From contig CAXXWS020000002.1 in NCBI GenBank assembly GCA_963665325.3, positions 512,001 through 576,000 on the forward strand: a stretch of 64,000 bases of DNA, written 5' to 3'. The notes under the pieces are model-generated. The model was not told where the DNA came from and ran no database searches. It saw only the letters and a list, made by a program, of their open reading frames with translations. The DNA is from Alphaproteobacteria bacterium. GTDB lineage: Bacteria; Pseudomonadota; Alphaproteobacteria; Bin95. Both the position numbers and the translations under genes were made by a program. This document shows positions 1 through 64,000 of the stretch, piece after piece (position 1 is the stretch's first letter; each line of letters opens with the position of its first letter).

Positions 1-216
1 CGTCGGCTTGTGGAAGGTCGGCGCGAAGCTCTCGCCCTCCTTCCGGGCCCGGCGCTCGCGCGTCGCGTCGTCCGCCTCGATCGCGTCGCGAAAGGCCGGC
101 GCCACCGGCTTCTGCGGGTCGAACTGGACACCCTCGCCGCCCGATTCCGCCCAGGCCCCCGAGAGCGGAAGCAGGAGCGCAGCGAGCGCCAGCGCCGCGA
201 GACGGACAACCGCCAT
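1..216 (-). CDS. N-terminus of a secreted protein, probably DotG/IcmE/TraO (partial; start appears frameshifted)
   Basis: Frame reads AALALAALLLPLSGAWA-ESGGEGVQFDPQKPVAPAFRDAIEADDATRERRARKEGESFAPT off the window edge. Position after DotH fits IcmK-IcmE order. The ATG at 216 is one base out of frame. Confidence 0.4.
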   Translation of the reverse strand, partial: MAVVRLAALALAALLLPLSGAWAESGGEGVQFDPQKPVAPAFRDAIEADDATRERRARKEGESFAPTFHKPT

Positions 217-222
217 CGGCTG

Positions 223-528
223 TCAGCCCTCCCCGCCGCCATTGACCGCGCGCTTCAACGCCGTCGCGGGGCGGAAGTGGACGACCCGCCGGGCCGGTGC
301 CGTCCCGCGCTCTCCCGTACGGGGGTCGGTGAACGGCCTCTCGGCCCGCTCCCTCGTCGAGAACGTTCCGAAGTCCCGGAACACCACCCGGTCGCCGGCC
401 GCGATCCGTTCCTGCATCCCCGAAATCACCGCGTCCACCGCAATAGCGGCCGCCTTCCGGTTCAGTCCCGTCTCCCTCGCGACCGCGATCGTGAGCTCCT
501 TGCGCGCCCACCATGTCTTCTCTGTCAT
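223..528 (-). CDS. HU/IHF family DNA-binding protein
   Basis: 101 aa with GDRVVFRDFGTF and TDPRTGE...PARRVVHFRPATALK motifs. Confidence 0.92.
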   Translation of the reverse strand: MTEKTWWARKELTIAVARETGLNRKAAAIAVDAVISGMQERIAAGDRVVFRDFGTFSTRERAERPFTDPRTGERGTAPARRVVHFRPATALKRAVNGGGEG

Positions 529-529
529 G

Positions 530-1558
530 TCAGTTCTCCCTTGCAGGCTGCGGGATGTCGGTCCGTTCCAGGAAGGCCGCCCGCAGCTCGCGGCCCTCCT
601 CGGAAACCATCGCGTAGGGAACCCCCGCCAGCCGGTAGGCCCAGCGCCCCGAGGGATCGCGCTCCGCCGCGCGCGGGCCGGGCGAGAGCAGATGCGCCCG
701 GGTCACCAGCAGCAGCTCGTCGCCGAGCCGCCAGGCGCGCGCCTCGACGCCCTCGACATCGAGGGGAAGGGCGCCGGCCGGGGGATTGCCCGAAAGCAGG
801 CCCAGCAGCATGTCGGAGCCGGCATGGAAGCCGGCGGCGCCGGCGCCGGCGAGCGGATCGGCATTGGGACCCGCCTTGGCGAGACGCAGGTCCACGCGGA
901 AGTCGGCCACGCCCTCGCGCTCGCCCAGCATCAGCAGCACCGGCTCGGCCAGGCCCTCCAGCATCACCGAGGCATTGCCCGCGAGCCACCGGGCCTCCGG
1001 CGCGAAATGCACCAGGTGCGGACTGCCGTCCCGCTTCGTCGCGCCCAGGCGCCCGTCCGCCAGCACCGCCTCGATCGGCCAGGGCGCGCCCGTGCGGTCG
1101 AAGAACCCGACCGAGGTCACATAGCCCGCCCTGACCGCGATCTCCGGCACCCCGTCCGCGGCCAGCGGGTCGAGCCTGAGGCGGCGCACGCGCCCGAGGG
1201 CCTTGCCTTCCCGCGCATGGGCCGCCGCCTGCTGCGTCTGCCGCAGCAGGCGCCCCAGAAGCTCGATCTGCTCGCGGGTCAGGGGCAGCCGCGCCCGGCC
1301 CGCCGCAGCCGCCTCCTCGTCCGGCATCGCATGCTCCGGCCAGATATCGCCGTCCGGATCGGGCGCGGCGCCGGTGTTCGGCACGGAGCCCACGTTGGGC
1401 ACGGAGCCGACGTTCGGCCCGGAAGAGGGCGGAGGCAGCGTCTCCGGTCCGGGCGTCGCCGGCGCCTGCGCCCGGGCCGGCGAGGAGGCCGCCGGCATTC
1501 CGAGCGCCAGCAGCGCCGCAATCCCGGCAGCCCGGACCCGCGTTCCTGTCCACGTCAT
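530..1558 (-). CDS. DotH/IcmK/TraN-family type IVB secretion protein
   Basis: Signal peptide, PLTREQI, GYVTSVGFFDRTGAPWPI and DFRVDLRLAKAGPNA motifs. ATG overlaps the upstream stop. Confidence 0.85.
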   Translation of the reverse strand: MTWTGTRVRAAGIAALLALGMPAASSPARAQAPATPGPETLPPPSSGPNVGSVPNVGSVPNTGAAPDPDGDIWPEHAMPDEEAAAAGRARLPLTREQIELLGRLLRQTQQAAAHAREGKALGRVRRLRLDPLAADGVPEIAVRAGYVTSVGFFDRTGAPWPIEAVLADGRLGATKRDGSPHLVHFAPEARWLAGNASVMLEGLAEPVLLMLGEREGVADFRVDLRLAKAGPNADPLAGAGAAGFHAGSDMLLGLLSGNPPAGALPLDVEGVEARAWRLGDELLLVTRAHLLSPGPRAAERDPSGRWAYRLAGVPYAMVSEEGRELRAAFLERTDIPQPAREN

Positions 1559-2217
1559 CGCCGCCCCTCCGCCTTCCTCGCCAGCAGGAAGTCCGCGATC
1601 GCGACGCCCGAGAGCCGTTCGGAGCGCGGAACCCGGACCACCAGCGCCCGGGCCGCGAGGCGCTCGTCCGCCTTCTCGCCCTCGCCCGCGTAGAAGGTCA
1701 GCAGCAGCGGGAACTCGACCTCGTAGCCGACCGCCCCGTCCGGCATGGTCCGGAGCCGCGCCATCACCGGCGCCCCCTGCGCTACCGCCGAGACCACCTG
1801 GCGCTGCCTGCGCAGGCGCTCCAGCACCAGGCTCCGCTCCAGCACAAGCTGCCAGGCCCGGAACCCGTCTTCCGTGAACCGGCCGCGCATTTCCTCCATG
1901 CGGGCCTCCCAGTCGTCGAAGCCGATATCCAGCGCCTTCGTCACCGTCGCCACCGTCCAGGCGAGCATCACGTCCACCTCCATGCCGCCGCCGGCGTCCT
2001 CCTTGCCGTGGATCGGCACCGCCCGTCCGTCCGCGTCCAGCGCCAGCGCCACGGGGACCGTCTCGCGGAGCAGCATCGAGGCGAGCAGAACGGCCGCCGT
2101 CAGCAGCTGGCAGGCCGCGAGGCCGAGCGCGAGCGCCGGCCACGGGCCGTGATGCAGGGGATCGCGCGCCGCCGCCGCAGGCCGGGCGTCCGCGCCGTGC
2201 GTGTCTGCCGCCGTCAC
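1555..2217 (-). CDS. DotI/IcmL/TraM-family protein (paralog 2)
   Basis: One TM segment then W..ATVTKALDIGFDDW...RFTEDGFRAW, VVSAV and EVEFPLLLTF motifs. Confidence 0.85.
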   Translation of the reverse strand: MTAADTHGADARPAAAARDPLHHGPWPALALGLAACQLLTAAVLLASMLLRETVPVALALDADGRAVPIHGKEDAGGGMEVDVMLAWTVATVTKALDIGFDDWEARMEEMRGRFTEDGFRAWQLVLERSLVLERLRRQRQVVSAVAQGAPVMARLRTMPDGAVGYEVEFPLLLTFYAGEGEKADERLAARALVVRVPRSERLSGVAIADFLLARKAEGRR

Positions 2218-2918
2218 CGGCCCGCCTCCCTCGTCAGATGCAGCAGCGCGACCGCGATCCCGGCGAGCCGCTCCGAGCGCGACATGCGCATCACCAGCGC
2301 CTTCGCGCGGAGCGTCTCCTCGACCCGCTCGTCCTCGCCCGCCCAGAAGGTCAGCAGCAGCGGGAACTCGACCTCATAGCCCACGCCCCCGTCGTCGAAA
2401 CGGCGCACCCGCAGGAGCACCGGCGCGCCCCGCGCCACCGCCGAGACCGCCTGGCCCTGGCTACCGACGCGCTGGAATACGAGGCTCTGCTCCAGCATCC
2501 GCCGGTAGCTCTCATAGCCCTCGTCCGTGAACCGCTTGCGAACGCCCTCCACCCGCATCCGGAAATCGTGGAAGCCCATGGTGAAGGCCTCGGTCACGGC
2601 CGCCACCGTCCAGGTGAGCATGAAGCCCACCTCGTCCTGGGCATCTGCGTTCTCCGCCGAGACGATCGGCAGCGTGCGGCCCGCCTGGTCCGTCGCGACC
2701 GCGACATAGACGGTCTCGCGCATGCCCATCCACAGCGCCAGCGCCGCCACCGTCAGAGCCTGGCCGGCAAGCGCGATCCCGGCGACCCGGCGCCAGACGC
2801 GGTGCTGCGCGATGTGGTAGGCCTCGGAGCGCGACACCGCCTCCATGACCGCACCGAGACGGGACGCGCGCTGCGTCTCCCTGCGTACCGTCCGGTCCCG
2901 CCACCAGAGGAGCCTCAT
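2214..2918 (-). CDS. DotI/IcmL/TraM-family protein (paralog 1)
   Basis: One TM, YVAVATDQAGRTLPI, AVTEAFTMGFHDF, RFTDEGYESY. Clearly paralogous to 1555-2217. Confidence 0.87.
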   Translation of the reverse strand: MRLLWWRDRTVRRETQRASRLGAVMEAVSRSEAYHIAQHRVWRRVAGIALAGQALTVAALALWMGMRETVYVAVATDQAGRTLPIVSAENADAQDEVGFMLTWTVAAVTEAFTMGFHDFRMRVEGVRKRFTDEGYESYRRMLEQSLVFQRVGSQGQAVSAVARGAPVLLRVRRFDDGGVGYEVEFPLLLTFWAGEDERVEETLRAKALVMRMSRSERLAGIAVALLHLTREAGR

Positions 2919-3883
2919 CGCCGCGCCTCCGTCGTCATGAAGTCCGCCGAGGCCGGCAGCCCGGCATAGGTGCGAATCCCGCCGTCCCGCCCACGCCAGG
3001 CGAGCCACGGCACGGCGTCGGCCCCGAAGGCGCGCCAGAGCGCATTGTTCGCCTCCAGGCGCAGCGCGTCCTCGGCGGTCGCCGGCGCCGGGTCCGAGCG
3101 GTACCACGCGAGGCCCGGGCGGGGCGAAGCAAGGATCCCGGCCGCATGCGTATGGGAGTCGGGGCTCATCACGCCCACCGGCACCGCATGCAGGCGGAAC
3201 GCGCCCTCGAGCGCCAACTGCCCCAGCTCCGCCGCCGCACGCCTGGACCAGGGACAGCCGGGATCGACGAACGCGACCAGGTCCGGACCGCTCTCGCCCA
3301 CCGTGAAGGCCGCGACATCGAGGCTGCGCTCGAACAGGGCGGCCGCGCGCGCCGGCCGCGCCGGGCCTGTGCCCGGGACCGAATGGCGCGGTTCTGCCGC
3401 CTCGCCGGCCGCAGCGCGCACCGCATCCGCCAACACGGCCTCGCCCGTTGCCGGCAGGGCGGCCCCAGCGGGGCTCGCTGACCGCGTCGGACCCGCAGTC
3501 CGCGTCGGACCCGCAGCCCGTTCGAGCTGGCCGCCCGTGAGCTCCAGGCCGTCCGGGCCGTAGAGCAGGCCCGCCACGACATGCCCGCCGGGCGCGGCAT
3601 AGACCGTCAGCACGCTGCCGTCCGCCTTGCGCACGAGCCAGCCGTCCAGCACGCCCGCGCGCCCGAGCGGCACGAGCTCCGCGCCGGCATCCCGGAGCGC
3701 CGCCAGCGACGCCGGCGGCGGGTCCGACGCGGACCGCGGGCCCAACGTGGGCTCCGTGCCCGGCGCAGACTGCGGGTCCGGCGCGGACTGCGGGGCCTCT
3801 GCCGAGCGCCCGAGGCTGAGCCCGCCCAGGATCGCCAGCACCAGCAGCGCCGAGAACGCGAATGCGCGAAGGATCGTCTTCAT
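2915..3883 (-). CDS. DsbG/DsbC-like periplasmic thioredoxin-fold protein (CPWS)
   Basis: Signal/TM, DsbG-like N-domain (LDGWLV...VYAAPGGHVVAGLLY), FVDPGCPWS and VP motif near the C-terminus. Confidence 0.8.
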   Translation of the reverse strand: MKTILRAFAFSALLVLAILGGLSLGRSAEAPQSAPDPQSAPGTEPTLGPRSASDPPPASLAALRDAGAELVPLGRAGVLDGWLVRKADGSVLTVYAAPGGHVVAGLLYGPDGLELTGGQLERAAGPTRTAGPTRSASPAGAALPATGEAVLADAVRAAAGEAAEPRHSVPGTGPARPARAAALFERSLDVAAFTVGESGPDLVAFVDPGCPWSRRAAAELGQLALEGAFRLHAVPVGVMSPDSHTHAAGILASPRPGLAWYRSDPAPATAEDALRLEANNALWRAFGADAVPWLAWRGRDGGIRTYAGLPASADFMTTEARR

Positions 3884-3884
3884 T

Positions 3885-4163
3885 TCAGCCCCGCCCGTAG
3901 TCGAGCGCGGTGCGCAGGCGCTTGCGCTGCACCGCGCGCCGCCCGCCCGCCATCGCGGCGCGGATCGCGCGGACCGCCGCCGGCGGCCGGTAGCCCCGCG
4001 CCTCCACCGCCCGGAATGCGAGCCACGCCAGGAATACCGCCGTCAGCGTCCACCAGCGGGGAAAGAACGCCGCCGGAATCGCGAAGGCCAGCAGGCGCGC
4101 GTCGAACGGCCCGAGCCGCACCGGGCGCATCGCGTCCCGCCATGACCGGTCCTCCTCGTCCAT
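3885..4163 (-). CDS. IcmT/TraK-family membrane protein
   Basis: 92 aa with WRDAMRPVRLGPFDAR followed by two hydrophobic segments. Confidence 0.88.
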   Translation of the reverse strand: MDEEDRSWRDAMRPVRLGPFDARLLAFAIPAAFFPRWWTLTAVFLAWLAFRAVEARGYRPPAAVRAIRAAMAGGRRAVQRKRLRTALDYGRG

Positions 4164-4175
4164 GCCGCACCGCCC

Positions 4176-4673
4176 TCACGCCGTCCGCCGGGCCGAGCCG
4201 CCGGGTCCGGTATCGGCCGGTGCCTCCGGCGTTTCGGGCGCGCCGTCGGCTTCCGGCATGAACGCTTCGGCGACGACCGCCGCCCGTTCCTCGCCCAGCA
4301 CCTCGCGCAGCAGCTCCATCGCCCGCTCGCGCCGGCCCTCGCGCGCCATCTTGCGCAGCGGCTCCTCCAGCAGGGCGCGGATGTCGTCCTGCACCTGCCG
4401 GGCCGCCTCGCCGTCTGCATCCAGACCCCGCGCCAGTTCCGTCACCCCGTCCAGAAAGGCGCGCTGCCGCCCCTCGTCCAGAACCAGCGGCTGCGCCTTC
4501 TTCCCCTTCGGCGAAGGGTCCACGGTCAGCGCGCAATGCACCCACCAGGCCGACACCGACATGCCGGCCCGCCTCGCGCCCTCCCGGACCGCTTCCCATT
4601 CCTCGTCGGTAGCGCAGACCGTGTGCGTCATGCCCTTCGCGCCGCGCCCGCCCGGCTTGCTCCGCTTCCTCAT
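4176..4673 (-). CDS. Ribbon-helix-helix (MobC/NikA-like) DNA-binding protein
   Basis: HTVCATDEEWEAVREGARRAGMSVSAW matches the RHH pattern. ATGA-coupled to the DotB-like gene. Confidence 0.65.
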   Translation of the reverse strand: MRKRSKPGGRGAKGMTHTVCATDEEWEAVREGARRAGMSVSAWWVHCALTVDPSPKGKKAQPLVLDEGRQRAFLDGVTELARGLDADGEAARQVQDDIRALLEEPLRKMAREGRRERAMELLREVLGEERAAVVAEAFMPEADGAPETPEAPADTGPGGSARRTA

Positions 4674-5824
4674 CTTCGCTTCTTCCTGTCGCGCGGTCCG
4701 TCGCCAAGGTCGCCCGAGGCGGCGAGCGCGCGGGCCAGGTCGGCGCTGCCGATCCGCCCCTCGCCATGCGCGCGGGCCGCCGCAGCGCCGAGGCCGCCGC
4801 AGCGCGCCTTCACCTCCTCGCCGATCTCCCGGGGCCAGCGTTCCCGCGGCGTGGCGAACAGCCGGCGCTTCAGGTCCCCGTCGAACACGAGCCACTCCCG
4901 GAGCGCCGTCCGGCCGCCCTCGGGGTTCGGGACCAGCATCTGCGTCACCACCAGCGTCAGGCCGTCCAGCAGCGCTACCGCCCGCTCCGCCCGCTCGTCC
5001 GGAGGAAACGCCGTCAGCAGGCGCCGGATCGCGGCCGAGACCCCCACCACATGCGCCGTCGAATAGACCGCAATCCCGAAATCCGCCGCATTGACCACGG
5101 CCTCGATCGTCTCGAGATCGCGCGCCTCGCCCACCATTACCGCCGCCGGACGACGGCGGAGCGCCGCGCGCAGGCCGTCGGCAAAGCTCCCCACATGCGT
5201 CGGGACCTCGGTCTGCTCGATGAACGCCCGGCCCGCCCTCACGCCGTCGAGCTGGAACTCGATCGGGCTCTCGAAGGTCTGCACCTTGCCGAGGCCCCGC
5301 TCCAGCAGACGGCGCATCGCGGCCGCCAGAATGGTGGACTTGCCCGAGCCCGGCACGCCGGTGACCAGGCATATCCCCTCGCCCAGCTGGAGCGCATCCA
5401 CGATCTGGGCCTCCACGCCGAGCGCGCCCAGCTCCGGAATGTCCTCCGGCAGAACCCGGAGCGCGACGCCCATGCCCCAGCGCCCGCGCGTCTGGAGCGG
5501 CAGCATGTTCACCCGGAACCGCCGGCGCTCCCGCCCCGGACCCCGGGCGGTGTGGCTGCAGTCGATCGCGCCGCCGCCGCGAAGCTCGGTCTCCGCCCGC
5601 TCGCGGCTCACATGCAAGGCGCCCGCAACCCGCGCCATGGCCGGGCCGTCGAGAGCCCCGCCGGTCGCATGCCTGAGGCGCCCGTCCACCTCCATGAACG
5701 CCGGCAGGCCCGTAGAGAACGCGATATCGGTCGCACCCTCGTCCGCCGCCCAGAGCAGGAACTCGTCGAGCCGCTCGGTCGGGAACGCATGCGCCGCCGG
5801 CTCCCAGAGCGCGGCGTCGGTCAC
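4670..5824 (-). CDS. DotB/TraJ PilT-like secretion ATPase
   Basis: Walker A GVPGSGKST, TFESPIE, ALRRRP..VMVGEARD, YSTAH. GTG overlaps the ssb stop. Confidence 0.9.
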   Translation of the reverse strand: MTDAALWEPAAHAFPTERLDEFLLWAADEGATDIAFSTGLPAFMEVDGRLRHATGGALDGPAMARVAGALHVSRERAETELRGGGAIDCSHTARGPGRERRRFRVNMLPLQTRGRWGMGVALRVLPEDIPELGALGVEAQIVDALQLGEGICLVTGVPGSGKSTILAAAMRRLLERGLGKVQTFESPIEFQLDGVRAGRAFIEQTEVPTHVGSFADGLRAALRRRPAAVMVGEARDLETIEAVVNAADFGIAVYSTAHVVGVSAAIRRLLTAFPPDERAERAVALLDGLTLVVTQMLVPNPEGGRTALREWLVFDGDLKRRLFATPRERWPREIGEEVKARCGGLGAAAARAHGEGRIGSADLARALAASGDLGDGPRDRKKRR

Positions 5825-6264
5825 GAGCCCTCTCCCTTCGCCGGAACCCGCCGCCAATGGGCGCGCACCAGCACCCGGCGCTCGGCGCCCATCCACTCGG
5901 GCTCGGCCTCGGCGCCGGCCTCGCGCGGGGGCCCGTCCAGCCGGTTCAGCCAGCCGCGCGCGCCCGCCAGCACCACCAGCGCAACCCGCCCGGACCGCTC
6001 CTCGCCGCTCAGCTCCCGGTATTCGAGGCGGCCCATCACCTGCAGCGCAGCACCCTTGACCACCAGCCGCCGCGCCACGTCCGCCAGCGCGCCCACCGCG
6101 CGCACATGATGCCACTCGACGCTCTCCTCATACTCGCCGCCGCGCCGGTAGCGCCGGAGGTTCGTCGCCAGCGAGAAATCCGCGATCTCGGTCTCGCCAG
6201 CCTTGCGTATCTCGGCATCCTTGCCGGCATGCCCAACCAGGTGGACGTCCGAAAGGTTCAGCAT
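5821..6264 (-). CDS. ssb: Single-stranded DNA-binding protein
   Basis: VHLVGHAGKDAEIR, FSLATN, VEWHHV, KGAALQVMGRLEYRE. Lacks the usual acidic DDDIPF tail. Confidence 0.9.
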   Translation of the reverse strand: MLNLSDVHLVGHAGKDAEIRKAGETEIADFSLATNLRRYRRGGEYEESVEWHHVRAVGALADVARRLVVKGAALQVMGRLEYRELSGEERSGRVALVVLAGARGWLNRLDGPPREAGAEAEPEWMGAERRVLVRAHWRRVPAKGEGS

Positions 6265-6286
6265 GGCAACCGCCTCCTTCCGCTCC

Positions 6287-6414
6287 GCGGAAAATCAAAA
6301 CCTAAAGTTTCGGACTTGATATTTCCTTGTTGTTTCATTGGCTTGCCGGCCTCCCTCCACACCGCGAGCGCCGGCGGAAAATCAAAAGTCCGATTTTCGG
6401 ACAGTTGATATTTC
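6287..6414. repeat. Two AT-rich roughly 40-bp imperfect palindromic direct repeats
   Basis: GCGGAAAATCAAAA...TTTCGGAC..TTGATATTTC at 6287-6325 and 6374-6414. Confidence 0.8.
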
Positions 6415-6424
6415 GCCCTGCCTC

Positions 6425-7279
6425 TCATGGCCTTGCCCGCCCGCTGCCCTCGTCCACCGTCGGCAGCGGCTTCCACTCGCGCGGCAGGAGGTTGAAGGCG
6501 GACCGCGCGCCGAGGCGCACCACCGTCTCCGATATGCGCAGCAGCCGCTCATGGCCCGACACGGCCGTCACCTCGGTCTCTGTCCCGGGCGCGCTCACCA
6601 TCGCCGCCCGGCGAAGCCGGTGCCAGCGCACCACGCCCTCGAATGCCGCAACCAGCCGCTCCAGGTCCGAGGCATGGATATCGTCGGCCAGCCGGACCCC
6701 GTGCTTCCAGCCTTCCTCCAGCCAGCCGTTCCAGCGCCGGCGTTCCTCCGCGTTGCGCGGGAACAGCACCGACGCCGGAGGCCGGGCCGCCTCCCACCCC
6801 CGCTCCAGCCAGTCGCGCCAGACCGGCGGCGCGCCCACGATCCGCTCCCCGGCCGCGATGCGGAGCACGCGTCTCGCGCTCGCCGCCCTGCCGGGCTCGA
6901 TCCGGATCGCGTCCCGCGTCTCCGCCAGAACGGGCGGCATCACCTGGAACCCGCCCCGGTCCAGCAGCAGCGCCCGGAAGTCGAATACCTGAGAGAGCGC
7001 CTTCGACCGCTTCTCCAGCAGCCGCGCAATCTCCCGGCCGCGATGCGCCAGGCCCGCCTGCGAGGCCCATGACAAGGCCGCCAGACGCTGCGCCTCGCCC
7101 CGGCGCTTCGCCGCCCGCTCCTTCTCGCCGCCGTCGCTTTCGGGCGCCTCCATCTCCTTCAACGCCTGCAGGCTGGTTACAGGGCTGTTACCTGCCACCA
7201 CATCCGGCGCTGCCCGGACCGGCATGACACCCGCCAGCAGCAGCGCGGCCGCGAACAAGACCGGCACCACCCGCTTCAT
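6425..7279 (-). CDS. DotC/TraI-family type IVB secretion protein
   Basis: AALSWASQAGL, LSQVFDFRALL, PPVLAE, PPVWRDWL, LFPRNAEERRRW, GWKHG motifs. Confidence 0.9.
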   Translation of the reverse strand: MKRVVPVLFAAALLLAGVMPVRAAPDVVAGNSPVTSLQALKEMEAPESDGGEKERAAKRRGEAQRLAALSWASQAGLAHRGREIARLLEKRSKALSQVFDFRALLLDRGGFQVMPPVLAETRDAIRIEPGRAASARRVLRIAAGERIVGAPPVWRDWLERGWEAARPPASVLFPRNAEERRRWNGWLEEGWKHGVRLADDIHASDLERLVAAFEGVVRWHRLRRAAMVSAPGTETEVTAVSGHERLLRISETVVRLGARSAFNLLPREWKPLPTVDEGSGRARP

Positions 7280-7905
7280 CCGGACGTTCCTCCGGCCTCG
7301 TTCGCCGCCGGCGCTGCCTGCCTTCTGCGCAAGACGCCCACCGCCACGCCGTCCGCATATCCCGCGCCCGCTATCGCCACGGACAGGATGTCCGGCGCAA
7401 TGGCCAGCAGCGCCGGCGAGCCGAACAACACCGCCGCGAAGCCGATGGTGGCGATCGCCACGCGGCTCTCCCTGAAGGCTGTCCGGGCCAGCAACCCGTT
7501 CTCGACGCCCCAACGCCGTGCCGCCCAGAACGAAAACCCGAACAGCGCGCACCAGCAACCGCCGGCAACTGCGATATGCTTCCAGCCTGCCGTTTGCGGT
7601 CCCAATGCACACACCGTCAGCGACCAGGCGAGAGCCAGCGTCAATATGAGAGAGATCCCCGCATCATGGAAAGAATCGCCGACCTCCTCTGGAGCCTTAC
7701 ATGCTTCGCCGGATACTTCTTTTCCGTTCTCTTCGTGGTCCTCCTGACTTACCGCCTCCGCGCCATCCTGTGGGGGCAACACACTTCCCGATCGTCCTGG
7801 ATCACCTTTCTGTTCTTCGCGATTCTGGCCGGCGCGCTGGTCCTGCCCTGCTACGTCGATCTCAGCTTTCGACCCTCGCCCGCTCGCTGGTGAACGCCTC
7901 CTCAT
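7276..7905 (-). CDS. Hypothetical membrane protein (about 4 TM, hydrophilic N-terminus)
   Basis: ATGA overlaps on both sides; C-terminal hydrophobic segments; visibly lower GC than neighbours. Confidence 0.6.
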   Translation of the reverse strand: MRRRSPASGRGSKAEIDVAGQDQRAGQNREEQKGDPGRSGSVLPPQDGAEAVSQEDHEENGKEVSGEACKAPEEVGDSFHDAGISLILTLALAWSLTVCALGPQTAGWKHIAVAGGCWCALFGFSFWAARRWGVENGLLARTAFRESRVAIATIGFAAVLFGSPALLAIAPDILSVAIAGAGYADGVAVGVLRRRQAAPAANEAGGTSG

Positions 7906-8528
7906 CGCCCACTCCCTTCCGCGTTACCGCGGTGCGTCACCGAGAGCGTCCTGCCGCCGGGCGCGATCGCGGCCTCCGGCGCGCGGTCCAGCCCGGATAG
8001 GGAATCCGCGAGCGCGCCGACGGCCTCCGCGAACGTCCCCCGGAAGCGGCGCGTCTCGTGAACCCGGTATGTCCGGTCCGTCAGCCAGACGAGCTCGACA
8101 CCCACCATGGCGCTCCAGCGCGCCAGCGCCTCCTGCAGCGTCTCACCCTGCGCGACGCTCCAGTCGGCGACGCCCCGGCCCACCGTCGCGAGCTCGACCT
8201 CGCCGGGGGGCAGGCCCGCGGGGCGCACATGCACCTCGTCATCGTGGCGCTGCCAGGCGAGGCCGAAATCGAAGAGCAGCATCTTCCAGTCCGCATGGAC
8301 CGCCCGCGCCCGCCGGCTCGTGTCCACACGCCGGTCCCAGCGCAGCGTCATCCCCTTCGGGGCGAGCCTGGCCGCGACCTCCGCGATCCCGAGCCGGTCC
8401 GCCGGCCCGTGGATGAACAGCGACCGGTCCGACTGCACGGGCGCATAGGCGAACCCCGCATCCGCCGGCAGAGGCATGGCCGCCGGGAGCGCCGCCAGCA
8501 CCGCAAGCACTGCCGGGACCGCTTTCAC
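7902..8528 (-). CDS. TcpQ-domain (PilL-like) periplasmic protein
   Basis: Signal peptide; WSVAQGETLQEALARWS..GVELVW..Y.V...F.GTFAEAV matches the TcpQ pattern. Confidence 0.8.
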   Translation of the reverse strand: MKAVPAVLAVLAALPAAMPLPADAGFAYAPVQSDRSLFIHGPADRLGIAEVAARLAPKGMTLRWDRRVDTSRRARAVHADWKMLLFDFGLAWQRHDDEVHVRPAGLPPGEVELATVGRGVADWSVAQGETLQEALARWSAMVGVELVWLTDRTYRVHETRRFRGTFAEAVGALADSLSGLDRAPEAAIAPGGRTLSVTHRGNAEGSGR

Positions 8529-9064
8529 GAACCGTCCTCCGCCGGAGGTGCGGCGCTCTCCGCCTTCGGTCCGATCCAGTCGAGCCGCACCTGCATCCGC
8601 CCGGCATCGACGGTCAGCACCGCCTGCTCCCTCGCCTGCAGGCCCACGTCGCGCAGCACGAAGATCGCGGGCTCGTCCTTTACCTCGATCTCCACCATCA
8701 CCGGCGCCGGCGGCCGCGTGCCCGCGACCACGAAATCGTAGCCGATCTCGTCGGCCAGGCGCTCCGCCAGCCGCTCCAGCGGACCCAGCCAGTCGAGCGT
8801 CACCCGCGTCTGCAGCTCCGGCGTCACCAGGCGCGGCATATCCACGGCGGGCGCCGCGCCGGCCGCGCGGTCCTCCGCGAGCCGCGTCAGCGCCTCCTGC
8901 GCGAGGATCATGGCCTCGGCCATGCGAACCTCCGCCGGGTCGCTCACCGCTGCCGCCTCATCCTTGCCGGGGCGATCCTTGGTCCAGTCCAGGTCGAGCG
9001 ACTGGCAGCCCGCAAGCGCGAGCGCGCCGAGCGCCATGCCGCCGAGCGCGGCTGCCGCGCTCAT
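8525..9064 (-). CDS. DotD/TraH lipoprotein
   Basis: Lipobox LAGC; VTLDWLGPLE..LA..IGY.F...G.RPPAPVMV; LRDVGLQA. Confidence 0.9.
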   Translation of the reverse strand: MSAAAALGGMALGALALAGCQSLDLDWTKDRPGKDEAAAVSDPAEVRMAEAMILAQEALTRLAEDRAAGAAPAVDMPRLVTPELQTRVTLDWLGPLERLAERLADEIGYDFVVAGTRPPAPVMVEIEVKDEPAIFVLRDVGLQAREQAVLTVDAGRMQVRLDWIGPKAESAAPPAEDGS

Positions 9065-10134
9065 TGCGCTGCACTCCCGATATCGCGCACCACCAGCCAG
9101 CGGTTCGGATAGGCGGTCACGCTCAGCAGCCGGCGCATCGGCGCGATCGCCAGCAGCGCATCGGCCGCCTTCAGGAACCCCTCTTCCTCCGTCTCGCCCG
9201 CAGGGAACGCCGCCGCCGCTCCGACCTCGAACTTCCGCTTCGTCTCCCAGGCCAGGCTCCAGCCGGCGCGCTCCGCCCAGGCGCGCAGCACACCCTCCAC
9301 GGTCCCGTGCCGCGCCGGGTCTACGCCCCAGCCGGCCGGTTCTGCCGGCGCCGCGGCCGCTGGCGACGCCTCGCCCTGTCCTTCCAGCGCCGCGCGAGCT
9401 TCACCGTCCACAGGCGCTGCGGGTCCTGCTTCCACTCCCCCCGGAACGCCAGACGCCAGACGCCCCGCCGGATCCATTTCCGCACGGGCCCGTTCCTCCC
9501 CGTCTTCCAGTTCACCCGCCCCGTCGACCCGGGCCGCGTCCGCCTCGGTCTCGGCAAGCGCGGCGAGCAGATCGACCGCGACGCCGGACGGGAGCCTCAG
9601 CGCCTCGCGCTGCTCGCTGTCGGCATGGCGGAAGAACACCAGCCGCCCGTCCGACCAGGTCCAGTCATAGCCCGACAGACGCGCCAGCTCGTCCAGCACC
9701 GCCGGCACGGTCCCGGTCATGACCAGGCCGAACGGCACCGGCGCACCGTGGATGACCTGCTCGCCGGCGACGCGGCCCGGCCGCTCCTCGAGCGCCGCCT
9801 CGACGCTCATCAGTTCGGCAATCCGTCCGACCAGCTCCCGGAACGCCAGCGGCTCCAGCTGCCTGACCGCGATCTCCCTGGCCGCAAGCTCTGGAGGCAG
9901 GGCGCGCGACGGCGCATCCACGCTCACCGTCGCCGGCAGGGGACGTGCAGCCCGAGCCGGGCCCGCTGCCCGCTCGTCCGCCGCATCCGCTGACGCGAGC
10001 GCCAGGACTGCGGCGGCCAGGACGAACGCCATGAGCAGCAGAAGCTCCGCACCCGTGCGGTCCGCCCGCCGCCGGCGCGCGTGGCGGCCTCCCGAAGGCA
10101 TCCAGGCCCGCATGTCCGCCACACGCCGCGTCAT
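9061..10134 (-). CDS. TcpQ-domain (PilL-like) exported protein
   Basis: Hydrophobic leader, a G.VPAVLDELARLSGYDW segment and C-terminal VLRAWAERAGWSLAW...YPNRWLVV. Start uncertain. Confidence 0.72.
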   Translation of the reverse strand: MTRRVADMRAWMPSGGRHARRRRADRTGAELLLLMAFVLAAAVLALASADAADERAAGPARAARPLPATVSVDAPSRALPPELAAREIAVRQLEPLAFRELVGRIAELMSVEAALEERPGRVAGEQVIHGAPVPFGLVMTGTVPAVLDELARLSGYDWTWSDGRLVFFRHADSEQREALRLPSGVAVDLLAALAETEADAARVDGAGELEDGEERARAEMDPAGRLASGVPGGVEAGPAAPVDGEARAALEGQGEASPAAAAPAEPAGWGVDPARHGTVEGVLRAWAERAGWSLAWETKRKFEVGAAAAFPAGETEEEGFLKAADALLAIAPMRRLLSVTAYPNRWLVVRDIGSAAQ

Positions 10135-10654
10135 CGGCCCGCTCCCGCGCAGCGCCGCAGGGCCGTCCGCGCCTCGCGGTTCTCGCCCTCGCCGATCCGG
10201 TTCCAGACCGAGTTGTGGCCGTTCGAGACCAGCGCGCCCGTCACCACCGCCGCATCGACGAAGCGCAGCACATCCGCCTTGTCGGCGATGACCGGGCTGT
10301 GAAAGCCCGCCGCCGGACCGCCGCCGCGCACGACCGGACCGAACCGCTCCACCGGCCCGTCCGGATGGCCCGCGGCCGCCTGCACCGGCTTGCCGGCAGG
10401 AACCGTCCCGAAGGACAGATAGGCCTCCGCCTGCCCCGACGCCCGCTCGCACTGCACCGCGAAGCCGATACGCGGCCCGTTGTCGTCCCCGGTGAGCGGC
10501 TCCGCCACGGCGATCGTCAGGTAATCCCCGTCATCGACCCGGATCGCGAACGACCGCGCCTCGGGCGTCTCGACACGCTGCGCATGCGCGGCCGCGGGCA
10601 ACCCGCATGACAACGCCAGAAACAGCGCGACCGGTGCCGCAACAGGCGGGCCAC
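10131..10654 (-). CDS. Hypothetical secreted protein (start uncertain or frameshifted)
   Basis: VALFLALSCGLPAAAHA signal-like segment then a globular region. Stop overlaps the next ATG. Nearest GTG (10654) is out of frame. Confidence 0.6.
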
Positions 10655-10656
10655 TT

Positions 10657-12582
10657 CTATTCTCTCGTCGCACCGAAAGCCCCCACGATCCCGTTTCGCT
10701 GGAAAACACCGCCTGCCTCGTTATGGCCGGCGCCGTAGAACCGGCCCTCGATCGAGCCGTTCATATCGCTCGCCTCGAACGCGCCCTGCGCGACAGAAAT
10801 GCCTTCCCATCGCATGTCCGAAACCACACCGCCTCCGGTGTCCGTCATTCCCGTGAGTGCGACGTCCACGTCCGGTGCCGCCAGATCGTCGATGGCGAGC
10901 TCGGCATCGCCCCCGATGCGCAGGCCGCTTGTCCCGTCGAGGCCCACCACCGATCCCTGCCATACCGCCCTGCCGATCCCTGCCGGGTTCGTCTCCGGCC
11001 AGGCCCCGAACGAAACCGCGGTCGTCCCGTCCACCAGGCCGAATACGCTGTCCTCGAACAAGGAGCCCCGGAAGCCGGACCCGTCGCCCCGCGCCAGCCG
11101 CTCCGCCAGCGCGTCCACGTCCAGGGCCCCCGACGCGCTCGAGGCGAAGCTGTCCGAACCCGCAAGCCGCTCGCCGCGCCGCCAGTCCGACGGCTCCACA
11201 TGGTCGCCCCGATGCATCCCGCGACCGGCCGTCCGCGCCTCGTCTTCCTCATCGACATAGTCGTCGGCATATTGCCGGTAGGCGAGCGCCCAGCCGTTCG
11301 CGACCAGCCACGCATTCACGTCGATCCCGCCCGAGGAGCACTGGCCGATCGTGCGCCCGAAGCCGTCCGTCCCGCTGCCCGTGCAGCTCAACCCCGCAGC
11401 ATGAGACCGCAGCGCCTCCGTCGCCGCCGCGCCGCAACCCCATGACCGGCCCCAGGCCCGGCAGGTCTGCCGGCTCTCAGGCGCATCGATGCCGAACAGC
11501 CGGTAGCGCACGCCGTCGATATCGACCGTGTCGCCGTCTATCACCCGGACCTCCCTGGCCGGCGCTACCGTCCCCGACCCGGGCGGGTTCGACCCGGAAC
11601 CGGATACGGCGCCGAAGGCCCCCAGGATCCCGTTCTGCTCGAAGACGCCGGCGACTTCGTCCCTGTCGGGTCCGAAGAAGCCGCCCCTTATCCGGTTGCC
11701 GGCAACGCCCGCGTCGAAGGCCATTCTCGCCGTCACGTCGACCTCGGGCTCCTCGCCGGGCTCCAGCTCGCCCTCCTCCTCGACCGTCGTCTCCGTCACG
11801 TCGTGCAGGCTGACCGGCACATCCACGAAGCTCGCATCGGCAAACGACGCGCCGGTCGACACGCTCACAATGTCGGTGAAGGCCGCATCGATCCGACCGA
11901 CGACATCGCCGTCTTCGGCATCGTCGCCGAGCGCCTCGACCGACCGGTAGGTGAGCGCCGCATCGCCATGCAGACGCCCTTCCGAAAACCCGCCGGTATC
12001 CGTCACCCCGACCATCCGGCCCCGCCAGACCGCGTTCACGTCCCGGCCCTCGGCGACCTCCGTCAGCCCCCCGAGCGCCAGCCCGTAGCGAAACTCGCGA
12101 AGCTCCGCATCCATGCCCGCGCGCTCCAGCAATACGCCGAAGCCGGCATGGCGCATCCAGCCGCCCCAGCTCTGCGCATCGAGGTCCGGCGCCCAAACCA
12201 CGTCGATACCGCCAATCCGCTCGACAACGCCGGCGCTGGCGAGCGGTCCGGCATTGCCGATGCCGATCCCGCCGCCGCCCGACCCCGAGCAGCTCAGCCC
12301 CGAACATGCGGTGTCATGGACCGCGCTCTCGCCGTACCCGCGTTCCTCATGCACGCTCGTTGCGAACAGCGCATCCGCGCCTCCCAGAACCGAAGCCGCC
12401 CGCACCGAAGCGGCCCTTTCCCCATCCTCCGGCAAAGGCGTCGGTCTCTCTCCCGGCTCCGGACCCGCCGGCGCGATCCGGGCCGCTGGCCGCGACGGTC
12501 CCCCGTCGCCGCCGCAGGCCGACAGAACCGCGCCGCATGCCAGCAAGGCCGCGGCCAGACGCCCGTATCCCGATCCGCGCAT
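10657..12582 (-). CDS. Lipoprotein with two TbpB-like beta-barrels flanking a thermonuclease (SNase) domain
   Basis: Lipobox LSAC. Barrels end GGFFGPDRDEVAGVF..GAFGA and GRFYGAGHNEAGGVF..GAFGA. SNase motifs VIDGDT, RLFGIDAPE, DGFGR, VNAWLVANGWA, ARTAGRGM at about 11200-11550. Confidence 0.85.
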   Translation of the reverse strand: MRGSGYGRLAAALLACGAVLSACGGDGGPSRPAARIAPAGPEPGERPTPLPEDGERAASVRAASVLGGADALFATSVHEERGYGESAVHDTACSGLSCSGSGGGGIGIGNAGPLASAGVVERIGGIDVVWAPDLDAQSWGGWMRHAGFGVLLERAGMDAELREFRYGLALGGLTEVAEGRDVNAVWRGRMVGVTDTGGFSEGRLHGDAALTYRSVEALGDDAEDGDVVGRIDAAFTDIVSVSTGASFADASFVDVPVSLHDVTETTVEEEGELEPGEEPEVDVTARMAFDAGVAGNRIRGGFFGPDRDEVAGVFEQNGILGAFGAVSGSGSNPPGSGTVAPAREVRVIDGDTVDIDGVRYRLFGIDAPESRQTCRAWGRSWGCGAAATEALRSHAAGLSCTGSGTDGFGRTIGQCSSGGIDVNAWLVANGWALAYRQYADDYVDEEDEARTAGRGMHRGDHVEPSDWRRGERLAGSDSFASSASGALDVDALAERLARGDGSGFRGSLFEDSVFGLVDGTTAVSFGAWPETNPAGIGRAVWQGSVVGLDGTSGLRIGGDAELAIDDLAAPDVDVALTGMTDTGGGVVSDMRWEGISVAQGAFEASDMNGSIEGRFYGAGHNEAGGVFQRNGIVGAFGATRE

Positions 12583-12585
12583 CGC

Positions 12586-13626
12586 CTACTCCGCCTCCTG
12601 CCGTCGCGCGCCGAAGGACCCGACAATGCCGAGCTGCTCCATCACCCCCACGCTCTCCGGATGACCCGGCCCGTAGAAGCCGCCGGCGATACGGTTCCCG
12701 CGGACGCCCGCGTCGAACGTCCCGTCCAGACGAACCGGCACATTGTCGAACCTGACCCGGGGCACGCTGTGCGGGCGCCGGTTTGCCAGGTCGTAAATGC
12801 CGGAGAACACCGCATCCAGCGAAGCGTCGCCGGCGTCATATGTGAGCACCGCGTCGCCCTGCAGCGGCAGGTAGCCGTTGGCCGAACTGCCACTCAGCAC
12901 GCCCCGCCAGACCAGATCGAAATCGCGGACCGGAACCGGGCGTGTCCCGGCGAGATCGCCGCCCGCCAGCCCGTAGCGCCACTGCGTCTCCCAGCCGTCA
13001 TCGACCGTCAGCGCATGGCTGAATACGAACCCGCTATGGTCCATCCAGGCGCCGAGGCTTCGCATGTCGGGCGTGTCCGGCGCCGCCTTGCGCACGTCCG
13101 CCTGCGCTTCCAGGAGCGTGATCCCGTGCCGGCGCCCCCAGGCGCTGGAAGCCCGCGTCACCCAGTCCAGGTCCCGCAGCGCGAACCCGTCCGGCACGCC
13201 GCCAGCCGACGCCCCGCCCGCATCGCCTGCTGCCGCCAGCCTGCAGGATGCGCCCTCGCACTCGGCGTCGAACAGGAAGTCCTGCCGTTCGAGCTCCGGT
13301 TCCGGGTCGAACCCGCCCCGGTCGGGCAGCACCGCCACCTCCGGCGGCAGCTCGCGGCGCTGTCCGTGGACGCGCGTCGCCAGCAGAGAGTCGGTCCGGA
13401 ACAGGATTTCGGCCATCCGCGCCGCCACCTCGCCGCCTGTCTCCGAAGGCGCGCCGGTATTGGGCGCCGGGCCGGGAGGAGAAGGAAGACGGGGCTCGTC
13501 GCCGGCGCCGCATGCCGACAAGGCGAGTATGGGTGCGGCCGCCATGACGAATGCCTTCGCCAGCATCCGCCGGCGAGAGACTCGCTTCGTTGTCCTGCGT
13601 CGAATGCCTTGGGCCCTCATTCGCAA
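12586..13626 (-). CDS. TbpB-like beta-barrel surface lipoprotein
   Basis: Lipobox LSAC; LGAWMDHSGF, VWRG, GDAVLTYD, GGFYGPGHPESVGV..GSFGA. Paralog of the downstream N-lobe. Start may be a later ATG. Confidence 0.8.
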   Translation of the reverse strand: MRMRAQGIRRRTTKRVSRRRMLAKAFVMAAAPILALSACGAGDEPRLPSPPGPAPNTGAPSETGGEVAARMAEILFRTDSLLATRVHGQRRELPPEVAVLPDRGGFDPEPELERQDFLFDAECEGASCRLAAAGDAGGASAGGVPDGFALRDLDWVTRASSAWGRRHGITLLEAQADVRKAAPDTPDMRSLGAWMDHSGFVFSHALTVDDGWETQWRYGLAGGDLAGTRPVPVRDFDLVWRGVLSGSSANGYLPLQGDAVLTYDAGDASLDAVFSGIYDLANRRPHSVPRVRFDNVPVRLDGTFDAGVRGNRIAGGFYGPGHPESVGVMEQLGIVGSFGARRQEAE

Positions 13627-14255
13627 GCCTCCCCACCGAGAAGCCGCCGCCAGCGCGTCCGCTCCCGCCTGCTCGCCTCACGCCAGTGCCTCCGGCTCCA
13701 CCCGATCGACAGCACCCGCCACGGGCTCACCCCATGCCTGGCGCCCAAAGCACCCAGCCACAGCCAGTCCGTCAGACCCGACAGCAGCCCTGCCGCAATG
13801 CCGCAGCCTCCCAGCACCGCGATCCACAACTCCGCATTCGCCCTGGCCTGCTTGCAGGCCTCCGCGAACGCCTCGATCACCTGCGCCTTGTCCATTTCCG
13901 GATCCGCCAGGCCTTCGATGAGGACGTCCGTCATCGCGAGCTTCAGCCCCGCAAGGATCAGACAACCCACAAACAACGTTGCGCAGACCGCTGCGAACCT
14001 GATCTCCCACGCCGCGACCCAACCCAGGGCCCGGCGCAAACGGCTGCCCGGCCCGCCCCGGTTTCGGCCCGTCCCGTCGGCCCTGAGCGCCGCCCAGGCG
14101 AGAGCCCCGCCGGCGCCCCAGGCCAGCAGCAGCCAATGCGGCCCGACGGCCAGCCACGCAACGACCGACACCATCGCCATCGACATCACGCCCAGCGCGG
14201 AGGCTCGCAACACCGCGCGCCTTTCCCAGGGTTTGAAGCCGATCCGCCCGCTCAT
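13617..14255 (-). CDS. Hypothetical membrane protein (paralog family A)
   Basis: About 4 TM; C-terminus GLTDWLWLG..RHGVSPW..RRERTRW..GE. Confidence 0.7.
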   Translation of the reverse strand: MSGRIGFKPWERRAVLRASALGVMSMAMVSVVAWLAVGPHWLLLAWGAGGALAWAALRADGTGRNRGGPGSRLRRALGWVAAWEIRFAAVCATLFVGCLILAGLKLAMTDVLIEGLADPEMDKAQVIEAFAEACKQARANAELWIAVLGGCGIAAGLLSGLTDWLWLGALGARHGVSPWRVLSIGWSRRHWREASRRERTRWRRLLGGEACE

Positions 14256-14836
14256 CGCCCCGGCTCCCGGAGCTGCCGCGCCGTCTCCACGGCCATGAAG
14301 CCCGACAGGAGGCAAATCAGGGCGGCCGTCGCGAGGAAAGCCAGCACCGTGACTCCGTATTCCAGTACGGGCCCCGCTCTACCGAACCGGACCAACGTGC
14401 CCATCGCGACCGACAGCGAGGCCAACATCATGCCGTTGCTGCAGGCGCCCCCGGCCATGGCCCCGCCGGCGAGCGCCAGAATGCATCGGCGCCAAAGGCG
14501 CAACCGGCCGCCCGCCTCCCTCAATCTCCAGACCGTAACCCCGCCGCCCGTGCAGAAGCAGCCCAGCGGGCCGGCGATCACAAAGGCCTTCACGACGATG
14601 AGGCCTTCCAGCGACACCGGCTGGCTCCATAGCGGCAGAACCCACAGGAGAAGCCCCAGACAGAACCCTACCCCCACCGCCGCCAGGCCATAGCCGGTCC
14701 CGAACCACCACAGGCGCCGCGCCGGCCCTGGAGGCGGCCCGCAAAGCATCTGCTTCGCGCGGTCCCGCATGCCGGCAGGCCCGCAGTCCGACGCACCGGC
14801 GCCTTCATGCTTCATCGCTTCTGTCGAGCCGGTCAT
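14252..14836 (-). CDS. Hypothetical 4-TM membrane protein
   Basis: Four hydrophobic segments; GAGGGG RBS; stop overlaps the next ATG. Confidence 0.65.
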   Translation of the reverse strand: MTGSTEAMKHEGAGASDCGPAGMRDRAKQMLCGPPPGPARRLWWFGTGYGLAAVGVGFCLGLLLWVLPLWSQPVSLEGLIVVKAFVIAGPLGCFCTGGGVTVWRLREAGGRLRLWRRCILALAGGAMAGGACSNGMMLASLSVAMGTLVRFGRAGPVLEYGVTVLAFLATAALICLLSGFMAVETARQLREPGR

Positions 14837-14849
14837 CGCCTTCACCCCC

Positions 14850-15458
14850 TCACACGAACCCGAGACCGGCGCGGTCGAGAGCCGTCACCGCGAGGACCAG
14901 GCCCGCGCCCACGGCCATGCCGGGCCCGAGCGGCACATGGCCCCGGAGCCAGGACCGGCCCCGCCGGCGCTGGACAAGCGCATGGCGGGCAAGAGCGCAG
15001 ACCGAGCCGAGGGCAAGCACCCAGAGAAGGCCGAAGGGCCCGAGCAGCCAGCCCAGCGCCGCGAACAGCAGCACGTCGCCCGGCTGGAACGGCCAGCGCC
15101 GGCCGAAGGCCTCCGCAGCGACGAGAGGCACGGCCCCGATCAGGAACCCGATGCCCGCGCCCGCCATCGCCCGCAACAGGCCGTCGGCCGCATCGGGACC
15201 GACCGTCTGCATCTGCCGGAGCACGCCGGCGCCCACGAGCAGAAGCAGCCACCAGGGATCGATCCGGAGCCGCTGCCCGTCGATGCTGCCGATCCGCCAG
15301 AGCGCGCCGCAGGCCCAGGCGAGCACGACCACAGAGAGCGCCTCCGTCCGGGGCGCGCCGGCCAGCATCGCCATGCCGCCGAACAGGAATACGACGCCTG
15401 CGAAAACCGCCGCGGCATCGCGGGAGGTCGCCTGCTTCTTTCCCGACCCTGTCGTCAT
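14850..15458 (-). CDS. A24 prepilin peptidase (PilU-like, no methylase domain)
   Basis: Polytopic with two catalytic Asp motifs (SIDGQRLRI; QPGDVLLFAALG) and C-terminal VPLGP. Confidence 0.82.
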   Translation of the reverse strand: MTTGSGKKQATSRDAAAVFAGVVFLFGGMAMLAGAPRTEALSVVVLAWACGALWRIGSIDGQRLRIDPWWLLLLVGAGVLRQMQTVGPDAADGLLRAMAGAGIGFLIGAVPLVAAEAFGRRWPFQPGDVLLFAALGWLLGPFGLLWVLALGSVCALARHALVQRRRGRSWLRGHVPLGPGMAVGAGLVLAVTALDRAGLGFV

Positions 15459-16075
15459 TCCGCTGCCCCGCTTTCGCCCCGCAGCCAGCGCCGGCATCGC
15501 TCGCGCTCCTTCCGGCGCCAGCCCGACCAGGCCCGTCCTCCCGGCAGCACCTGCCAGGGACGCTTGCCGGTCCCTGCCGACACCCGCCCGACCCAGACGC
15601 CGTCGATCAGCCCGGACAGCGCCGCCGTGCCGACCGCCAGCCCCATCGGGACCAGGAAAAGCGGCGCGTCGAAGCTGAAACCCGCCTTGACGGCCGCCGT
15701 CCAGGCGTTGCCGAATTCGGCAACGCTCACTGCCTCGTCCCCGAAGCGCTCGATCGTCTCCGCGAACGACTTGGCCACGCTCACGGCAAGGCCCCAACCC
15801 GTCCACGCCACGACGACCGTCATGAGCGGCCGCACGTCCAGCCCCGCGACCAGATCGACGAGAAACCCCGGGCCCCGATCCGCCCCGCCCCGGAGCAACC
15901 GCAAGCCGGCATACAGGCCCGCCCCGGCGCCGAGTGCGTATGCGAGGAACAGCCAATGCATCCCGATCGCCGGGCCGCACACCGCAACCGCAATGGCAAG
16001 GAACACCAGGCTCCGTCCAAGCGACCGGTCGAGCCGCCGCCGGCCCCAGGCGCTCGAATGCCGTTCGCCCGTCAC
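15455..16075 (-). CDS. Hypothetical membrane protein (paralog family A)
   Basis: About 4 TM; C-terminus GLIDGVWVG..GKRPW..RRKERER..GE; coupled on both sides. Confidence 0.7.
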   Translation of the reverse strand: MTGERHSSAWGRRRLDRSLGRSLVFLAIAVAVCGPAIGMHWLFLAYALGAGAGLYAGLRLLRGGADRGPGFLVDLVAGLDVRPLMTVVVAWTGWGLAVSVAKSFAETIERFGDEAVSVAEFGNAWTAAVKAGFSFDAPLFLVPMGLAVGTAALSGLIDGVWVGRVSAGTGKRPWQVLPGGRAWSGWRRKERERCRRWLRGESGAAE

Positions 16076-16470
16076 GACCCGTCCTCCCACACGCCGAACG
16101 TCGCCGGCAGGAGGCGGCACCAGCGCTCCAGCTCCTCTTCGCCGCAGATCTCCGGGCGCAGCGTCCTGACGGCCGAGCCGACCTCCGCCCGCTCCCGGTT
16201 CCACGCCCCGAGCTCCTTCTGCACCGCCAGAAGCCGGCGCATCCCGGCAACCTCGCGCGCCAGCGCCTCGCGGACCTTCAGGCCCTCGAGGCGCGTCGCC
16301 GCCCAGCCGTCCGGAGCCGCCGGCGTGTCCTGCTTCGGGGCGCTGTTCTGCGCGGGAGCCGTGTTCTCTGCCGGGACCGCGTCCTGCGCCGGGGCCGCAG
16401 ACGGCAACGCCATCGCGCCCGCCAGCGACAGCAGCGTTGCCAGACCCGAAATGCGCGCCGCCCTCAGCAT
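16072..16470 (-). CDS. Hypothetical secreted protein
   Basis: Signal peptide (APA-Q), Pro/Ala linker, helical region and two Cys. Confidence 0.65.
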   Translation of the reverse strand: MLRAARISGLATLLSLAGAMALPSAAPAQDAVPAENTAPAQNSAPKQDTPAAPDGWAATRLEGLKVREALAREVAGMRRLLAVQKELGAWNRERAEVGSAVRTLRPEICGEEELERWCRLLPATFGVWEDGS

Positions 16471-17540
16471 CCCTGGCAGCTCCCGACCGAGAGGGTCCCG
16501 AACGAGCCCGTGCCGGTCACCGATACAGACCCGGTGACGTCGGCGCCCGAGGCCGTGAGGTTGGCCTCGGCCTCGATATTCTCGGCCTCCACGTCGCCGG
16601 CGATATCGGCGCTCGCCGCCTCCAGCGCGCCCCTCGCCTCCACCTCGTCGGCATTGACCACGCCCGTGAACGCCGCATCGCCCCGGAACACCAGCCCGTC
16701 CGGCACCGTGAAACTCCCCATGACCTCGACCGATCCCGCCGTCGTCGCCGTGCCCACCGTCAGCGCCCGGTCGATCCGGAACTCGCCCGCCCGCATGACG
16801 CGGTCCACCTGCAGCTCCTCGGCCGTCAGCACCCGCACGCCCACCAGGTCGTTGTTGTTCATGTCGAGATCGGTCTCCATGCGCGCGGAGTCCGGACAGC
16901 CGGCGCGTACCCGCCGGAACACCGCGTCCCCGCACACGCTCTCCCGGTCGAGCTGCCGGTAGACGGCAAGCGCGCGGGCGCGCGGATGGCCGCCGGCCGC
17001 CGCCCGGAACGCGCCCAGGTCCTCCTGCACGGTCGGCCCGAGCAGCCGGCCCGCCGCGTCCACCACGCCGAGCGCCTGTGCGCCGCGCGCCTCGAAGACC
17101 GCATTCGCCGGAAAGCGCGTGTCGTTCGCATCCGCCAGCTGCATCGACAAGAGCCGGACATTGCCCCCGCCGAGCGAGACCGCCCAGGCCTGGAGCGGGC
17201 GCTTCATCGCGTCGCCCGCCTCGTCGAAGCCCTGCGGCAGCAGCCTGTCGGTCCTCAGCGCGCCGATATCGATCCGCCGCGCCGTCCCGGCCGCGAGCGC
17301 GGCATAGGTCCCGTATTCCGAGCGCACATGGCTCTCGACCGCCTGCGCCAGCACCACCAGCTTCCGCGCCGAGCCGACCGCGTTCGAGGCCGCGATGCGG
17401 CCCTGCAGCCAGATCGCGAAACCGAGCGCGATCACCACCAGCACGATCACCGCCACCAGCGCGCCCACAGGCGTCATGCCCCGCCAGCGCCCGATCCTGA
17501 GGCGCCGCGCGAACCCTGGTCTGCGCATGGGACCCCTCAT
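16464..17540 (-). CDS. PilV-like minor pilin/tip adhesin (paralog 2)
   Basis: Basic leader, RG|MTPVG hydrophobic helix, PilV N-domain motifs LLPQGF and RMETDLDMNNNDL; ends in CQGC. Confidence 0.8.
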   Translation of the reverse strand: MRGPMRRPGFARRLRIGRWRGMTPVGALVAVIVLVVIALGFAIWLQGRIAASNAVGSARKLVVLAQAVESHVRSEYGTYAALAAGTARRIDIGALRTDRLLPQGFDEAGDAMKRPLQAWAVSLGGGNVRLLSMQLADANDTRFPANAVFEARGAQALGVVDAAGRLLGPTVQEDLGAFRAAAGGHPRARALAVYRQLDRESVCGDAVFRRVRAGCPDSARMETDLDMNNNDLVGVRVLTAEELQVDRVMRAGEFRIDRALTVGTATTAGSVEVMGSFTVPDGLVFRGDAAFTGVVNADEVEARGALEAASADIAGDVEAENIEAEANLTASGADVTGSVSVTGTGSFGTLSVGSCQGC

Positions 17541-18781
17541 TGCACCACCGGCTCGCAGCCCGTGCAGCCGCCCGTCGTGACCGCACCGGTGAACGAGCCC
17601 GTATTCGCGCCGAGACCGCCGTCGATCCGCAGCCTCCGCGCCCGGGCATTGCCCGAGGCCTCGAGCCTGCCGCCGGCGTCCAGGCGCCCGGTCACATCCA
17701 GGCTGCCCGCGCCCGCTTTGCCCTCCACCGCCAGCGCCGTGTCCGTGGCAGTGAGCCCGGTGCCGACCGACAGCAGCTGCGGGATGTTGAAGGCCTGCGC
17801 CGGCGCGCCCGCATGGCCGAACCGGAACCCGCCATCCGCCCGGAACGCCGTCGCCGGAATGTCGCCCCCGAACGCCATGCTGCCGGGCTGGCCGGTCCGG
17901 CCCACGGTCACATTGCCGGCGACCTCAGCCGGCGTCCCGCCCGTCCCGGCAAAGCGGCCCTCCCGGTTGGTCCCCGCGTCGACCCCGGCGACGCTGCCGG
18001 CGTCCAGCACCCCGTAGCAGCGCCGGTCGTCCGCCAGCGCCGCATCCCGGCAGTCCTCGCCGGCGACGACCGCAACCGGGCTCTCGATCTCGGCCGCCGG
18101 CAGCAGCGCCTGGCCGACCGCGCCCGCGTTCGGGCCGAACACGAAATCCGTCTCCATGCGCGCAAGCTCGGGACGCCCGCCCACCGGCCGCCGGTAGAGC
18201 CGGTCCTCGTCGTGGCCCACCGCATGGTCCGCCGTTGCGAACAGCGAGCCCGCCGGCAAAGTCCCGAGCACCGCCCGGACCGCCGGCAGCCGGTCATGCA
18301 TCGCCGTCGCCTCGCCGCCGACCGCGCCGACAAGGTCGAGGCCGCCCATCACCGCGCCCGCCCTGAGCGCCGGCGCCCGGAACGAAAGCTCCGGGCCCGA
18401 GAGCGAGCAGGCCGCCATCGGAACGCTGTCGACCGTCACCGCGCCATAGGCAGCCGTCGCCACCGTGCCCCCGGCGCGACCGACCGTGCCGAGGCCGTCC
18501 GGGAGGAGGGACCAGCCCTTCAGCTGCGCCGGCGTCACGACACCCGCCGCCGTCACCCGGCCCGACTGGACCGCCCGGTGGACCGCCGTGCAGGTCATCG
18601 CCCAGATGCGCCCGCGCTCGCGGTCGATCTCCGCGAGCCGCAACTCCTCCTGCTGGCGCTCCCAGGCCGCCAGCACGACCACTACCGTCATGACCAGGAA
18701 CAGCGCGCCCACAGGCAGCGCCGCGCCGCGGCGCGCGCCCCGGCGAAGACGGCAGAACAGCGATGTCCCGAGGCGCGCCAC
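17537..18781 (-). CDS. PilV-like minor pilin/tip adhesin (paralog 1)
   Basis: RRG|AALPV leader, LLPDG, LYRRPVGGRPELARMETD; ends in CTGC. Confidence 0.78.
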   Translation of the reverse strand: MARLGTSLFCRLRRGARRGAALPVGALFLVMTVVVVLAAWERQQEELRLAEIDRERGRIWAMTCTAVHRAVQSGRVTAAGVVTPAQLKGWSLLPDGLGTVGRAGGTVATAAYGAVTVDSVPMAACSLSGPELSFRAPALRAGAVMGGLDLVGAVGGEATAMHDRLPAVRAVLGTLPAGSLFATADHAVGHDEDRLYRRPVGGRPELARMETDFVFGPNAGAVGQALLPAAEIESPVAVVAGEDCRDAALADDRRCYGVLDAGSVAGVDAGTNREGRFAGTGGTPAEVAGNVTVGRTGQPGSMAFGGDIPATAFRADGGFRFGHAGAPAQAFNIPQLLSVGTGLTATDTALAVEGKAGAGSLDVTGRLDAGGRLEASGNARARRLRIDGGLGANTGSFTGAVTTGGCTGCEPVVQ

Positions 18782-18784
18782 CGG

Positions 18785-19324
18785 TCACCCGAACACGAAG
18801 GTCAGGGCGTTGGACGCCGTGCCGTTGTCGCACTGGTTGTTGAGCCAGGTGACCGTGCGCGTCACCGGCGCGCCGGCATGCACCGCCGCCGGGGCGCTGC
18901 CGGCCACCTGCATCCGCACGATCCCCGAGCCCGCCCGCGTCCGGCCCACATAGGCCTGGCCCAGGTCCTTGCAGGTCTCGTCGTCCAGATCCGCGAACGT
19001 GATCGCGAACCGCCCGCCATTGCCCAGGATCGTCACCGCGCCGCCGAACGGATGACGGATCGTCGCCGACCCGCCCGTGCCCACCCGCGAGCCGTCCGGG
19101 ATCTTCCCGAACCCGGCCAGGATCGGCACAAGGTCGTCATTCGCGCTGTCGCCGTAGCTGGCCTGGCCCGAATAGATCCTCTCGACATTGGCGCGCAGCT
19201 GGTTCAGCAGCTCGACCGACTCGCCCTCGCTCAGCCGCGCCGTGATCCCGTTGTAGATCCCCACAACCGCGACGATCGCGAAGAGGCCCGCTACCACCGA
19301 CAGCAAGACTCCGATAGGGTTCAT
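18785..19324 (-). CDS. Type IVb major pilin (PilS-like), leaderless
   Basis: 179 aa with N-terminal hydrophobic helix, IYSGQASY, IRHPFGGAVTI, F.ITF..L...C and a C-terminal Cys before LTFVFG. Strong RBS. Confidence 0.88.
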   Translation of the reverse strand: MNPIGVLLSVVAGLFAIVAVVGIYNGITARLSEGESVELLNQLRANVERIYSGQASYGDSANDDLVPILAGFGKIPDGSRVGTGGSATIRHPFGGAVTILGNGGRFAITFADLDDETCKDLGQAYVGRTRAGSGIVRMQVAGSAPAAVHAGAPVTRTVTWLNNQCDNGTASNALTFVFG

Positions 19325-19336
19325 GTTCCCCTCCTC

Positions 19337-19869
19337 TCAGTAGCTTCGTTCCACCTGGGTCGAGATGTCGAAACTCACCCACATGATCAGGATCATCTGC
19401 GCCGTCCCGAGCGCCATCAGCACCGTGTTCAGAACCATGGTGCGCATCCGCATCATCGCCTCCGAGCGCTCCACCCAGCGCTCCACGAACCCGGCAAGCG
19501 TCTCTTCCCAGTCCGCGCGCCCGTCCATCGCGCCCGCAACCGCAACCAGCGTCTCGTCCGGGAATCCCTGGCGGGCCGCCGAGAGCGCCGAGCCGAACCC
19601 CAGACCCTCGTTCAGCATCAGCTCCCGAACCCGGCGCATCCGCGAGCGCACATAGGGCGAGGCGCCCCGCTCGAATTGCTCGAACGTGTCCCGGTTCAGG
19701 TCCACGCCCATGCGCAGGAACTCCACGCACACGAACAGGAACCCGCTCCCCGACAGCATCCGGTAGAGCGAAAAGGGCGGGATCCGGTCCGCGAACACGC
19801 GCCCCCGGCCGGTCCAGCGCAGCACCACGAGCCGGAACGCCGCCAGAAACAGCAGGAAGGCGAGCCCGA
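19337..19869 (-). pseudogene. PilR/T2SS-F platform protein, 3' fragment
   Basis: RWTGRGRVFADRIPPFSLYRML.GSGFL and GFPD motifs. Rejoins 24254-24793 in frame when the insertion is removed. Confidence 0.88.
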
Positions 19870-20115
19870 TGAGTGTGCTCTCGGTATCTGATGGCGGGAT
19901 GGTCACGTTGTTCGATGGTTTTCAGGCGTCGGGCCGGGCGTGACGGCGGGGGTGTCGGACGGCCGTCGGCGCGTCAAGCCGCTTCGCGGCTCCTGCGCTG
20001 CGCTCCGGCCCTTCGGGTGACCCGCCGCCGTCCCTCCGACGGAGTGCATCCATGGCCGTAAGCAAGCTTCCGGCCACGGGCCGGCCGCTTTACGCAGTGT
20101 GACAATGGGAGCGGT

Positions 20116-20176
20116 GTTACCCGTTACCGTTACCCTCTCTCCCTAGGGGTTCGAGGCGGTAACGGTTTTCGGTAAC
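20116..20176. repeat. Iteron-like inverted array: GTTACC x3, CCCTAGGG palindrome, GGTAAC x2
   Basis: GTTACC at 20116, 20123, 20129; CCCTAGGG at 20141-20148; GGTAAC at 20158 and 20171. Confidence 0.7.
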
Positions 20177-21141
20177 GTGTCCCTGCGGTCGTTGCCGTTG
20201 AGGGCGGCGAGGCGGTATCCGCCTTCGGATGCGCGCTCGACGCGTCCTTCGCGGACGAGCCTGTGCAGCGCCTCGGCGACGGTTGCGGGCCGGGTTGCCG
20301 CGCGCTCGCGGATCCGGCGCTGGGAGAGCGGCGCGTCGGCGTCGGCGAGGGCCTGCAGGATGCGCCGTTCGGGGGTATCCGGCTCCGGCGCCTGGTCTTC
20401 CGGCGTCTCGCGCAACCGCAGGGCGGGGCGCTCGTCGTCGTCGGCGAGTTCGATCTCGAGGTCTTCGAGGCCAGGGGCGTCGCGATGCTCGACGGTCATG
20501 AGGATCTGGCGGTCTCGCCGGCGCAGGTACAGATTCGAATCGCCCCAGGCGTGAAGTTCGCTGCTGCCGCGCAGCGCCTGCCCGGGCCGGGAGCCGCCGC
20601 TCTTTCGTGCGTGATGGACGAGGAGGACGGCGGTTTCGAAGCGGCGCTGTATGTCGCGCAGGAAGCCCAGCATGGGGGCGACCTCGGCGACGGTATTTTC
20701 GTCGACGCCGTGCAGGCGCACGAGGGGGTCGAGGACGACGAGGCGGGGTGAGACGCGCTCCACCGTCTCGACCAGGCGCTGGCGATCGGCGCGATGGTCG
20801 AGACGCAGCGTGGGCACGTCGATGACGGCGATGTCGAGGGTCTCGAACGCGGTGCCTGCCGCCTTTGCGATGCCCTGGAGGCGTGCGCGCACGATATGGC
20901 CGGCGTCCTCGGCGGCGAACAGCAGCACGGGGCCGCTTGCGGCGGGACGGAAGTGGCGCAGGCAGGGGACGCCGGCGGCGACCGCGACGGCGATGTCGAG
21001 TGCGAGGAAGGATTTGCCGCACTTGGGCTCGCCGCCGACGATGCCGACGCCCTGCTCGGACCACAACGCCTCGACCATCCAGCGGCGCGCCTGGGGGCGC
21101 TCTTCGAGCTCCGCCGGCGCCCGTGTCGGGAAGCCCTTCAC
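20143..21141 (-). CDS. AAA_25/RepA-like (RecA-fold) ATPase/helicase with C-terminal winged helix
   Basis: GEPKCGKSFLALD, AAED, LVVLDPL, LLVHHARK, LRGSS. GTG overlaps the upstream stop. Confidence 0.85.
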   Translation of the reverse strand: MKGFPTRAPAELEERPQARRWMVEALWSEQGVGIVGGEPKCGKSFLALDIAVAVAAGVPCLRHFRPAASGPVLLFAAEDAGHIVRARLQGIAKAAGTAFETLDIAVIDVPTLRLDHRADRQRLVETVERVSPRLVVLDPLVRLHGVDENTVAEVAPMLGFLRDIQRRFETAVLLVHHARKSGGSRPGQALRGSSELHAWGDSNLYLRRRDRQILMTVEHRDAPGLEDLEIELADDDERPALRLRETPEDQAPEPDTPERRILQALADADAPLSQRRIRERAATRPATVAEALHRLVREGRVERASEGGYRLAALNGNDRRDTLPKTVTASNP

Positions 21142-21971
21142 CGCCGCGCCCTCCTCGGCTTGGCGGGTTCGCCCAGGGTCTCGATGAAGAGCTTCTCGTC
21201 GAGGACCTCGCGCTCCTTCTCGGCGGCGGCGGCGAGCAGGGCGTCGGCCATGACGGTGAGCGCCCGCGGGTTGCCGTCGGCATGGGCGACCAGGGTGTCC
21301 TTGAGGCCCGCGGTCATGAGGCCGGGATTGCCGGCCTGCTCGATCAGATGGTCGAGCAGGGCCGCGAGGTCGCCGGCCTCGGCCTTGGTCATGACCAGGC
21401 GCTGGCGGATGCGCGAGGCGATGGGCTGCAGATCGGGCTGGCGGAGCTTGTCGAGCAGGCGCGTGTCGCCGGCGAGGACGACCGAGAGGATGGCGCGCGA
21501 GTCGAAGTCGGTCGAAGCCAGCAGGCGGATCTCGGAGAACACCGAGGGCAGCAGCTCCTGGGCCTCGTCGACGAGCACGACGGGGCGCATGCGGGTATCG
21601 TCGACATGGGCGAGCCAGCGCTCGCGCAGGCTTTTGAAGCTGGCCCAGCGGTTGTTGTACATCAGGTCGACGCCGAACATCTCGCCGATCTCGCGGTAGA
21701 AGTCGGACAGCCGGGAGGAGGGATGGGTGATGGCGGCGATGCTGAGCCCCTCGCAGCGGCCGAGACGGTCGGCGAGCAGGCGCAACGCCACACTCTTTCC
21801 GGCGCCGGGCTCGCCGGCGATCAAGGCGAAGCCGCCCTGGCGCACCAGGTGGCGCTCGATCCTGAGGCAGAAGCTGTCGACGGCAGGCGTCGCCATGAGA
21901 CTGTCGACCGGCAGGTCGGTGGCGAAGGGGTTCCACTTGAGCCCGTAGAAGGTGAGCAGTTCCCGGTTCAT
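21138..21971 (-). CDS. ExeA-like AAA+ ATPase (transposition helper)
   Basis: YGLKWNPF, GEPGAGKS, VLVDEAQ, VVLAG, GNPR. Confidence 0.9.
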   Translation of the reverse strand: MNRELLTFYGLKWNPFATDLPVDSLMATPAVDSFCLRIERHLVRQGGFALIAGEPGAGKSVALRLLADRLGRCEGLSIAAITHPSSRLSDFYREIGEMFGVDLMYNNRWASFKSLRERWLAHVDDTRMRPVVLVDEAQELLPSVFSEIRLLASTDFDSRAILSVVLAGDTRLLDKLRQPDLQPIASRIRQRLVMTKAEAGDLAALLDHLIEQAGNPGLMTAGLKDTLVAHADGNPRALTVMADALLAAAAEKEREVLDEKLFIETLGEPAKPRRARR

Positions 21972-23443
21972 GGCGCATCTCCCCGATCTTCGTCCTCGCC
22001 CGGACCGGGCGTCTTGTCATGGGGCAGCCAGGCCGGCGGCAGGCCGGTTGCGGCCTGGGCGTCGAGCATGCCCTTGAGCAGCGGCGGAAGTTCCCCCGTC
22101 CCCGCGCCGCCATTGCCATCGTTGCCGCCGGGGCCGGCGGGACGGCGCACGCCATCGGCGTTGCCGCGCTTGTCGAGGGGGTACAGCGTGCACAGGCGCT
22201 CGCCGCCTCGACCGTCGATCAGATCGACGCTGGCGAGGTTCCAGCGCGCGTAACGGATCCAGGCCTCGCGCAGGTGGCGCCACGGCTGTGGCACCTGGTA
22301 GCGGATGCCCTCGACCGAGACGGTGCCGTCCGAGCGCCTGAGCGTGCGCTTCCTGGTGATGCGGAAGGCCGCCTTGAGCTCGGCCGAGCCGGGGCAGGAT
22401 CTCGACGCGTCGACGCTCCCGGCCAGGCGTTGATGCGGCGTCATGCCGAGCTCGCGGTGCTTGCGGCGGTGATAGTCCTGCTCCAGCCAGGCGATGGTGG
22501 CGTCGTTGAGCATCTTCAAGGTAAGCGCGTCGACGCCTTCGAGCTGAGCCATCAGGCGCGATTCGACCGTGCCCCAGAACGACTCGATCTTGCCGTTCTG
22601 ATGGGGGCTGTAAGCGAGCGTCGTGACCCCCGCGATGCCGAGCCGGTGCAACCCCTCCTCGACCTCGCCCGCGGTCATCGCCGCGCCGTTGTCGGTCAGC
22701 AGGGACCTCGGCAGACCGCGCTTCATGAAGGCCTGGCAAAGGCCGTGGACGAACACCTCGGCGGTCTCGGCGAGGTACCACTGAAGGTGGCAGCCGAGGC
22801 GCGAGTGGTCGTCGAGGAAGCCGAGCAGGATCGGCGTCTTCCACTCGCCCGAGGCGGTCAGCACGCGACGCTTGGCGCTGTGCATGTCGGCGTGCCACAG
22901 GGCGTGAGAGCGCGAGACCTCGTAGCTCAATACCTCGCGGGCTTCGACCGCCGGCCTGGCCTCGCTCTCATGCCACTTGCGCCGGCGCTTGCGTACCAGC
23001 CCGCGAGCCCGCATCGCCCGGGTCAGCGTCGCGTAGGACGGTATCGGGCCGAGCTCGGGATCGGCCTCGACCCGCGCGGCCAGATTCTCGTGATGAAGCT
23101 GCGCCGACCACGACGGATGCGCCCGGTACTGCTCGTGCAGCGCCTCGATCAGCGTCGGCGACATCGCGCGCGGGCGCCCGGCATCGGCGCGCGGGCGCCG
23201 CTTGAGCGCCCCCACCGGATCGTTGTCCGCCGCCCGCGCCTGGTAGTACCAGCGCTCGATCGTGGACACCGCGAAGCGCACCCGGCCCTTGCCGGACGGG
23301 TGATCCCACTCGCGTTCGGCAAGCCGCTCAAGCTCGGCGTGCAGCCGCCCCGCCGGCGGCGGCGAGGCCAGAAGCGGCCCGACCACCGCGAAGCGCAACC
23401 GCGCCCACCGGTCGCGACGCTCGCTCCCGTCGTTGCTGTTCAT
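21968..23443 (-). CDS. DDE transposase/integrase (rve plus Mu C-terminal-like)
   Basis: HTH domains; catalytic triad WHAD / TDNG / NGKIE; RRSDGTVSVEG. Confidence 0.95.
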   Translation of the reverse strand: MNSNDGSERRDRWARLRFAVVGPLLASPPPAGRLHAELERLAEREWDHPSGKGRVRFAVSTIERWYYQARAADNDPVGALKRRPRADAGRPRAMSPTLIEALHEQYRAHPSWSAQLHHENLAARVEADPELGPIPSYATLTRAMRARGLVRKRRRKWHESEARPAVEAREVLSYEVSRSHALWHADMHSAKRRVLTASGEWKTPILLGFLDDHSRLGCHLQWYLAETAEVFVHGLCQAFMKRGLPRSLLTDNGAAMTAGEVEEGLHRLGIAGVTTLAYSPHQNGKIESFWGTVESRLMAQLEGVDALTLKMLNDATIAWLEQDYHRRKHRELGMTPHQRLAGSVDASRSCPGSAELKAAFRITRKRTLRRSDGTVSVEGIRYQVPQPWRHLREAWIRYARWNLASVDLIDGRGGERLCTLYPLDKRGNADGVRRPAGPGGNDGNGGAGTGELPPLLKGMLDAQAATGLPPAWLPHDKTPGPGEDEDRGDAP

Positions 23444-23491
23444 TCCGGCATCCCCCTCGCTGCTTCGTGGAGGTGCCGATGATGCGGTGCC

Positions 23492-24106
23492 CTATCCGTG
23501 CATCATAGAAACGCTTTCTGCGGGCGAAGCCGGACCTGCGCCGAGCGCGCAAAAGCCGGTCCACGGCATCAGCCAGACCAGGCTCCGCAGCAGCCGCGAG
23601 CGGAAGCCACGGCCCCGCATGATGCGCAGCAGCCGGCGCAGCGGCGCCTCTTCGGGCGGCGCCGCCAGCTCGCCCCGTCTCGCCTGCCACTCCCGGGTCA
23701 GCGGGAAGGCTTCCAGCCACCAGCGCCGCCAGCGCTTCAGCGTCGAGGCCGGAACCCCGCACCGCCGCGCGATCGTCTGCAACCGCGCGCCGCCGGCCAC
23801 AGCCAGCGCACTCACCACAAGGAACAGCGCCCCGACGTAAAAGCGCCTGCCGAAGAAACGCACCGACGGCGGCTTCACGCGGCGTCGGCACACCGAACAG
23901 CACAGGCTGAAGCGCCGAACGTCGTTCCGAAGATTCGCCGCCAGACCGTGCGGCTTGCGCGGGTAGCTCGCGCTGTGAAGCGCGCCGCCGCAGCGCGGGC
24001 AACCCGCCGCCCGGCACGCCTCCGCCTCGGCCGCGTCGACCTGCTTCAGAAAATCCCAAACCCGGGCGTTGGAGAGATTGGAGTGCCGGAACAGCTTGTG
24101 CGACAT
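23492..24106 (-). CDS. Zn-ribbon plus HTH transposon-associated protein (DUF6431-like)
   Basis: CPRCGG..H..YPRKP and RFSLCCSVCRRR..PPSVRF; STLKRWRRWW. Confidence 0.75.
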   Translation of the reverse strand: MSHKLFRHSNLSNARVWDFLKQVDAAEAEACRAAGCPRCGGALHSASYPRKPHGLAANLRNDVRRFSLCCSVCRRRVKPPSVRFFGRRFYVGALFLVVSALAVAGGARLQTIARRCGVPASTLKRWRRWWLEAFPLTREWQARRGELAAPPEEAPLRRLLRIMRGRGFRSRLLRSLVWLMPWTGFCALGAGPASPAESVSMMHG

Positions 24107-24253
24107 TGGGGCCGTCTCAGGTTGATGTCACTGTCACCGAGACAAGCCCTCCGGCGGCCTTCTTGCAAGATCGCCGGGGGGCACCCAATCCAAAACCTCG
24201 ATTAATCCGAGCCGATCAGCCCCTGATCGCCGCTGAAAGCCTGCGCCCGCTCA

Positions 24254-24793
24254 CCCGATCTCGATATCGTTCGCGTAGAAACCCTCCGAGACCCAGGCGA
24301 ACGAGCGCGACCAGATATCCCAGCGCGACCGGTCGCTCACCTCCAGCATCGCCGGAATGACCTCGTAGCCCATGAACCAGGTCATGCCGATGCAGCCCAC
24401 GAAGATCACCAGCGGCAGAAACATCGCGCTCGCCACCGCGCGCACCTGCTTCGAGCGCATCTCCGCGACGCGCGCCGCCGCCAGGAACAGAACCTCAGCC
24501 CGCGCCCGGCCGAGCCCGTAGAAGATCATCGCCTCCGAGGCCGGAACCCAGCGCGACAGCTCCACCGCGAAATCGTCCCCGCCGCCCGCAAGCGCCGCCT
24601 GCCAGTCCCGAAGCATCCGCACCCGGATCGTCTCGCGCGACTTCGCCTGCATCACCACGCCGAGCGCCTCGCGCAGACCAAGCCCGCCCTGGAGCAGGTC
24701 GTGCAGCAGATACCAGATGTCGATCCGCGCCTCCGTCCCCGCCGCCAGGAACCGCCGCACCGGAAACCAGACCGCCCCCCAGAGACGCCTCAT
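24254..24793 (-). pseudogene. PilR/T2SS-F platform protein, 5' fragment
   Basis: LLQGGLGLREAL, WVPASEAMI and a TM segment. Ends at a TGA supplied by the transposon end. Confidence 0.88.
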
Positions 24794-26481
24794 TCCACCG
24801 CCTCCGCGCCCGCGACCAGCACCGGCTTGCCCGGCGCGGGCGCGGCGCCGGCATGACCCGGCCCGTCCTCCACCCGGCCTTCGCCCGGAGGCCCGAACGC
24901 CGCCTTCGCCACGGCGATCTCCGCGCCCTTCAGCATCGCGTCCGCCGGATCGACCCGGCCCTTGCCGACCGCGCCCCAGATCTTCCGTCCGATCGGGACC
25001 CCGCCCATCGCGCCCGTCCAGTGGTTCCACGCGCCCACCGCATCCCGCTTCTGGACGAACCTGAGATAGCCGTCGTCCGGGACGATCCACTCCGCCACCG
25101 CAAGCGGGCGCACATAGCCCGCCCACGCCGCCAGCGAGAGCGCCGACTGGCCCGCCGTCCGGCAACCGGCGCAGCCCTCCGGATTGCGGTAGCGGACCTC
25201 CGGGCCCAGCAGCGCCGCCAGCTCCTCCGGGAGGTCCCGGCCCTCCGGCAGAACCGGCAGCGCGCAGGACGGGCAGAGCAGCGGCACCAGCGTCTGCTTC
25301 ATCAGGAGGCGCACATTGCCGGGCTTGGTCACCTCCGACACCTCGACGCCGAGGTCCATCAGCCGGAACAGGATGCCGTTCGCCGTGTGCACGTGGATTG
25401 TCGTCCACACCTGGTGGCCCGAGTCGATGAACTGCAGCACCTGCTGCGCGCCCATCTTGTCGCGGATCTCGCCCACCATCCCCGAGGCCGGATGCACCCG
25501 CACGAAATGCATCAGCGCGGCTGCAAACCCGAGCCCCCGCTCCTCGCCGATGCCCCGGGTCGGAACCGCAATCTGCACCGCGCCGGGTATGTCGTATTCG
25601 ACCGGGTCCTCCAGCGTGATCATGTTGAGCTTCCCGCCATGCTCACGCATCTGGAGGTTCAGGTTCACCGCAAGCGTCGTCGACTTGCCGTCGCCCGTCG
25701 TCCCGCCGATGAAGATGCCGCCGTATTTCGACATCCGGATCTCGCGGAACAGGCCCGCCACCTCCGCCGTGAAGCCCAGGTCCTCCAGCGTCTGCCGGCC
25801 CCCGACCTGGTCGCGGTAGAAAAGCCGCATGTAGAGGTGGTGGCCCTCCGGCTCGTGCGGACCCGCCTCGCAGCGCAGCGCCGCGATCTCCTCCGGAAGC
25901 GGGAACGTCTCCGAGCGCCTCACGCTGAAACCCTGGAAGCTCGCACGCTGCAGCGAGGTCTGCCGCGAGCCTTCGTCCTTCACGAAGAACAGGAACCCGA
26001 ACACCTGCTCCGCCTCCCGCACCGTCATCGCAGAACCCAGGGGCAGCTTGCGGTCGTTCACGATCGCGAACACCCGGCAGTCGTCCGGGCCCTTCTCCAG
26101 CACCACGTCCGAAGCCCGGGCCCGGGCCGCCTCCGTGAAGATCGCGACAAGCCCCTCCACGATCCGCGGGTTCACGTCCAGGCTCTCGTCACGGACCCGG
26201 TTGCCGCGCCAGACCTCCGCCACCTCCTGGAGCGAGGCCGTCTCCTCCCGGAACTGGCCCCGGACCGCGCCCGTGCGCTGCAACTCCACCAGCAGCGCGC
26301 GCAGCTCCACGTCGTTCGCATAGCCGTCCGCGATCAGCACGCGCCCGTCCGACCAGACCGCGCAGCGCTCCCGGAAGCGCTCGTCCATCCGCTCCCAGCG
26401 CAACAGGCCCGACGGCATCACCTCCGGAGGTCGCTCCTTGAACATGAGGCGGCCCCACCATGTGTCCCGCCAGCCCGTCAT
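24790..26481 (-). CDS. PilQ/PulE-family pilus assembly ATPase
   Basis: GTTGDGKST, TLEDPVEY, MVGEIRD, GHQVWTTIH, tetra-Cys LCPSC..GCAGC. Confidence 0.93.
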   Translation of the reverse strand: MTGWRDTWWGRLMFKERPPEVMPSGLLRWERMDERFRERCAVWSDGRVLIADGYANDVELRALLVELQRTGAVRGQFREETASLQEVAEVWRGNRVRDESLDVNPRIVEGLVAIFTEAARARASDVVLEKGPDDCRVFAIVNDRKLPLGSAMTVREAEQVFGFLFFVKDEGSRQTSLQRASFQGFSVRRSETFPLPEEIAALRCEAGPHEPEGHHLYMRLFYRDQVGGRQTLEDLGFTAEVAGLFREIRMSKYGGIFIGGTTGDGKSTTLAVNLNLQMREHGGKLNMITLEDPVEYDIPGAVQIAVPTRGIGEERGLGFAAALMHFVRVHPASGMVGEIRDKMGAQQVLQFIDSGHQVWTTIHVHTANGILFRLMDLGVEVSEVTKPGNVRLLMKQTLVPLLCPSCALPVLPEGRDLPEELAALLGPEVRYRNPEGCAGCRTAGQSALSLAAWAGYVRPLAVAEWIVPDDGYLRFVQKRDAVGAWNHWTGAMGGVPIGRKIWGAVGKGRVDPADAMLKGAEIAVAKAAFGPPGEGRVEDGPGHAGAAPAPGKPVLVAGAEAVE

Positions 26482-27413
26482 CGCCCGGACCTCGACCGGT
26501 AGGGGAGGTGCGGGCTCGTCCAGCCCTTCACGCGAACGCCCGGAGGACGCGCCTCGACCGAGACCACCCTCACGCCGCCCGGCAAGCGGTCGCCGGCCTC
26601 CACCCGCCAGACGTTCTCGCCGTCCGTCACCGCCGCGCGCAGCGCCTCGCCCGATCCCATCACCGCGAACCAGCCATAGGCGCGGGGCGGCTCGGGAGGC
26701 GGCGCCTTCTTCTCTTCCTTCGGCGCCGTCCTGGCCGCCTCGGCGGCCGCCTTCGCCTGCTGCTCGCGCACGATCTCCGCCCGCGCCGCCTCCAGCATCG
26801 CCGCATGCGCGCCGCGAACCCGCGCATCCGCCTCGCGGCGCGCCGTCTCCAGCTTCAGGGCTTCCGCCGCCCTCGCGGCCGCAGACTTGTTCAACGCCGC
26901 CGCCAGCTCGATCTCCGAGCCCACAAGCTCCTTCAGGATCGCCTGACGGTCCCGGCACAGCACCAGAACCTCGCGCTCCAGCTCCAGAGCCTCGCTGAAC
27001 TGGCCCTCGTTCACCGCGCTCGACAGCATCCGCACGATCGCCTCGCGCGGACACTCGAAGGTCCGCAATATCGCCGGCTCGTAAGCGATAACCGGAGGAC
27101 CGGAAGGAGAAGCCGGGGCGGCAGGGGGAGGATCGGCCTGCCGCCCCGGCAGACCGGCAGCGGCCGCAGCCGCCCCGCCCGCACGCCGCCCCGGCGCGCC
27201 GGCAGCGGACGGGGCGGCCACAGTACCCGCCGCCGCCGGTGTTGGTTGAAGATCGTCGCCCGCGCCGGACGGCTCCGATGCAGGCCTGAACTCCGGAGCC
27301 GGAGTCTTGATCGACGACCCGTCGGGGTCCTGCGCCGAGACCTCGCCGAACGACAGCACCGCCACCGACAGCGCGACCGCCGACAGCAGGAGACCGCGAC
27401 GGAGGCCGGCCAC
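26478..27413 (-). CDS. PilP-like type IVb pilus biogenesis protein
   Basis: Signal peptide, coiled coil, C-terminal VMGSGEALRA..V.AGDRLPGGVRV. Lies directly before PilQ. Confidence 0.7.
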   Translation of the reverse strand: MAGLRRGLLLSAVALSVAVLSFGEVSAQDPDGSSIKTPAPEFRPASEPSGAGDDLQPTPAAAGTVAAPSAAGAPGRRAGGAAAAAAGLPGRQADPPPAAPASPSGPPVIAYEPAILRTFECPREAIVRMLSSAVNEGQFSEALELEREVLVLCRDRQAILKELVGSEIELAAALNKSAAARAAEALKLETARREADARVRGAHAAMLEAARAEIVREQQAKAAAEAARTAPKEEKKAPPPEPPRAYGWFAVMGSGEALRAAVTDGENVWRVEAGDRLPGGVRVVSVEARPPGVRVKGWTSPHLPYRSRSGR

Positions 27414-27459
27414 GAAGGCTCCATTTGCCCCGCATCCCGAAACCGGGCAGGCTCCACCC

Positions 27460-27852
27460 GTGGCAAAATCGCCCCTCGATCTGGCCGGCATCGCCAAGGC
27501 GCTCGAAGACGCCGGAATGGAACCGGACGATGCCAGGGCCGCAGCCATGCGCGTGCGCGCCGGCGCCACCGCGAACCCTCCCGGATACCACCTCGATATC
27601 CGGGACCGGAAACTCCGCAACGAGCTCATCGAAGCCGTCGCCGAAACCGGGAGGCATATCGACCGTAGCGAAGGACGAATCCTCGAACGCTTCTCGGAGA
27701 TCGAACGTCGGCACATCGACGCCTCAGCGCGCCATCTCGACGCCGTCGAATACCGCCTCGGAAAACGCCTCGCCCGGCTCGTCTGGATGCTGTTCGCAGC
27801 CCTCGCGGCAATCCTCGCCGTCGCAGCAGCCGCGCTCCGATATCTGGACTGA
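27460..27852 (+). CDS. DUF1640/CCDC90-like coiled-coil protein with C-terminal TM (copy 1)
   Basis: LD..AKALEDAGM..ARA head, coiled-coil stalk, C-terminal hydrophobic anchor. Confidence 0.7.
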   Translation: MAKSPLDLAGIAKALEDAGMEPDDARAAAMRVRAGATANPPGYHLDIRDRKLRNELIEAVAETGRHIDRSEGRILERFSEIERRHIDASARHLDAVEYRLGKRLARLVWMLFAALAAILAVAAAALRYLD

Positions 27853-27888
27853 GCCGGCGCGACCGGGCCGGGAAGAGCCGTTGCCGCC

Positions 27889-28275
27889 TTGACGAGAACC
27901 GGCGCTGCAATACAGGATGCGCCCATCGCCGCACAGTTCGATACGCTTATCGCCGCAGAGGCGCTGGAAGATGCCGGTATCGACCGGACGCACGCCAAGG
28001 CCATCGCTGCCCAGCTCCAGGTCGCCTCCGATGCTGGCGAGCCGGTGAGCCGCCCGGCACTCGAAGCCGCACTCGGCGCGCTCAAGGCTGAACTGCTCGA
28101 ACGCATCGGAAAAACCGACGAGCGAATCGCTTCAACCGAGAAGAACCTGCTCGAACGCATCGCCGAGACCGAACGCCGGCTTATGGACCGGACTGCCGCT
28201 TTGCTCTGGCGATTCTTCGGCGCCATGGTCGCGCTTGCCGGCGTCATCATCGCCGCAGTCAAGCTGATCCCCTGA
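27889..28275 (+). CDS. DUF1640/CCDC90-like coiled-coil protein with C-terminal TM (copy 2)
   Basis: FDTL.AAEALEDAGI..HAKAI head; heptads; ends VKLIP. Start uncertain (TTG 27889 or ATC 27925). Confidence 0.8.
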   Translation: MTRTGAAIQDAPIAAQFDTLIAAEALEDAGIDRTHAKAIAAQLQVASDAGEPVSRPALEAALGALKAELLERIGKTDERIASTEKNLLERIAETERRLMDRTAALLWRFFGAMVALAGVIIAAVKLIP

Positions 28276-28353
28276 CCGGGCACGCCCGGCCCGGCAGAAA
28301 CCGGGACCGCGTAGGAAAGACGGCGGAAAGCGCGCGGCATCGTCCGGCAAGCC

Positions 28354-29607
28354 TCAGTCGATCTTGTCCGGCGTGGACCGCGTCCATACCGCCGGTTGCA
28401 TATCGAGGTCGGCCGCCAGTTCGCGCCAGCCTATGCTCCGCAGACCCGCCGGATCGTCCCTGACCGTCATCTCAAGACGGCCCCGCGTCCAACGCCAGAC
28501 CCCGTCAAAATGCGGGCCCTCGACAAGGTTCCCGGCCTCGTCCACCACCGAGAACTTCCCCTCGGGATGGAATACGAAACGCTTGTCCGCATAGGCCGCG
28601 CCCATGAACGGCAACTCGCGCGGATATGGGCGCGCCAGAAACTCGTCCGTCAGTTGGAACGCCTCATGGCGATGACCGGTGGGGAGATAGGGTAATGGAT
28701 CGCCCATCCGATAGCGGGCCACGGTCTTCCCGTCGAATTTCCAGGCGAACCATTTGCTGCCTGACTCTTCGTACTCCACCAGGCCCGCTATCCACGCGAG
28801 GGTCCCCTCGTCCTTCAGTCCCCATATTTCATGCTGCCCCACACCTTCTTCATGCCGAACGAACACGCGTCCGTGTCCCTGCGGACCGCGCATCACATTG
28901 CCTTCCTGCTCATTCAGGAACGTCCACACCTCGTCTCTCGTGGTTGTAGGAACGCCCGATGCCGCTATGCCCGTCCGGCCGGGTCCCGTCAGATGGGAAC
29001 CCGGAAAGTGCCGGATGACTGCATCCGTATCCTGCTCTCGCAGCTTCCGCAGGCTCGACGAGGTCTGTTTCTCGTTCACTTTCATGCCCGCTGGCAGTTC
29101 TATGCGGGGACAGCCATTTGCGAACAAGCGGGGCCAACTGTCCTGCACCCAGCCTGCAGTAAAGCGCATCCAAGCTTGCTTTTCGCCGCGCCTGATCTCG
29201 TTGGCCAAGGTACCGGTTATCCGGTCGTAGTAGAGAAATTTAAACTTGGGTTTGGTTTGCTTTCTTACAGTCTTTATGGAGGCTTCGAGGTTGTTCTCTA
29301 CTTCCCAACGAACTGGTTCCTGCGCCACCCAATGCAACCTGTTGGTCGTCTTGTCTGTCCACCACGCTTTGCACTCCACATACTGCCCATTCTTCCGGAA
29401 CAGCAGGGCATGCGGAACATTGCGATATTTTGGATGTTTCGGGTTATGGAAAACCCAAACTTTCCCCGAGAGTAATTCCCCGAAAAACTCCGCATGATGA
29501 GACGTGTAATTGATTGTCCTGTAGGCCTCTTCTTTGGCCGACACTGGTCCAGGTGCCATGCCGAACGACAGCACCAACGCCATTCCAACCAAGATCGTTT
29601 TCTTCAT
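28354..29607 (-). CDS. Hypothetical secreted protein, lower GC
   Basis: MKK signal peptide (VSA-K), 417 aa. 5' half is visibly AT-richer than the operon. Confidence 0.8.
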   Translation of the reverse strand: MKKTILVGMALVLSFGMAPGPVSAKEEAYRTINYTSHHAEFFGELLSGKVWVFHNPKHPKYRNVPHALLFRKNGQYVECKAWWTDKTTNRLHWVAQEPVRWEVENNLEASIKTVRKQTKPKFKFLYYDRITGTLANEIRRGEKQAWMRFTAGWVQDSWPRLFANGCPRIELPAGMKVNEKQTSSSLRKLREQDTDAVIRHFPGSHLTGPGRTGIAASGVPTTTRDEVWTFLNEQEGNVMRGPQGHGRVFVRHEEGVGQHEIWGLKDEGTLAWIAGLVEYEESGSKWFAWKFDGKTVARYRMGDPLPYLPTGHRHEAFQLTDEFLARPYPRELPFMGAAYADKRFVFHPEGKFSVVDEAGNLVEGPHFDGVWRWTRGRLEMTVRDDPAGLRSIGWRELAADLDMQPAVWTRSTPDKID

Positions 29608-29644
29608 GCCATCCGCCCTCCAACCCTGCGGTAGCTCATCCAGC

Positions 29645-30946
29645 TCAAGGCGGTGATCCCCCATTCCCGGATTCGCTGCCGCTGCTCCCGTCAGCGCCGC
29701 CGTCGTTGCCACCGTCGCCATGCCCCGAGTCACCAGGGCTCACACCGGAATGGCTGTCCGTCGTTCCGTGATAGCCACCTATCCCGCCGACCTCTCCGGG
29801 ATTGCCGCTGGTGCCGCTGGTGCCGCTGGTGCCGGAGTGCCCGCCGTTTTCGCCGTCGGGGCCCTCGCCGCAGCCGCTCTGACACTCATCGGGCGGTATC
29901 GGCGTGCAGTTCTCGACCGTGCGCACCAGCCGCCTGGCGCCGTTTACCCGCGCCACGCGCCGGGTCGTGACGACCGGAGCTCCCGGGCGCACCTGGAAGT
30001 CGCGATACTCCGTGTTCTGCTCGTAATGCAGCGTGCAGGTCCCCGAATAGCCGGCAGGGCAGCTGCAGGGCCCCGTCGTCTTGTGGACGGGCCCCGGCCT
30101 CCAGTTGATGATCGGGTCCGGGATCGGCGTCGGAGGCGGCGCCTGCGCATACTGGAACGGACAGAGGCCCTCGGCATGGCGCCAGTCGGTGCATGCGGCC
30201 CGCGAGCCCAGACCCGCCCGGAGCGCGCAGTCGCGCGGCCAGAGATGCGGTGCGGACGGTGCCGTCTCCGAGAGGTCGTTGCAGTTGGGCGTCGCCGCCG
30301 GGCAGTCGGTCAGCGCCGTCACCTGGATCGGAACCTGCCGCGCCTCGCGGAAGGTGTCCGCCGGCGAGCCCGGACAGGCGACGTCCCGCGTCTCCGTCTC
30401 CCAGCGTATGCCCGTCACCGTGCGGATCGGATCGGCGACCGCGCCCACAAGGCCCACACGGTCCTCGGCCGTCGAGGGAATACCCATACAGGCGGGCAGC
30501 GCCGTGTCATCGCGTCCATGCGCGCCCCGCGCGATGCGCGTGTTCGCCAGGATCACATGCAGGCCCGTCCGGTCGCCGCCATGAAGCACGGGCGCAACCT
30601 GGACCTCCCTGTGGCCCCGGCCCAGGCCCTTCAGCTCGTCCTGTCCCGCATAGACCGCCAGCACCCCCTCGCAGTAGCGCGCCGTCAGACCCCGCTCCGT
30701 CCAGGACGAAAGCCACCAGGACCCGGAAGGGGGAGCGGCAAGGCCGGTCCATTCATCTTCCCAGAGATTCGCAACATCCGTCACCCGGATGCGCGCCTCC
30801 ACGCTCTGCCAGGCGCTCTGGATCGCCACCGCATGCGCCAGCGCCTCCTGCTGGCGCGTCCGGTCCGGATCGCCCGTCTGGGCCATGGCGCCCGAGGCGA
30901 GCCCCGCGAATACAAGCGCCAGAAGCGCCGTTGCAAACGGTCTCAT
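29645..30946 (-). CDS. Secreted Cys-rich protein with Gly/Ser/Asp-rich tail (adhesin-like)
   Basis: Signal peptide (AMA-Q), many Cys including CSCPAGYSGTC, tail GTSGTSGTS..DGG. Confidence 0.72.
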   Translation of the reverse strand: MRPFATALLALVFAGLASGAMAQTGDPDRTRQQEALAHAVAIQSAWQSVEARIRVTDVANLWEDEWTGLAAPPSGSWWLSSWTERGLTARYCEGVLAVYAGQDELKGLGRGHREVQVAPVLHGGDRTGLHVILANTRIARGAHGRDDTALPACMGIPSTAEDRVGLVGAVADPIRTVTGIRWETETRDVACPGSPADTFREARQVPIQVTALTDCPAATPNCNDLSETAPSAPHLWPRDCALRAGLGSRAACTDWRHAEGLCPFQYAQAPPPTPIPDPIINWRPGPVHKTTGPCSCPAGYSGTCTLHYEQNTEYRDFQVRPGAPVVTTRRVARVNGARRLVRTVENCTPIPPDECQSGCGEGPDGENGGHSGTSGTSGTSGNPGEVGGIGGYHGTTDSHSGVSPGDSGHGDGGNDGGADGSSGSESGNGGSPP

Positions 30947-31027
30947 CCGGATCACCCCGCTTTCGTGCATAATGTCCGCCCTCCCGCCTGTTCGCCCCGG
31001 ACACGCCCCGCACCACAGGAGGCCCCC

Positions 31028-31441
31028 ATGGCCGAGCCGTTCGACATTGTCGCCGCGGCCGGCACGCTCGTGGACGCCGGGATAGAGCCGCAGAAGGCCC
31101 GGGCGGTCGCCCTCCAGCTCCGGGCCGCCGCCGTCGCGGGCGAGCCGGTGAACGGGGCCGAGCTCGAAGCCGCGCTCGACGCGCTCCGGGCCGCCCTGCT
31201 CGAAGCCGGCGCCGGGACCGACCGCAATATCGCCGCCACCGAAGAGCGGCTCATGGAACGCTTCGAGAAGTCCGACCGGCGCATCGAGTCCATCCTCCGG
31301 CAGTTCAACGCGACCGAGCACCGCCTCAACGCGACCGCAGCCGAGACCGACCGGCACATGGCCCGGCTGTTCTGGCGCTTCTTCGCCGCCATGGCCGCGC
31401 TCACCTGCCTCGCCGTCCTCGCCATCAAATACCTGCCCTGA
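31028..31441 (+). CDS. DUF1640/CCDC90-like coiled-coil protein with C-terminal TM (copy 3)
   Basis: AGGAGG RBS; MAEPFD..LVDAGI; GEPV..LEAAL; FWRFF..KYLP. Paralog of copy 2. Confidence 0.82.
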   Translation: MAEPFDIVAAAGTLVDAGIEPQKARAVALQLRAAAVAGEPVNGAELEAALDALRAALLEAGAGTDRNIAATEERLMERFEKSDRRIESILRQFNATEHRLNATAAETDRHMARLFWRFFAAMAALTCLAVLAIKYLP

Positions 31442-31496
31442 CCCGAAGGGCACGGCACGGCGGCAACCGTCGCGACGGTCGGAGCGGCCGGGCGCA

Positions 31497-32189
31497 TCAT
31501 CGCGACTCCCCGAACAGGGCAACCCAGCATTGCCTCCGGGCTTCCCTCTCCCCGGCAATGAGGTCCCGCCAGGCGCGCCAAAGGCCGACGCCGCGACGCT
31601 CGGCGGCAATGGCTATCCACCCGCCGTCCGACCAGCCCCCGAGAAGCAGCGCGGAGAAGGCCAGCCAGCCGGCCAGGTTGCCCCCGCCTTCTCTGCCGAC
31701 AGAGGCAAGAACAATTGCCGCGAAGATCAGGGCGAAACGCCCGCCTCCGAACCGGTCCGCCGGCAGCAGGGCCTTGCGCTTTCGGTGATTGCGGCGCTCC
31801 AGGACGAAGATCAGCAGCAGCATGGCCAGGTAGGCGCCAACGCCACCGAAAACCCTTCCCGGATTCGAACCGTCAGGATCGACAAGGTCGGCCCCGATGA
31901 GGACAATTCCGGCGAGACACGACAACATCAGGGATCGACCGCCATGCAGGAACTCCCACCGGATGCCGCTCGCGCCATCGCTCAAGAGTTCGCTCTCCTC
32001 GATTTCGCAAGGGACGCCGCGACCAGCGAAGTCACCGGGCTCATTGCCGCGCTCCTTGTCGCTGCCGGCTTCTGGTGTGCCGAGCATGTCGAGTTGGCCA
32101 TTACTGTCGTCTGCATCGGGTTTTCCATCTATGGCCTGGCCCAGGTCTTCTGACCGGCCAGTCCGTCCGACACGCCTCAACCACCGCAT
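31497..32189 (-). CDS. Hypothetical membrane protein (paralog family A)
   Basis: TGATG-coupled to the PilO-like gene; about 4 TM; C-terminus GWSDGGW..RRGVGLW..EREARR..GE. Confidence 0.68.
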   Translation of the reverse strand: MRWLRRVGRTGRSEDLGQAIDGKPDADDSNGQLDMLGTPEAGSDKERGNEPGDFAGRGVPCEIEESELLSDGASGIRWEFLHGGRSLMLSCLAGIVLIGADLVDPDGSNPGRVFGGVGAYLAMLLLIFVLERRNHRKRKALLPADRFGGGRFALIFAAIVLASVGREGGGNLAGWLAFSALLLGGWSDGGWIAIAAERRGVGLWRAWRDLIAGEREARRQCWVALFGESR

Positions 32190-33484
32190 CAGCCCGACCT
32201 CCCCGTTGTGCGATCCGCCGCCGCGCCCGCCTGCGTCAGCGCGTCGAACTCGCTCTCCAGCATGGTGAACGGCCGCGTCCGCCTGACCCCGAACCGCCAG
32301 CCGCCCTCTTCGCTCCAGGAGACCGAGGCGACCTCGACACCCTCCATGGCGGACAGCATCGCCACCGCCTCCCTGAGCGGCCTGCCGGTGCCGAGCACCG
32401 CTTCTGCGTCCGCGCCGAACTCCGTGTATTCGATATCGAAGCCGCGAAGCGCCAGCGTCCGGTCCAGAAGGTCCCGGAACTGCGTCGGCTCCAGCGCGTG
32501 GCCGGCCTTCGGGTCGTGCCGCTCGAGCACCGAAGGCAGTGCGACAAGCGCAACCGATGCGCCGTTGTCGTCGATGAACGCCTTCGGCCAGCCGCGCAGC
32601 ATGTCCCGGGCCATCGGTTCGTAGACGCGCGGGTCGAGGCCTTCCCTGAGCGCCCAGCGGACCTCCAGCACCGGCCGGCCCATCCCGGCGCCCCATGAGG
32701 CGCCCGACTCGCTCCCGGCAAACCTCGGATGGCAGACCACGGCGCGGCGGTCGAACCCCGCCATGCGCACCCTGAGCCCGTCCCAGCCCGCCTGGCACGA
32801 CCGCAGGAATGCCGGCGTCACCACGACCGCCTCCACCGTCGGCGGCTCCTCCGGTTCCGGCTTCCCGTACCCGGCCAGCTCCAGAATGTCGTCGTAATGC
32901 TGCCAGCCCGCATATGCGGCCCCGCCCACGACCAGCAGCAGCGTCGCCGCCCAGGTCGCGGCCTTCGACAGGCTCCCCTTCGGCGCCTCGACCAGGACCG
33001 GCAGGTCCTTCGCGGCGGCAGCAATGCTCGACGGCTCGACGGTCGCGGCTTCCTCGAACAGCGCCGCCAGGCCCGGCGTCGCGAGAATGCGCACGCCCTG
33101 GGTGGCGCCTGTCCCGAGCGCCCTCTGCGCCTCCGCAGCCGACTGAAACACGCCGTCGCCGCCGGGAAGGACCGTGCCGCCCGAACCGCGCACCACCCCG
33201 ACCCGCTTCGGCCCCTCGCCCTCGCCGTCCTCCTCGATGAACGCCGTCCAGGGCGACCTGCCCTCCGGGCGCTTGCGCATATACTCCACGAGCGCGCCCG
33301 CCAGCGGCGCCAGCCCGCCGGGGTTCTCGATATCGCCGAGGAATCCCGTCTGCCCGCCGAGCTCGACCGCCCAGCGATGGCCCCGGTCGCGCGCCGCCTT
33401 CGCCGCCTTGCCCCCGCGCAGGACCTCGCGCTCCCAGTCGAGACCGGCCGCGAAACGGTGACCGCCGACGACAAGTACGCTCAT
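32189..33484 (-). CDS. PilO-like pilin accessory protein
   Basis: RFAAGLDW N-terminus, central TM, directly after the secretin. Confidence 0.78.
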   Translation of the reverse strand: MSVLVVGGHRFAAGLDWEREVLRGGKAAKAARDRGHRWAVELGGQTGFLGDIENPGGLAPLAGALVEYMRKRPEGRSPWTAFIEEDGEGEGPKRVGVVRGSGGTVLPGGDGVFQSAAEAQRALGTGATQGVRILATPGLAALFEEAATVEPSSIAAAAKDLPVLVEAPKGSLSKAATWAATLLLVVGGAAYAGWQHYDDILELAGYGKPEPEEPPTVEAVVVTPAFLRSCQAGWDGLRVRMAGFDRRAVVCHPRFAGSESGASWGAGMGRPVLEVRWALREGLDPRVYEPMARDMLRGWPKAFIDDNGASVALVALPSVLERHDPKAGHALEPTQFRDLLDRTLALRGFDIEYTEFGADAEAVLGTGRPLREAVAMLSAMEGVEVASVSWSEEGGWRFGVRRTRPFTMLESEFDALTQAGAAADRTTGRSG

Positions 33485-35247
33485 CCGCCAGCCTCCCGGG
33501 CCGCGCCGGCTGCCGCCGGAGAGACCGCATCCTGGAGGGCCGGGGCCGCCGGGGCCGCATTGCCGCTTTCAACCTTCGCGACAGGCCCGCCGGCGCCCTC
33601 GCCGAGCTGGCGTTCCGTAATGCCGAGCGGCGTCCCGATATCGGCCGTCACCAGCAGCGCCGTCTCGGCGCGGACGATGGCCGCATCCGCGCCGCCTTCG
33701 GGCAGGGGCACCGCCGGATGGAACGTGCCCGACCGCTCGCCAGAGGACGCCCGCTCGCGGAAGCCCGTGAGGAGAAGCGTCTCGCCCCTCGCGATGCGCT
33801 GCGTCACCACGATCGCGCGGCGTCCGGACGCCGGAAGCTGGATCTGGTTGCCAGCCGGCCCGAAAGGCACGATCTCAGGAGCATCCTGGATCGTCGCCGT
33901 AATCCGCGCCAGAACCTCGTCCGGCGCGACGATCCGCGCCACGAAACTCAACCCGAAACCCCACGACACCGTATCGGGCTCCAGTTCGAACGTCCGCAGC
34001 CCTTCCTGAACCGTTGTCGTGATCTTCGCCAGATAGGCTTGGTCGAACAGGTCGTAGAACTGCGCCGGGCGCCCGTTCAGGGTCGGTACGTCCACCGACA
34101 GCACCCGCGAGGCCGTGCCGACCTTGCGGAGCGCATTCACCGTCGCCCGCAGGGACGAGGCACCGATCGATGTCGGCCTCACCACGGAAATCGTGCCGCC
34201 GTCGACGCCGACCACGAAGTTGGACCCAAACACCTCCGGCAGAATGCCCGTCAGACCCACCTCATAGTCCGAGCCCTTGTCGAAGCGCACCGAGTAGACG
34301 TGCACCGACAAGGTCACCGGGCGCAGCACATGCCCGTTCACATGCTCCAGATAGGCCCGCACACGGTCCGCCGCCCGGGGCAGGCCGGTCACCGTCACCG
34401 TCCCGGCCGTCGTCGAAACCGAAACCGCGCCCTCCGGACCCGCCGCCGCAACCGCCTGCGGCCCGATCTCCTGCCAGGGATCGTAGGTCATCTCGGACGA
34501 GATCGATTGCGAGGAAGTGCCGCTCGTCCCCTCGCCGGCGCTCCCGGACGTCGTCGTCGTCACGCCGTATGTTTGCCTCCCCGCCAGTGCGTGGACCTCG
34601 AAGATGCGCGTCTCGGAGCGCACGACCTCGACCAGCGCCGCCTCGTCATCGTACTGCCACCGGTAGCCCGCAGCCTGCGTCCAGGCGTCCAGCAGCCGGT
34701 CAAGCGGACCCGACCACACGCCGGCCTCGCCCGCCAGCTCGTCTGACCAGGACGAGAGCCAGTCCACGCGAACGGTGTCCGTCAGCGTACGAACGGTATC
34801 CGTTACTGCGTCCACGGGTCCGCCCTCGCCGACAGGGGACTGCCAGCGGACGCCGACCAGGCGGACCCCGATCCCGGCCGCATCCGATATCCGCCGCGCC
34901 AGAACCTCGTCACCCGGCTCGTCGCCGAGCGTGACAACGATCCCGGTCTCCGAGCGCAGGTCCTCGGGCAGGAGCGAACGATCCTCCGCCACCGGGCGCA
35001 GCGCCAGATAAGGGTCCCTGGATTGCGTGAGAGAGCGGAAGCCGGGCCTGTCCGGCTCCAGCGAGCCGACCGAACCCAGGCGGGCCTCTACGGACGCCGC
35101 ATCTCGCGCAACCTCATCCTGGTCGAACCAGCCGCAGCCCGGCAGCAGAATTGCCGCCGCGAGGAAGAGCGCCCCGACAGCCCCTCCGGAACCTGACGCG
35201 GCAGCGTTCGAACCGGCCGTAAGTCCTTGTCGAGCGGTAGTTGACAG
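33481..35247 (-). CDS. PilN-like type IVb secretin lipoprotein (start non-canonical or frameshifted)
   Basis: WSGPLDRLLD, GTVTVTG.P..DRV, VPTLNGRPA, GETLLLTGF. The frame stays open upstream of the GTG at 34992 and contains LFLAAAILLPG-C (Cys near 35135). Confidence 0.88.
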   Translation of the reverse strand: MSTTARQGLTAGSNAAASGSGGAVGALFLAAAILLPGCGWFDQDEVARDAASVEARLGSVGSLEPDRPGFRSLTQSRDPYLALRPVAEDRSLLPEDLRSETGIVVTLGDEPGDEVLARRISDAAGIGVRLVGVRWQSPVGEGGPVDAVTDTVRTLTDTVRVDWLSSWSDELAGEAGVWSGPLDRLLDAWTQAAGYRWQYDDEAALVEVVRSETRIFEVHALAGRQTYGVTTTTSGSAGEGTSGTSSQSISSEMTYDPWQEIGPQAVAAAGPEGAVSVSTTAGTVTVTGLPRAADRVRAYLEHVNGHVLRPVTLSVHVYSVRFDKGSDYEVGLTGILPEVFGSNFVVGVDGGTISVVRPTSIGASSLRATVNALRKVGTASRVLSVDVPTLNGRPAQFYDLFDQAYLAKITTTVQEGLRTFELEPDTVSWGFGLSFVARIVAPDEVLARITATIQDAPEIVPFGPAGNQIQLPASGRRAIVVTQRIARGETLLLTGFRERASSGERSGTFHPAVPLPEGGADAAIVRAETALLVTADIGTPLGITERQLGEGAGGPVAKVESGNAAPAAPALQDAVSPAAAGAAREAGG

Positions 35248-35269
35248 ACCCCCGAATCCCCATCATCCT
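35241..35269 (+). promoter_or_regulatory. Possible sigma70 promoter
   Basis: TTGACA-17 nt-CATCCT upstream of the truncated dehydrogenase. Confidence 0.35.
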
Positions 35270-35303
35270 TCTTCCGAATGCAGTTGCCGGTCGGGTGCTT
35301 TTC

Positions 35304-36020
35304 ATGGACCTGCTGGTGGCGCGGGAGAACACCGAGGGCTTCTATGCCGACCGCAACATGTTCGCAGGCTCGGGCGAGTTCATGGCGACCGAGGATGTCG
35401 GGCTCGCAGTGCGCAAGATCACCCGCAGGGGCTCGGAAAGGATCGCCCGCGCCGCCTTCGCCGCCGCCCGCGACCGGCGGCGCAAGGTGACGGTCGTCCA
35501 CAAGTCGAATGTGCTGAAACACACGGACGGCCTCTTCGAGCGCGTGGCCTACGAGGTCGGCGCCGAGTGGCCCGATGTCGAGGTGGACGATGTGCATGTC
35601 GATGCCGCCGCCGCGCTGCTCGTTCGCGAGCCCGAGCGTTTCGACGTGCTGCTCTGCACCAACATGTTCGGCGACATCCTCTCCAATCTCGCTGCGGAGT
35701 TGTCGGGTGGCCTCGGGCTCGGCGGCTCGATCAATGCGGGCGATGCAGTGGCTGTGGCCCAGGCCGCGCACGGCAGTGCGCCGGACATTGCGGGTAAGGA
35801 CATGGCCAACCCGAGCGCGCTCCTGTTCTCGGCGGCGCAACTGCTCGCATGGAAGGGCGCACGGGAGCAGAACAACTCGCTCATGGAAGCCTCGCGGGTG
35901 CTGGAACGCACCGTCGAGAGGCTGCTTGCCTTGCCCGAAACGCGCACGTTCGACCTCGGCGGCCCGCTCGGCACGCGGGCGTTTGCCGACAGGGTGGTCG
36001 CCGGCATTTCTGACGGATAG
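35304..36020 (+). pseudogene. 5'-truncated isocitrate/isopropylmalate dehydrogenase family gene
   Basis: Begins at MDLLVARENTEG, normally an internal motif; HKSNV, NMFGDILS, HGSAPDIAG, ANP present. No N-terminal GDGIG region. Confidence 0.82.
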
Positions 36021-36119
36021 CGCGGAAGGCCAGCGGATTCGGCCTGGATCGCCACTCCCGGCCGTTCGGGGGAGGGCCGCCCTTTGCCGCTCTCCGGCAA
36101 GGGCCTGCAGCGGAGCCCC

Positions 36120-36575
36120 CCGGAGAGTGTCATGCAATGTCATGTTTCGTCATGTTTCCCATGTGCAAAACGCGTGTTGGGGGCCCCGTTCCGGCATGAC
36201 GCCATCGCTTCGGCTAGAGGTTCCGGGGGTATTCCGCCTTTTCCGGCGCCTGTCTGTCTTCGGCATAGGTCCTTCCTTTCGATCCGGTTCCACTCCCGCC
36301 GCAGCGCCGTGGCGGGTCCCTTTGTCGCGCGTATCGCGGGCGGGCGGGCGCGCCCGTCGGCGCCGGCGCGGTTCGCGCGCCTGATTGCGCACGCGCGCGA
36401 GGCAAACGCCGGACGCAACTGTCCTGTCCGCTCCCGCCGGAACATTTTTTGCCTCAGCCGCTTTTCCGCCCAAGAAAGCGTAAAGGCGGCCCCGGGAGCC
36501 GCCTCTCTACTCTCATTCTAACATAGATATTTGCTTGTCAATCCTGTTTCGGGAATTATTTCCAAAAAATTCATG
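36120..36575 (+). repeat. Dispersed non-coding repeat, copy 1
   Basis: CATG-rich head, core TTCGCGCGCCTGATTGCGC (36372-36390), AT-rich tail. Homologous to 53940-54305. Confidence 0.75.
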
Positions 36576-36594
36576 ATCGGATAGAGAATACCAT

Positions 36595-37332
36595 TCAATC
36601 CCTTGCTTCTGCCATCGGCGGTCGATGCGCGTCGGCGAAGCCGGAATGCACCCAGCTTATGAAGCTGAAAATGTCATGCACCGGCAGGGCCGTTTCGTTG
36701 CGTACGGCGGCGGCGTAGGGGGCCATGTTGGCGCATTCGAGCACGATGGCGCCGACCTCCGGGCAGCGCGCCTTGAGGCGGCGGGCGGCGGCGATGACAT
36801 CGGCTTCGGCCGCGGCAATGTCGAGCCAGGGCTCATTGCCGATCAGCACGCGGGTGAGCTCGCGCCCGCTTTCGGTGCCCTCGACGGGTGTGTCCGCGCG
36901 TGCGCCGACGGTAGTGAAATGGTCGTCCCAAAGGCTCTCGCGGCTGACCGTGACGACGCCCGTCCGCTTTCCGGGAGGCAACATCCGGTCGAGCGCCGCC
37001 ACCTGCATCAGGGTGGACGAGGCGACCGGCACGCCGGCATGGGCGGCGAGTTCGGACTGGAAGAAGGACAGGAACCCGCAAACCGTGGTGAGGGCCGTGG
37101 CGCCGCGATCCACCAGCCGCCGGGCGGCATCGAGGAAGGCGCCGTCCAGCCCTTCGGCGCGGCGGCGCACCACCCGTTCGGGCGTTGCGCCGCGCACGAT
37201 CTCGTAAAGCACCGGGAACGGCCAGGTATCGCCATTGCCCATGTCGCCCGGGACGCGCGGAAAACGGGCGTCCAGCATGAGGATGCCGAGCGCCGCTCCG
37301 CCGATGGGCGAGCCTCCGACCGCGACCGTCAT
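36595..37332 (-). CDS. Asp/Glu/hydantoin racemase family protein
   Basis: LGILMLDARFPRVPGDMGN..TWPFPV, TTVCGF, VLECANM. Confidence 0.88.
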   Translation of the reverse strand: MTVAVGGSPIGGAALGILMLDARFPRVPGDMGNGDTWPFPVLYEIVRGATPERVVRRRAEGLDGAFLDAARRLVDRGATALTTVCGFLSFFQSELAAHAGVPVASSTLMQVAALDRMLPPGKRTGVVTVSRESLWDDHFTTVGARADTPVEGTESGRELTRVLIGNEPWLDIAAAEADVIAAARRLKARCPEVGAIVLECANMAPYAAAVRNETALPVHDIFSFISWVHSGFADAHRPPMAEARD

Positions 37333-37970
37333 CGCGGGAAGACCCTGGGGGCAAGGCTGGCGTGGAACCAGGCGAGGAAGCGGGTCCGGTCATAGACGGG
37401 CCGGCCGGTGGCGGCGCGGATATCGGATGCGAATGGGCCCATCTCCGGCTCCTCTAGCAGCCAGGCGGCGATGCCGGGCCGATTGGAAACGGCCCGCTCG
37501 GCAGCGGTGGCGAGGCTGTCCCGCGCGCGCTCCACATCGAGCCTGTCCTGATCCGCCGCCACGGCGTCGGCGAGATAGCCGGGCGCTGCAATCCGGTCAT
37601 TGTCTGCGGAGAAGGCCAGCACGCCGACCTCGGCGCTCGGCGGGAGCATGGCTTCGATGAGGTCCCGTTGCGTCGCCAGTCCGCCCGCATATGGGGCGTC
37701 GAGAGCGTCCGCAAGGTCGAATTCCGCGTTGAAGGCGAGGCCGATGCCTTCCGCGCCCTCGTCCAGCAGGCGTTCCGCGGCGTCCAGAGCCGCTGTCCGG
37801 TCGGTCTGCTCCAGCACCGCATAGCGCACGCTGAAGGGGAAGCTGCTTGCATTGGCCGGGTCGCCCGGCAGCCGCGGAAAGCGCGTCCGGCGCACCAGCA
37901 GCCCGAGCCGCGCACCGTAGAAGCTCCTGCCGCCCGTCGCGACTGTGCTCATGGTCCCATCTATGCCCAT
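37329..37970 (-). CDS. Divergent racemase-family paralog
   Basis: TRFPRLPGDPANASSFPF and ATGRPVYD motifs; both Cys motifs absent. Confidence 0.75.
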   Translation of the reverse strand: MGIDGTMSTVATGGRSFYGARLGLLVRRTRFPRLPGDPANASSFPFSVRYAVLEQTDRTAALDAAERLLDEGAEGIGLAFNAEFDLADALDAPYAGGLATQRDLIEAMLPPSAEVGVLAFSADNDRIAAPGYLADAVAADQDRLDVERARDSLATAAERAVSNRPGIAAWLLEEPEMGPFASDIRAATGRPVYDRTRFLAWFHASLAPRVFPR

Positions 37971-38186
37971 CTGACATATCGATTTGTCGAGCCCGAGCTT
38001 ACGAGCCGGCGGCAGCTCATGCTATAGCGGCCAAGGGCGTCCCGAAGACCCGGGAGGGGACGGAATGGTGGCCAATGCTGCCAGGCCGAAGGTGTTGCCC
38101 GGCGACGGCAGACATCCCGGGCGGCGACCGGGAAGTTTCTGCCGAAGGCATGAGCGATGCGGTGATTGCGGCGATGGAGCGGCGCT

Positions 38187-39416
38187 GTGGCTGAAAACGC
38201 GGATGTCTCGGCGGCGATAGAGCAAGCTTCCGGACGGTCCGCGCGCTTCGACGGGCGGCTCGGCGCGCTCGGCGTGCTGATGCTGCGGAACCTGCTGTTC
38301 TCCATTCTGACGTTCGGCATTTACCGCTTCTGGGGCCGGACGCATGTGCGGCGGTTTGTCTGGCGCCATACGACCGTTCTGGACGATGCGCTGGAATATC
38401 TCGGCACGGGCGGGGAGCTGTTCATCGGCTTCCTGATCGCGGTCGCCGTTCTGTTGCCCGTGTTCGCCGCCTATTCGGTGTTGCAGTTCGTCTTCGCGGA
38501 CGGGTCGCAAGTTGCGCTGATTGCGCTCGAAGTCCTGTATTACCTGGCGCTGTTCTTCCTGATCCAGATCGCCATCCACCGGATGCGCCGCTACCGGCTG
38601 ACGCGGACAGCCTGGCGCGGCGTGCGTTTCGGACTCGGCGGCTCGTCGCTCGCTTATGCCCGCGTGGCGTTCGGTTACGGTCTGCTGACGGCGGCTACCC
38701 TTGGATTTGCCTATCCCTGGCTGCGGGTCGCGACGCTGAAATATTTCGCAAGCCACGCCTATTTCAGGACAGCATCGGTCGCGCTCACGCCGGACGCCCG
38801 CTGGCTGTTCCGACGGTGGCTGGCGGTTGTTGCGCCGCTGACGGCAATTCTTGCTCTCTTTATCGCACTCAACCTGGAAATGTTCGAAAACATTCGCTTC
38901 TTCTTTGAGGAGGGATACGACAGGGCTGGTGGGCGCGCCATGCTCCGCTTGTCATTCTGGCCTCTCTTCATCTATCCGATAGCGCTTCTCGCTTGGATCT
39001 GGTACCGCGTGGTCGAATTCCGGCACATGGTCGGTTGTCTGATCATTGGCGATACCGGATTCGGCTCCTGCGCCCGACCGAAATATGTTTTCTGGCGACT
39101 TCTTATTTTCGTTTTGGCCATGGTCTCGATCGGTGTGCTCGTCGGCGGCTTTGCGGCCTCGATGGCGACCGGTTTGGCAAAGACCGGGGCCGCGCCCGCC
39201 ACTGTGGCCGCTACTGTGATCGTGCCGCTTCTCGCGTTCGTTCTTGTTGCGGGCATCCTCAGAACCCTGCTCCTGGACATCCCGCTGCTGGCCCATGCCT
39301 GCGAGACGCTCGAAATCTCGAACGGCGGGGCGCTGGACGAGGTCGTGCAGTCCTCGGCCGCCGTGCCGAGCTACGGCGAGGGGACGGCCGAGGCGCTGGA
39401 TGTCGGCGGGTTCTGA
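38187..39416 (+). CDS. YjgN/DUF898 family membrane protein
   Basis: LTFGIYRFW, EYLGTGGELFIGFL, YRLTRTAWRGVRF, TLGFAYPW. Confidence 0.9.
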   Translation: MAENADVSAAIEQASGRSARFDGRLGALGVLMLRNLLFSILTFGIYRFWGRTHVRRFVWRHTTVLDDALEYLGTGGELFIGFLIAVAVLLPVFAAYSVLQFVFADGSQVALIALEVLYYLALFFLIQIAIHRMRRYRLTRTAWRGVRFGLGGSSLAYARVAFGYGLLTAATLGFAYPWLRVATLKYFASHAYFRTASVALTPDARWLFRRWLAVVAPLTAILALFIALNLEMFENIRFFFEEGYDRAGGRAMLRLSFWPLFIYPIALLAWIWYRVVEFRHMVGCLIIGDTGFGSCARPKYVFWRLLIFVLAMVSIGVLVGGFAASMATGLAKTGAAPATVAATVIVPLLAFVLVAGILRTLLLDIPLLAHACETLEISNGGALDEVVQSSAAVPSYGEGTAEALDVGGF

Positions 39417-39419
39417 CGC

Positions 39420-40550
39420 ATGGCCCGGTATCCGGCGCGGTACTATGACGGGCTGACGGCGCGCTCGCGGGCGGTCGAGATCGAGATTGCGGCAACCGGG
39501 CTTGCGATCTTCGACGAGGCCGGGCCGGTCGTCGGGTCCTGGCCGGGCGAGGGCATACGGCTGGTGGAGAAGCTGCGTGAGGGGGAGCCGGTGCGCCTCG
39601 GCCTCGCCGGCACGACGGCGCGGCTCATCGTGGACGATCCGGGGATCGTCGCCTCGCTCGGCGGGGTGGCGCCGCGCCTCCGGAGCCGGCAGAGGACATC
39701 GGGCAGGGCGGTCGGCCGGATCGCGCTCTGGGCCGTGCTGGCCGCCGGGTCGCTGACCGGCATCGTGCTCGTGCTCATCCCGCTGCTCGCGGCCCAGCTT
39801 GCGGCGGCAACGCCGGAGTCGGCGAAATACCGGCTGGGCCGGGCGGTTCTCGCCCAGGTCGCTGAGTTGCTGCCGGGTCCGGCCGGCCCGGCAAGCCGCC
39901 AGCGCTACTGTTCCTACGAAGATGGGCAGGCGGCACTGCAGCGCCTTGCGGACCGTCTCGCTGCGGACTTGCCGGACCCGCCGACGGTTCGGGTGGTCGT
40001 GGTGAATACCCTTCTGGTCAATGCCTTTGCGCTGCCGGGAGGAATCATGGTCTTCACCCGGGGGCTGCTGGTCCATGCGGGCAGCGCGGAGGAAATCGCG
40101 GGCGTTGCCGCGCACGAACTCGGCCATATCGCGCACGACCATTCGATCCGCGCTCTCTTCCGTTCCTTCGCCGTCTCGCTGCTGATCGGTGTGCTTCTGG
40201 GCGACCTGACCGGCGGCACGCTGGCGGGCGGGCTCGCGGAGTGGCTGGTCAACACCGGCTACTCCCGCGAGGCCGAGCGCGACGCGGACGCCTTTGCGCT
40301 GGCTCGCCTGGAGGCTGCGGGAATCGATACTCAGGGGCTCGCGGATTTCTTCGCCCGCTTGAAGGAACAGGAGAAGGACGAAGGCGGGCTGCTGGCCCGA
40401 ATGCTCTCTACCCACCCGGCCACCGAGGAGCGTTTGGCCCATATCCGCGATGCCGCACGCCCGGGTCTCCGGCCCGCTATGAGCGAAGAGGACTGGACAC
40501 ATGCCCTGAAGGCATGTCTCACGCTTCAAATGACGCCGCCGCTGCCGTAA
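39420..40550 (+). CDS. M48 family metallopeptidase
   Basis: NAFALPGG, HELGH, YSREAERDAD, STHP. Confidence 0.93.
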   Translation: MARYPARYYDGLTARSRAVEIEIAATGLAIFDEAGPVVGSWPGEGIRLVEKLREGEPVRLGLAGTTARLIVDDPGIVASLGGVAPRLRSRQRTSGRAVGRIALWAVLAAGSLTGIVLVLIPLLAAQLAAATPESAKYRLGRAVLAQVAELLPGPAGPASRQRYCSYEDGQAALQRLADRLAADLPDPPTVRVVVVNTLLVNAFALPGGIMVFTRGLLVHAGSAEEIAGVAAHELGHIAHDHSIRALFRSFAVSLLIGVLLGDLTGGTLAGGLAEWLVNTGYSREAERDADAFALARLEAAGIDTQGLADFFARLKEQEKDEGGLLARMLSTHPATEERLAHIRDAARPGLRPAMSEEDWTHALKACLTLQMTPPLP

Positions 40551-40592
40551 GAAGCGAGCTGTGTGCCGCAGCCGGAAGCGAGGGAGAGGGCA

Positions 40593-41747
40593 ATGCCCGA
40601 ACCGGGTCTGGAGTTCACCTTCGGGATAGAAGAAGAGTTTTTCCTGGTCGATCCGGAAACGCGGGACATCATCGCCGATCCCGACCCCGGAATCATGGAA
40701 CGCTGCGAACGGGAAAGCGGCCCGCATACGGTGGTGCCCGAATTGCTGCGCTCCCAGGTCGAGACCAACACGCGGGTCTGCTCCTCCATTGCGGACCTGC
40801 GCACGGCGCTTGCCGAAACCCGCCGGCTGGTCGTTGAGGCGGCGGAGGCCTACGGCGCCCGCGCCATGGCCGTCTCGACACACCCGTTTGCGGCCTGGCG
40901 GGAGCAGCAGGTCACGCCGAAGGCGCGTTACCAGGAGGCCGAGATCGCATTGCAGGAGGCCGTGCGGCGCTTTCTTGTGGGCGGCATGCACATCCATGCC
41001 GGCTTCGGCGATCCGGACTCCCGCCTGCGCGTCATGACGGCGATCCGCCGCCATCTGCCGCTGTTCATCGCGCTCTCGGCCTCCTCTCCCTTCAATGCCG
41101 GGAGCCACACCGGGTTCAAGTCCTACCGACCCATCATCATCGGCGCCCTGCCTCGCACGGGACTTCCCCGCCCGTTCGCCTCGCAGGCTGAGTTCGACGG
41201 GCTGGTGACGGAATACCGGCGCATCGGCGCCATCGAAGACAGCAGCGAATTGCGCATGGATATCCGTCCTTCCCACGCCTATCCGACGATCGAGCTCAGG
41301 AGCTGCGATATCTGCCCGCGCATGGACGAATCGATGACTCTGGCGGCCCTCTATGCCTCGCTCCTGCGCCGGCTGTTGCGCCAGGACGGGGCGGAGGGGC
41401 TGCCGCCCGAACCGCCGACCGAGATCATCGCCGAGAACTGCTGGCTCGCCCAGCGCTACGGCACGCTGGCCTTCATCGGCGATCTGGAACGCGGCGGGCG
41501 CATCGATATTGCGGATTGTGTCGAGGCGCTGGTGGAGGAGGTCATGGAGGATGCGCGCGCGCTCGGCTGCGAAGAGGAACTCACGCGGGTTTCCCTCATC
41601 CTGCATGACGGCGCCTCGGCGGATCGGCAGCTCGAACGCTACAGCCTCTGCCGCCTGGACGGCGCGGACCACAAGGAAGCGCTGCATGCGGTGGTGGACG
41701 AGGTGCTGGAGGAAACACGCACAGGGACAGGCGGGCCAGCCCGTTGA
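40593..41747 (+). CDS. Carboxylate-amine ligase (YbdK/GCS2 family)
   Basis: TFGIEEEFFLVD, STHPF, GMHIH, ALSASSPF, DIRP..PTIELR.CD. Confidence 0.92.
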   Translation: MPEPGLEFTFGIEEEFFLVDPETRDIIADPDPGIMERCERESGPHTVVPELLRSQVETNTRVCSSIADLRTALAETRRLVVEAAEAYGARAMAVSTHPFAAWREQQVTPKARYQEAEIALQEAVRRFLVGGMHIHAGFGDPDSRLRVMTAIRRHLPLFIALSASSPFNAGSHTGFKSYRPIIIGALPRTGLPRPFASQAEFDGLVTEYRRIGAIEDSSELRMDIRPSHAYPTIELRSCDICPRMDESMTLAALYASLLRRLLRQDGAEGLPPEPPTEIIAENCWLAQRYGTLAFIGDLERGGRIDIADCVEALVEEVMEDARALGCEEELTRVSLILHDGASADRQLERYSLCRLDGADHKEALHAVVDEVLEETRTGTGGPAR

Positions 41748-41805
41748 ACGCCCGCGCGAAAAAGCGCAGCCTTCCTGGAATTCCCTGATCGCGGGGCGGC
41801 TTCGG

Positions 41806-44800
41806 ATGGCGGGTCTGGCGAGAGAGTGGATCGAGGCTGGCGCAGAGCTTCCGGTCGTTGCCGATACCGAGGCGGCGCAAACCTGCTGGCAGCGCTGGCG
41901 CGAGGCGGCGGACGAGGCGGGCGACGATGCCCTGCGTGCCTTCATGCTGGCGGCGGAGGGCGACGCGACTGCCGGGCGGCTGCTCTCCTCGGTGTTCGCG
42001 AACAGCCCCTATCTCAGCCACAGCCTGATCTCCGATCCCGGTTTCGCCCGGCTGGCGCTGGAGGCCGGACCGGACGCGGGCTACCGGGCGGCGTATGACG
42101 AGGCTGCCGATCGGGCCGGCTTCGCAGGGGAATCGACAGCGGACATCATGCTCCGCCTGCGCCGGGCCAAGAGGCGCGCGGCGCTCGTCATCGCCCTGGC
42201 CGACATCGCGTCCGCCTGGCCGCTGGAGAAGGTGACCGGCGCGCTTTCCGAATTTGCCAACGCCACGCTGGGCGCCGCCTTCCGGCATTTGCTTCGCGGA
42301 CTGCACGAGGCGGGCGAGCTGGCCTTGCCGGACCCCGAGGATCCGGAGCGCGGCTCGGGACTGTTCGCGCTCGGCATGGGCAAGCTCGGTGCCTCGGAAC
42401 TCAACTATTCCAGCGATATCGACTTGATCCTGTTCTACGACCAGGATCGGGCGCCCTATATCGGCAGGCGTGGCATCCAGCCTGCCTTTGCGCGGTTGGC
42501 GCAGGGCCTGGTGCGAATCATGGGCCAGCAGACTGCCCAGGGCTACGTGTTCCGCACCGATCTGCGGCTGCGCCCCGACCCGGGATCGACGCCGCCTGCC
42601 GTCTCGGTACGCTCCGCTGAGGTGTACTACCGCACTGCCGGGCGCAACTGGGAGCGGGCGGCGATGATCAAGGCGCGGCCGGTCGCCGGCGATATCGAGG
42701 CGGGGGAAGCGTTCCTGGAGGTGTTGCAGCCCTTCATCTGGCGCCGCCATCTCGACTTCGCCGCAGCGCAGGACATCCGGGCGATCAAGGAGCAGATCGA
42801 CACCGCGCGCGGCGCGGGCGGGGAGGGACTGGAAGGGCACAATGTCAAGCTCGGCCGCGGCAGCATCCGCGAGATCGAGTTCTTCGTGCAGGCGCAACAA
42901 CTCCTCTGGGGCGGGCGCAACCCGGACCTTCGCAGGCGCGGCACACTGGAATCTCTGGAGGCGCTGGTGTCGGCAGGCCATGTCGATTCCGGCGCGGCGG
43001 TGGAGCTTCAGGCGGCCTACGGCTTCCAGCGCAGCGTTGAGCACCGTCTGCAAATGGTGGATGACCGGCAGACCCACAGCCTGCCTGACAGCGGGGACGG
43101 CATTGCGGGCATCGGGGCGTTCATGGCCTTCCCTTCCGCGGGTGCGTTCGGGGACCGGCTCAACGGGCATATCGCGGCGGTGGAACGCCACTATGGAGCA
43201 TTGTTCGAAGACCCGCTGGCTGTGACGGACGCCGAAGGAGTGGACTTCTCGGCGGAGGGCGAGGGGGAAACGGCGCTTGCAGGCATGGGCTATGCCGATG
43301 CTGGGCAGGCCGCGGCAACGGTCCGCCGCTGGCTGGCTGGCGGCGCGCCGGTATTGCGAAGCGAAGAGGCGTGCGGGCTGCTCGCGAGGTTGTTGCCCGG
43401 GATTCTGGCGGCGTTCTCGGCCGCGCCCGACCCCGACGCAGCCTTGTCGCGGTTCGACCGGTTCCTCGCCGGACTGCCGGCCGACCGGCGGCTGCTCTCC
43501 CTGCTGGCGGCGCGGCCCGAATTGCTGGGCATCGTGACGGATGTCGCCGGTTCCGCACCCCTGCTCGCCGGCTGGCTCACCCGCCGCCCGCTGCTGCTGG
43601 AGAGCGCGCTCAGCCGCGATTTCACCGATCTTGACCTGCCGGACGAGGAGGGCCTCGAGCCGGAGATCGCGGAGGCGGCCCGCCGGGGGCTGGTGCGGCT
43701 CTTCTATGCGCGGGAGTTCGGCCGGCCGGAAATGCAGGCGGAGCTGGAAGCTGCGGCCGGCCGCGCGGGCGACCTTATGGATTTGCTCGACTCCGTCAGG
43801 CGTTGGGCCAATGACCGGTTGTTCCAGATCGGGACCCATATATTGCGCGGACGCCTCTCGCCGGAGGAGGCGGGGTCGCCGCTTTCCGAAATCGCTGATG
43901 CTTGTATCGGGGCGCTGGCGCCGGCGGTGCAGGAAGTGTTCGCGGCCGTCCATGGGCGCGTGCCGGGCGGCAGAGCGGCGGTGCTGGCCTTCGGCGACCT
44001 CGGCAGCCGCGAAATGACGCTGAACTCCGATCTCGATCTCATGCTGCTCTACGATTTTGAGGGAAGCGAGTCGGACGGCTCCCGGCCGCTGGACGCCGAC
44101 ACCTACTATGCGAGGTTTTGCCGGCGCCTGACGGCTGCTCTGACTGCCGAGACCGCCGAAGGCGGCCTTTACCGCATCGACATGCGGCCGCGCGAGACGG
44201 GCAGCAGCGGTCCGCTGGCCTGCTCTCTGCCGGCTTTCCTGGACTATCCGCACGACCGCGCCGAAGCGCCGGAACTGGCGGCGCTCCGGCGCGCGCGGGT
44301 CGTCTGGTCCGAGGACGGACTGGGAGAGCGTTTCGAAGAGGCGAAGCGGGCCGTGCTCGCTGCGCCCCAGCCGGCGGGTCCGCTGGCGGCTGGGCTTGTC
44401 CCGGTGCGGGGACGAAAGGACGAGGCCGGGGACGACCTCTGGGCCATCGAGCACATGGCCGGCGGCCTGCGCGACGTGGCTGCCGCCGCCGACTTCCTCC
44501 GATTGCTCCACGCCGCCGAACGGCCGTCCATCCTCCACGGCGACGCGCCGGCGGTCTTCCGGGCGGCGCAGGCGCTGGGCTCCATCGGAGCCGGTGCGGC
44601 GGAGGACCTTGAAGAGGCCGCGCACCTCTGGCGTAACCTCTGGGGCCTGGCGCAGCTGGCCGTGGACGGGAACCTCGTCGGCGAAGCCGCAGGACCGGAG
44701 CTGATGAGCGTGATCGGCCGGTCGGGCGGGAAGCTTGTCGTCGAGGCATTGAGCGATTCGGTACAGGATATCGCGGCCCGCGCCGCCGGGCATGTCGACG

Positions 44801-44835
44801 GGATACTGGGCCCCGCCCGGACGGGAGGACCGTGA
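41806..44835 (+). CDS. glnE: Glutamine synthetase adenylyltransferase/adenylyl-removase
   Basis: GMGKLGASELNYSSDIDL, FRTDLRLRP, WERAAMIKAR, VKLGRGSIREIEF; second domain SDLDL. Confidence 0.95.
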   Translation: MAGLAREWIEAGAELPVVADTEAAQTCWQRWREAADEAGDDALRAFMLAAEGDATAGRLLSSVFANSPYLSHSLISDPGFARLALEAGPDAGYRAAYDEAADRAGFAGESTADIMLRLRRAKRRAALVIALADIASAWPLEKVTGALSEFANATLGAAFRHLLRGLHEAGELALPDPEDPERGSGLFALGMGKLGASELNYSSDIDLILFYDQDRAPYIGRRGIQPAFARLAQGLVRIMGQQTAQGYVFRTDLRLRPDPGSTPPAVSVRSAEVYYRTAGRNWERAAMIKARPVAGDIEAGEAFLEVLQPFIWRRHLDFAAAQDIRAIKEQIDTARGAGGEGLEGHNVKLGRGSIREIEFFVQAQQLLWGGRNPDLRRRGTLESLEALVSAGHVDSGAAVELQAAYGFQRSVEHRLQMVDDRQTHSLPDSGDGIAGIGAFMAFPSAGAFGDRLNGHIAAVERHYGALFEDPLAVTDAEGVDFSAEGEGETALAGMGYADAGQAAATVRRWLAGGAPVLRSEEACGLLARLLPGILAAFSAAPDPDAALSRFDRFLAGLPADRRLLSLLAARPELLGIVTDVAGSAPLLAGWLTRRPLLLESALSRDFTDLDLPDEEGLEPEIAEAARRGLVRLFYAREFGRPEMQAELEAAAGRAGDLMDLLDSVRRWANDRLFQIGTHILRGRLSPEEAGSPLSEIADACIGALAPAVQEVFAAVHGRVPGGRAAVLAFGDLGSREMTLNSDLDLMLLYDFEGSESDGSRPLDADTYYARFCRRLTAALTAETAEGGLYRIDMRPRETGSSGPLACSLPAFLDYPHDRAEAPELAALRRARVVWSEDGLGERFEEAKRAVLAAPQPAGPLAAGLVPVRGRKDEAGDDLWAIEHMAGGLRDVAAAADFLRLLHAAERPSILHGDAPAVFRAAQALGSIGAGAAEDLEEAAHLWRNLWGLAQLAVDGNLVGEAAGPELMSVIGRSGGKLVVEALSDSVQDIAARAAGHVDGILGPARTGGP

Positions 44836-46121
44836 TGCTGTGCCGGACCGGTTTCGGGCTGGCGCTGGCGGTGTGTCCGCTGCCGGCCCTGGCGGAGGCC
44901 GGAACCGTGAGTGCCGGCGATACGGCATGGATGATCGCCGCAAGCGCTCTTGTCCTGCTGATGACCCTGCCGGGCCTCGCCATGTTTTATGCAGGCCAGG
45001 TGCGCGCGCAGGCCGTGCTATCGGTCGTCATGCAGTGCCTGGCCGTCGCCTGCCTCTCGAGTGTGCTCTGGCTCGCGGGCGGCTACAGCCTTGCATTCGG
45101 AGACAGCCTGGGCGGGCTCGTCGGCAGCCTCGACAGGATTTTCTTCGCGGGCATCGGGCGGGATGCGGTCAGGGGCACGATTCCGGAGATTGTCTTCGCC
45201 GTTTTCCAGATGACCTTCGCGATCGTCGCACCCGCAATCATGATCGGCGCCTGGGTGGAGCGGATACGTTTCCCGGTCGTACTGATCGTAAGCGGGGCCT
45301 GGCTGCTGCTGGTCTATGCGCCGGTCTGCCACTGGGTGCGGGGCGGCGGCTGGCTGGCGGGACTCGGCGTCGCGGATTTCGCCGGTGGACTCGTCGTCCA
45401 CGTCAGTGCGGGCGTTTCGGCTCTCACGATTGCGAAACTCCTTGGCGCCCGGCAGGGCTTCCCCGGCAATATCCATCCGCCGCACAATCCCGGCATGACG
45501 GCTGTCGGCGCGGCGCTGCTCTGGGTCGGCTGGTTCGGTTTCAACGGCGGCAGCGCGTTGGCGGCCGACGCCACGGCCGGCATGGCGGTTGCGGCGACGC
45601 ATATTGCCGCGGCGACGGCCGCCATGACCTGGGCGGCGATCGAGTGGATCAGGTTCGGCAAGGCCTCGCTCGTCGGGGCGGTGACGGGCATGATTGCCGG
45701 CCTCGCCGCGGTGACGCCGGCGTCCGGCTTCATCGAGCCCGCAGGCGCGTTGGTGCTGGGCGCGGTTGCTGGAGCCGCCTGTTTCGCGGCGACGGAAGCA
45801 GTCAGGAAGTCATTGAAAATCGATGATTCTCTGGGTGTATTCGCCGTGCACGGAGTGGGCGGTGCGGCCGGCGCACTGCTGGTTGCCGTCCTGGTGACGG
45901 ATGCGCTCGGTGGTCCGGGCCTGGGTGAGGGAGCGACCGCCGGTGGCCGAATCGCCGTGCAGGCGGCGGGTGTGCTGGGGGTCGCCGCTTGGGCGGTCGT
46001 CGCGACCTTCGTCATCGTCAAGGCCGCCGAAGCGTTGGTCGGCGGCCTGACAGTGGACAAGGAAGATGAACTGGTGGGTCTTGACCTTGCCGCCCACGGC
46101 GAACGGGGCTACGACCTTTAG
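44832..46121 (+). CDS. amtB: Ammonium transporter
   Basis: FQMTFA, DFAGGLVVH, GWFGFNGGS, DDSLGVFAVHG, HGERGY. Confidence 0.93.
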   Translation: MMLCRTGFGLALAVCPLPALAEAGTVSAGDTAWMIAASALVLLMTLPGLAMFYAGQVRAQAVLSVVMQCLAVACLSSVLWLAGGYSLAFGDSLGGLVGSLDRIFFAGIGRDAVRGTIPEIVFAVFQMTFAIVAPAIMIGAWVERIRFPVVLIVSGAWLLLVYAPVCHWVRGGGWLAGLGVADFAGGLVVHVSAGVSALTIAKLLGARQGFPGNIHPPHNPGMTAVGAALLWVGWFGFNGGSALAADATAGMAVAATHIAAATAAMTWAAIEWIRFGKASLVGAVTGMIAGLAAVTPASGFIEPAGALVLGAVAGAACFAATEAVRKSLKIDDSLGVFAVHGVGGAAGALLVAVLVTDALGGPGLGEGATAGGRIAVQAAGVLGVAAWAVVATFVIVKAAEALVGGLTVDKEDELVGLDLAAHGERGYDL

Positions 46122-46252
46122 CCAAGGGTGAGTACAGTTACCGAAGGCTATGTCGGGCGGCGGGATCGTGCAAGAATAGGGCAAACAGCGCCTGAGATGG
46201 GCGAAACAGGTGCTTGGGCCGCGCTGGACGCCGCCGGACACGGACAGGAGGA

Positions 46253-46597
46253 ATGAGAATGGAAGTCAGGATGGAACGGCGCGAGGGCGCTCTGCTTGCG
46301 GTGCCGGAAGGCCGCATCGACAGTGCGACGGCCCGTGATTTCGAGAGCAAGATGAAAGCGGCGATCCAGGACGACGACCGTGCCGTCGTCGTGAACCTGT
46401 CCCAGCTTTCCTATATCAGCAGTGCCGGTCTTCGCGCGGTGCTCGTGATCGCCAAGGGTCTCTGGAGGCGGGATGCGAGCTTCGCGCTCTGCGCGCTTCC
46501 CGACACCGTCCGGGAGATCGTCCAGCTTTCCGGTTTCGACAAGATCATCCAGATTCACGGGTCCGAGGTCGAGGCGCTCGACGCGGTCGGGAACTGA
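46253..46597 (+). CDS. STAS-domain anti-sigma factor antagonist
   Basis: GRIDS, YISSAGLR, SGFDKII. Confidence 0.92.
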   Translation: MRMEVRMERREGALLAVPEGRIDSATARDFESKMKAAIQDDDRAVVVNLSQLSYISSAGLRAVLVIAKGLWRRDASFALCALPDTVREIVQLSGFDKIIQIHGSEVEALDAVGN

Positions 46598-46821
46598 CGG
46601 GCGGATCGCGGACCGATCCGGCGCCCGACGGATTCGGCGCAGCAATCCTTCCAACTGCCGCACCGCGGTAAACTTCTATTGAGAGGCGGCGCAGCGGGTT
46701 TCGCAACCGTTGCGCCGCAGTATTTGGAACAGGGTGCGAAGGCGGCCCGGCTGTCCGATACCGGGAGCGGGCGCTGCGGCTCCGGTCTATACTGCCCGCT
46801 CCGAAGCAACGGAAATGCGCG

Positions 46822-47691
46822 ATGACCGGCCTCTGCGCCTTCTTCCCGACCAGGGATTTCGGCTCCGATTTCGCTGCCATCCGGGACTGGGCCCAGGCAG
46901 CGGAGGATCTGGGCTACGACTGGATTACGGTTCCCGACCATGTGCTCGGTGCGGACCCGGCCACGCGCGACGGCTGGAAGCCGCCCTACACCCACCTGGA
47001 CCAGTTCCACGAGACCTTCGTCACGATGGGCTATCTGGCGGCCTGCACGACGCGAATCGGGCTGGCCTCTGGCGTGTTGATTCTGCCGCAACGCCAGACG
47101 GCGCTCGTCGCCAAGCAGGCGGCCGAGGTGGATATCCTGTCCGGCGGGCGCCTTAGGCTCGGCATCGGTACCGGTTGGAACTTCGTCGAATACGAGGCAC
47201 TGAACGAGGACTGGGAAACGCGCGGCGCCCGGCAGGCGGAGCAGGTGGCGCTGATGCGCCGGCTCTGGACGGAGGACCTGGTGACGACCGAGGGACGCTG
47301 GCACGGCTTTGCCGACGCCGGGCTCAATCCGTTGCCGCCCCAACGCCCGATCCCGGTCTGGTTCGGCGGCACGCATCCGGCCGTGCTGCGCCGCGCGGCA
47401 AAGATGGGCGACGGGTGGATTCCCATCGCCCGCCCGGACGACGCCGGCAAGCGGCTGGTCGAGACGCTTCACGGTCTGCTGGAGGCGGAGGGGCGCGATC
47501 CGGCTTCGTTCGGCATCGACGCCTGGCTGCGCGCTTCCTCGCCCGACGTGCAGAAATGGGCTGCTGCTGCCGAGGGCTGGCGGGCGCTCGGCGCAAGCCT
47601 GCTGACGCTCTACCCGCTCTACCGGGTGGAGTCGGTGGACGAACGCATCCAGGCGCTTGCGCGCTTCAAGGAGGCGGCCGGCGCTTGCTGA
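46822..47691 (+). CDS. LLM-class (F420-type) oxidoreductase
   Basis: PDHVLG, ILPQRQTALVAKQAAEVDILSGGRLRLGIGTGWN. Confidence 0.92.
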   Translation: MTGLCAFFPTRDFGSDFAAIRDWAQAAEDLGYDWITVPDHVLGADPATRDGWKPPYTHLDQFHETFVTMGYLAACTTRIGLASGVLILPQRQTALVAKQAAEVDILSGGRLRLGIGTGWNFVEYEALNEDWETRGARQAEQVALMRRLWTEDLVTTEGRWHGFADAGLNPLPPQRPIPVWFGGTHPAVLRRAAKMGDGWIPIARPDDAGKRLVETLHGLLEAEGRDPASFGIDAWLRASSPDVQKWAAAAEGWRALGASLLTLYPLYRVESVDERIQALARFKEAAGAC

Positions 47692-48812
47692 CGATCTCCG
47701 GCGGACAGGTCCTGTCGCCGGAAGGCGGCTTCGAGCGGGGCGATCTTGCCGTCGCCGACGGGCGCATTGCGGCCGCCGGCAGCGGCGGAGGCGAGGTTCT
47801 CGACGCCTCCGGGCTTCTGGTCCTGCCGGGAATCGTGGATATCCACGGCGACGCCTTCGAACGCCAGATCATGCCGCGCCCGGGCGTCCATTTCCCGCTG
47901 GACGTGGCGCTGCTGGACACCGACCGGCAGATGGCCGCCAACGGCATCACCACGGCTTACCACGCCGTCACATGGTCGTGGGAACCGGGACTGCGCGGGC
48001 GCGGCACGCTGGTGGCGCTGATGAATGCGCTGGAGGCGCTGGAAGGCCGCCTCGTCGTGGACACCCGCCTGCACCTGCGCATCGAGACCTACAATCTGGG
48101 CGCGGTGGACGAGCTTTGCGAGTGGATGGGAGCGGGGAAAGTCGATCTCCTCGCCTTCAACGACCATTTCGAGGAGATCTACGAGCAGTGCCGCGACGGC
48201 GAAAAGATCGGGAAATACGCAGAGCGCGCGGGGCTCGCGCACGACGCCTTTCTTGACCTTCTGGAGGAGGTGCGAAAGGGAGTGCCCGAGGTGCCGGCGG
48301 CCATGCGGCGGGTCGCAGCGGCGGCGGAAGCGGCGGGCGTCGTCCGGCTCGCCCATGACGAGGAGACGCTCGAAGACCGGAGCCTTTATCGCAGCCTGGG
48401 CGCGCTGATTTCCGAGTTTCCGGAGATTGTGCCGGTGGCGCGCGAGGCGGCTGCGGCAGGGGAGGACGTCGTGTTCGGGGCGCCGAATGTGCTGCGGGGC
48501 GGCAGCCACGCCGGCTGTCCCGGAGCGGCTGACATGGTCCGCGAGGGCTTCTGCACAGTGCTGGCCTCGGACTACTACTATCCCGCCCTGCTGCTGGCGC
48601 CGTTCCGGCTGGCGGAGCAGGGCATCCTCAAGCTGGAGGAGGCCTGGCCGCTGGTCTCCGCAAACCCGGCCCGCGCGGCGGGCTTGGCCGACCGGGGTGC
48701 GCTCGTCGAGGACGCACGGGCGGACATCTTGCTCGTCGATCCCTCCGGCCCCGTGCCCCGCCCCGCCGCCATGCTCGCCGGAGGCAGGCTGCTGCGCTTC
48801 GGGATCGGCTGA
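47685..48812 (+). CDS. phnM: Alpha-D-ribose 1-methylphosphonate 5-triphosphate diphosphatase
   Basis: LPGIVDIHGDAFE..PRPGV, GITTAYHA, FNDH, SEFP, GAPNVLRGGSH, LASDY. Confidence 0.88.
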   Translation: MLTISGGQVLSPEGGFERGDLAVADGRIAAAGSGGGEVLDASGLLVLPGIVDIHGDAFERQIMPRPGVHFPLDVALLDTDRQMAANGITTAYHAVTWSWEPGLRGRGTLVALMNALEALEGRLVVDTRLHLRIETYNLGAVDELCEWMGAGKVDLLAFNDHFEEIYEQCRDGEKIGKYAERAGLAHDAFLDLLEEVRKGVPEVPAAMRRVAAAAEAAGVVRLAHDEETLEDRSLYRSLGALISEFPEIVPVAREAAAAGEDVVFGAPNVLRGGSHAGCPGAADMVREGFCTVLASDYYYPALLLAPFRLAEQGILKLEEAWPLVSANPARAAGLADRGALVEDARADILLVDPSGPVPRPAAMLAGGRLLRFGIG

Positions 48813-48971
48813 CGATTCGGTTCAAGAAACGATCTGCCCCCGTCCTGCCGGCGGCGCCGGCAGCTTGAGCCCGGCCTCTCGGTATTCGGGGCCGGCATGG
48901 CTGGCGCAGGGGCTTGCGGCCGGTGGCCAAGGCTTGCTTGACTGACAGCTGACCCTTGCCGGAGACCTCGA

Positions 48972-50501
48972 ATGAATCTGGCCGCATTGATGATCCGTGC
49001 AGCCCGCGCCAGGCCGGACAGCCTTGCGCTGGCGCGCGGGCTCGAACCGCACTCCGACTACCGCACGCTTGCCGACCGCTCAGCCGCTATCGCCGGCTCC
49101 CTGCGCGCCGCCGGCCTGCAGCCCGGAGACCGTGTGGCGATCGCGATGAAGAACTGCCCGGAATTCATCGAACTGCTTTACGGCATCTGGCATGCGGGCC
49201 TCTGCGCCGTACCGGTCAATGCCCGGCTGCACCCGGCGGAGTTCGCCTACATCTTCGAGAACTCCGGCGCTCGGGTCGTGGCCGTCACGCCGGACCTAGC
49301 GGACGCGCTGGCCCCGGTCTGCGACGGCCTGCCCGAGGTGGAACGCATGCTCGTCGTCGGGGAGGCGGAGTTCCGGGCCCTCTACGACGGCGAGCGGATC
49401 GGCCTCGCCGATGTCGCGCCGACGGACAATGCGTGGCTGTTCTACACCAGCGGCACGACCGGCCGGCCAAAGGGTGCCGCGCTCTCGCACCGCAACCTGA
49501 TGCACTGCACGCTCGGCTATTTCTCCGACGTGGACGACATCTCCGAGGGCGATGCCGTGCTGCATCCCGCGCCGCTCAGCCATGCATCCGGCTGCTACAG
49601 CATCCCCTATGTCGTCCGCGCCAGCCCCCAGGTGGTGCCCCACGGGGGTTTCGACCCGGAAGAGATTTTCGAGCTGATCCGGCACTACAGGGGCAGCAGC
49701 TTCTTCGCGGCGCCGACCATGGTGAAGCGCCTGATCGACCACCCGGCGGCTGCGAGCGCGGACGTCGCCAACCTGCGCTCGATCATTTACGGCGGCGGGC
49801 CGATGTATGTGGCGGACGCCAAGCGCGCCTTCGAGCTCTGGGGACCGAAGCTCATCCAGATCTATGGGCAGGGCGAGTGCCCGATGACGATCACGAGCCT
49901 GCGCCGGGAAGAGATCGCGGATGTGGACCATCCCCGCTACGAGGAGCGGCTCGCCTCGACCGGGCGGGCTTTCTCCAACGTCGAGGTGCGGGTCGCCGAC
50001 GCGGACGAACGCGCCCTGCCGGCAGGCGAGATCGGCGAAATCCAGGTGCGCGGCGAGGTCGTGATGAACGGCTACTGGAACAATCCGGAAGCCACGGAAG
50101 CGGCGCTCAGGGGCGGCTGGCTGCATACGGGCGATGTCGGAATCATCGACGAAGAAGGCTATGTGACGCTCAAGGACCGCTCGAAGGACATGATCATCTC
50201 GGGCGGCACCAACATCTATCCGCGCGAGATCGAGGAGGTGCTGCTGACCCATTCCGGCGTGAGCGAGGTCGCGGTCATCGGCCGGCCCGACCCGGAATGG
50301 GGCGAAAGCGTCATCGCCTATGTCGTCGCCGCAGGGGATACGCCCGCGCAGGATTCGCTCGACCGGCACTGCCTGGACCATATGGCCCGCTTCAAGCGTC
50401 CCAAGGCCTACCGCTTCGTCGAGGCGTTGCCGAAAAACAACTACGGCAAGGTCGTGAAGACGGAAATCCGGGACCTGGAGGCTGCACAGCCGGCCCCCTG
50501 A
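48972..50501 (+). CDS. AMP-binding acyl-CoA synthetase
   Basis: YTSGTTGRPKG, YGQGE, WLHTGD, SGGTNIYPREIE, LPKNNYGK. Confidence 0.93.
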   Translation: MNLAALMIRAARARPDSLALARGLEPHSDYRTLADRSAAIAGSLRAAGLQPGDRVAIAMKNCPEFIELLYGIWHAGLCAVPVNARLHPAEFAYIFENSGARVVAVTPDLADALAPVCDGLPEVERMLVVGEAEFRALYDGERIGLADVAPTDNAWLFYTSGTTGRPKGAALSHRNLMHCTLGYFSDVDDISEGDAVLHPAPLSHASGCYSIPYVVRASPQVVPHGGFDPEEIFELIRHYRGSSFFAAPTMVKRLIDHPAAASADVANLRSIIYGGGPMYVADAKRAFELWGPKLIQIYGQGECPMTITSLRREEIADVDHPRYEERLASTGRAFSNVEVRVADADERALPAGEIGEIQVRGEVVMNGYWNNPEATEAALRGGWLHTGDVGIIDEEGYVTLKDRSKDMIISGGTNIYPREIEEVLLTHSGVSEVAVIGRPDPEWGESVIAYVVAAGDTPAQDSLDRHCLDHMARFKRPKAYRFVEALPKNNYGKVVKTEIRDLEAAQPAP

Positions 50502-50518
50502 TCCTGCTCCTGAAACGA

Positions 50519-50544
50519 CGAAGCCCCGCCGGGGCGGGGCTTCG
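50519..50544. terminator. Hairpin between convergent genes
   Basis: CGAAGCCCCGC-cggg-GCGGGGCTTCG; U-tracts are weak. Confidence 0.65.
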
Positions 50545-50568
50545 CGCTTGCCGGAGCCTGCTGTCGGG

Positions 50569-51990
50569 TCAGACGCTGTAATACATCTTGAACTCGACCG
50601 GATGCGGGGTGTGCTCGAGGGCGTAGACCTCGTTCCACTTGAGGTCGATATAGCCGTCGATCAGGTCGTCGGAGAACACGTCGCCCCGCGTCAGGAAGGA
50701 CCGGTCGGCGTCCAGGCTCTCGAGCGCCTCGCGCAGCGAACCGCACACGGTCGGCACGCCTTCCAGCTCTTCCGGCGGCAGGTCGTAGAGGTTCTTGTCC
50801 ATCGGCTCGCCCGGATGGATCTTGTTGATAACCCCGTCGATGCCGGCCATCAGCATGGCCGCGAAGGCGAGATAGGGGTTGGCGCCCGGATCGGGGAACC
50901 GCACCTCGACGCGCTTGCCGTTCGGGCTCGCAACATAGGGGATGCGGCAGGAGGCCGAGCGGTTGCGGCTCGAATAGGCCAGCAGCACCGGCGCTTCGAA
51001 GCCCGGAATCAGCCGCTTGTAGGAGTTGGTCAGCGGGTTGGAGAAGGCGTTGATGGCCTTCGCATGCCGGATGATGCCGCCGATATAGTGCAGCGCGAAC
51101 TCCGAGAGGTCCGCATAGCCGTGGCCGGCGAACAGCGGCTGGCCGTCCTTCCACACCGACTGGTGCACATGCATGCCGGAGCCGTTGTCGTCCATTACCG
51201 GCTTGGGCATGAAGGTCGCGGTCTTGCCATAGCTGTGCGCGACCATATGCGTCACGTATTTGTAGATCTGCAGGGAGTCGGCAGCCCCGACCAGAGTGCC
51301 GAACTTCAGGCCGAGCTCATGCTGGGAGGGCGCCACCTCATGGTGGTGCTTCTCCATGTCGAGGCCCATTTCGGCCATGGTGGACACCATCTCGGAGCGC
51401 ATGTCCTGGCCGCTGTCCACGGGTGCGACGGGGAAGTAGCCGCCCTTCACGTCCGGCCGGTGGCCGGGATTGCCCTCGTCGAACTTCGAGCCGGAGTTGT
51501 AGGGCCCCTCGTCGCTGTCCAGCATGTAGAAGGTCTTGTTCATCGAGACGTCGAAGCGCACGTCGTCGAACACGAAGAACTCGGCTTCCGGACCGAAATA
51601 GGCGGTATCGCCAATGCCGGCTTCCTGGATGTAGGCCTCGGCCTTCTTGGCGACCGAACGCGGGCAGCGCTCATAGGACATGCCCGTGGAAGGCTCGTGC
51701 ACGTCGCAGAACATCACCATCGTGTTCTCTGCCATGAACGGGTCCATGACCGCCGTGGTCGGGTCCGGCATCAGGATCATGTCGGACTCGTTGATGTCCT
51801 TCCAGCCCGCGATCGAGGATCCGTCGAAGAAGAAGCCGTCCACGAAGACGTCCTCGTCCATGGTCGTCATATACTGGGCGGTGTGCTGCCACTTGCCGCG
51901 CGGATCGGTGAAGCGCAGGTCCACATGGCGGACATCGTTATCCTGGATTGCCCTGAGCACGTCCTCGGGCGTCTTGCAGTTGAGCGACAT
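50569..51990 (-). CDS. glnA: Glutamine synthetase type I
   Basis: [36 protein letters not shown], adenylylation motif KNLYDLP. Confidence 0.98.
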
Positions 51991-52048
51991 GAGATAGAGG
52001 CTCCCTCTCTTTTCCGGACGGCGTTCCCGCCGAGTTCCCTGAATGGCG

Positions 52049-52474
<426 letters not shown>

Positions 52475-52568
52475 TCAACGGTTTTTCGACCATCGGGCAT
52501 CGGTATTTGCACATATTTGCGCCAAATGCCGATTATGTGGGCGAATGAAATGCCTGCCGAACGGGCGG

Positions 52569-53732
52569 TCAAAGCACGGTGCGGATACGCTCGACCGCGC
52601 GCTCGATGTCTTCCTCGCTCGCCGCGTAGGAAAAGCGGATGAAGCCCTCTCCATGCGCGCCGAAGCTGGTGCCGGCCACGGTCGCGACGCCGGCATCCTC
52701 CAGCATCCGGCTCTGCAACTCGCGGGCGCTCATGCCGGTGCCCTCGATATTGGGGAAGGTGTAGAACGCGCCGCCCGGGTCGACGCAGCGGAAGCCCGGC
52801 AGCTGGTTGAGAGCGCGCACGATGATGCGCCGCCGCGCATCGAACGCCCGGCGCATGGTTTCCACGGCGTCCTGCGGCCCGTTCAGCGCGGCGATGCCGG
52901 CATATTGCGTGGCCGCGTTGACGCAGGAATGGCAGTTGACCGCCAGCCGCTCGACCAGCGGGAAGAGCGCCTTCGGCCAGACGCTGTAGCCGAGCCGCCA
53001 GCCGGTCATCGCATAGGTCTTGCTCCACCCGTCCAGCAGGATGGTGCGCTCGCGCAGGCTCTCATAGCCGAGCAGCGAGACATGCTCATTGTCCTCGTAG
53101 AGCAGCCGGCTGTAGATCTCGTCCGACATCACCGCGACATGCGGATGAGCTTCCAGCCCGGCAACCAGCTTGTCCATTTCCGCCTTCGGCGCGACGCCGC
53201 CGGTCGGGTTCGCGGGGCTGTTCAGGATGAGCAGGCGGGTTGCAGGGCCGATCTGCGCCAGCACCTCGGCGGCCGAGAACGCGAAACCGTTCTCCTCGTG
53301 CAGCGCCATGGCGACGGGGGTAGCGCCGGTATAGGCGATCATCGACTCGTAGATCGGGAAACCGGGATTGGGATAGACGATCTCCGCCCCGGGCTCGCCG
53401 AACATCATGATCGCAAAGAACATGGTCGGCTTGCCGCCCGGCAGGATCATCACGAGGTCGGGATCGACCTCCACATTGCGGTAGCGCGCGATGTCCGCCG
53501 CCACCGCCTCGCGAAGCGCCGGGATGCCGTTTGCCGGGGTGTAGCCGTGATGCCCGTCGCGCAGCGCCTTCTCGGCCGCCTCAACGACATGAATAGGCGT
53601 CTTGAAGTCCGGCTGCCCGATGCCGAGATTGACGATGTCGCGGCCTTCCGCCTGCAGCTTCGCCGCCCGCGCCAGGACCTCGAAGGCGGTTTCGGTTCCC
53701 AGTCGGTTCAGGTTGTCGGCAAGGCGAAGCAT
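52569..53732 (-). CDS. PLP-dependent aminotransferase class I/II
   Basis: LGIGQPDF, NSPANPTG, SDEIY, WSKTYAMTGWRLG. Confidence 0.95.
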   Translation of the reverse strand: MLRLADNLNRLGTETAFEVLARAAKLQAEGRDIVNLGIGQPDFKTPIHVVEAAEKALRDGHHGYTPANGIPALREAVAADIARYRNVEVDPDLVMILPGGKPTMFFAIMMFGEPGAEIVYPNPGFPIYESMIAYTGATPVAMALHEENGFAFSAAEVLAQIGPATRLLILNSPANPTGGVAPKAEMDKLVAGLEAHPHVAVMSDEIYSRLLYEDNEHVSLLGYESLRERTILLDGWSKTYAMTGWRLGYSVWPKALFPLVERLAVNCHSCVNAATQYAGIAALNGPQDAVETMRRAFDARRRIIVRALNQLPGFRCVDPGGAFYTFPNIEGTGMSARELQSRMLEDAGVATVAGTSFGAHGEGFIRFSYAASEEDIERAVERIRTVL

Positions 53733-53939
53733 GGCGGCCGGGTATCTCCTCTTGGCGGAAGGCGCCGGACTATGTCCGAAAGCGGAATCCGCCGCAATGC
53801 CCCGGCCGCGGACTCCGCCGGTTGCGTTCCCGGGTGGGGTGCGGGCGCTCCCGCCGGAAAACCGCCCGCCGAAGGATGGCCGGCGGGGCATGGCGGGATG
53901 AGGGACGGCCGCGCCGGATGCGGGCCGGGGCTTCATGAA

Positions 53940-54305
53940 AATGGCCGAATATTCATTTTTTGTTTTGTTTAAGGCCTGATTACAGGAAAAATATGCTAAT
54001 ATATCTCCAGGGAAGAGGCATCCGGAGCCGCTTCCCGGACACAAGAAATACCCGCAAAACCGACGGGAGACGTGCGCCCTGCGACTCGCGCGCGCAATCA
54101 GGCGCGCGAATTGCGCCGGCGCTAACGGGCGCGCCCGCGTGCCATACGCGCGAAACAGGGCCCGCTGCTCCCGGCCGGACAAGGAGAGCCGATGACCGCA
54201 ATCGACCCCCGAACTGCCGCTGCAAGACAACCGCCCCGGAGACCGCCGCGCCGGCCGGGCCTCCATCGCAAAACATGACATACCATGACACTTCACGACA
54301 CATCG
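53940..54305 (-). repeat. Dispersed non-coding repeat, copy 2 (inverted)
   Basis: GCGCAATCAGGCGCGCGAA (54092-54110) is the reverse complement of the copy-1 core; CATGAC-rich end at about 54270-54301. Confidence 0.75.
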
Positions 54306-54406
54306 CGCGGGGTGCGGCCTCCGGCACGCCGGCGCAGCGGCGCCGGTCTTGACCTTCGGGGGGTGGAGGGCATAGATGGCGTCCTTCCTTGCGAGGCTTT
54401 CCGCGT

Positions 54407-54484
54407 GGTGCCCATAGCTCAGTTGGTTAGAGCGCCTGGTTGTGGTCCAGGAGGTCGCCGGTTCAAATCCGGTTGGGCACCCCA
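54407..54484 (+). tRNA. tRNA-His(GTG)
   Basis: Acceptor GTGCCCA/TGGGCAC, anticodon arm CCTGG-TTGTGGT-CCAGG, TTCAAAT loop, genomic G-1, C73 and CCA. Confidence 0.97.
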
Positions 54485-54514
54485 CGGCCCGCTGGCGCGG
54501 CGGAGCGGGCGCGG

Positions 54515-55198
54515 GTGAGCGGCAAACGGCCGTCCAGAACGCCGATCCGCGATGCGGCCACCCTCGTGATCCTGCGCCGGGAGACCGGCGAAGTGGTGAT
54601 GGGCGAGCGCTCGCAGGGCCATGTCTTCTACCCGGAGCACTATGTCTTTCCCGGCGGCAGGGTGGATGCCCAGGACGGCCATGCGCCGGCGGCGCGCGAG
54701 CTGCGCCCCGAGGTAGAGGAACGGCTGCGGAGTTCGGCGACCGCGCGGCGGGCGCGCGCGCTTGCGCTCGCAGCGGTGCGCGAGACTTTCGAGGAAGCCG
54801 GGCTGGTGGTCGGCGAGCCCGTCAACGGTGTGGCGCCCGACGGCCTTTCGGACGACTGGCGCCACTTTTACGATTCCGGCTATGCCCCGGCGCTCGACAA
54901 GCTCACCTATATCCACCGGGCCGTAACCCCTCCGGGCCGTCCGCGTCGTTTCAACGCACGCTTCTTCGTGATCGACGCCGAGCATGTGCGCGGCGATCTC
55001 AGCGAAGGGTCCGGCGAGCTGCTGAAGCTGCACTGGGTCGGACTCGCCGATGCGCAGCGGCTCAGGCTCCGGCCGATCACGGCGCTCGTGCTCAAGGAAA
55101 TCGAGGCCCGCCTGGCCGAAGACCGGCTGCACGACATGACCCGGCCCGTGCCGGTCGTGAAGACGCTACACGGCAAGCGCGTCATGGAATGGGACTGA
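54515..55198 (+). CDS. NUDIX hydrolase
   Basis: RDAATL, YVFPGGRVD, AVRETFEEAGL, TPPGRPRRFNARFF. Confidence 0.9.
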   Translation: MSGKRPSRTPIRDAATLVILRRETGEVVMGERSQGHVFYPEHYVFPGGRVDAQDGHAPAARELRPEVEERLRSSATARRARALALAAVRETFEEAGLVVGEPVNGVAPDGLSDDWRHFYDSGYAPALDKLTYIHRAVTPPGRPRRFNARFFVIDAEHVRGDLSEGSGELLKLHWVGLADAQRLRLRPITALVLKEIEARLAEDRLHDMTRPVPVVKTLHGKRVMEWD

Positions 55199-56661
55199 AC
55201 GAACCGGCCTCCCCCGCAATGCGCGGCCGTTCGGCCCTGCTGACGGTCGATGAGATGGGCCGGGCCGACCGGCTGGCGGCAGACTATGGGCATTCGGGCT
55301 TCGAGCTGATGCGCAATGCCGGTGCGGCGATCGCCGATGCGGTGCGTCGGCGCTGGAGCCCCCGTCCGGTTCTGGTGCTCGCAGGACCCGGCAATAATGG
55401 CGGCGACGGCTTCATCGCGGCCGAGAGACTGCTCGCCGCAGGCTGGCCGGCGCGGGTGGCGCTGCTCGGCCGGCGGGAGGCGCTCGCCGGGGACGCGACG
55501 GACGCGGCGCGAAGCTGGCCGGGGCCGGTCGAGCCGCTTGGAGTGGAGGCGCTGGGGGACGCCCGGATCGTCATCGACGCCCTGTTCGGGGCCGGGCTGA
55601 AACGGCCTGTCTCCGGCGCTGCAAGGCAGGTCCTGGAGGCGGCAGCGGGCCTGCTGACGGTCGCGGTGGACCTGCCGAGCGGTATTGCGGGAGATACAGG
55701 TGCGGTGCTGGGCCACGCGCCCTGCGCCGAACTGACGGTGACCTTCTTCCGCAAGAAGCCCGGCCACCTGTTGCTGCCGGGACGGTTGCATTGCGGTGAG
55801 GTCGAGGTGGCCGATATCGGCATTCCGGAGGCGGTGCTGGACGAGATCGGACCGTCCGGATTCGAGAATGGGCCGGATTTGTGGACGCTGCCGTTTCCGG
55901 GGCCGGAGAGTCATAAATATACGCGCGGCCATGTGGTCGTCTGGGGCGGAGCGGAAACGACCGGCGCGGCCCGGCTGGCTGCGCGGGGCGCGATGCGCGC
56001 GGGCGCAGGCCTCGTGACCGTTTCCGCGCCGGACGAAGCCTGGCCGGTCTATGCCGCTTCCATGCCGGGGGCGCTGGTCGTGCGGTGCAGCGCGCCGAAG
56101 GACTTTGCCCGTCTGCTGGAGGATGCGCGCAAGAATGCCGTGCTGGTCGGGCCGGGCGCCGGCCTCGGCGCCGAAACCGTCGCTGCTGTGGAAGCGGCCT
56201 GCGCGCGCGCCGGAGGGGTTGTGCTCGACGCCGACGCCCTGACCGCCATGGCGGGGCGGCTGCCGGCAGGCAGGGGCGAAGACGGACTGCTCACGCCCCA
56301 TGACGGCGAGTTCGCGCGCTCGTTCTCCTTCGACGGCGACCGGCTCTCGAGGGCGCGTGCAGCGGCGGCGGCCAGCGGCTGGACCGTATTGCTCAAGGGC
56401 GCGGACAGTGTGATTGCTGCGCCGGACGGGCGCGCGGCAATCTCCGCGAACGCACCGCCCTGGCTGGCGACCGCCGGCAGCGGCGATGTGCTGGCCGGAA
56501 TAGCTGTCGGCCTGATGGCGCAAGGCATGGCTGCGTTCGAGGCTGCGGCTGCGGCAACATGGCTGCATGGAGAGGCGGCTGAAGAGTTCGGGCCGGGCTT
56601 GATTGCAGAGGACTTGCCGAACATGTTGCCGGCCGTTCTTCGCCGGATGTTCGCCGCATGA
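55189..56661 (+). CDS. nnr: Bifunctional NAD(P)H-hydrate epimerase/dehydratase (Nnr/YjeF)
   Basis: GPGNNGGDG, DALFGAG, HKYTRG, DADAL, TPHDGEF, LATAGSGDVLAG. Confidence 0.93.
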   Translation: MGLNEPASPAMRGRSALLTVDEMGRADRLAADYGHSGFELMRNAGAAIADAVRRRWSPRPVLVLAGPGNNGGDGFIAAERLLAAGWPARVALLGRREALAGDATDAARSWPGPVEPLGVEALGDARIVIDALFGAGLKRPVSGAARQVLEAAAGLLTVAVDLPSGIAGDTGAVLGHAPCAELTVTFFRKKPGHLLLPGRLHCGEVEVADIGIPEAVLDEIGPSGFENGPDLWTLPFPGPESHKYTRGHVVVWGGAETTGAARLAARGAMRAGAGLVTVSAPDEAWPVYAASMPGALVVRCSAPKDFARLLEDARKNAVLVGPGAGLGAETVAAVEAACARAGGVVLDADALTAMAGRLPAGRGEDGLLTPHDGEFARSFSFDGDRLSRARAAAAASGWTVLLKGADSVIAAPDGRAAISANAPPWLATAGSGDVLAGIAVGLMAQGMAAFEAAAAATWLHGEAAEEFGPGLIAEDLPNMLPAVLRRMFAA

Positions 56662-58013
56662 ACCAGACTGAAGAAGCAACGGCTTCGACGCTCTTCGACC
56701 GTACGCTGGCGGGGCTGAGGGGGGCTGTACGGGGACTGATCGGCGGCGATATCCTCGATCCGGACCCCGACCTGAAGAAGGGAGATGCCGAGCGCATCCG
56801 GGAACGCCTTTGGGCATGTCTCGAAGGCACGGGCGGCGAAGTCTCGGCCCGCAACCGTGCGGCCGATCTCGGCAAGGCCTACCTTCAGTTGTCGCAGACC
56901 GGCCGCCGCCGCTATCTCACTATACTGGCAACAGAATTCGACCGGGACCCGGCGGCAGTCGAGCAGGCAGCGGCAGCGCTGGCGGCAGCGCCGCCGGAGG
57001 ACCGGGCCGCAGCGGAAGACGCCCTCCGGGATGCGCTCAGCGCTCCTCGCGAACGCCTGCTGCGGCAATTCAATACGCTCGCCGACGGCGCGAAGTTCCT
57101 GGTCGATCTGCGCTACGACCTCATGCGCTTCGCACGCGAGGATGTGGCGCTCTCGGGCCTCGAGAAGGACCTGAAACGCCTGTTGGCGAGCTGGTTCGAT
57201 GTTGGATTTCTGGAGCTCAGGCGGATTGACTGGAATGCCCCGGCGTCGCTGCTGGAGAAACTCATCGACTATGAGGCCGTGCATGCCATCCAGAGCTGGC
57301 AGGACCTCAAGAACCGGCTTGACTCGGATCGCCGCTGCTACGCCTTTTTCCACCCGAGCATGCCCGACGAGCCTCTGATTTTCGTCGAGGTCGCGCTGGA
57401 GGCGGGGCTTGCGGACAATGTTCATGCGCTGCTCGACGAGGAGAGCCCGGTCGGCGATCCGTCGCGCGCCGATACTGCGGTGTTCTATTCGATCTCCAAC
57501 GCCCAGCGCGGCCTTGCCGGCATCGCGTTCGGCGATTTCCTCATCAAGCGCGTCGTGGACGACCTGCGCGCCGAGCTGCCCAATCTCAAGACCTTCGCCA
57601 CGCTTTCCCCGATTCCCGGTTTCTCGCGTTGGCTCGAGAACAATCCCGACGAAGCCGTCGATACCGCCCTGGCGAAACCGGGATGGTGGGAGGACCCGGA
57701 GACTGCCGAGGCGGCAAAGGGGCCGGTTCTGCGGGCGGTGGCGCGCTATCTCGTCCACGCTAGGCGCAGGGGCCGGGCGGCTGATCCGGTCGCGCATTTC
57801 CACCTCTCCAACGGGGCGCGCATGGAACGGCTGAACTGGATGGCAAATGTCTCCGAAGCCGGGCGCGCCCAGTCCTCCGGCGTCATGATCAACTACCTCT
57901 ACAGAAGCGACATGATCGAAGCGAACCACGAGGCCTACAAGGGCGAGGGGCGGATTGCGATGTCTTCGGCGGTGCGTGCGCTGGCCGGGAAGCGGGAGAA
58001 CAAGGCCCGATGA
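56658..58013 (+). CDS. Malonyl-CoA decarboxylase
   Basis: [48 protein letters not shown]. Confidence 0.95.
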
Positions 58014-58744
58014 CCGCCGCCCGCCGCCGGCTCATTGCCGGCAACTGGAAAATGAACGGCCTCGCCGCCGACGGCCTCGTTCTGGCGCGTTCCCTCGCGG
58101 CGGCGCCGGAAGGGGCGGCGGAACTCCTGGTCTGTCCGCCCGCGACCCTGCTGGCCCAGGTCGCATCGGTGCTGTCAGGCAGCCCGGTAGCACTCGGCGG
58201 GCAGGACTGCCATGTGGAGGAGTCCGGGGCGCATACCGGCGACATTTCGGCGGAAATGCTGGTCGATGCCGGCTGCTCTCATGTCATTACCGGCCACTCC
58301 GAGCGCCGCGCCGACCATGGCGAAACGGATGCGGTCGTGCGCGCAAAGGCGGCAGCCGCGCACCGGGTGGGCCTCATCGCCATCGTCTGCGTCGGCGAGA
58401 CGGCAGAAGAGCGCGATGCGGGTGAGACCGAAGCAGTGGTTGCCGCGAGCCTGCTCGGTTCCCTGCCGGAGAGCGCCCGGCCGGAGAACACGGTTGTTGC
58501 GTATGAGCCGGTCTGGGCCATCGGCACCGGGCGCACGCCGACCGTGGATGAAGTCGTTGCCGTCCACGCCGCGCTCCGCGCAGCACTCGGCGAGCGGGGT
58601 GGGGCAACGCGCATCCTATACGGCGGCTCGGTCAAGCCCGACAACGCGGCCGCTCTGCTCGCGTCCTATGACGTGGACGGTGCGCTGGTCGGCGGCGCAA
58701 GCCTTTCCGCGGCCGATTTCCTTGCCATCGCCGGGGCGGTCTGA
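58010..58744 (+). CDS. tpiA: Triosephosphate isomerase
   Basis: [36 protein letters not shown]. Confidence 0.98.
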
Positions 58745-59760
58745 GCGCCCGCGCGGGCCAGATCGATCAGGGCGCGTTCGGCGATTGCCCGGTCCGGCAG
58801 GCCGGTTGTCTTGCAGTCGATTTCGGCCCGGTTGAGCCGCGCAAGCGCAGCAAGGATCCGGCCTTGCGGCCAGCGCCGGAGCTGGCTGCGGAATGCGTCC
58901 CGGCGGCGGAAGAAGACCGGCGGGCGCAGGCGGGTCATAACGCTTTGCGCGTCCGTGCCGGCGGCTATGAGGGATTGCGCCGCATCCAGGCGCTGGAAGT
59001 GACGGCCGACGGCCCGGAGGATCGATACGGGCGCCGTCGTCTCCGCCGCCGCCCGGTCGAGGGCGGTCGAAAGCGCGGCGAGGTTGCCGGCGCCCGTGGC
59101 GAAGGCGATGTCGTCGAGGGAAAGCACCGCGGAGTCGCCGATGCAGGCCACGGCATCCTCGAGCGCTATCGTCCCGCCCTCGCCGGCATAAAGCGCGAGC
59201 TTCTCCGCCTCCATGCGGGTCGTTATCCGGTCGTTGCCGAGGTGGTTGGCGGCGAAAGCGAGCGCATCGGGCTCGATCCTGGCGCCGGCGCTCCGCACGG
59301 CATGCTCCACCAGCCGGGCGACGGTGTCGTCGTCATCGGCGTAGCAGGGCAGGGCGGCGGCGCGGTCGTGCGATTCCGCCAGTCGGCGCAGTTTCGAGCG
59401 CGGCGGAAGGTCGCCCGCCTCGACCACGATGAGCGCGTCAGCGGCGGGGCCGTCCAGCACGGCTTCAAGCGCCTTCTCGCAATCGTCCCCGGCGGCGCGC
59501 AGTCGTATCAGCCGCGTGCCGCCGGTGAACGAAATGGCCGTCGCCTCATCGGCCAGCCGGGCCGGGTCTGCCTTCAGGTCGGGCCCGGTCAATCCGGCGA
59601 CCCGGAAGGGATCCTGGATATCCTCCACGACCTGGCCGGCCAGCAGGCGGGCGCGTTCCCGCACCAGCCCTTCGTCGGGTCCGTAGAGAACCACCGCGAG
59701 CAGTTCCGGCGGCGGCGGATTGCGGAGGAACGCGGCGATCTGCCGGCCGGACAGCTTCAC
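58666..59760 (-). CDS. holA: DNA polymerase III delta subunit
   Basis: [30 protein letters not shown]; in leuS-lptE-holA order. Confidence 0.92.
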
Positions 59761-60284
59761 CCTGCCTTTTCCCCGCTGCGGAAGAAAAGCGCGAGCCGCC
59801 GGGCGATCTGGCCGCTCAACGCATCGACGCCGCGCTCGCGGGCCGCACGCTCCGCCGCCCGCGTTGCAAAGGCGGACTGCAGGACATCGTGGCTGTGGAC
59901 CGAGCGCGCCCATCCCCGCAATGTCGGCCGGTCACCGCCCCGCTTTGTGAGTTCGAACTCGGCAGTGAGTGTCAGGTCGGAGCGGGTTACGGTTTCGCTC
60001 CTGCCGACGAGCGCGCCCGCCGACGTCGAGCGCAGCCGCACGCGCAACCGGTACTCTGCGGGAAGGCGAGGCCCGCCAGGGGCGAGGCGTTCTTCCAGAC
60101 GCCGACTCAACAGGAGGCCGATGCGGTCCGGAATCGGCTCCACTTCCACCTGCGCCATGAGGGCCGTGACATCCGGACTCTGCTGAGGTCGGCGCGCGTG
60201 GACGGGCTCGAGCGTGCAGCCGGCAAGCATTACGCCGAGCAGCAGTCCGGCGACGGCGGCTGCGAGCTTGTCAGGCCACGACAT
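59757..60284 (-). CDS. lptE: LPS assembly lipoprotein LptE
   Basis: Lipobox LAGC followed by .L.PV; lies between leuS and holA. Confidence 0.82.
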
Positions 60285-62823
60285 TGACGATCTTGTCGGG
60301 CACGACGACGACGCGGCGGGGCGGCCGGCCGTCCAGCTGTTTCTGGACACCGGCGAGCGCAAGCGCCGCCGACTCGACGTCTGCTGTCTGCGAGCCGCGC
60401 GCGACCTCCAGCTGGCCACGCAGCTTTCCGTTCACCTGCACGGGAAGCACCACAATGTCCTCCACAAGCCGCGCAGGGTCGGCTGTCGGCCAGGGCTGAT
60501 CCGAGAGCAGGCCTTCTCCGCCGAGCCTTCGCCAACAGCTCTCCGCCAGATGCGGCGTCATCGGCGCGATCAGGCGCACGGCGGTTTCGATGCCTTCCCG
60601 ATAGGCTGCCGCCATGGCGGGGGCAGTGGCTGGCAGGGCGTCAGCCAAGGCGTTGGTGAGTTCGCGAACCCGCGCCACCGCCCGGTTGAAATGGAAACGT
60701 TCGAGGTCGCCGGTAATCGCATCGACCGTCTTGTGCGTAGCGTTCCGTAATGCCTCGGCCTCGGGGTCGGTTCCCGGACTCGCAGGCGCCTCGGGTGCTT
60801 CGTCAACCAGCCGCCAGAGCCGGTTGAGGTAGCGCCACGCGCCCTCGACGCCCGCTTCCGTCCAGTCCAGGTCGCGTGCCGGCGGACTGTCCGAGAGCAT
60901 GAACAGCCGGGCCACATCGGCGCCGTAACGTTCGATGATCTCTTCTGGGTCGACGACGTTCTTCTTCGACTTGCTCATTTTCTCGGAGCGTCCGACTGCT
61001 ACCGATGCACCGTCCGACAACTGCCGTTTGCCGCCCTTACCGTCATCTTCCACCTCGTTCGGCTGCAGCCAGCTTCCGTTCGGCGCGCGGTACGTCTCGT
61101 GACACACCATTCCCTGGGTAAACAGGCCGGCGAATGGCTCATCGACCCCGATATAGCCGCATTCCTTCATCGCCCGGCTAAAGAACCGGGAATACAGAAG
61201 GTGCAGCACGGCATGCTCGATGCCGCCGATATACTGGTCCACGGGCATCCAGTAATCGACCGCCTCGCGGTCGAAGGGCCGGTCGTCGACGCCCGGCGAG
61301 CAATAACGGGCGAAATACCAAGACGACTCGAAGAACGTATCGAAGGTATCGGTTTCGCGCTCGGCGGGCGCGCCGCAGGACGGGCAGGCGACATGCTTCC
61401 AGGCCGGGTGCCGGTCCAGTGGATTGCCCGGCGCGTCGAAGGTCACGTCTTCGGGCAGCGTCACGGGAAGGTCTGTGCGGGGAACCGGCACGATGCCGCA
61501 AGCGCCGCAATGGATGACCGGGACCGGGCAACCCCAGTAACGCTGCCGCGAGACGCCCCAGTCGCGCAGGCGGTACTGGACAGTGCGCTCGCCGGAGCCG
61601 AGCGCCTCCAGCCGTTCGCCCATCTCCCGTTTGGCCTCCGGCACATCGAGCCCGTCCAGGAAGGCCGAGTTGATGAGCCGCCCGTCGCCGGTATAGGCCT
61701 CCATCCCGATTTCGAAGCCCGACGGGTCCGCATCCGGCGGGCAGACGACGGGAAGCACGGGCAGCCCGTAGGCGCGAGCGAAGTCGAGGTCTCGCTGGTC
61801 GTGGGCGGGACAGCCGAAAATGGCGCCGCTGCCATATTCCATGAGCACGAAATTCGCGACATAGACGGGCAATTCCAGGCTGTCGTCGAAGGGATGCAGC
61901 GCGCGCAGCCCGATGTCCCGCCCGCGCTTTTCCGCCTGTTCGATCGCCGCCTCGCTGGTGCCGAGGCTGCGGCACTCGGCGATGAAGGCCTCCATCTCCG
62001 GGTCTCTGGCCGCGATTTCCTGCGCCAGCTTGTGGTCCGGCGAGACCGCCATGAAGGAAGCGCCGAACAGCGTGTCGTGCCGTGTGGTGAAGACTTCGAG
62101 CACATCGTCGCGGCCTTTGAGGCCGAAGCCGACGCGGGCGCCGTTGGACCGGCCGATCCAGTTCGCCTGCATCAGCCGCACGCGGTCCGGCCATCGGTCC
62201 AGCCCGTCCAGTGCGTCCAGCAACTCGTCGCTATAGGCGGTGATCTTGAGGAACCATTGGGCAAGTTCACGCCGCTCGACCGGCGCGCCCGAGCGCCAGC
62301 CATGACCGTCGATCACCTGCTCGTTGGCGAGCACGGTGTTCTCGACCGGGTCCCAATTGACCCAGGACTTGCGCCGGTATGCGAGCCCCTTGTCCAGGAA
62401 GTCCAGGAACATCGCCTGCTCATGCTTGAAGTATTCCGGCTCGCAGGTCGAGAGTTCCCTGTCCCAGTCGTAGGAAAGGCCCATGGTCGAGAGCTGCGCC
62501 TTCATCGTCGCGATGTTCCGGCGCGTCCACACGCCCGGATGGACGCCGGCCTCGAAGGCGGCGTTCTCCGCCGGCAGTCCGAAGGCATCCCAACCCATAG
62601 GGTGAAGCACGTTGAAGCCGCGCGCTCGCTTGTAGCGGGCGACCACATCGCCCAGCGTGAAATTGCGCACATGGCCCATATGGATGCGCCCTGAAGGGTA
62701 GGGGAACATCTCCATCACATAGTATTTCGGGCGCGCAGCATCCTCGCGGGCGGTGAAACAGCCGGCTTCTTCCCATTGCCGGCGCCAGTAAGGCTCGGCT
62801 TCCCGGTGATCGTATCGGGCCAT
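60271..62823 (-). CDS. leuS: Leucine--tRNA ligase
   Basis: [30 protein letters not shown]. Confidence 0.98.
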
Positions 62824-62847
62824 GAAGGCGCTCCGTGCTCCCGGATG

Positions 62848-63378
62848 CTACAGGCTGGCGATGCGCAGCTCCCGCGCCCGGGCCAGGATGTTGTTCTCGA
62901 TGTCGGTATGCGTCGTGCCGCCCACCGTCGCATCGACCCAGCCGGCCTCGCCCTTCTCCTGTCGGAATACCGCGACTTTCAGGCCGTCGGCGCGAAGCCG
63001 CTTGTCGAGAATGTACACCGTGACCTTGAAGCGTTCGTCGGGCGTTTCGGGCGGCGCGAACCAGTCGGTGATGATGACGCCGCCGAAGGGGTCCGCGGAC
63101 GCCAGCGGCATGAACGACAATGTGTCGAGCGAAGCCCGCCAGAGGAAGCTGTTGACGCCGATTCCCGAGCCCCCGCCCTGTTCCCGGTCTCCGCCCAGGA
63201 GATTGATGCCGCCCTCGCCGAAAATCCCCTGCGCGCCGCCCTTCGGACGATAGCTGGAGCCGTCGCTCCCCGGCAGGTGACGGTACAGGGGGTCCGGATA
63301 ATCGTGCTCTACCTTGGAATCGCCGCAACCGGCCAGAAGCGCGGCAACGGCAGCGGCGACGAGATAGGAACGGATCAT
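62848..63378 (-). CDS. DUF3576-like alphaproteobacterial lipoprotein
   Basis: LAGC lipobox; GVNSFLWRASLDTLSFMPLASADPFGGVIITDW. Confidence 0.85.
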   Translation of the reverse strand: MIRSYLVAAAVAALLAGCGDSKVEHDYPDPLYRHLPGSDGSSYRPKGGAQGIFGEGGINLLGGDREQGGGSGIGVNSFLWRASLDTLSFMPLASADPFGGVIITDWFAPPETPDERFKVTVYILDKRLRADGLKVAVFRQEKGEAGWVDATVGGTTHTDIENNILARARELRIASL

Positions 63379-63474
63379 AAAATTTCTCGCGGTGTTGGCA
63401 CCGGCGCGAGTGTAGCATAATCCATAGTTCAGTTCGAAGACCGCCCGGTCGAGTTTGCCTGTCCCGTTTGGGCG

Positions 63475-63503
63475 TTGACGCCGGGGGACCGGATTCTGTA
63501 AGT
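63475..63503 (+). promoter_or_regulatory. Sigma70 promoter for tRNA-Ser
   Basis: TTGACG-17 nt-TAAGTC, ending 14 nt upstream of the tRNA. Confidence 0.5.
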
Positions 63504-63517
63504 CTCGCCCGCTTTCG

Positions 63518-63607
63518 GGACAGGTGGGTGAGTGGCTTAAACCAGCGGATTGCTAATCCGCCATACCCAACAGGGTATCGAGGGTTCGAATCCCTCCCTG
63601 TCCGCCA
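63518..63607 (+). tRNA. tRNA-Ser(GCT)
   Basis: Acceptor GGACAGG/CCTGTCC, anticodon arm GCGGA-TTGCTAA-TCCGC, long variable arm, GCCA end. Confidence 0.97.
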
Positions 63608-63709
63608 GCTCACTGTCCTTCTCGATTTCGCGCCGACGAGCGTTGCGGCGGCGCCTACGGCCGTGCGTTCCAGGCGTCCGGCAGCTGAAGCGCTATCCAG
63701 GAGGTTTGC

Positions 63710-64000
63710 ATGATCCGCAAGTTCACCACCGTGTATCCGGGCCATATCGACCTGCCAGACCGGGGGCAGGGCGCGACTCCTGCCAACGAGCGCCGCTACT
63801 CGAACGAGGAGCTCGCGTCCGTGTTTGCCAAGACGGATGCGGTGGCGAGGAAGCTGGACGAGATCGGCTTCGACACGCTCTGGCTGGCCGAGCACCATTT
63901 CCAGCACGAAGGCTATGAGTGCATCCCGAACATCCTCATGTGCGCGGTGCATCTGGCCCATATCACGCGCGCGCTGAAGATCGGCTGCGGCTTCAACATC
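63710..64000 (+). CDS. LLM-class flavin-dependent oxidoreductase (partial)
   Basis: GGAGG RBS; MIRKF...GFDTLWLAEHHFQHEGYECIPN; runs off the right edge. Confidence 0.88.
   Translation, partial: MIRKFTTVYPGHIDLPDRGQGATPANERRYSNEELASVFAKTDAVARKLDEIGFDTLWLAEHHFQHEGYECIPNILMCAVHLAHITRALKIGCGFNI

Follow-up and report, generated by a model that had tools for sequence, protein, structure and literature searches.

Introduction

The pairing of a DDE transposase with an AAA+ target-DNA ATPase is common to phage Mu (MuA/MuB), Tn7, Tn5053 and the type V-K CAST (TnsB/TnsC, or TniA/TniB), and IS21 likewise combines a DDE enzyme (IstA) with an AAA+ helper (IstB, a DnaC-like ATPase). To our knowledge, none of Mu, Tn7, Tn5053 and the type V-K CAST encodes a helicase, and we know of a detailed account of fork acquisition by replicative DDE transposons for phage Mu only, where the transpososome is remodelled and the restart primosome is taken from the host. 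Circular or tandem intermediates are formed by IS3, IS481 and IS21 relatives. Dedicated replication proteins are found in other elements, such as RSF1010, whose replication set consists of the RepA helicase, the RepB' primase, the RepC initiator and the oriV iterons, and phage P4, whose alpha primase-helicase has an origin-binding domain fused to the helicase.

A mobile element, or its excision, is also tied to dedicated replication proteins in casposons, Polintons and the IEE (PrimPol-helicase); for the latter, 10.1101/2023.06.07.543989 also describes circular or tandem intermediates of copy-out-paste-in IS. The self-synthesizing transposons use other recombinases, either Cas1 or a retroviral-type integrase accompanied by PolB. 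The element described here encodes no polymerase, and the IEE is encoded by the host or an island, outside the IS on which it acts.

The closest named type is the little-studied Tn6049, found in Cupriavidus metallidurans CH34, on Pseudomonas aeruginosa pHS87a and, as a relative, on a plasmid of Paraburkholderia phytofirmans PsJN. According to PMC4739549, Tn6049 has TG...CA ends whose inverted repeats are short and imperfect, and is flanked by direct repeats of 4 bp; PMC2864759 reports 12 copies in CH34 and a frequent association with genomic islands. Here, we compare with these systems a four-gene element from an alphaproteobacterial genome, located in a stretch of 64,000 nucleotides (the window).

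Results

A delimited transposon in 24 copies

The element (table 1) occurs in 24 genomic copies whose boundaries are the same to the base: 21 are identical, two carry a 1-nt deletion and one is split by another IS. On the forward strand, the left junction (19865-19870) reads ...GCGAG CCCGA|TGAGTGTGC... and the right junction (24253-24258) ...CCCGCTCA|CCCGA TCTCG..., so that the direct repeat CCCGA measures 5 bp, or 6 bp if the first T of the element is counted in. Exact duplications of 5 bp flank 10 of the 24 copies, with 4 bp in eight and 6 bp in two others; the remaining four have no exact duplication, two of them agreeing at four of five positions. The terminal repeats are weak (ungapped end-to-end identity of 4/4, 8/12, 12/20 and 15/30), and their gapped score was attained in 118 of 500 shuffles; clearer repeats (11/12 and 12/12) are present in relatives. 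The TG...CA ends, 5-bp duplication and poor terminal repeats announced by the original prediction are therefore borne out by the junctions and the 24 copies.

Mobility is visible in independent data. In three other public runs, contigs break off at 19870 or 24253 and run on into other flanks, and one sponge-metagenome contig represents the empty site, connecting 19864 to 24254. The element is an active, mobile and delimited transposon that has recently burst to 24 copies.

Table 1. Features of the element and its insertion site (positions in the window).
Feature	Positions	Strand	Remarks
Disrupted host gene, downstream half	19337..19869	-	flanked by genes for a PilQ-like T2SSE ATPase and a PilS prepilin
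Target-site duplication, copy 1 (CCCGA)	19865..19869		junction sequence and 24-copy comparison
Whole transposon	19870..24253	-	4384 bp, TG..CA ends, four genes, all on the minus strand
Transposon end, 3' side of genes (TGAGTGTGCTC...)	19870..19935		subterminal TCTGATGGCGGG and TTCGATGG blocks common to relatives
Conserved hairpin-rich motif, 159 nt, DNA or RNA	19949..20107	-	common to four-gene relatives and one element of a different backbone
Inverted hexamer array	20116..20176		GTTACC x3 (20116-20134), centre CCCTAGGG over the AAA_25 stop codon, GGTAAC x2 (20158-20176)
AAA_25 RepA-like ATPase with C-terminal winged helix, 332 aa	20143..21141	-	AAA_25 5.5e-36
MuB/TnsC/ExeA-like AAA+ ATPase, 277 aa	21138..21971	-	AAA_22 5e-20
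DDE (rve) transposase, 491 aa, IS481/Mu-like	21968..23443	-	rve/HTH_32; 50% identical to Tn6049 TnpA
Cys4 zinc-ribbon and HTH protein, 204 aa	23492..24106	-	HTH_23 3.4e-6; four conserved Cys; homologue of the Tn6049 first ORF
Transposon end upstream of genes	24194..24253		reverse complement TGAGCGGGCGCAGGCTTTCAGCGGCGATCAGGGG...
Target-site duplication, copy 2 (CCCGA)	24254..24258		junction sequence and 24-copy comparison
Disrupted host gene, upstream half	24254..25408	-	paralogue on contig C1 is one unbroken ORF across the site

The interrupted host gene belongs to a type IVb conjugative-pilus cluster. Insertions are not evenly spread, as seven of the 24 copies lie within one 120-kb stretch, a clustering matched by only four of 20000 random placements. 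Three further copies lie in a 66-kb stretch that includes the conjugative-pilus region of the window, a region with paralogous segments in the 120-kb stretch. Analysis of copy orientation and GC skew did not reveal a replication-linked bias.

A transposition core of the Tn6049 type

The gene content is the one first read from the window, i.e. a Zn-ribbon/HTH gene, a DDE transposase, an ExeA-like ATPase and an AAA_25 ATPase with a winged helix. The last three are indeed coupled: an ATGA overlap joins the DDE and AAA_22 genes, the GTG start of the AAA_25 gene overlaps the AAA_22 stop (GTGA), and a 48-nt gap separates the Zn/HTH gene from the DDE gene. The predicted DDE and AAA+ pair of the Mu/Tn7 kind is also supported. 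Among solved structures, the ATPase profile matched MuB best (8xvb, 8e-14), followed by ShTnsC (5.7e-10) and VchTnsC (4.7e-7), and the transposase and ATPase matched the Mu-like phrog_310 (2.4e-40) and phrog_296 (1.4e-23), respectively. TG..CA ends and mostly 5-bp duplications are further traits shared with Mu/Tn7-type elements.

The transposase itself is nearer to IS481 than to MuA or TnsB. Its match to the IS481 model NF033577 of NCBIfam (8.4e-36) scores 123.9 bits, below the curated cut-off of 224, the four genes of the element depart from the single-gene organization of the IS481 family, and the Pfam matches to rve, rve_3 and HTH_32 are under Pfam's own cut-offs; the Tn6049 enzyme is nevertheless listed in RefSeq as an 'IS481 family transposase'. 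An assignment to IS21 does not hold either, as the ATPase is of the AAA_22 (MuB-like) type with no IstB_IS21 match, and the transposase separates from the IstA rows with 100% support. Within the four ORFs, Pfam detected neither a Tn7-like TnsA, a Tn5053-like resolvase or a TniQ/TnsD selector nor phage genes, and NCBIfam detected none of TnsA, resolvase and TniQ/TnsD. The Zn-ribbon protein, once proposed to select targets, has no TniQ/TnsD match in Pfam and no significant match to a solved structure by sequence or fold, which leaves that role unsupported.

In Tn6049, by contrast, the match extends over all three core genes, which keep the order seen in the element, again with a stop-start overlap. 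Identity to the element reaches 39-47% for the first ORF (181-aa and 189-aa ORFs), 50% over 464-472 aa for the IS481-like DDE enzyme and 52-53% for the gspA/ExeA-like ATPase, and the transposases fall in the same 48-row clade (100% support). The ends agree as well, with duplications of 4-6 bp here, mostly 5 bp (10/24). On these similarities, the three-gene core is assigned to the Tn6049 type.

The two elements differ in size (3.5 kb for Tn6049 against 4384 bp) and in the fourth gene. Tn6049 has no AAA_25 gene; in fourth position it carries a 71-aa ORF, which lacks a Pfam match and has an acidic ...DNDF tail, in place of the 332-aa AAA_25/winged-helix protein. The 71-aa ORFs of Tn6049 and of the PsJN relative, ending in DLADNDF and SIDEPF, have no counterpart in the element. 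Inside the 48-row clade, Tn6049 and the PsJN relative group with a helicase-bearing element (99% support), and the helicase is present in every other member whose slot can be read; one row is a cut contig with an unreadable slot. Whether a described family already had this layout thus receives a divided answer: Tn6049 does for the three-gene core, but not for the helicase cassette. Because the core is of an already named type, only the cassette is new, and we found no published description of the helicase-bearing layout in the literature.

A RepA-like protein encoded by the fourth gene

The AAA_25 protein comprises an ATPase domain (residues about 1-215) and a winged helix (about 255-310). Its best solved relative by sequence is RSF1010 RepA (1g8y, 2.4e-8), with the motifs (Walker A, AED, Walker B, HHxxK and RGSS) aligned one by one. 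The fold was taken from a model of a family member that is 43% identical to the window protein (P0260, pLDDT 91.2), for which the top Foldseek matches were 1olo, 1nlf and 1g8y (E about 1e-13, TM 0.72-0.75), then DnaB. Two comparisons, of 29 and of 34 diverse members, found the Walker A Lys, AED, LDP, DEN, HHxxK and RGSS to be invariant, whereas the family does not conserve the glycine that precedes this lysine (PKxxK[ST]). The fourth gene product has the motifs and, according to the model, the fold of the RSF1010 RepA hexameric helicase, as the original prediction had it, and helicase activity is predicted.

The resemblance to RSF1010 extends to the surroundings of the gene, with repeat arrays beside it and, in relatives of the element, primase genes downstream. 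However, a RepC-like initiator is missing here, the element is chromosomal in 24 copies with duplications, and its helicase and origin activities are predicted ones. The association of a DNA-binding domain with a helicase also recalls phage P4 alpha.

Distribution of the helicase gene

Starting from the transposase (64-92% identity), a whole AAA_25 gene was found straight after the ATPase gene in 64 of 80 loci. Conversely, among 80 loci found via the helicase alone (41-57% identity; many phyla labels), the DDE and AAA_22 genes lie directly upstream in 67, AAA_22 only in eight (mostly cut contigs), and IstA and IstB in three (L134, L189 and L160), which are IS21-type elements with the same cassette after istB; in 78, therefore, the helicase gene immediately follows a transposition gene (DDE and/or AAA+). 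As the helicase itself was the basis for choosing these distant loci, they say nothing on the number of helicase-less lineages in between, and a DDE-based sample of 400 genomes yielded short, cut contigs only. In the helicase tree, nine backbone-clade labels require 10 changes, against a minimum of eight and a shuffled mean of 44.8. The AAA_25 gene thus behaves, as anticipated, as an integral module co-diverging with its backbone rather than as sporadic cargo.

The helicase-bearing layout is widespread in uncultured bacteria: long contigs place it in at least Pseudomonadota, Planctomycetota, Myxococcota and Acidobacteriota, and 489 clusters (50% identity) of unnamed 'AAA family ATPase' proteins match at E below 1e-30. 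Co-divergence has exceptions. The cassette has been exchanged between backbones, since within one genome two helicases are 83% identical and the neighbouring ATPases 27%; it adjoins a large serine recombinase and ParB-like genes in one locus (L125), and in one MAG the helicase gene is cut at the same breakpoint, after about residue 166-193, in all seven loci. The suspicion that the gene might be sporadic and dispensable is consequently dismissed on the first count, and confirmed on the second for some lineages (Tn6049 and the cut MAG lineage).

Primase genes of two unrelated types accompany the helicase gene, both downstream: a DUF3991-Toprim primase in seven lineages of close relatives, and a DnaG-type primase (CHC2 finger and Toprim) in the distant L109, L182 and L191.

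Conserved sequences beside the helicase gene

Inverted hexamer arrays adjoin the stop codon of the helicase gene in all backbone types. The two arms co-vary in relatives (GGGAAC/GTTCCC), the strict array pattern is present in 33 of 88 loci versus one of 1719 control windows, and hexamer arms form the best inverted repeat in 52 of the 88. This array is a candidate binding or loading site for the winged-helix helicase, similar to an initiator site.

The 159-nt motif has a fold z of -2.95 as DNA and -3.77 as RNA, with compensatory change at five of 51 predicted pairs. The full motif is missing from the primase-carrying relatives, and nhmmer, as far as Tn6049 was covered, found no match to it in L011 or L012.

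Depth, circles and links to plasmids

In run X1, the element contig has a depth of about 580-600 for 26 in the single-copy flank, a ratio of about 22-23 that matches the assembled copy number; there is accordingly no sign of extra element copies. No end-to-end joint (24253 to 19870) was seen in the contigs of four runs, contigs being prone to drop rare forms. The end-joined circles and raised coverage looked for as a mark of a replicating form are thus both unseen in contig-level data of four runs (run X1 for depth). Stand-alone contigs of relatives begin and finish at the element ends and are not permuted. The helicase has no close relative on PLSDB plasmids (four matches at 27-31% identity) and four distant matches, no more, in viral contigs. 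Partition and copy-control genes are absent from the element.

Discussion

With moderate confidence, we propose that this element is an active Tn6049-family heteromeric transposon carrying a replication-start cassette tied to transposition. The Cys4/HTH protein, the Mu/IS481-like DDE transposase and the AAA+ target ATPase, which resembles MuB and TnsC, form its core. The cassette would comprise the RepA-type (RSF1010-like, DnaB-class) ATPase-winged-helix protein and its presumed site, the inverted hexamer array, together here with the hairpin-rich motif. The array and the forks of the strand-transfer intermediate are two alternative places where the helicase could be put onto the DNA of the element, and the AAA+ ATPase may assist this loading, by analogy with the loading of DnaB by DnaC. 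The replication needed by a DDE/AAA+ element devoid of TnsA and resolvase could then begin without the host restart primosome. In Tn6049, the 71-aa protein occupying the cassette's slot, whose acidic ...DF or ...PF tail is like that of SSB, may recruit host machinery instead. One counterpoint has to be kept in mind: the cassette is not always needed, as Tn6049 lacks the helicase and nonetheless reached 12 copies in CH34, while a truncated gene is found in 7/7 loci of one MAG lineage, and it is not tied to DDE chemistry, as it also stands beside a serine recombinase.

A broader version can be put forward only tentatively. These elements would be transposon-replicon hybrids forming a widespread, undescribed DDE class, equipped with a minimal origin (the array), an initiator-helicase and sometimes a primase, and firing replication of their own DNA, in situ or as excised circles, so as to supply copies for insertion. 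On the Tn6049 branch, the cassette would have been replaced by a small SSB-tail protein borrowing the host restart primosome.

Three other explanations are to be weighed against the proposed replication-start cassette. In the first, which we regard as unlikely, the protein would act in regulation or in the choice of targets: its winged helix would bind the array as an operator, and the ATPase would sense forks or single strands and steer or limit insertion (as do TnsE, TniQ or target immunity), with no replicative unwinding. The array does cover the 3' end of the helicase gene and the first part of the downstream region, which could be regulatory, and both the clustered insertions (7/24 in 120 kb, three more in 66 kb) and the island association of Tn6049 (PMC2864759) fit a choice of targets. 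However, island clustering can mirror insertion tolerance, and no replication-linked orientation or GC-skew bias accompanies it. Moreover, the RepA catalytic motifs are all invariant and the modelled fold is that of a hexameric replicative helicase, and the recruitment of two unrelated primase types would be left unexplained.

An autonomous replicon, the replication-competent transposon of the original prediction, in which an excised circle would replicate plasmid-like from the array with its initiator-helicase and its own or a host primase, and so multiply the transposition intermediate, seems to us improbable. A helicase-winged-helix fusion next to inverted arrays around a short spacer resembles initiator-helicases, the nearest solved protein is RSF1010 RepA, relatives add primases, and circular or tandem intermediates are a feature of IS3, IS481 and IS21 relatives. 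Against this stand the contig depth, which fits 24 chromosomal copies, and the lack of a circle joint in four runs, a weak argument as it comes from contigs only, as well as the unpermuted stand-alone contigs of relatives, the lack of a close PLSDB relative, the four distant viral-contig matches and the missing partition and copy-control genes. Finally, a selfish or accessory module (e.g. for anti-phage defence, addiction or host DNA repair) riding several mobile elements with no transposition role would account for the swaps between backbones, the serine-recombinase locus, the loss in Tn6049 and the break in one spreading lineage, but is very doubtful given the single weak AbiEi winged-helix match among PADLOC defence families (E 0.002), the fixed place immediately behind the AAA+ gene, whose stop codon overlaps the helicase start, the co-divergence with the backbone and the transposition gene directly upstream in 78/80 loci.

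If the replication-start cassette is real, it would represent a second solution to fork acquisition, in which the transposon supplies its own fork-starting machinery, and an element of 4.4 kb puts this question within direct test. Such machinery would also explain why this genome and related MAGs show bursts of 20-30 identical copies; such bursts fragment assemblies and inactivate genes, among them the interrupted conjugative-pilus gene of the window. In the same way, this reading would give a function to the 489 clusters of unnamed ATPases.

Structure and mobility of the transposon

The transposon is a live element. Indeed, it recurs 24 times, always between these two boundaries, in a genome of 5 contigs (5.58 Mb); 21 copies are identical, the three others being marked by a 1-nt deletion in a G run within the transposase gene, another in the 5′ untranslated part, and a 2070-bp insertion sequence (IS) that splits the copy at locus L208. 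Ten copies have an exact flanking duplication of 5 bp, eight one of 4 bp and two one of 6 bp; the remaining four have no exact duplication, and two of these match at 4/5 positions. In three other public sequencing runs, contigs stop exactly at 19870 or 24253 and continue into different flanks, and a sponge-metagenome contig joining 19864 to 24254 represents the empty site.

The original prediction of a delimited four-gene transposon, with TG..CA ends, a 5-bp duplication, weak terminal repeats and coupling of the last three genes, proved correct in all its observed points (table). Coupling takes the form of an ATGA overlap between the transposase stop and the AAA_22 ATPase start, and of a GTGA overlap between the AAA_22 ATPase stop and the GTG start of the AAA_25 gene, while 48 nt separate the Zn/HTH gene from the transposase gene. 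The terminal inverted repeats are weak (matches at 8/12 and 15/30 of the first bases), their gapped score being reached by 118 of 500 shuffles, and a repeat search over the transposon returned only chance-like GC-rich matches, with no long terminal or internal repeat family.

Between 19750 and 22500, GC skew of the + strand ranges from +0.03 to +0.19 inside the transposon and from −0.1 to −0.25 in both flanks. The genes of the transposon and of its flanks lie alike on the minus strand despite these opposite signs, and the transposon is thus foreign in composition to its surroundings.

Features of the transposon, its insertion site and related loci (positions are those of the window unless a locus or contig is named)
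Feature	Position	Strand	Remarks
Transposon, 4384 bp	19870-24253		+ strand begins TGAGTGTG, finishes GCTCA
CCCGA duplication	19865-19869 and 24254-24258		both flanks
Zn/HTH protein, 204 aa	23492-24106	minus	four conserved cysteines, HTH_23 match
DDE transposase, rve-type, 491 aa	21968-23443	minus
AAA_22 ATPase, 277 aa	21138-21971	minus
AAA_25 protein, 332 aa	20143-21141	minus	C-terminal winged helix
Inverted hexamer array	20116-20134 and 20158-20176		+ strand, around AAA_25 stop: GTTACC ×3, then CCCTAGGG, then GGTAAC ×2
159-nt hairpin-rich motif	19949-20107		downstream of AAA_25 gene; conserved in other 4-gene lineages
Pilus-cluster neighbours	16464-19324 and 24790-27714		T2SSE ATPase, PilS prepilin, two shufflon N-terminal-region proteins
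Copy split by IS (L208)	G000:C1:2290596-2297053
Remnant of related element (L209)	G000:C1:446362-452348
71-aa ORF of Tn6049	L011:3433-3648
71-aa ORF of PsJN element	L012:3718-3933
IS21-type elements	L134:1558-4820, L189:975-4180, L160		helicase and hexamer array after istB; IstA = rve + Mu-transpos_C_2
Serine-recombinase element	L125:2659-6963		helicase gene and array
Two-element MAG, second type	L076:1-2500, L063:8600-11470		compared with the L052-type element

The window's copy is inserted in a type IVb (R64/ICE-like) conjugative-pilus cluster, where it disrupts the gene lying between those for a T2SSE (PilQ-like) ATPase and a PilS prepilin, followed by the shufflon N-terminal-region genes; a paralogue on contig C1 of the same genome runs uninterrupted through the site (...GFYANDIEIGLAFLLFL...). 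Copies are also clustered: seven lie inside 120 kb of C1, a density that random placement achieves in 4 of 20000 trials, and this stretch includes a region (1.97-2.00 Mb) paralogous to the window's pilus region (87-97% identity over approx. 14 kb aligned), around which three further copies are found inside 66 kb. No replication-linked rule for copy orientation emerged from comparison with GC skew, which is weak and tracks gene strand over the five contigs.

A known three-gene core

Judging by its sequence, the core enzyme pair is of the Mu/Tn7 kind. The profile of the AAA_22 ATPase retrieved MuB as top match among solved proteins (8e-14), followed by TnsC of CRISPR-associated transposons (5.7e-10), and PHROG matches comprised a Mu-like transposase (2.4e-40) and a 'DNA transposition protein' (1.4e-23). 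The nearest NCBIfam of the transposase is IS481, under the curated cut-off (123.9 versus 224 bits).

Among annotated elements, Tn6049 of Cupriavidus metallidurans CH34 comes closest, together with a look-alike carried by a Paraburkholderia plasmid (the PsJN element). Both share the first three genes in identical order (39-47%, 50% and 52-53% identity) but have a 71-aa ORF where the AAA_25 gene would be; these two ORFs have no Pfam match and are mutually dissimilar in sequence. Tn6049 is described as 3.5 kb long, present in 12 copies, endowed with a 'gspA' ATPase gene and frequently associated with genomic islands (PMC2864759); another report gives imperfect terminal repeats of 12 bp beginning TGTGC, and direct repeats of 4 bp (PMC4739549). 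DNA and protein searches of PLSDB yielded Tn6049-like cores only, with no close helicase relatives. Whether the family was already described receives a divided answer: the three-gene core is known as the Tn6049 family, whereas full-text searches of openly readable papers turned up no account of the helicase-bearing layout, i.e. of DDE/AAA+ transposons bearing a RepA-like helicase, its repeat array or primases.

Tn6049 and its relative from Paraburkholderia cluster with a helicase-bearing element in the tree of transposases (99% support), and this group nests in a 48-row clade in which all other members with a readable slot carry the helicase. This nesting suggests that the helicase was lost or replaced in the Tn6049 branch, with the reservation that the distant rows were chosen by helicase.

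The Zn/HTH protein is conserved along with the core. Its AF2 model is poor (pLDDT 63.9) and confident at residues approx. 10-85 only; Foldseek against PDB returned nothing at E ≤ 0.001 apart from weak zinc-ribbon rows above it, and the best match of the profile against PDB sequences was AlpA (E 0.065). The suggestion that this protein selects targets thus gained no backing, as neither Pfam, nor the PDB sequence profile, nor the fold search linked it to TniQ/TnsD.

The AAA_25 protein is of the RepA type

The only significant solved sequence relative of the AAA_25 protein is RepA of RSF1010, a hexameric replicative helicase (2.4e-8). Both proteins align motif by motif (Walker A, AED, LDxxxRxHxxxEN, HHxxK, RGSS), and no variation in the RepA motif residues is seen among family members with 36-51% identity to the window's protein, whether 29 or 34 of them are aligned. 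The AlphaFold model of a homologue (P0260, 43% identical; pLDDT 91.2) displays a RecA-type core and, behind it, a three-helix winged helix, its best structural matches being three RepA entries (TM 0.72-0.75), then DnaB helicases. Likewise, the window's protein matches primase-helicases and DnaB-like helicases in PHROG. A PADLOC search returned no relevant defence match, and viral contigs provided 4 distant matches only.

Array, hairpin motif and primase companions

Relatives keep the layout of the hexamer array with GTTCCC/GGGAAC or similar hexamers, so that its two arms change together. Close to the stop codon, 33 of 88 loci show a strict form of this pattern, versus 1 of 1719 control windows; the best inverted repeat has hexamer arms in 52/88 loci, with spacers mostly of 13-25 nt, and arms of at least 16 nt occur in 34/88 loci versus 3/88 control windows. 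The array is present in Tn6049-like, distant and IS21-type backbones, and beside a serine recombinase.

The IS of L208 (terminal repeats CCCAAGTTTAAC.../...GTTAAACTTGGG, CTAG duplication) is inserted in the CTAG of the array centre, at the AAA_25 stop codon. As a separate observation, L209 is what remains of a relative of the element (81-86% identity): the gene-upstream end, reduced to its last 43 nt, is joined to the C-terminal 44 codons of an AAA_25 gene, followed by approx. 5.7 kb of other DNA and then by approx. 100 nt of the 3′ tail; the break (element position 263/264) lies next to that array centre.

Folding of the 3′ tail beats shuffles (z −2.95 as DNA, −3.77 as RNA), with compensatory changes in 5 of 51 predicted pairs among six sequences, and Rfam returned no family at E ≤ 1 over 19800-24320. 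In seven close-relative lineages (5.2-5.3 kb), a fifth gene encoding a DUF3991 + Toprim protein follows the array. None of these seven has the full 159-nt motif (one shows a weak 63-nt partial match), and it is full in five and partial in two of the 4-gene lineages. In the distant elements L109, L182 and L191, the same position is occupied by a DnaG-type primase with CHC2 zinc finger and Toprim domains.

Distribution and descent of the helicase gene

Searching with the transposase retrieved 80 loci (64-92% identity). Most are multi-copy and come from alphaproteobacterial MAGs assembled from long reads. The whole AAA_25 gene directly follows the ATPase gene in 64 of them and is partial or displaced in 13; the three loci devoid of it have a truncated transposase or ATPase gene. 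The family of this helicase is large, with 489 clusters at 50% identity (E < 1e-30). A helicase-only search, using a 9-row subset of the 29-row alignment, retrieved 80 loci, 41-57% identical to the window's protein and labelled Planctomycetota, Acidobacteriota, Myxococcota, Gemmatimonadota, Actinomycetota, Elusimicrobiota, Pseudomonadota and others, although many labels rest on short, possibly mis-binned contigs and at least four phyla are backed by long ones. DDE and AAA_22 genes lie directly upstream on the same strand in 67 of these loci; eight retain just the AAA_22 gene, most of them lying where a contig ends, one is cut by the contig start, and three are IS21-type, with IstA and IstB_IS21 genes preceding the helicase gene. 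The last one, L125, is a mobile element of a different kind, in which a large serine recombinase and two ParB/RepB-like genes precede the helicase gene and its array. When 400 genomes of the phylum were sampled with the transposase, eight gave a match: one is Tn6049 itself, and in the other seven the contig, 2.5-4 kb long, stops short of the fourth slot.

When the nine transposase clades are mapped as labels onto a tree of 93 helicases, 10 changes are required (minimum 8, shuffled mean 44.8), indicating that the helicase gene mostly descends with its backbone, within the ascertainment limit that choosing distant rows by the helicase itself sets on distribution and trees. The cassette, i.e. the AAA_25 gene with its array and, in the window's copy, the 159-nt motif, can nevertheless move between backbones: indeed, two elements of one MAG (L076/L063 versus L052-type) have ATPases 27% and helicases 83% identical, and share the motif (E 3e-42).

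In one Paracoccaceae-labelled MAG, all seven loci (L082-L088) share the element only up to approx. codon 166-193 of the AAA_25 gene, and past this common breakpoint lies other repeated DNA of varying order and orientation. The broken-helicase form seems to have multiplied in this MAG, possibly with help in trans. The concern that the AAA_25 gene might be sporadic and dispensable accordingly holds in its second half only, and for some lineages.

A proposed role in starting replication

Mobility, a Mu/Tn7-type core, a RepA-type protein with intact motifs, a conserved array and primase companions are established. The working that we propose as most likely, with about an even chance of being right, is a start of replication forks by the cassette, tied to transposition. 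A DDE transposase and a MuB/TnsC-like ATPase acting without TnsA or a resolvase are expected to produce a strand-transfer intermediate that needs replication, as is known for Mu, TnsA-less Tn7 and V-K CASTs. The transposon, which has neither, would be expected to form such an intermediate, and the cassette would supply the fork-starting step: the winged helix would put the helicase onto transposon DNA, either on the array or where transposition forks form, the AAA+ ATPase may be the helicase loader, and priming would be ensured by an element-borne primase or by the host at the hairpin motif.

Three observations speak against a fork-starting cassette. Replication was not seen in contig data; the helicase is dispensable in some lineages, Tn6049 spreading without it and 7/7 loci being broken in one MAG; and at L125 the cassette accompanies a serine recombinase. 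A cassette acting instead as regulator or target chooser is nonetheless unlikely. Still less probable is an autonomous mini-replicon, as the circles and raised coverage envisaged by the original prediction did not appear at contig level: in run X1, transposon contigs have a depth of approx. 580-600 against 26 for single-copy flank, a ratio (approx. 22-23) equal to the assembled copy number, and contigs of runs X1, X3, X4 and X9 hold no joint of 24253 to 19870, contig sets being unable to show rare molecules. One internal joint of low depth (2.36) was seen, from 24039 to 20971 with 7 extra letters. Finally, we give little credence to a cassette that simply hitch-hikes.

A start of forks by the cassette can also be considered from the slot occupied in Tn6049 by the 71-aa ORF. 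Through its acidic tip, SSB brings in PriA along with further host proteins. At the sequence level, the tails of both ORFs, acidic with Phe (DLADNDF in Tn6049, SIDEPF in the PsJN element), resemble this tip, and an SSB-like tail at this position would fit the idea that the slot always handles getting a replisome.
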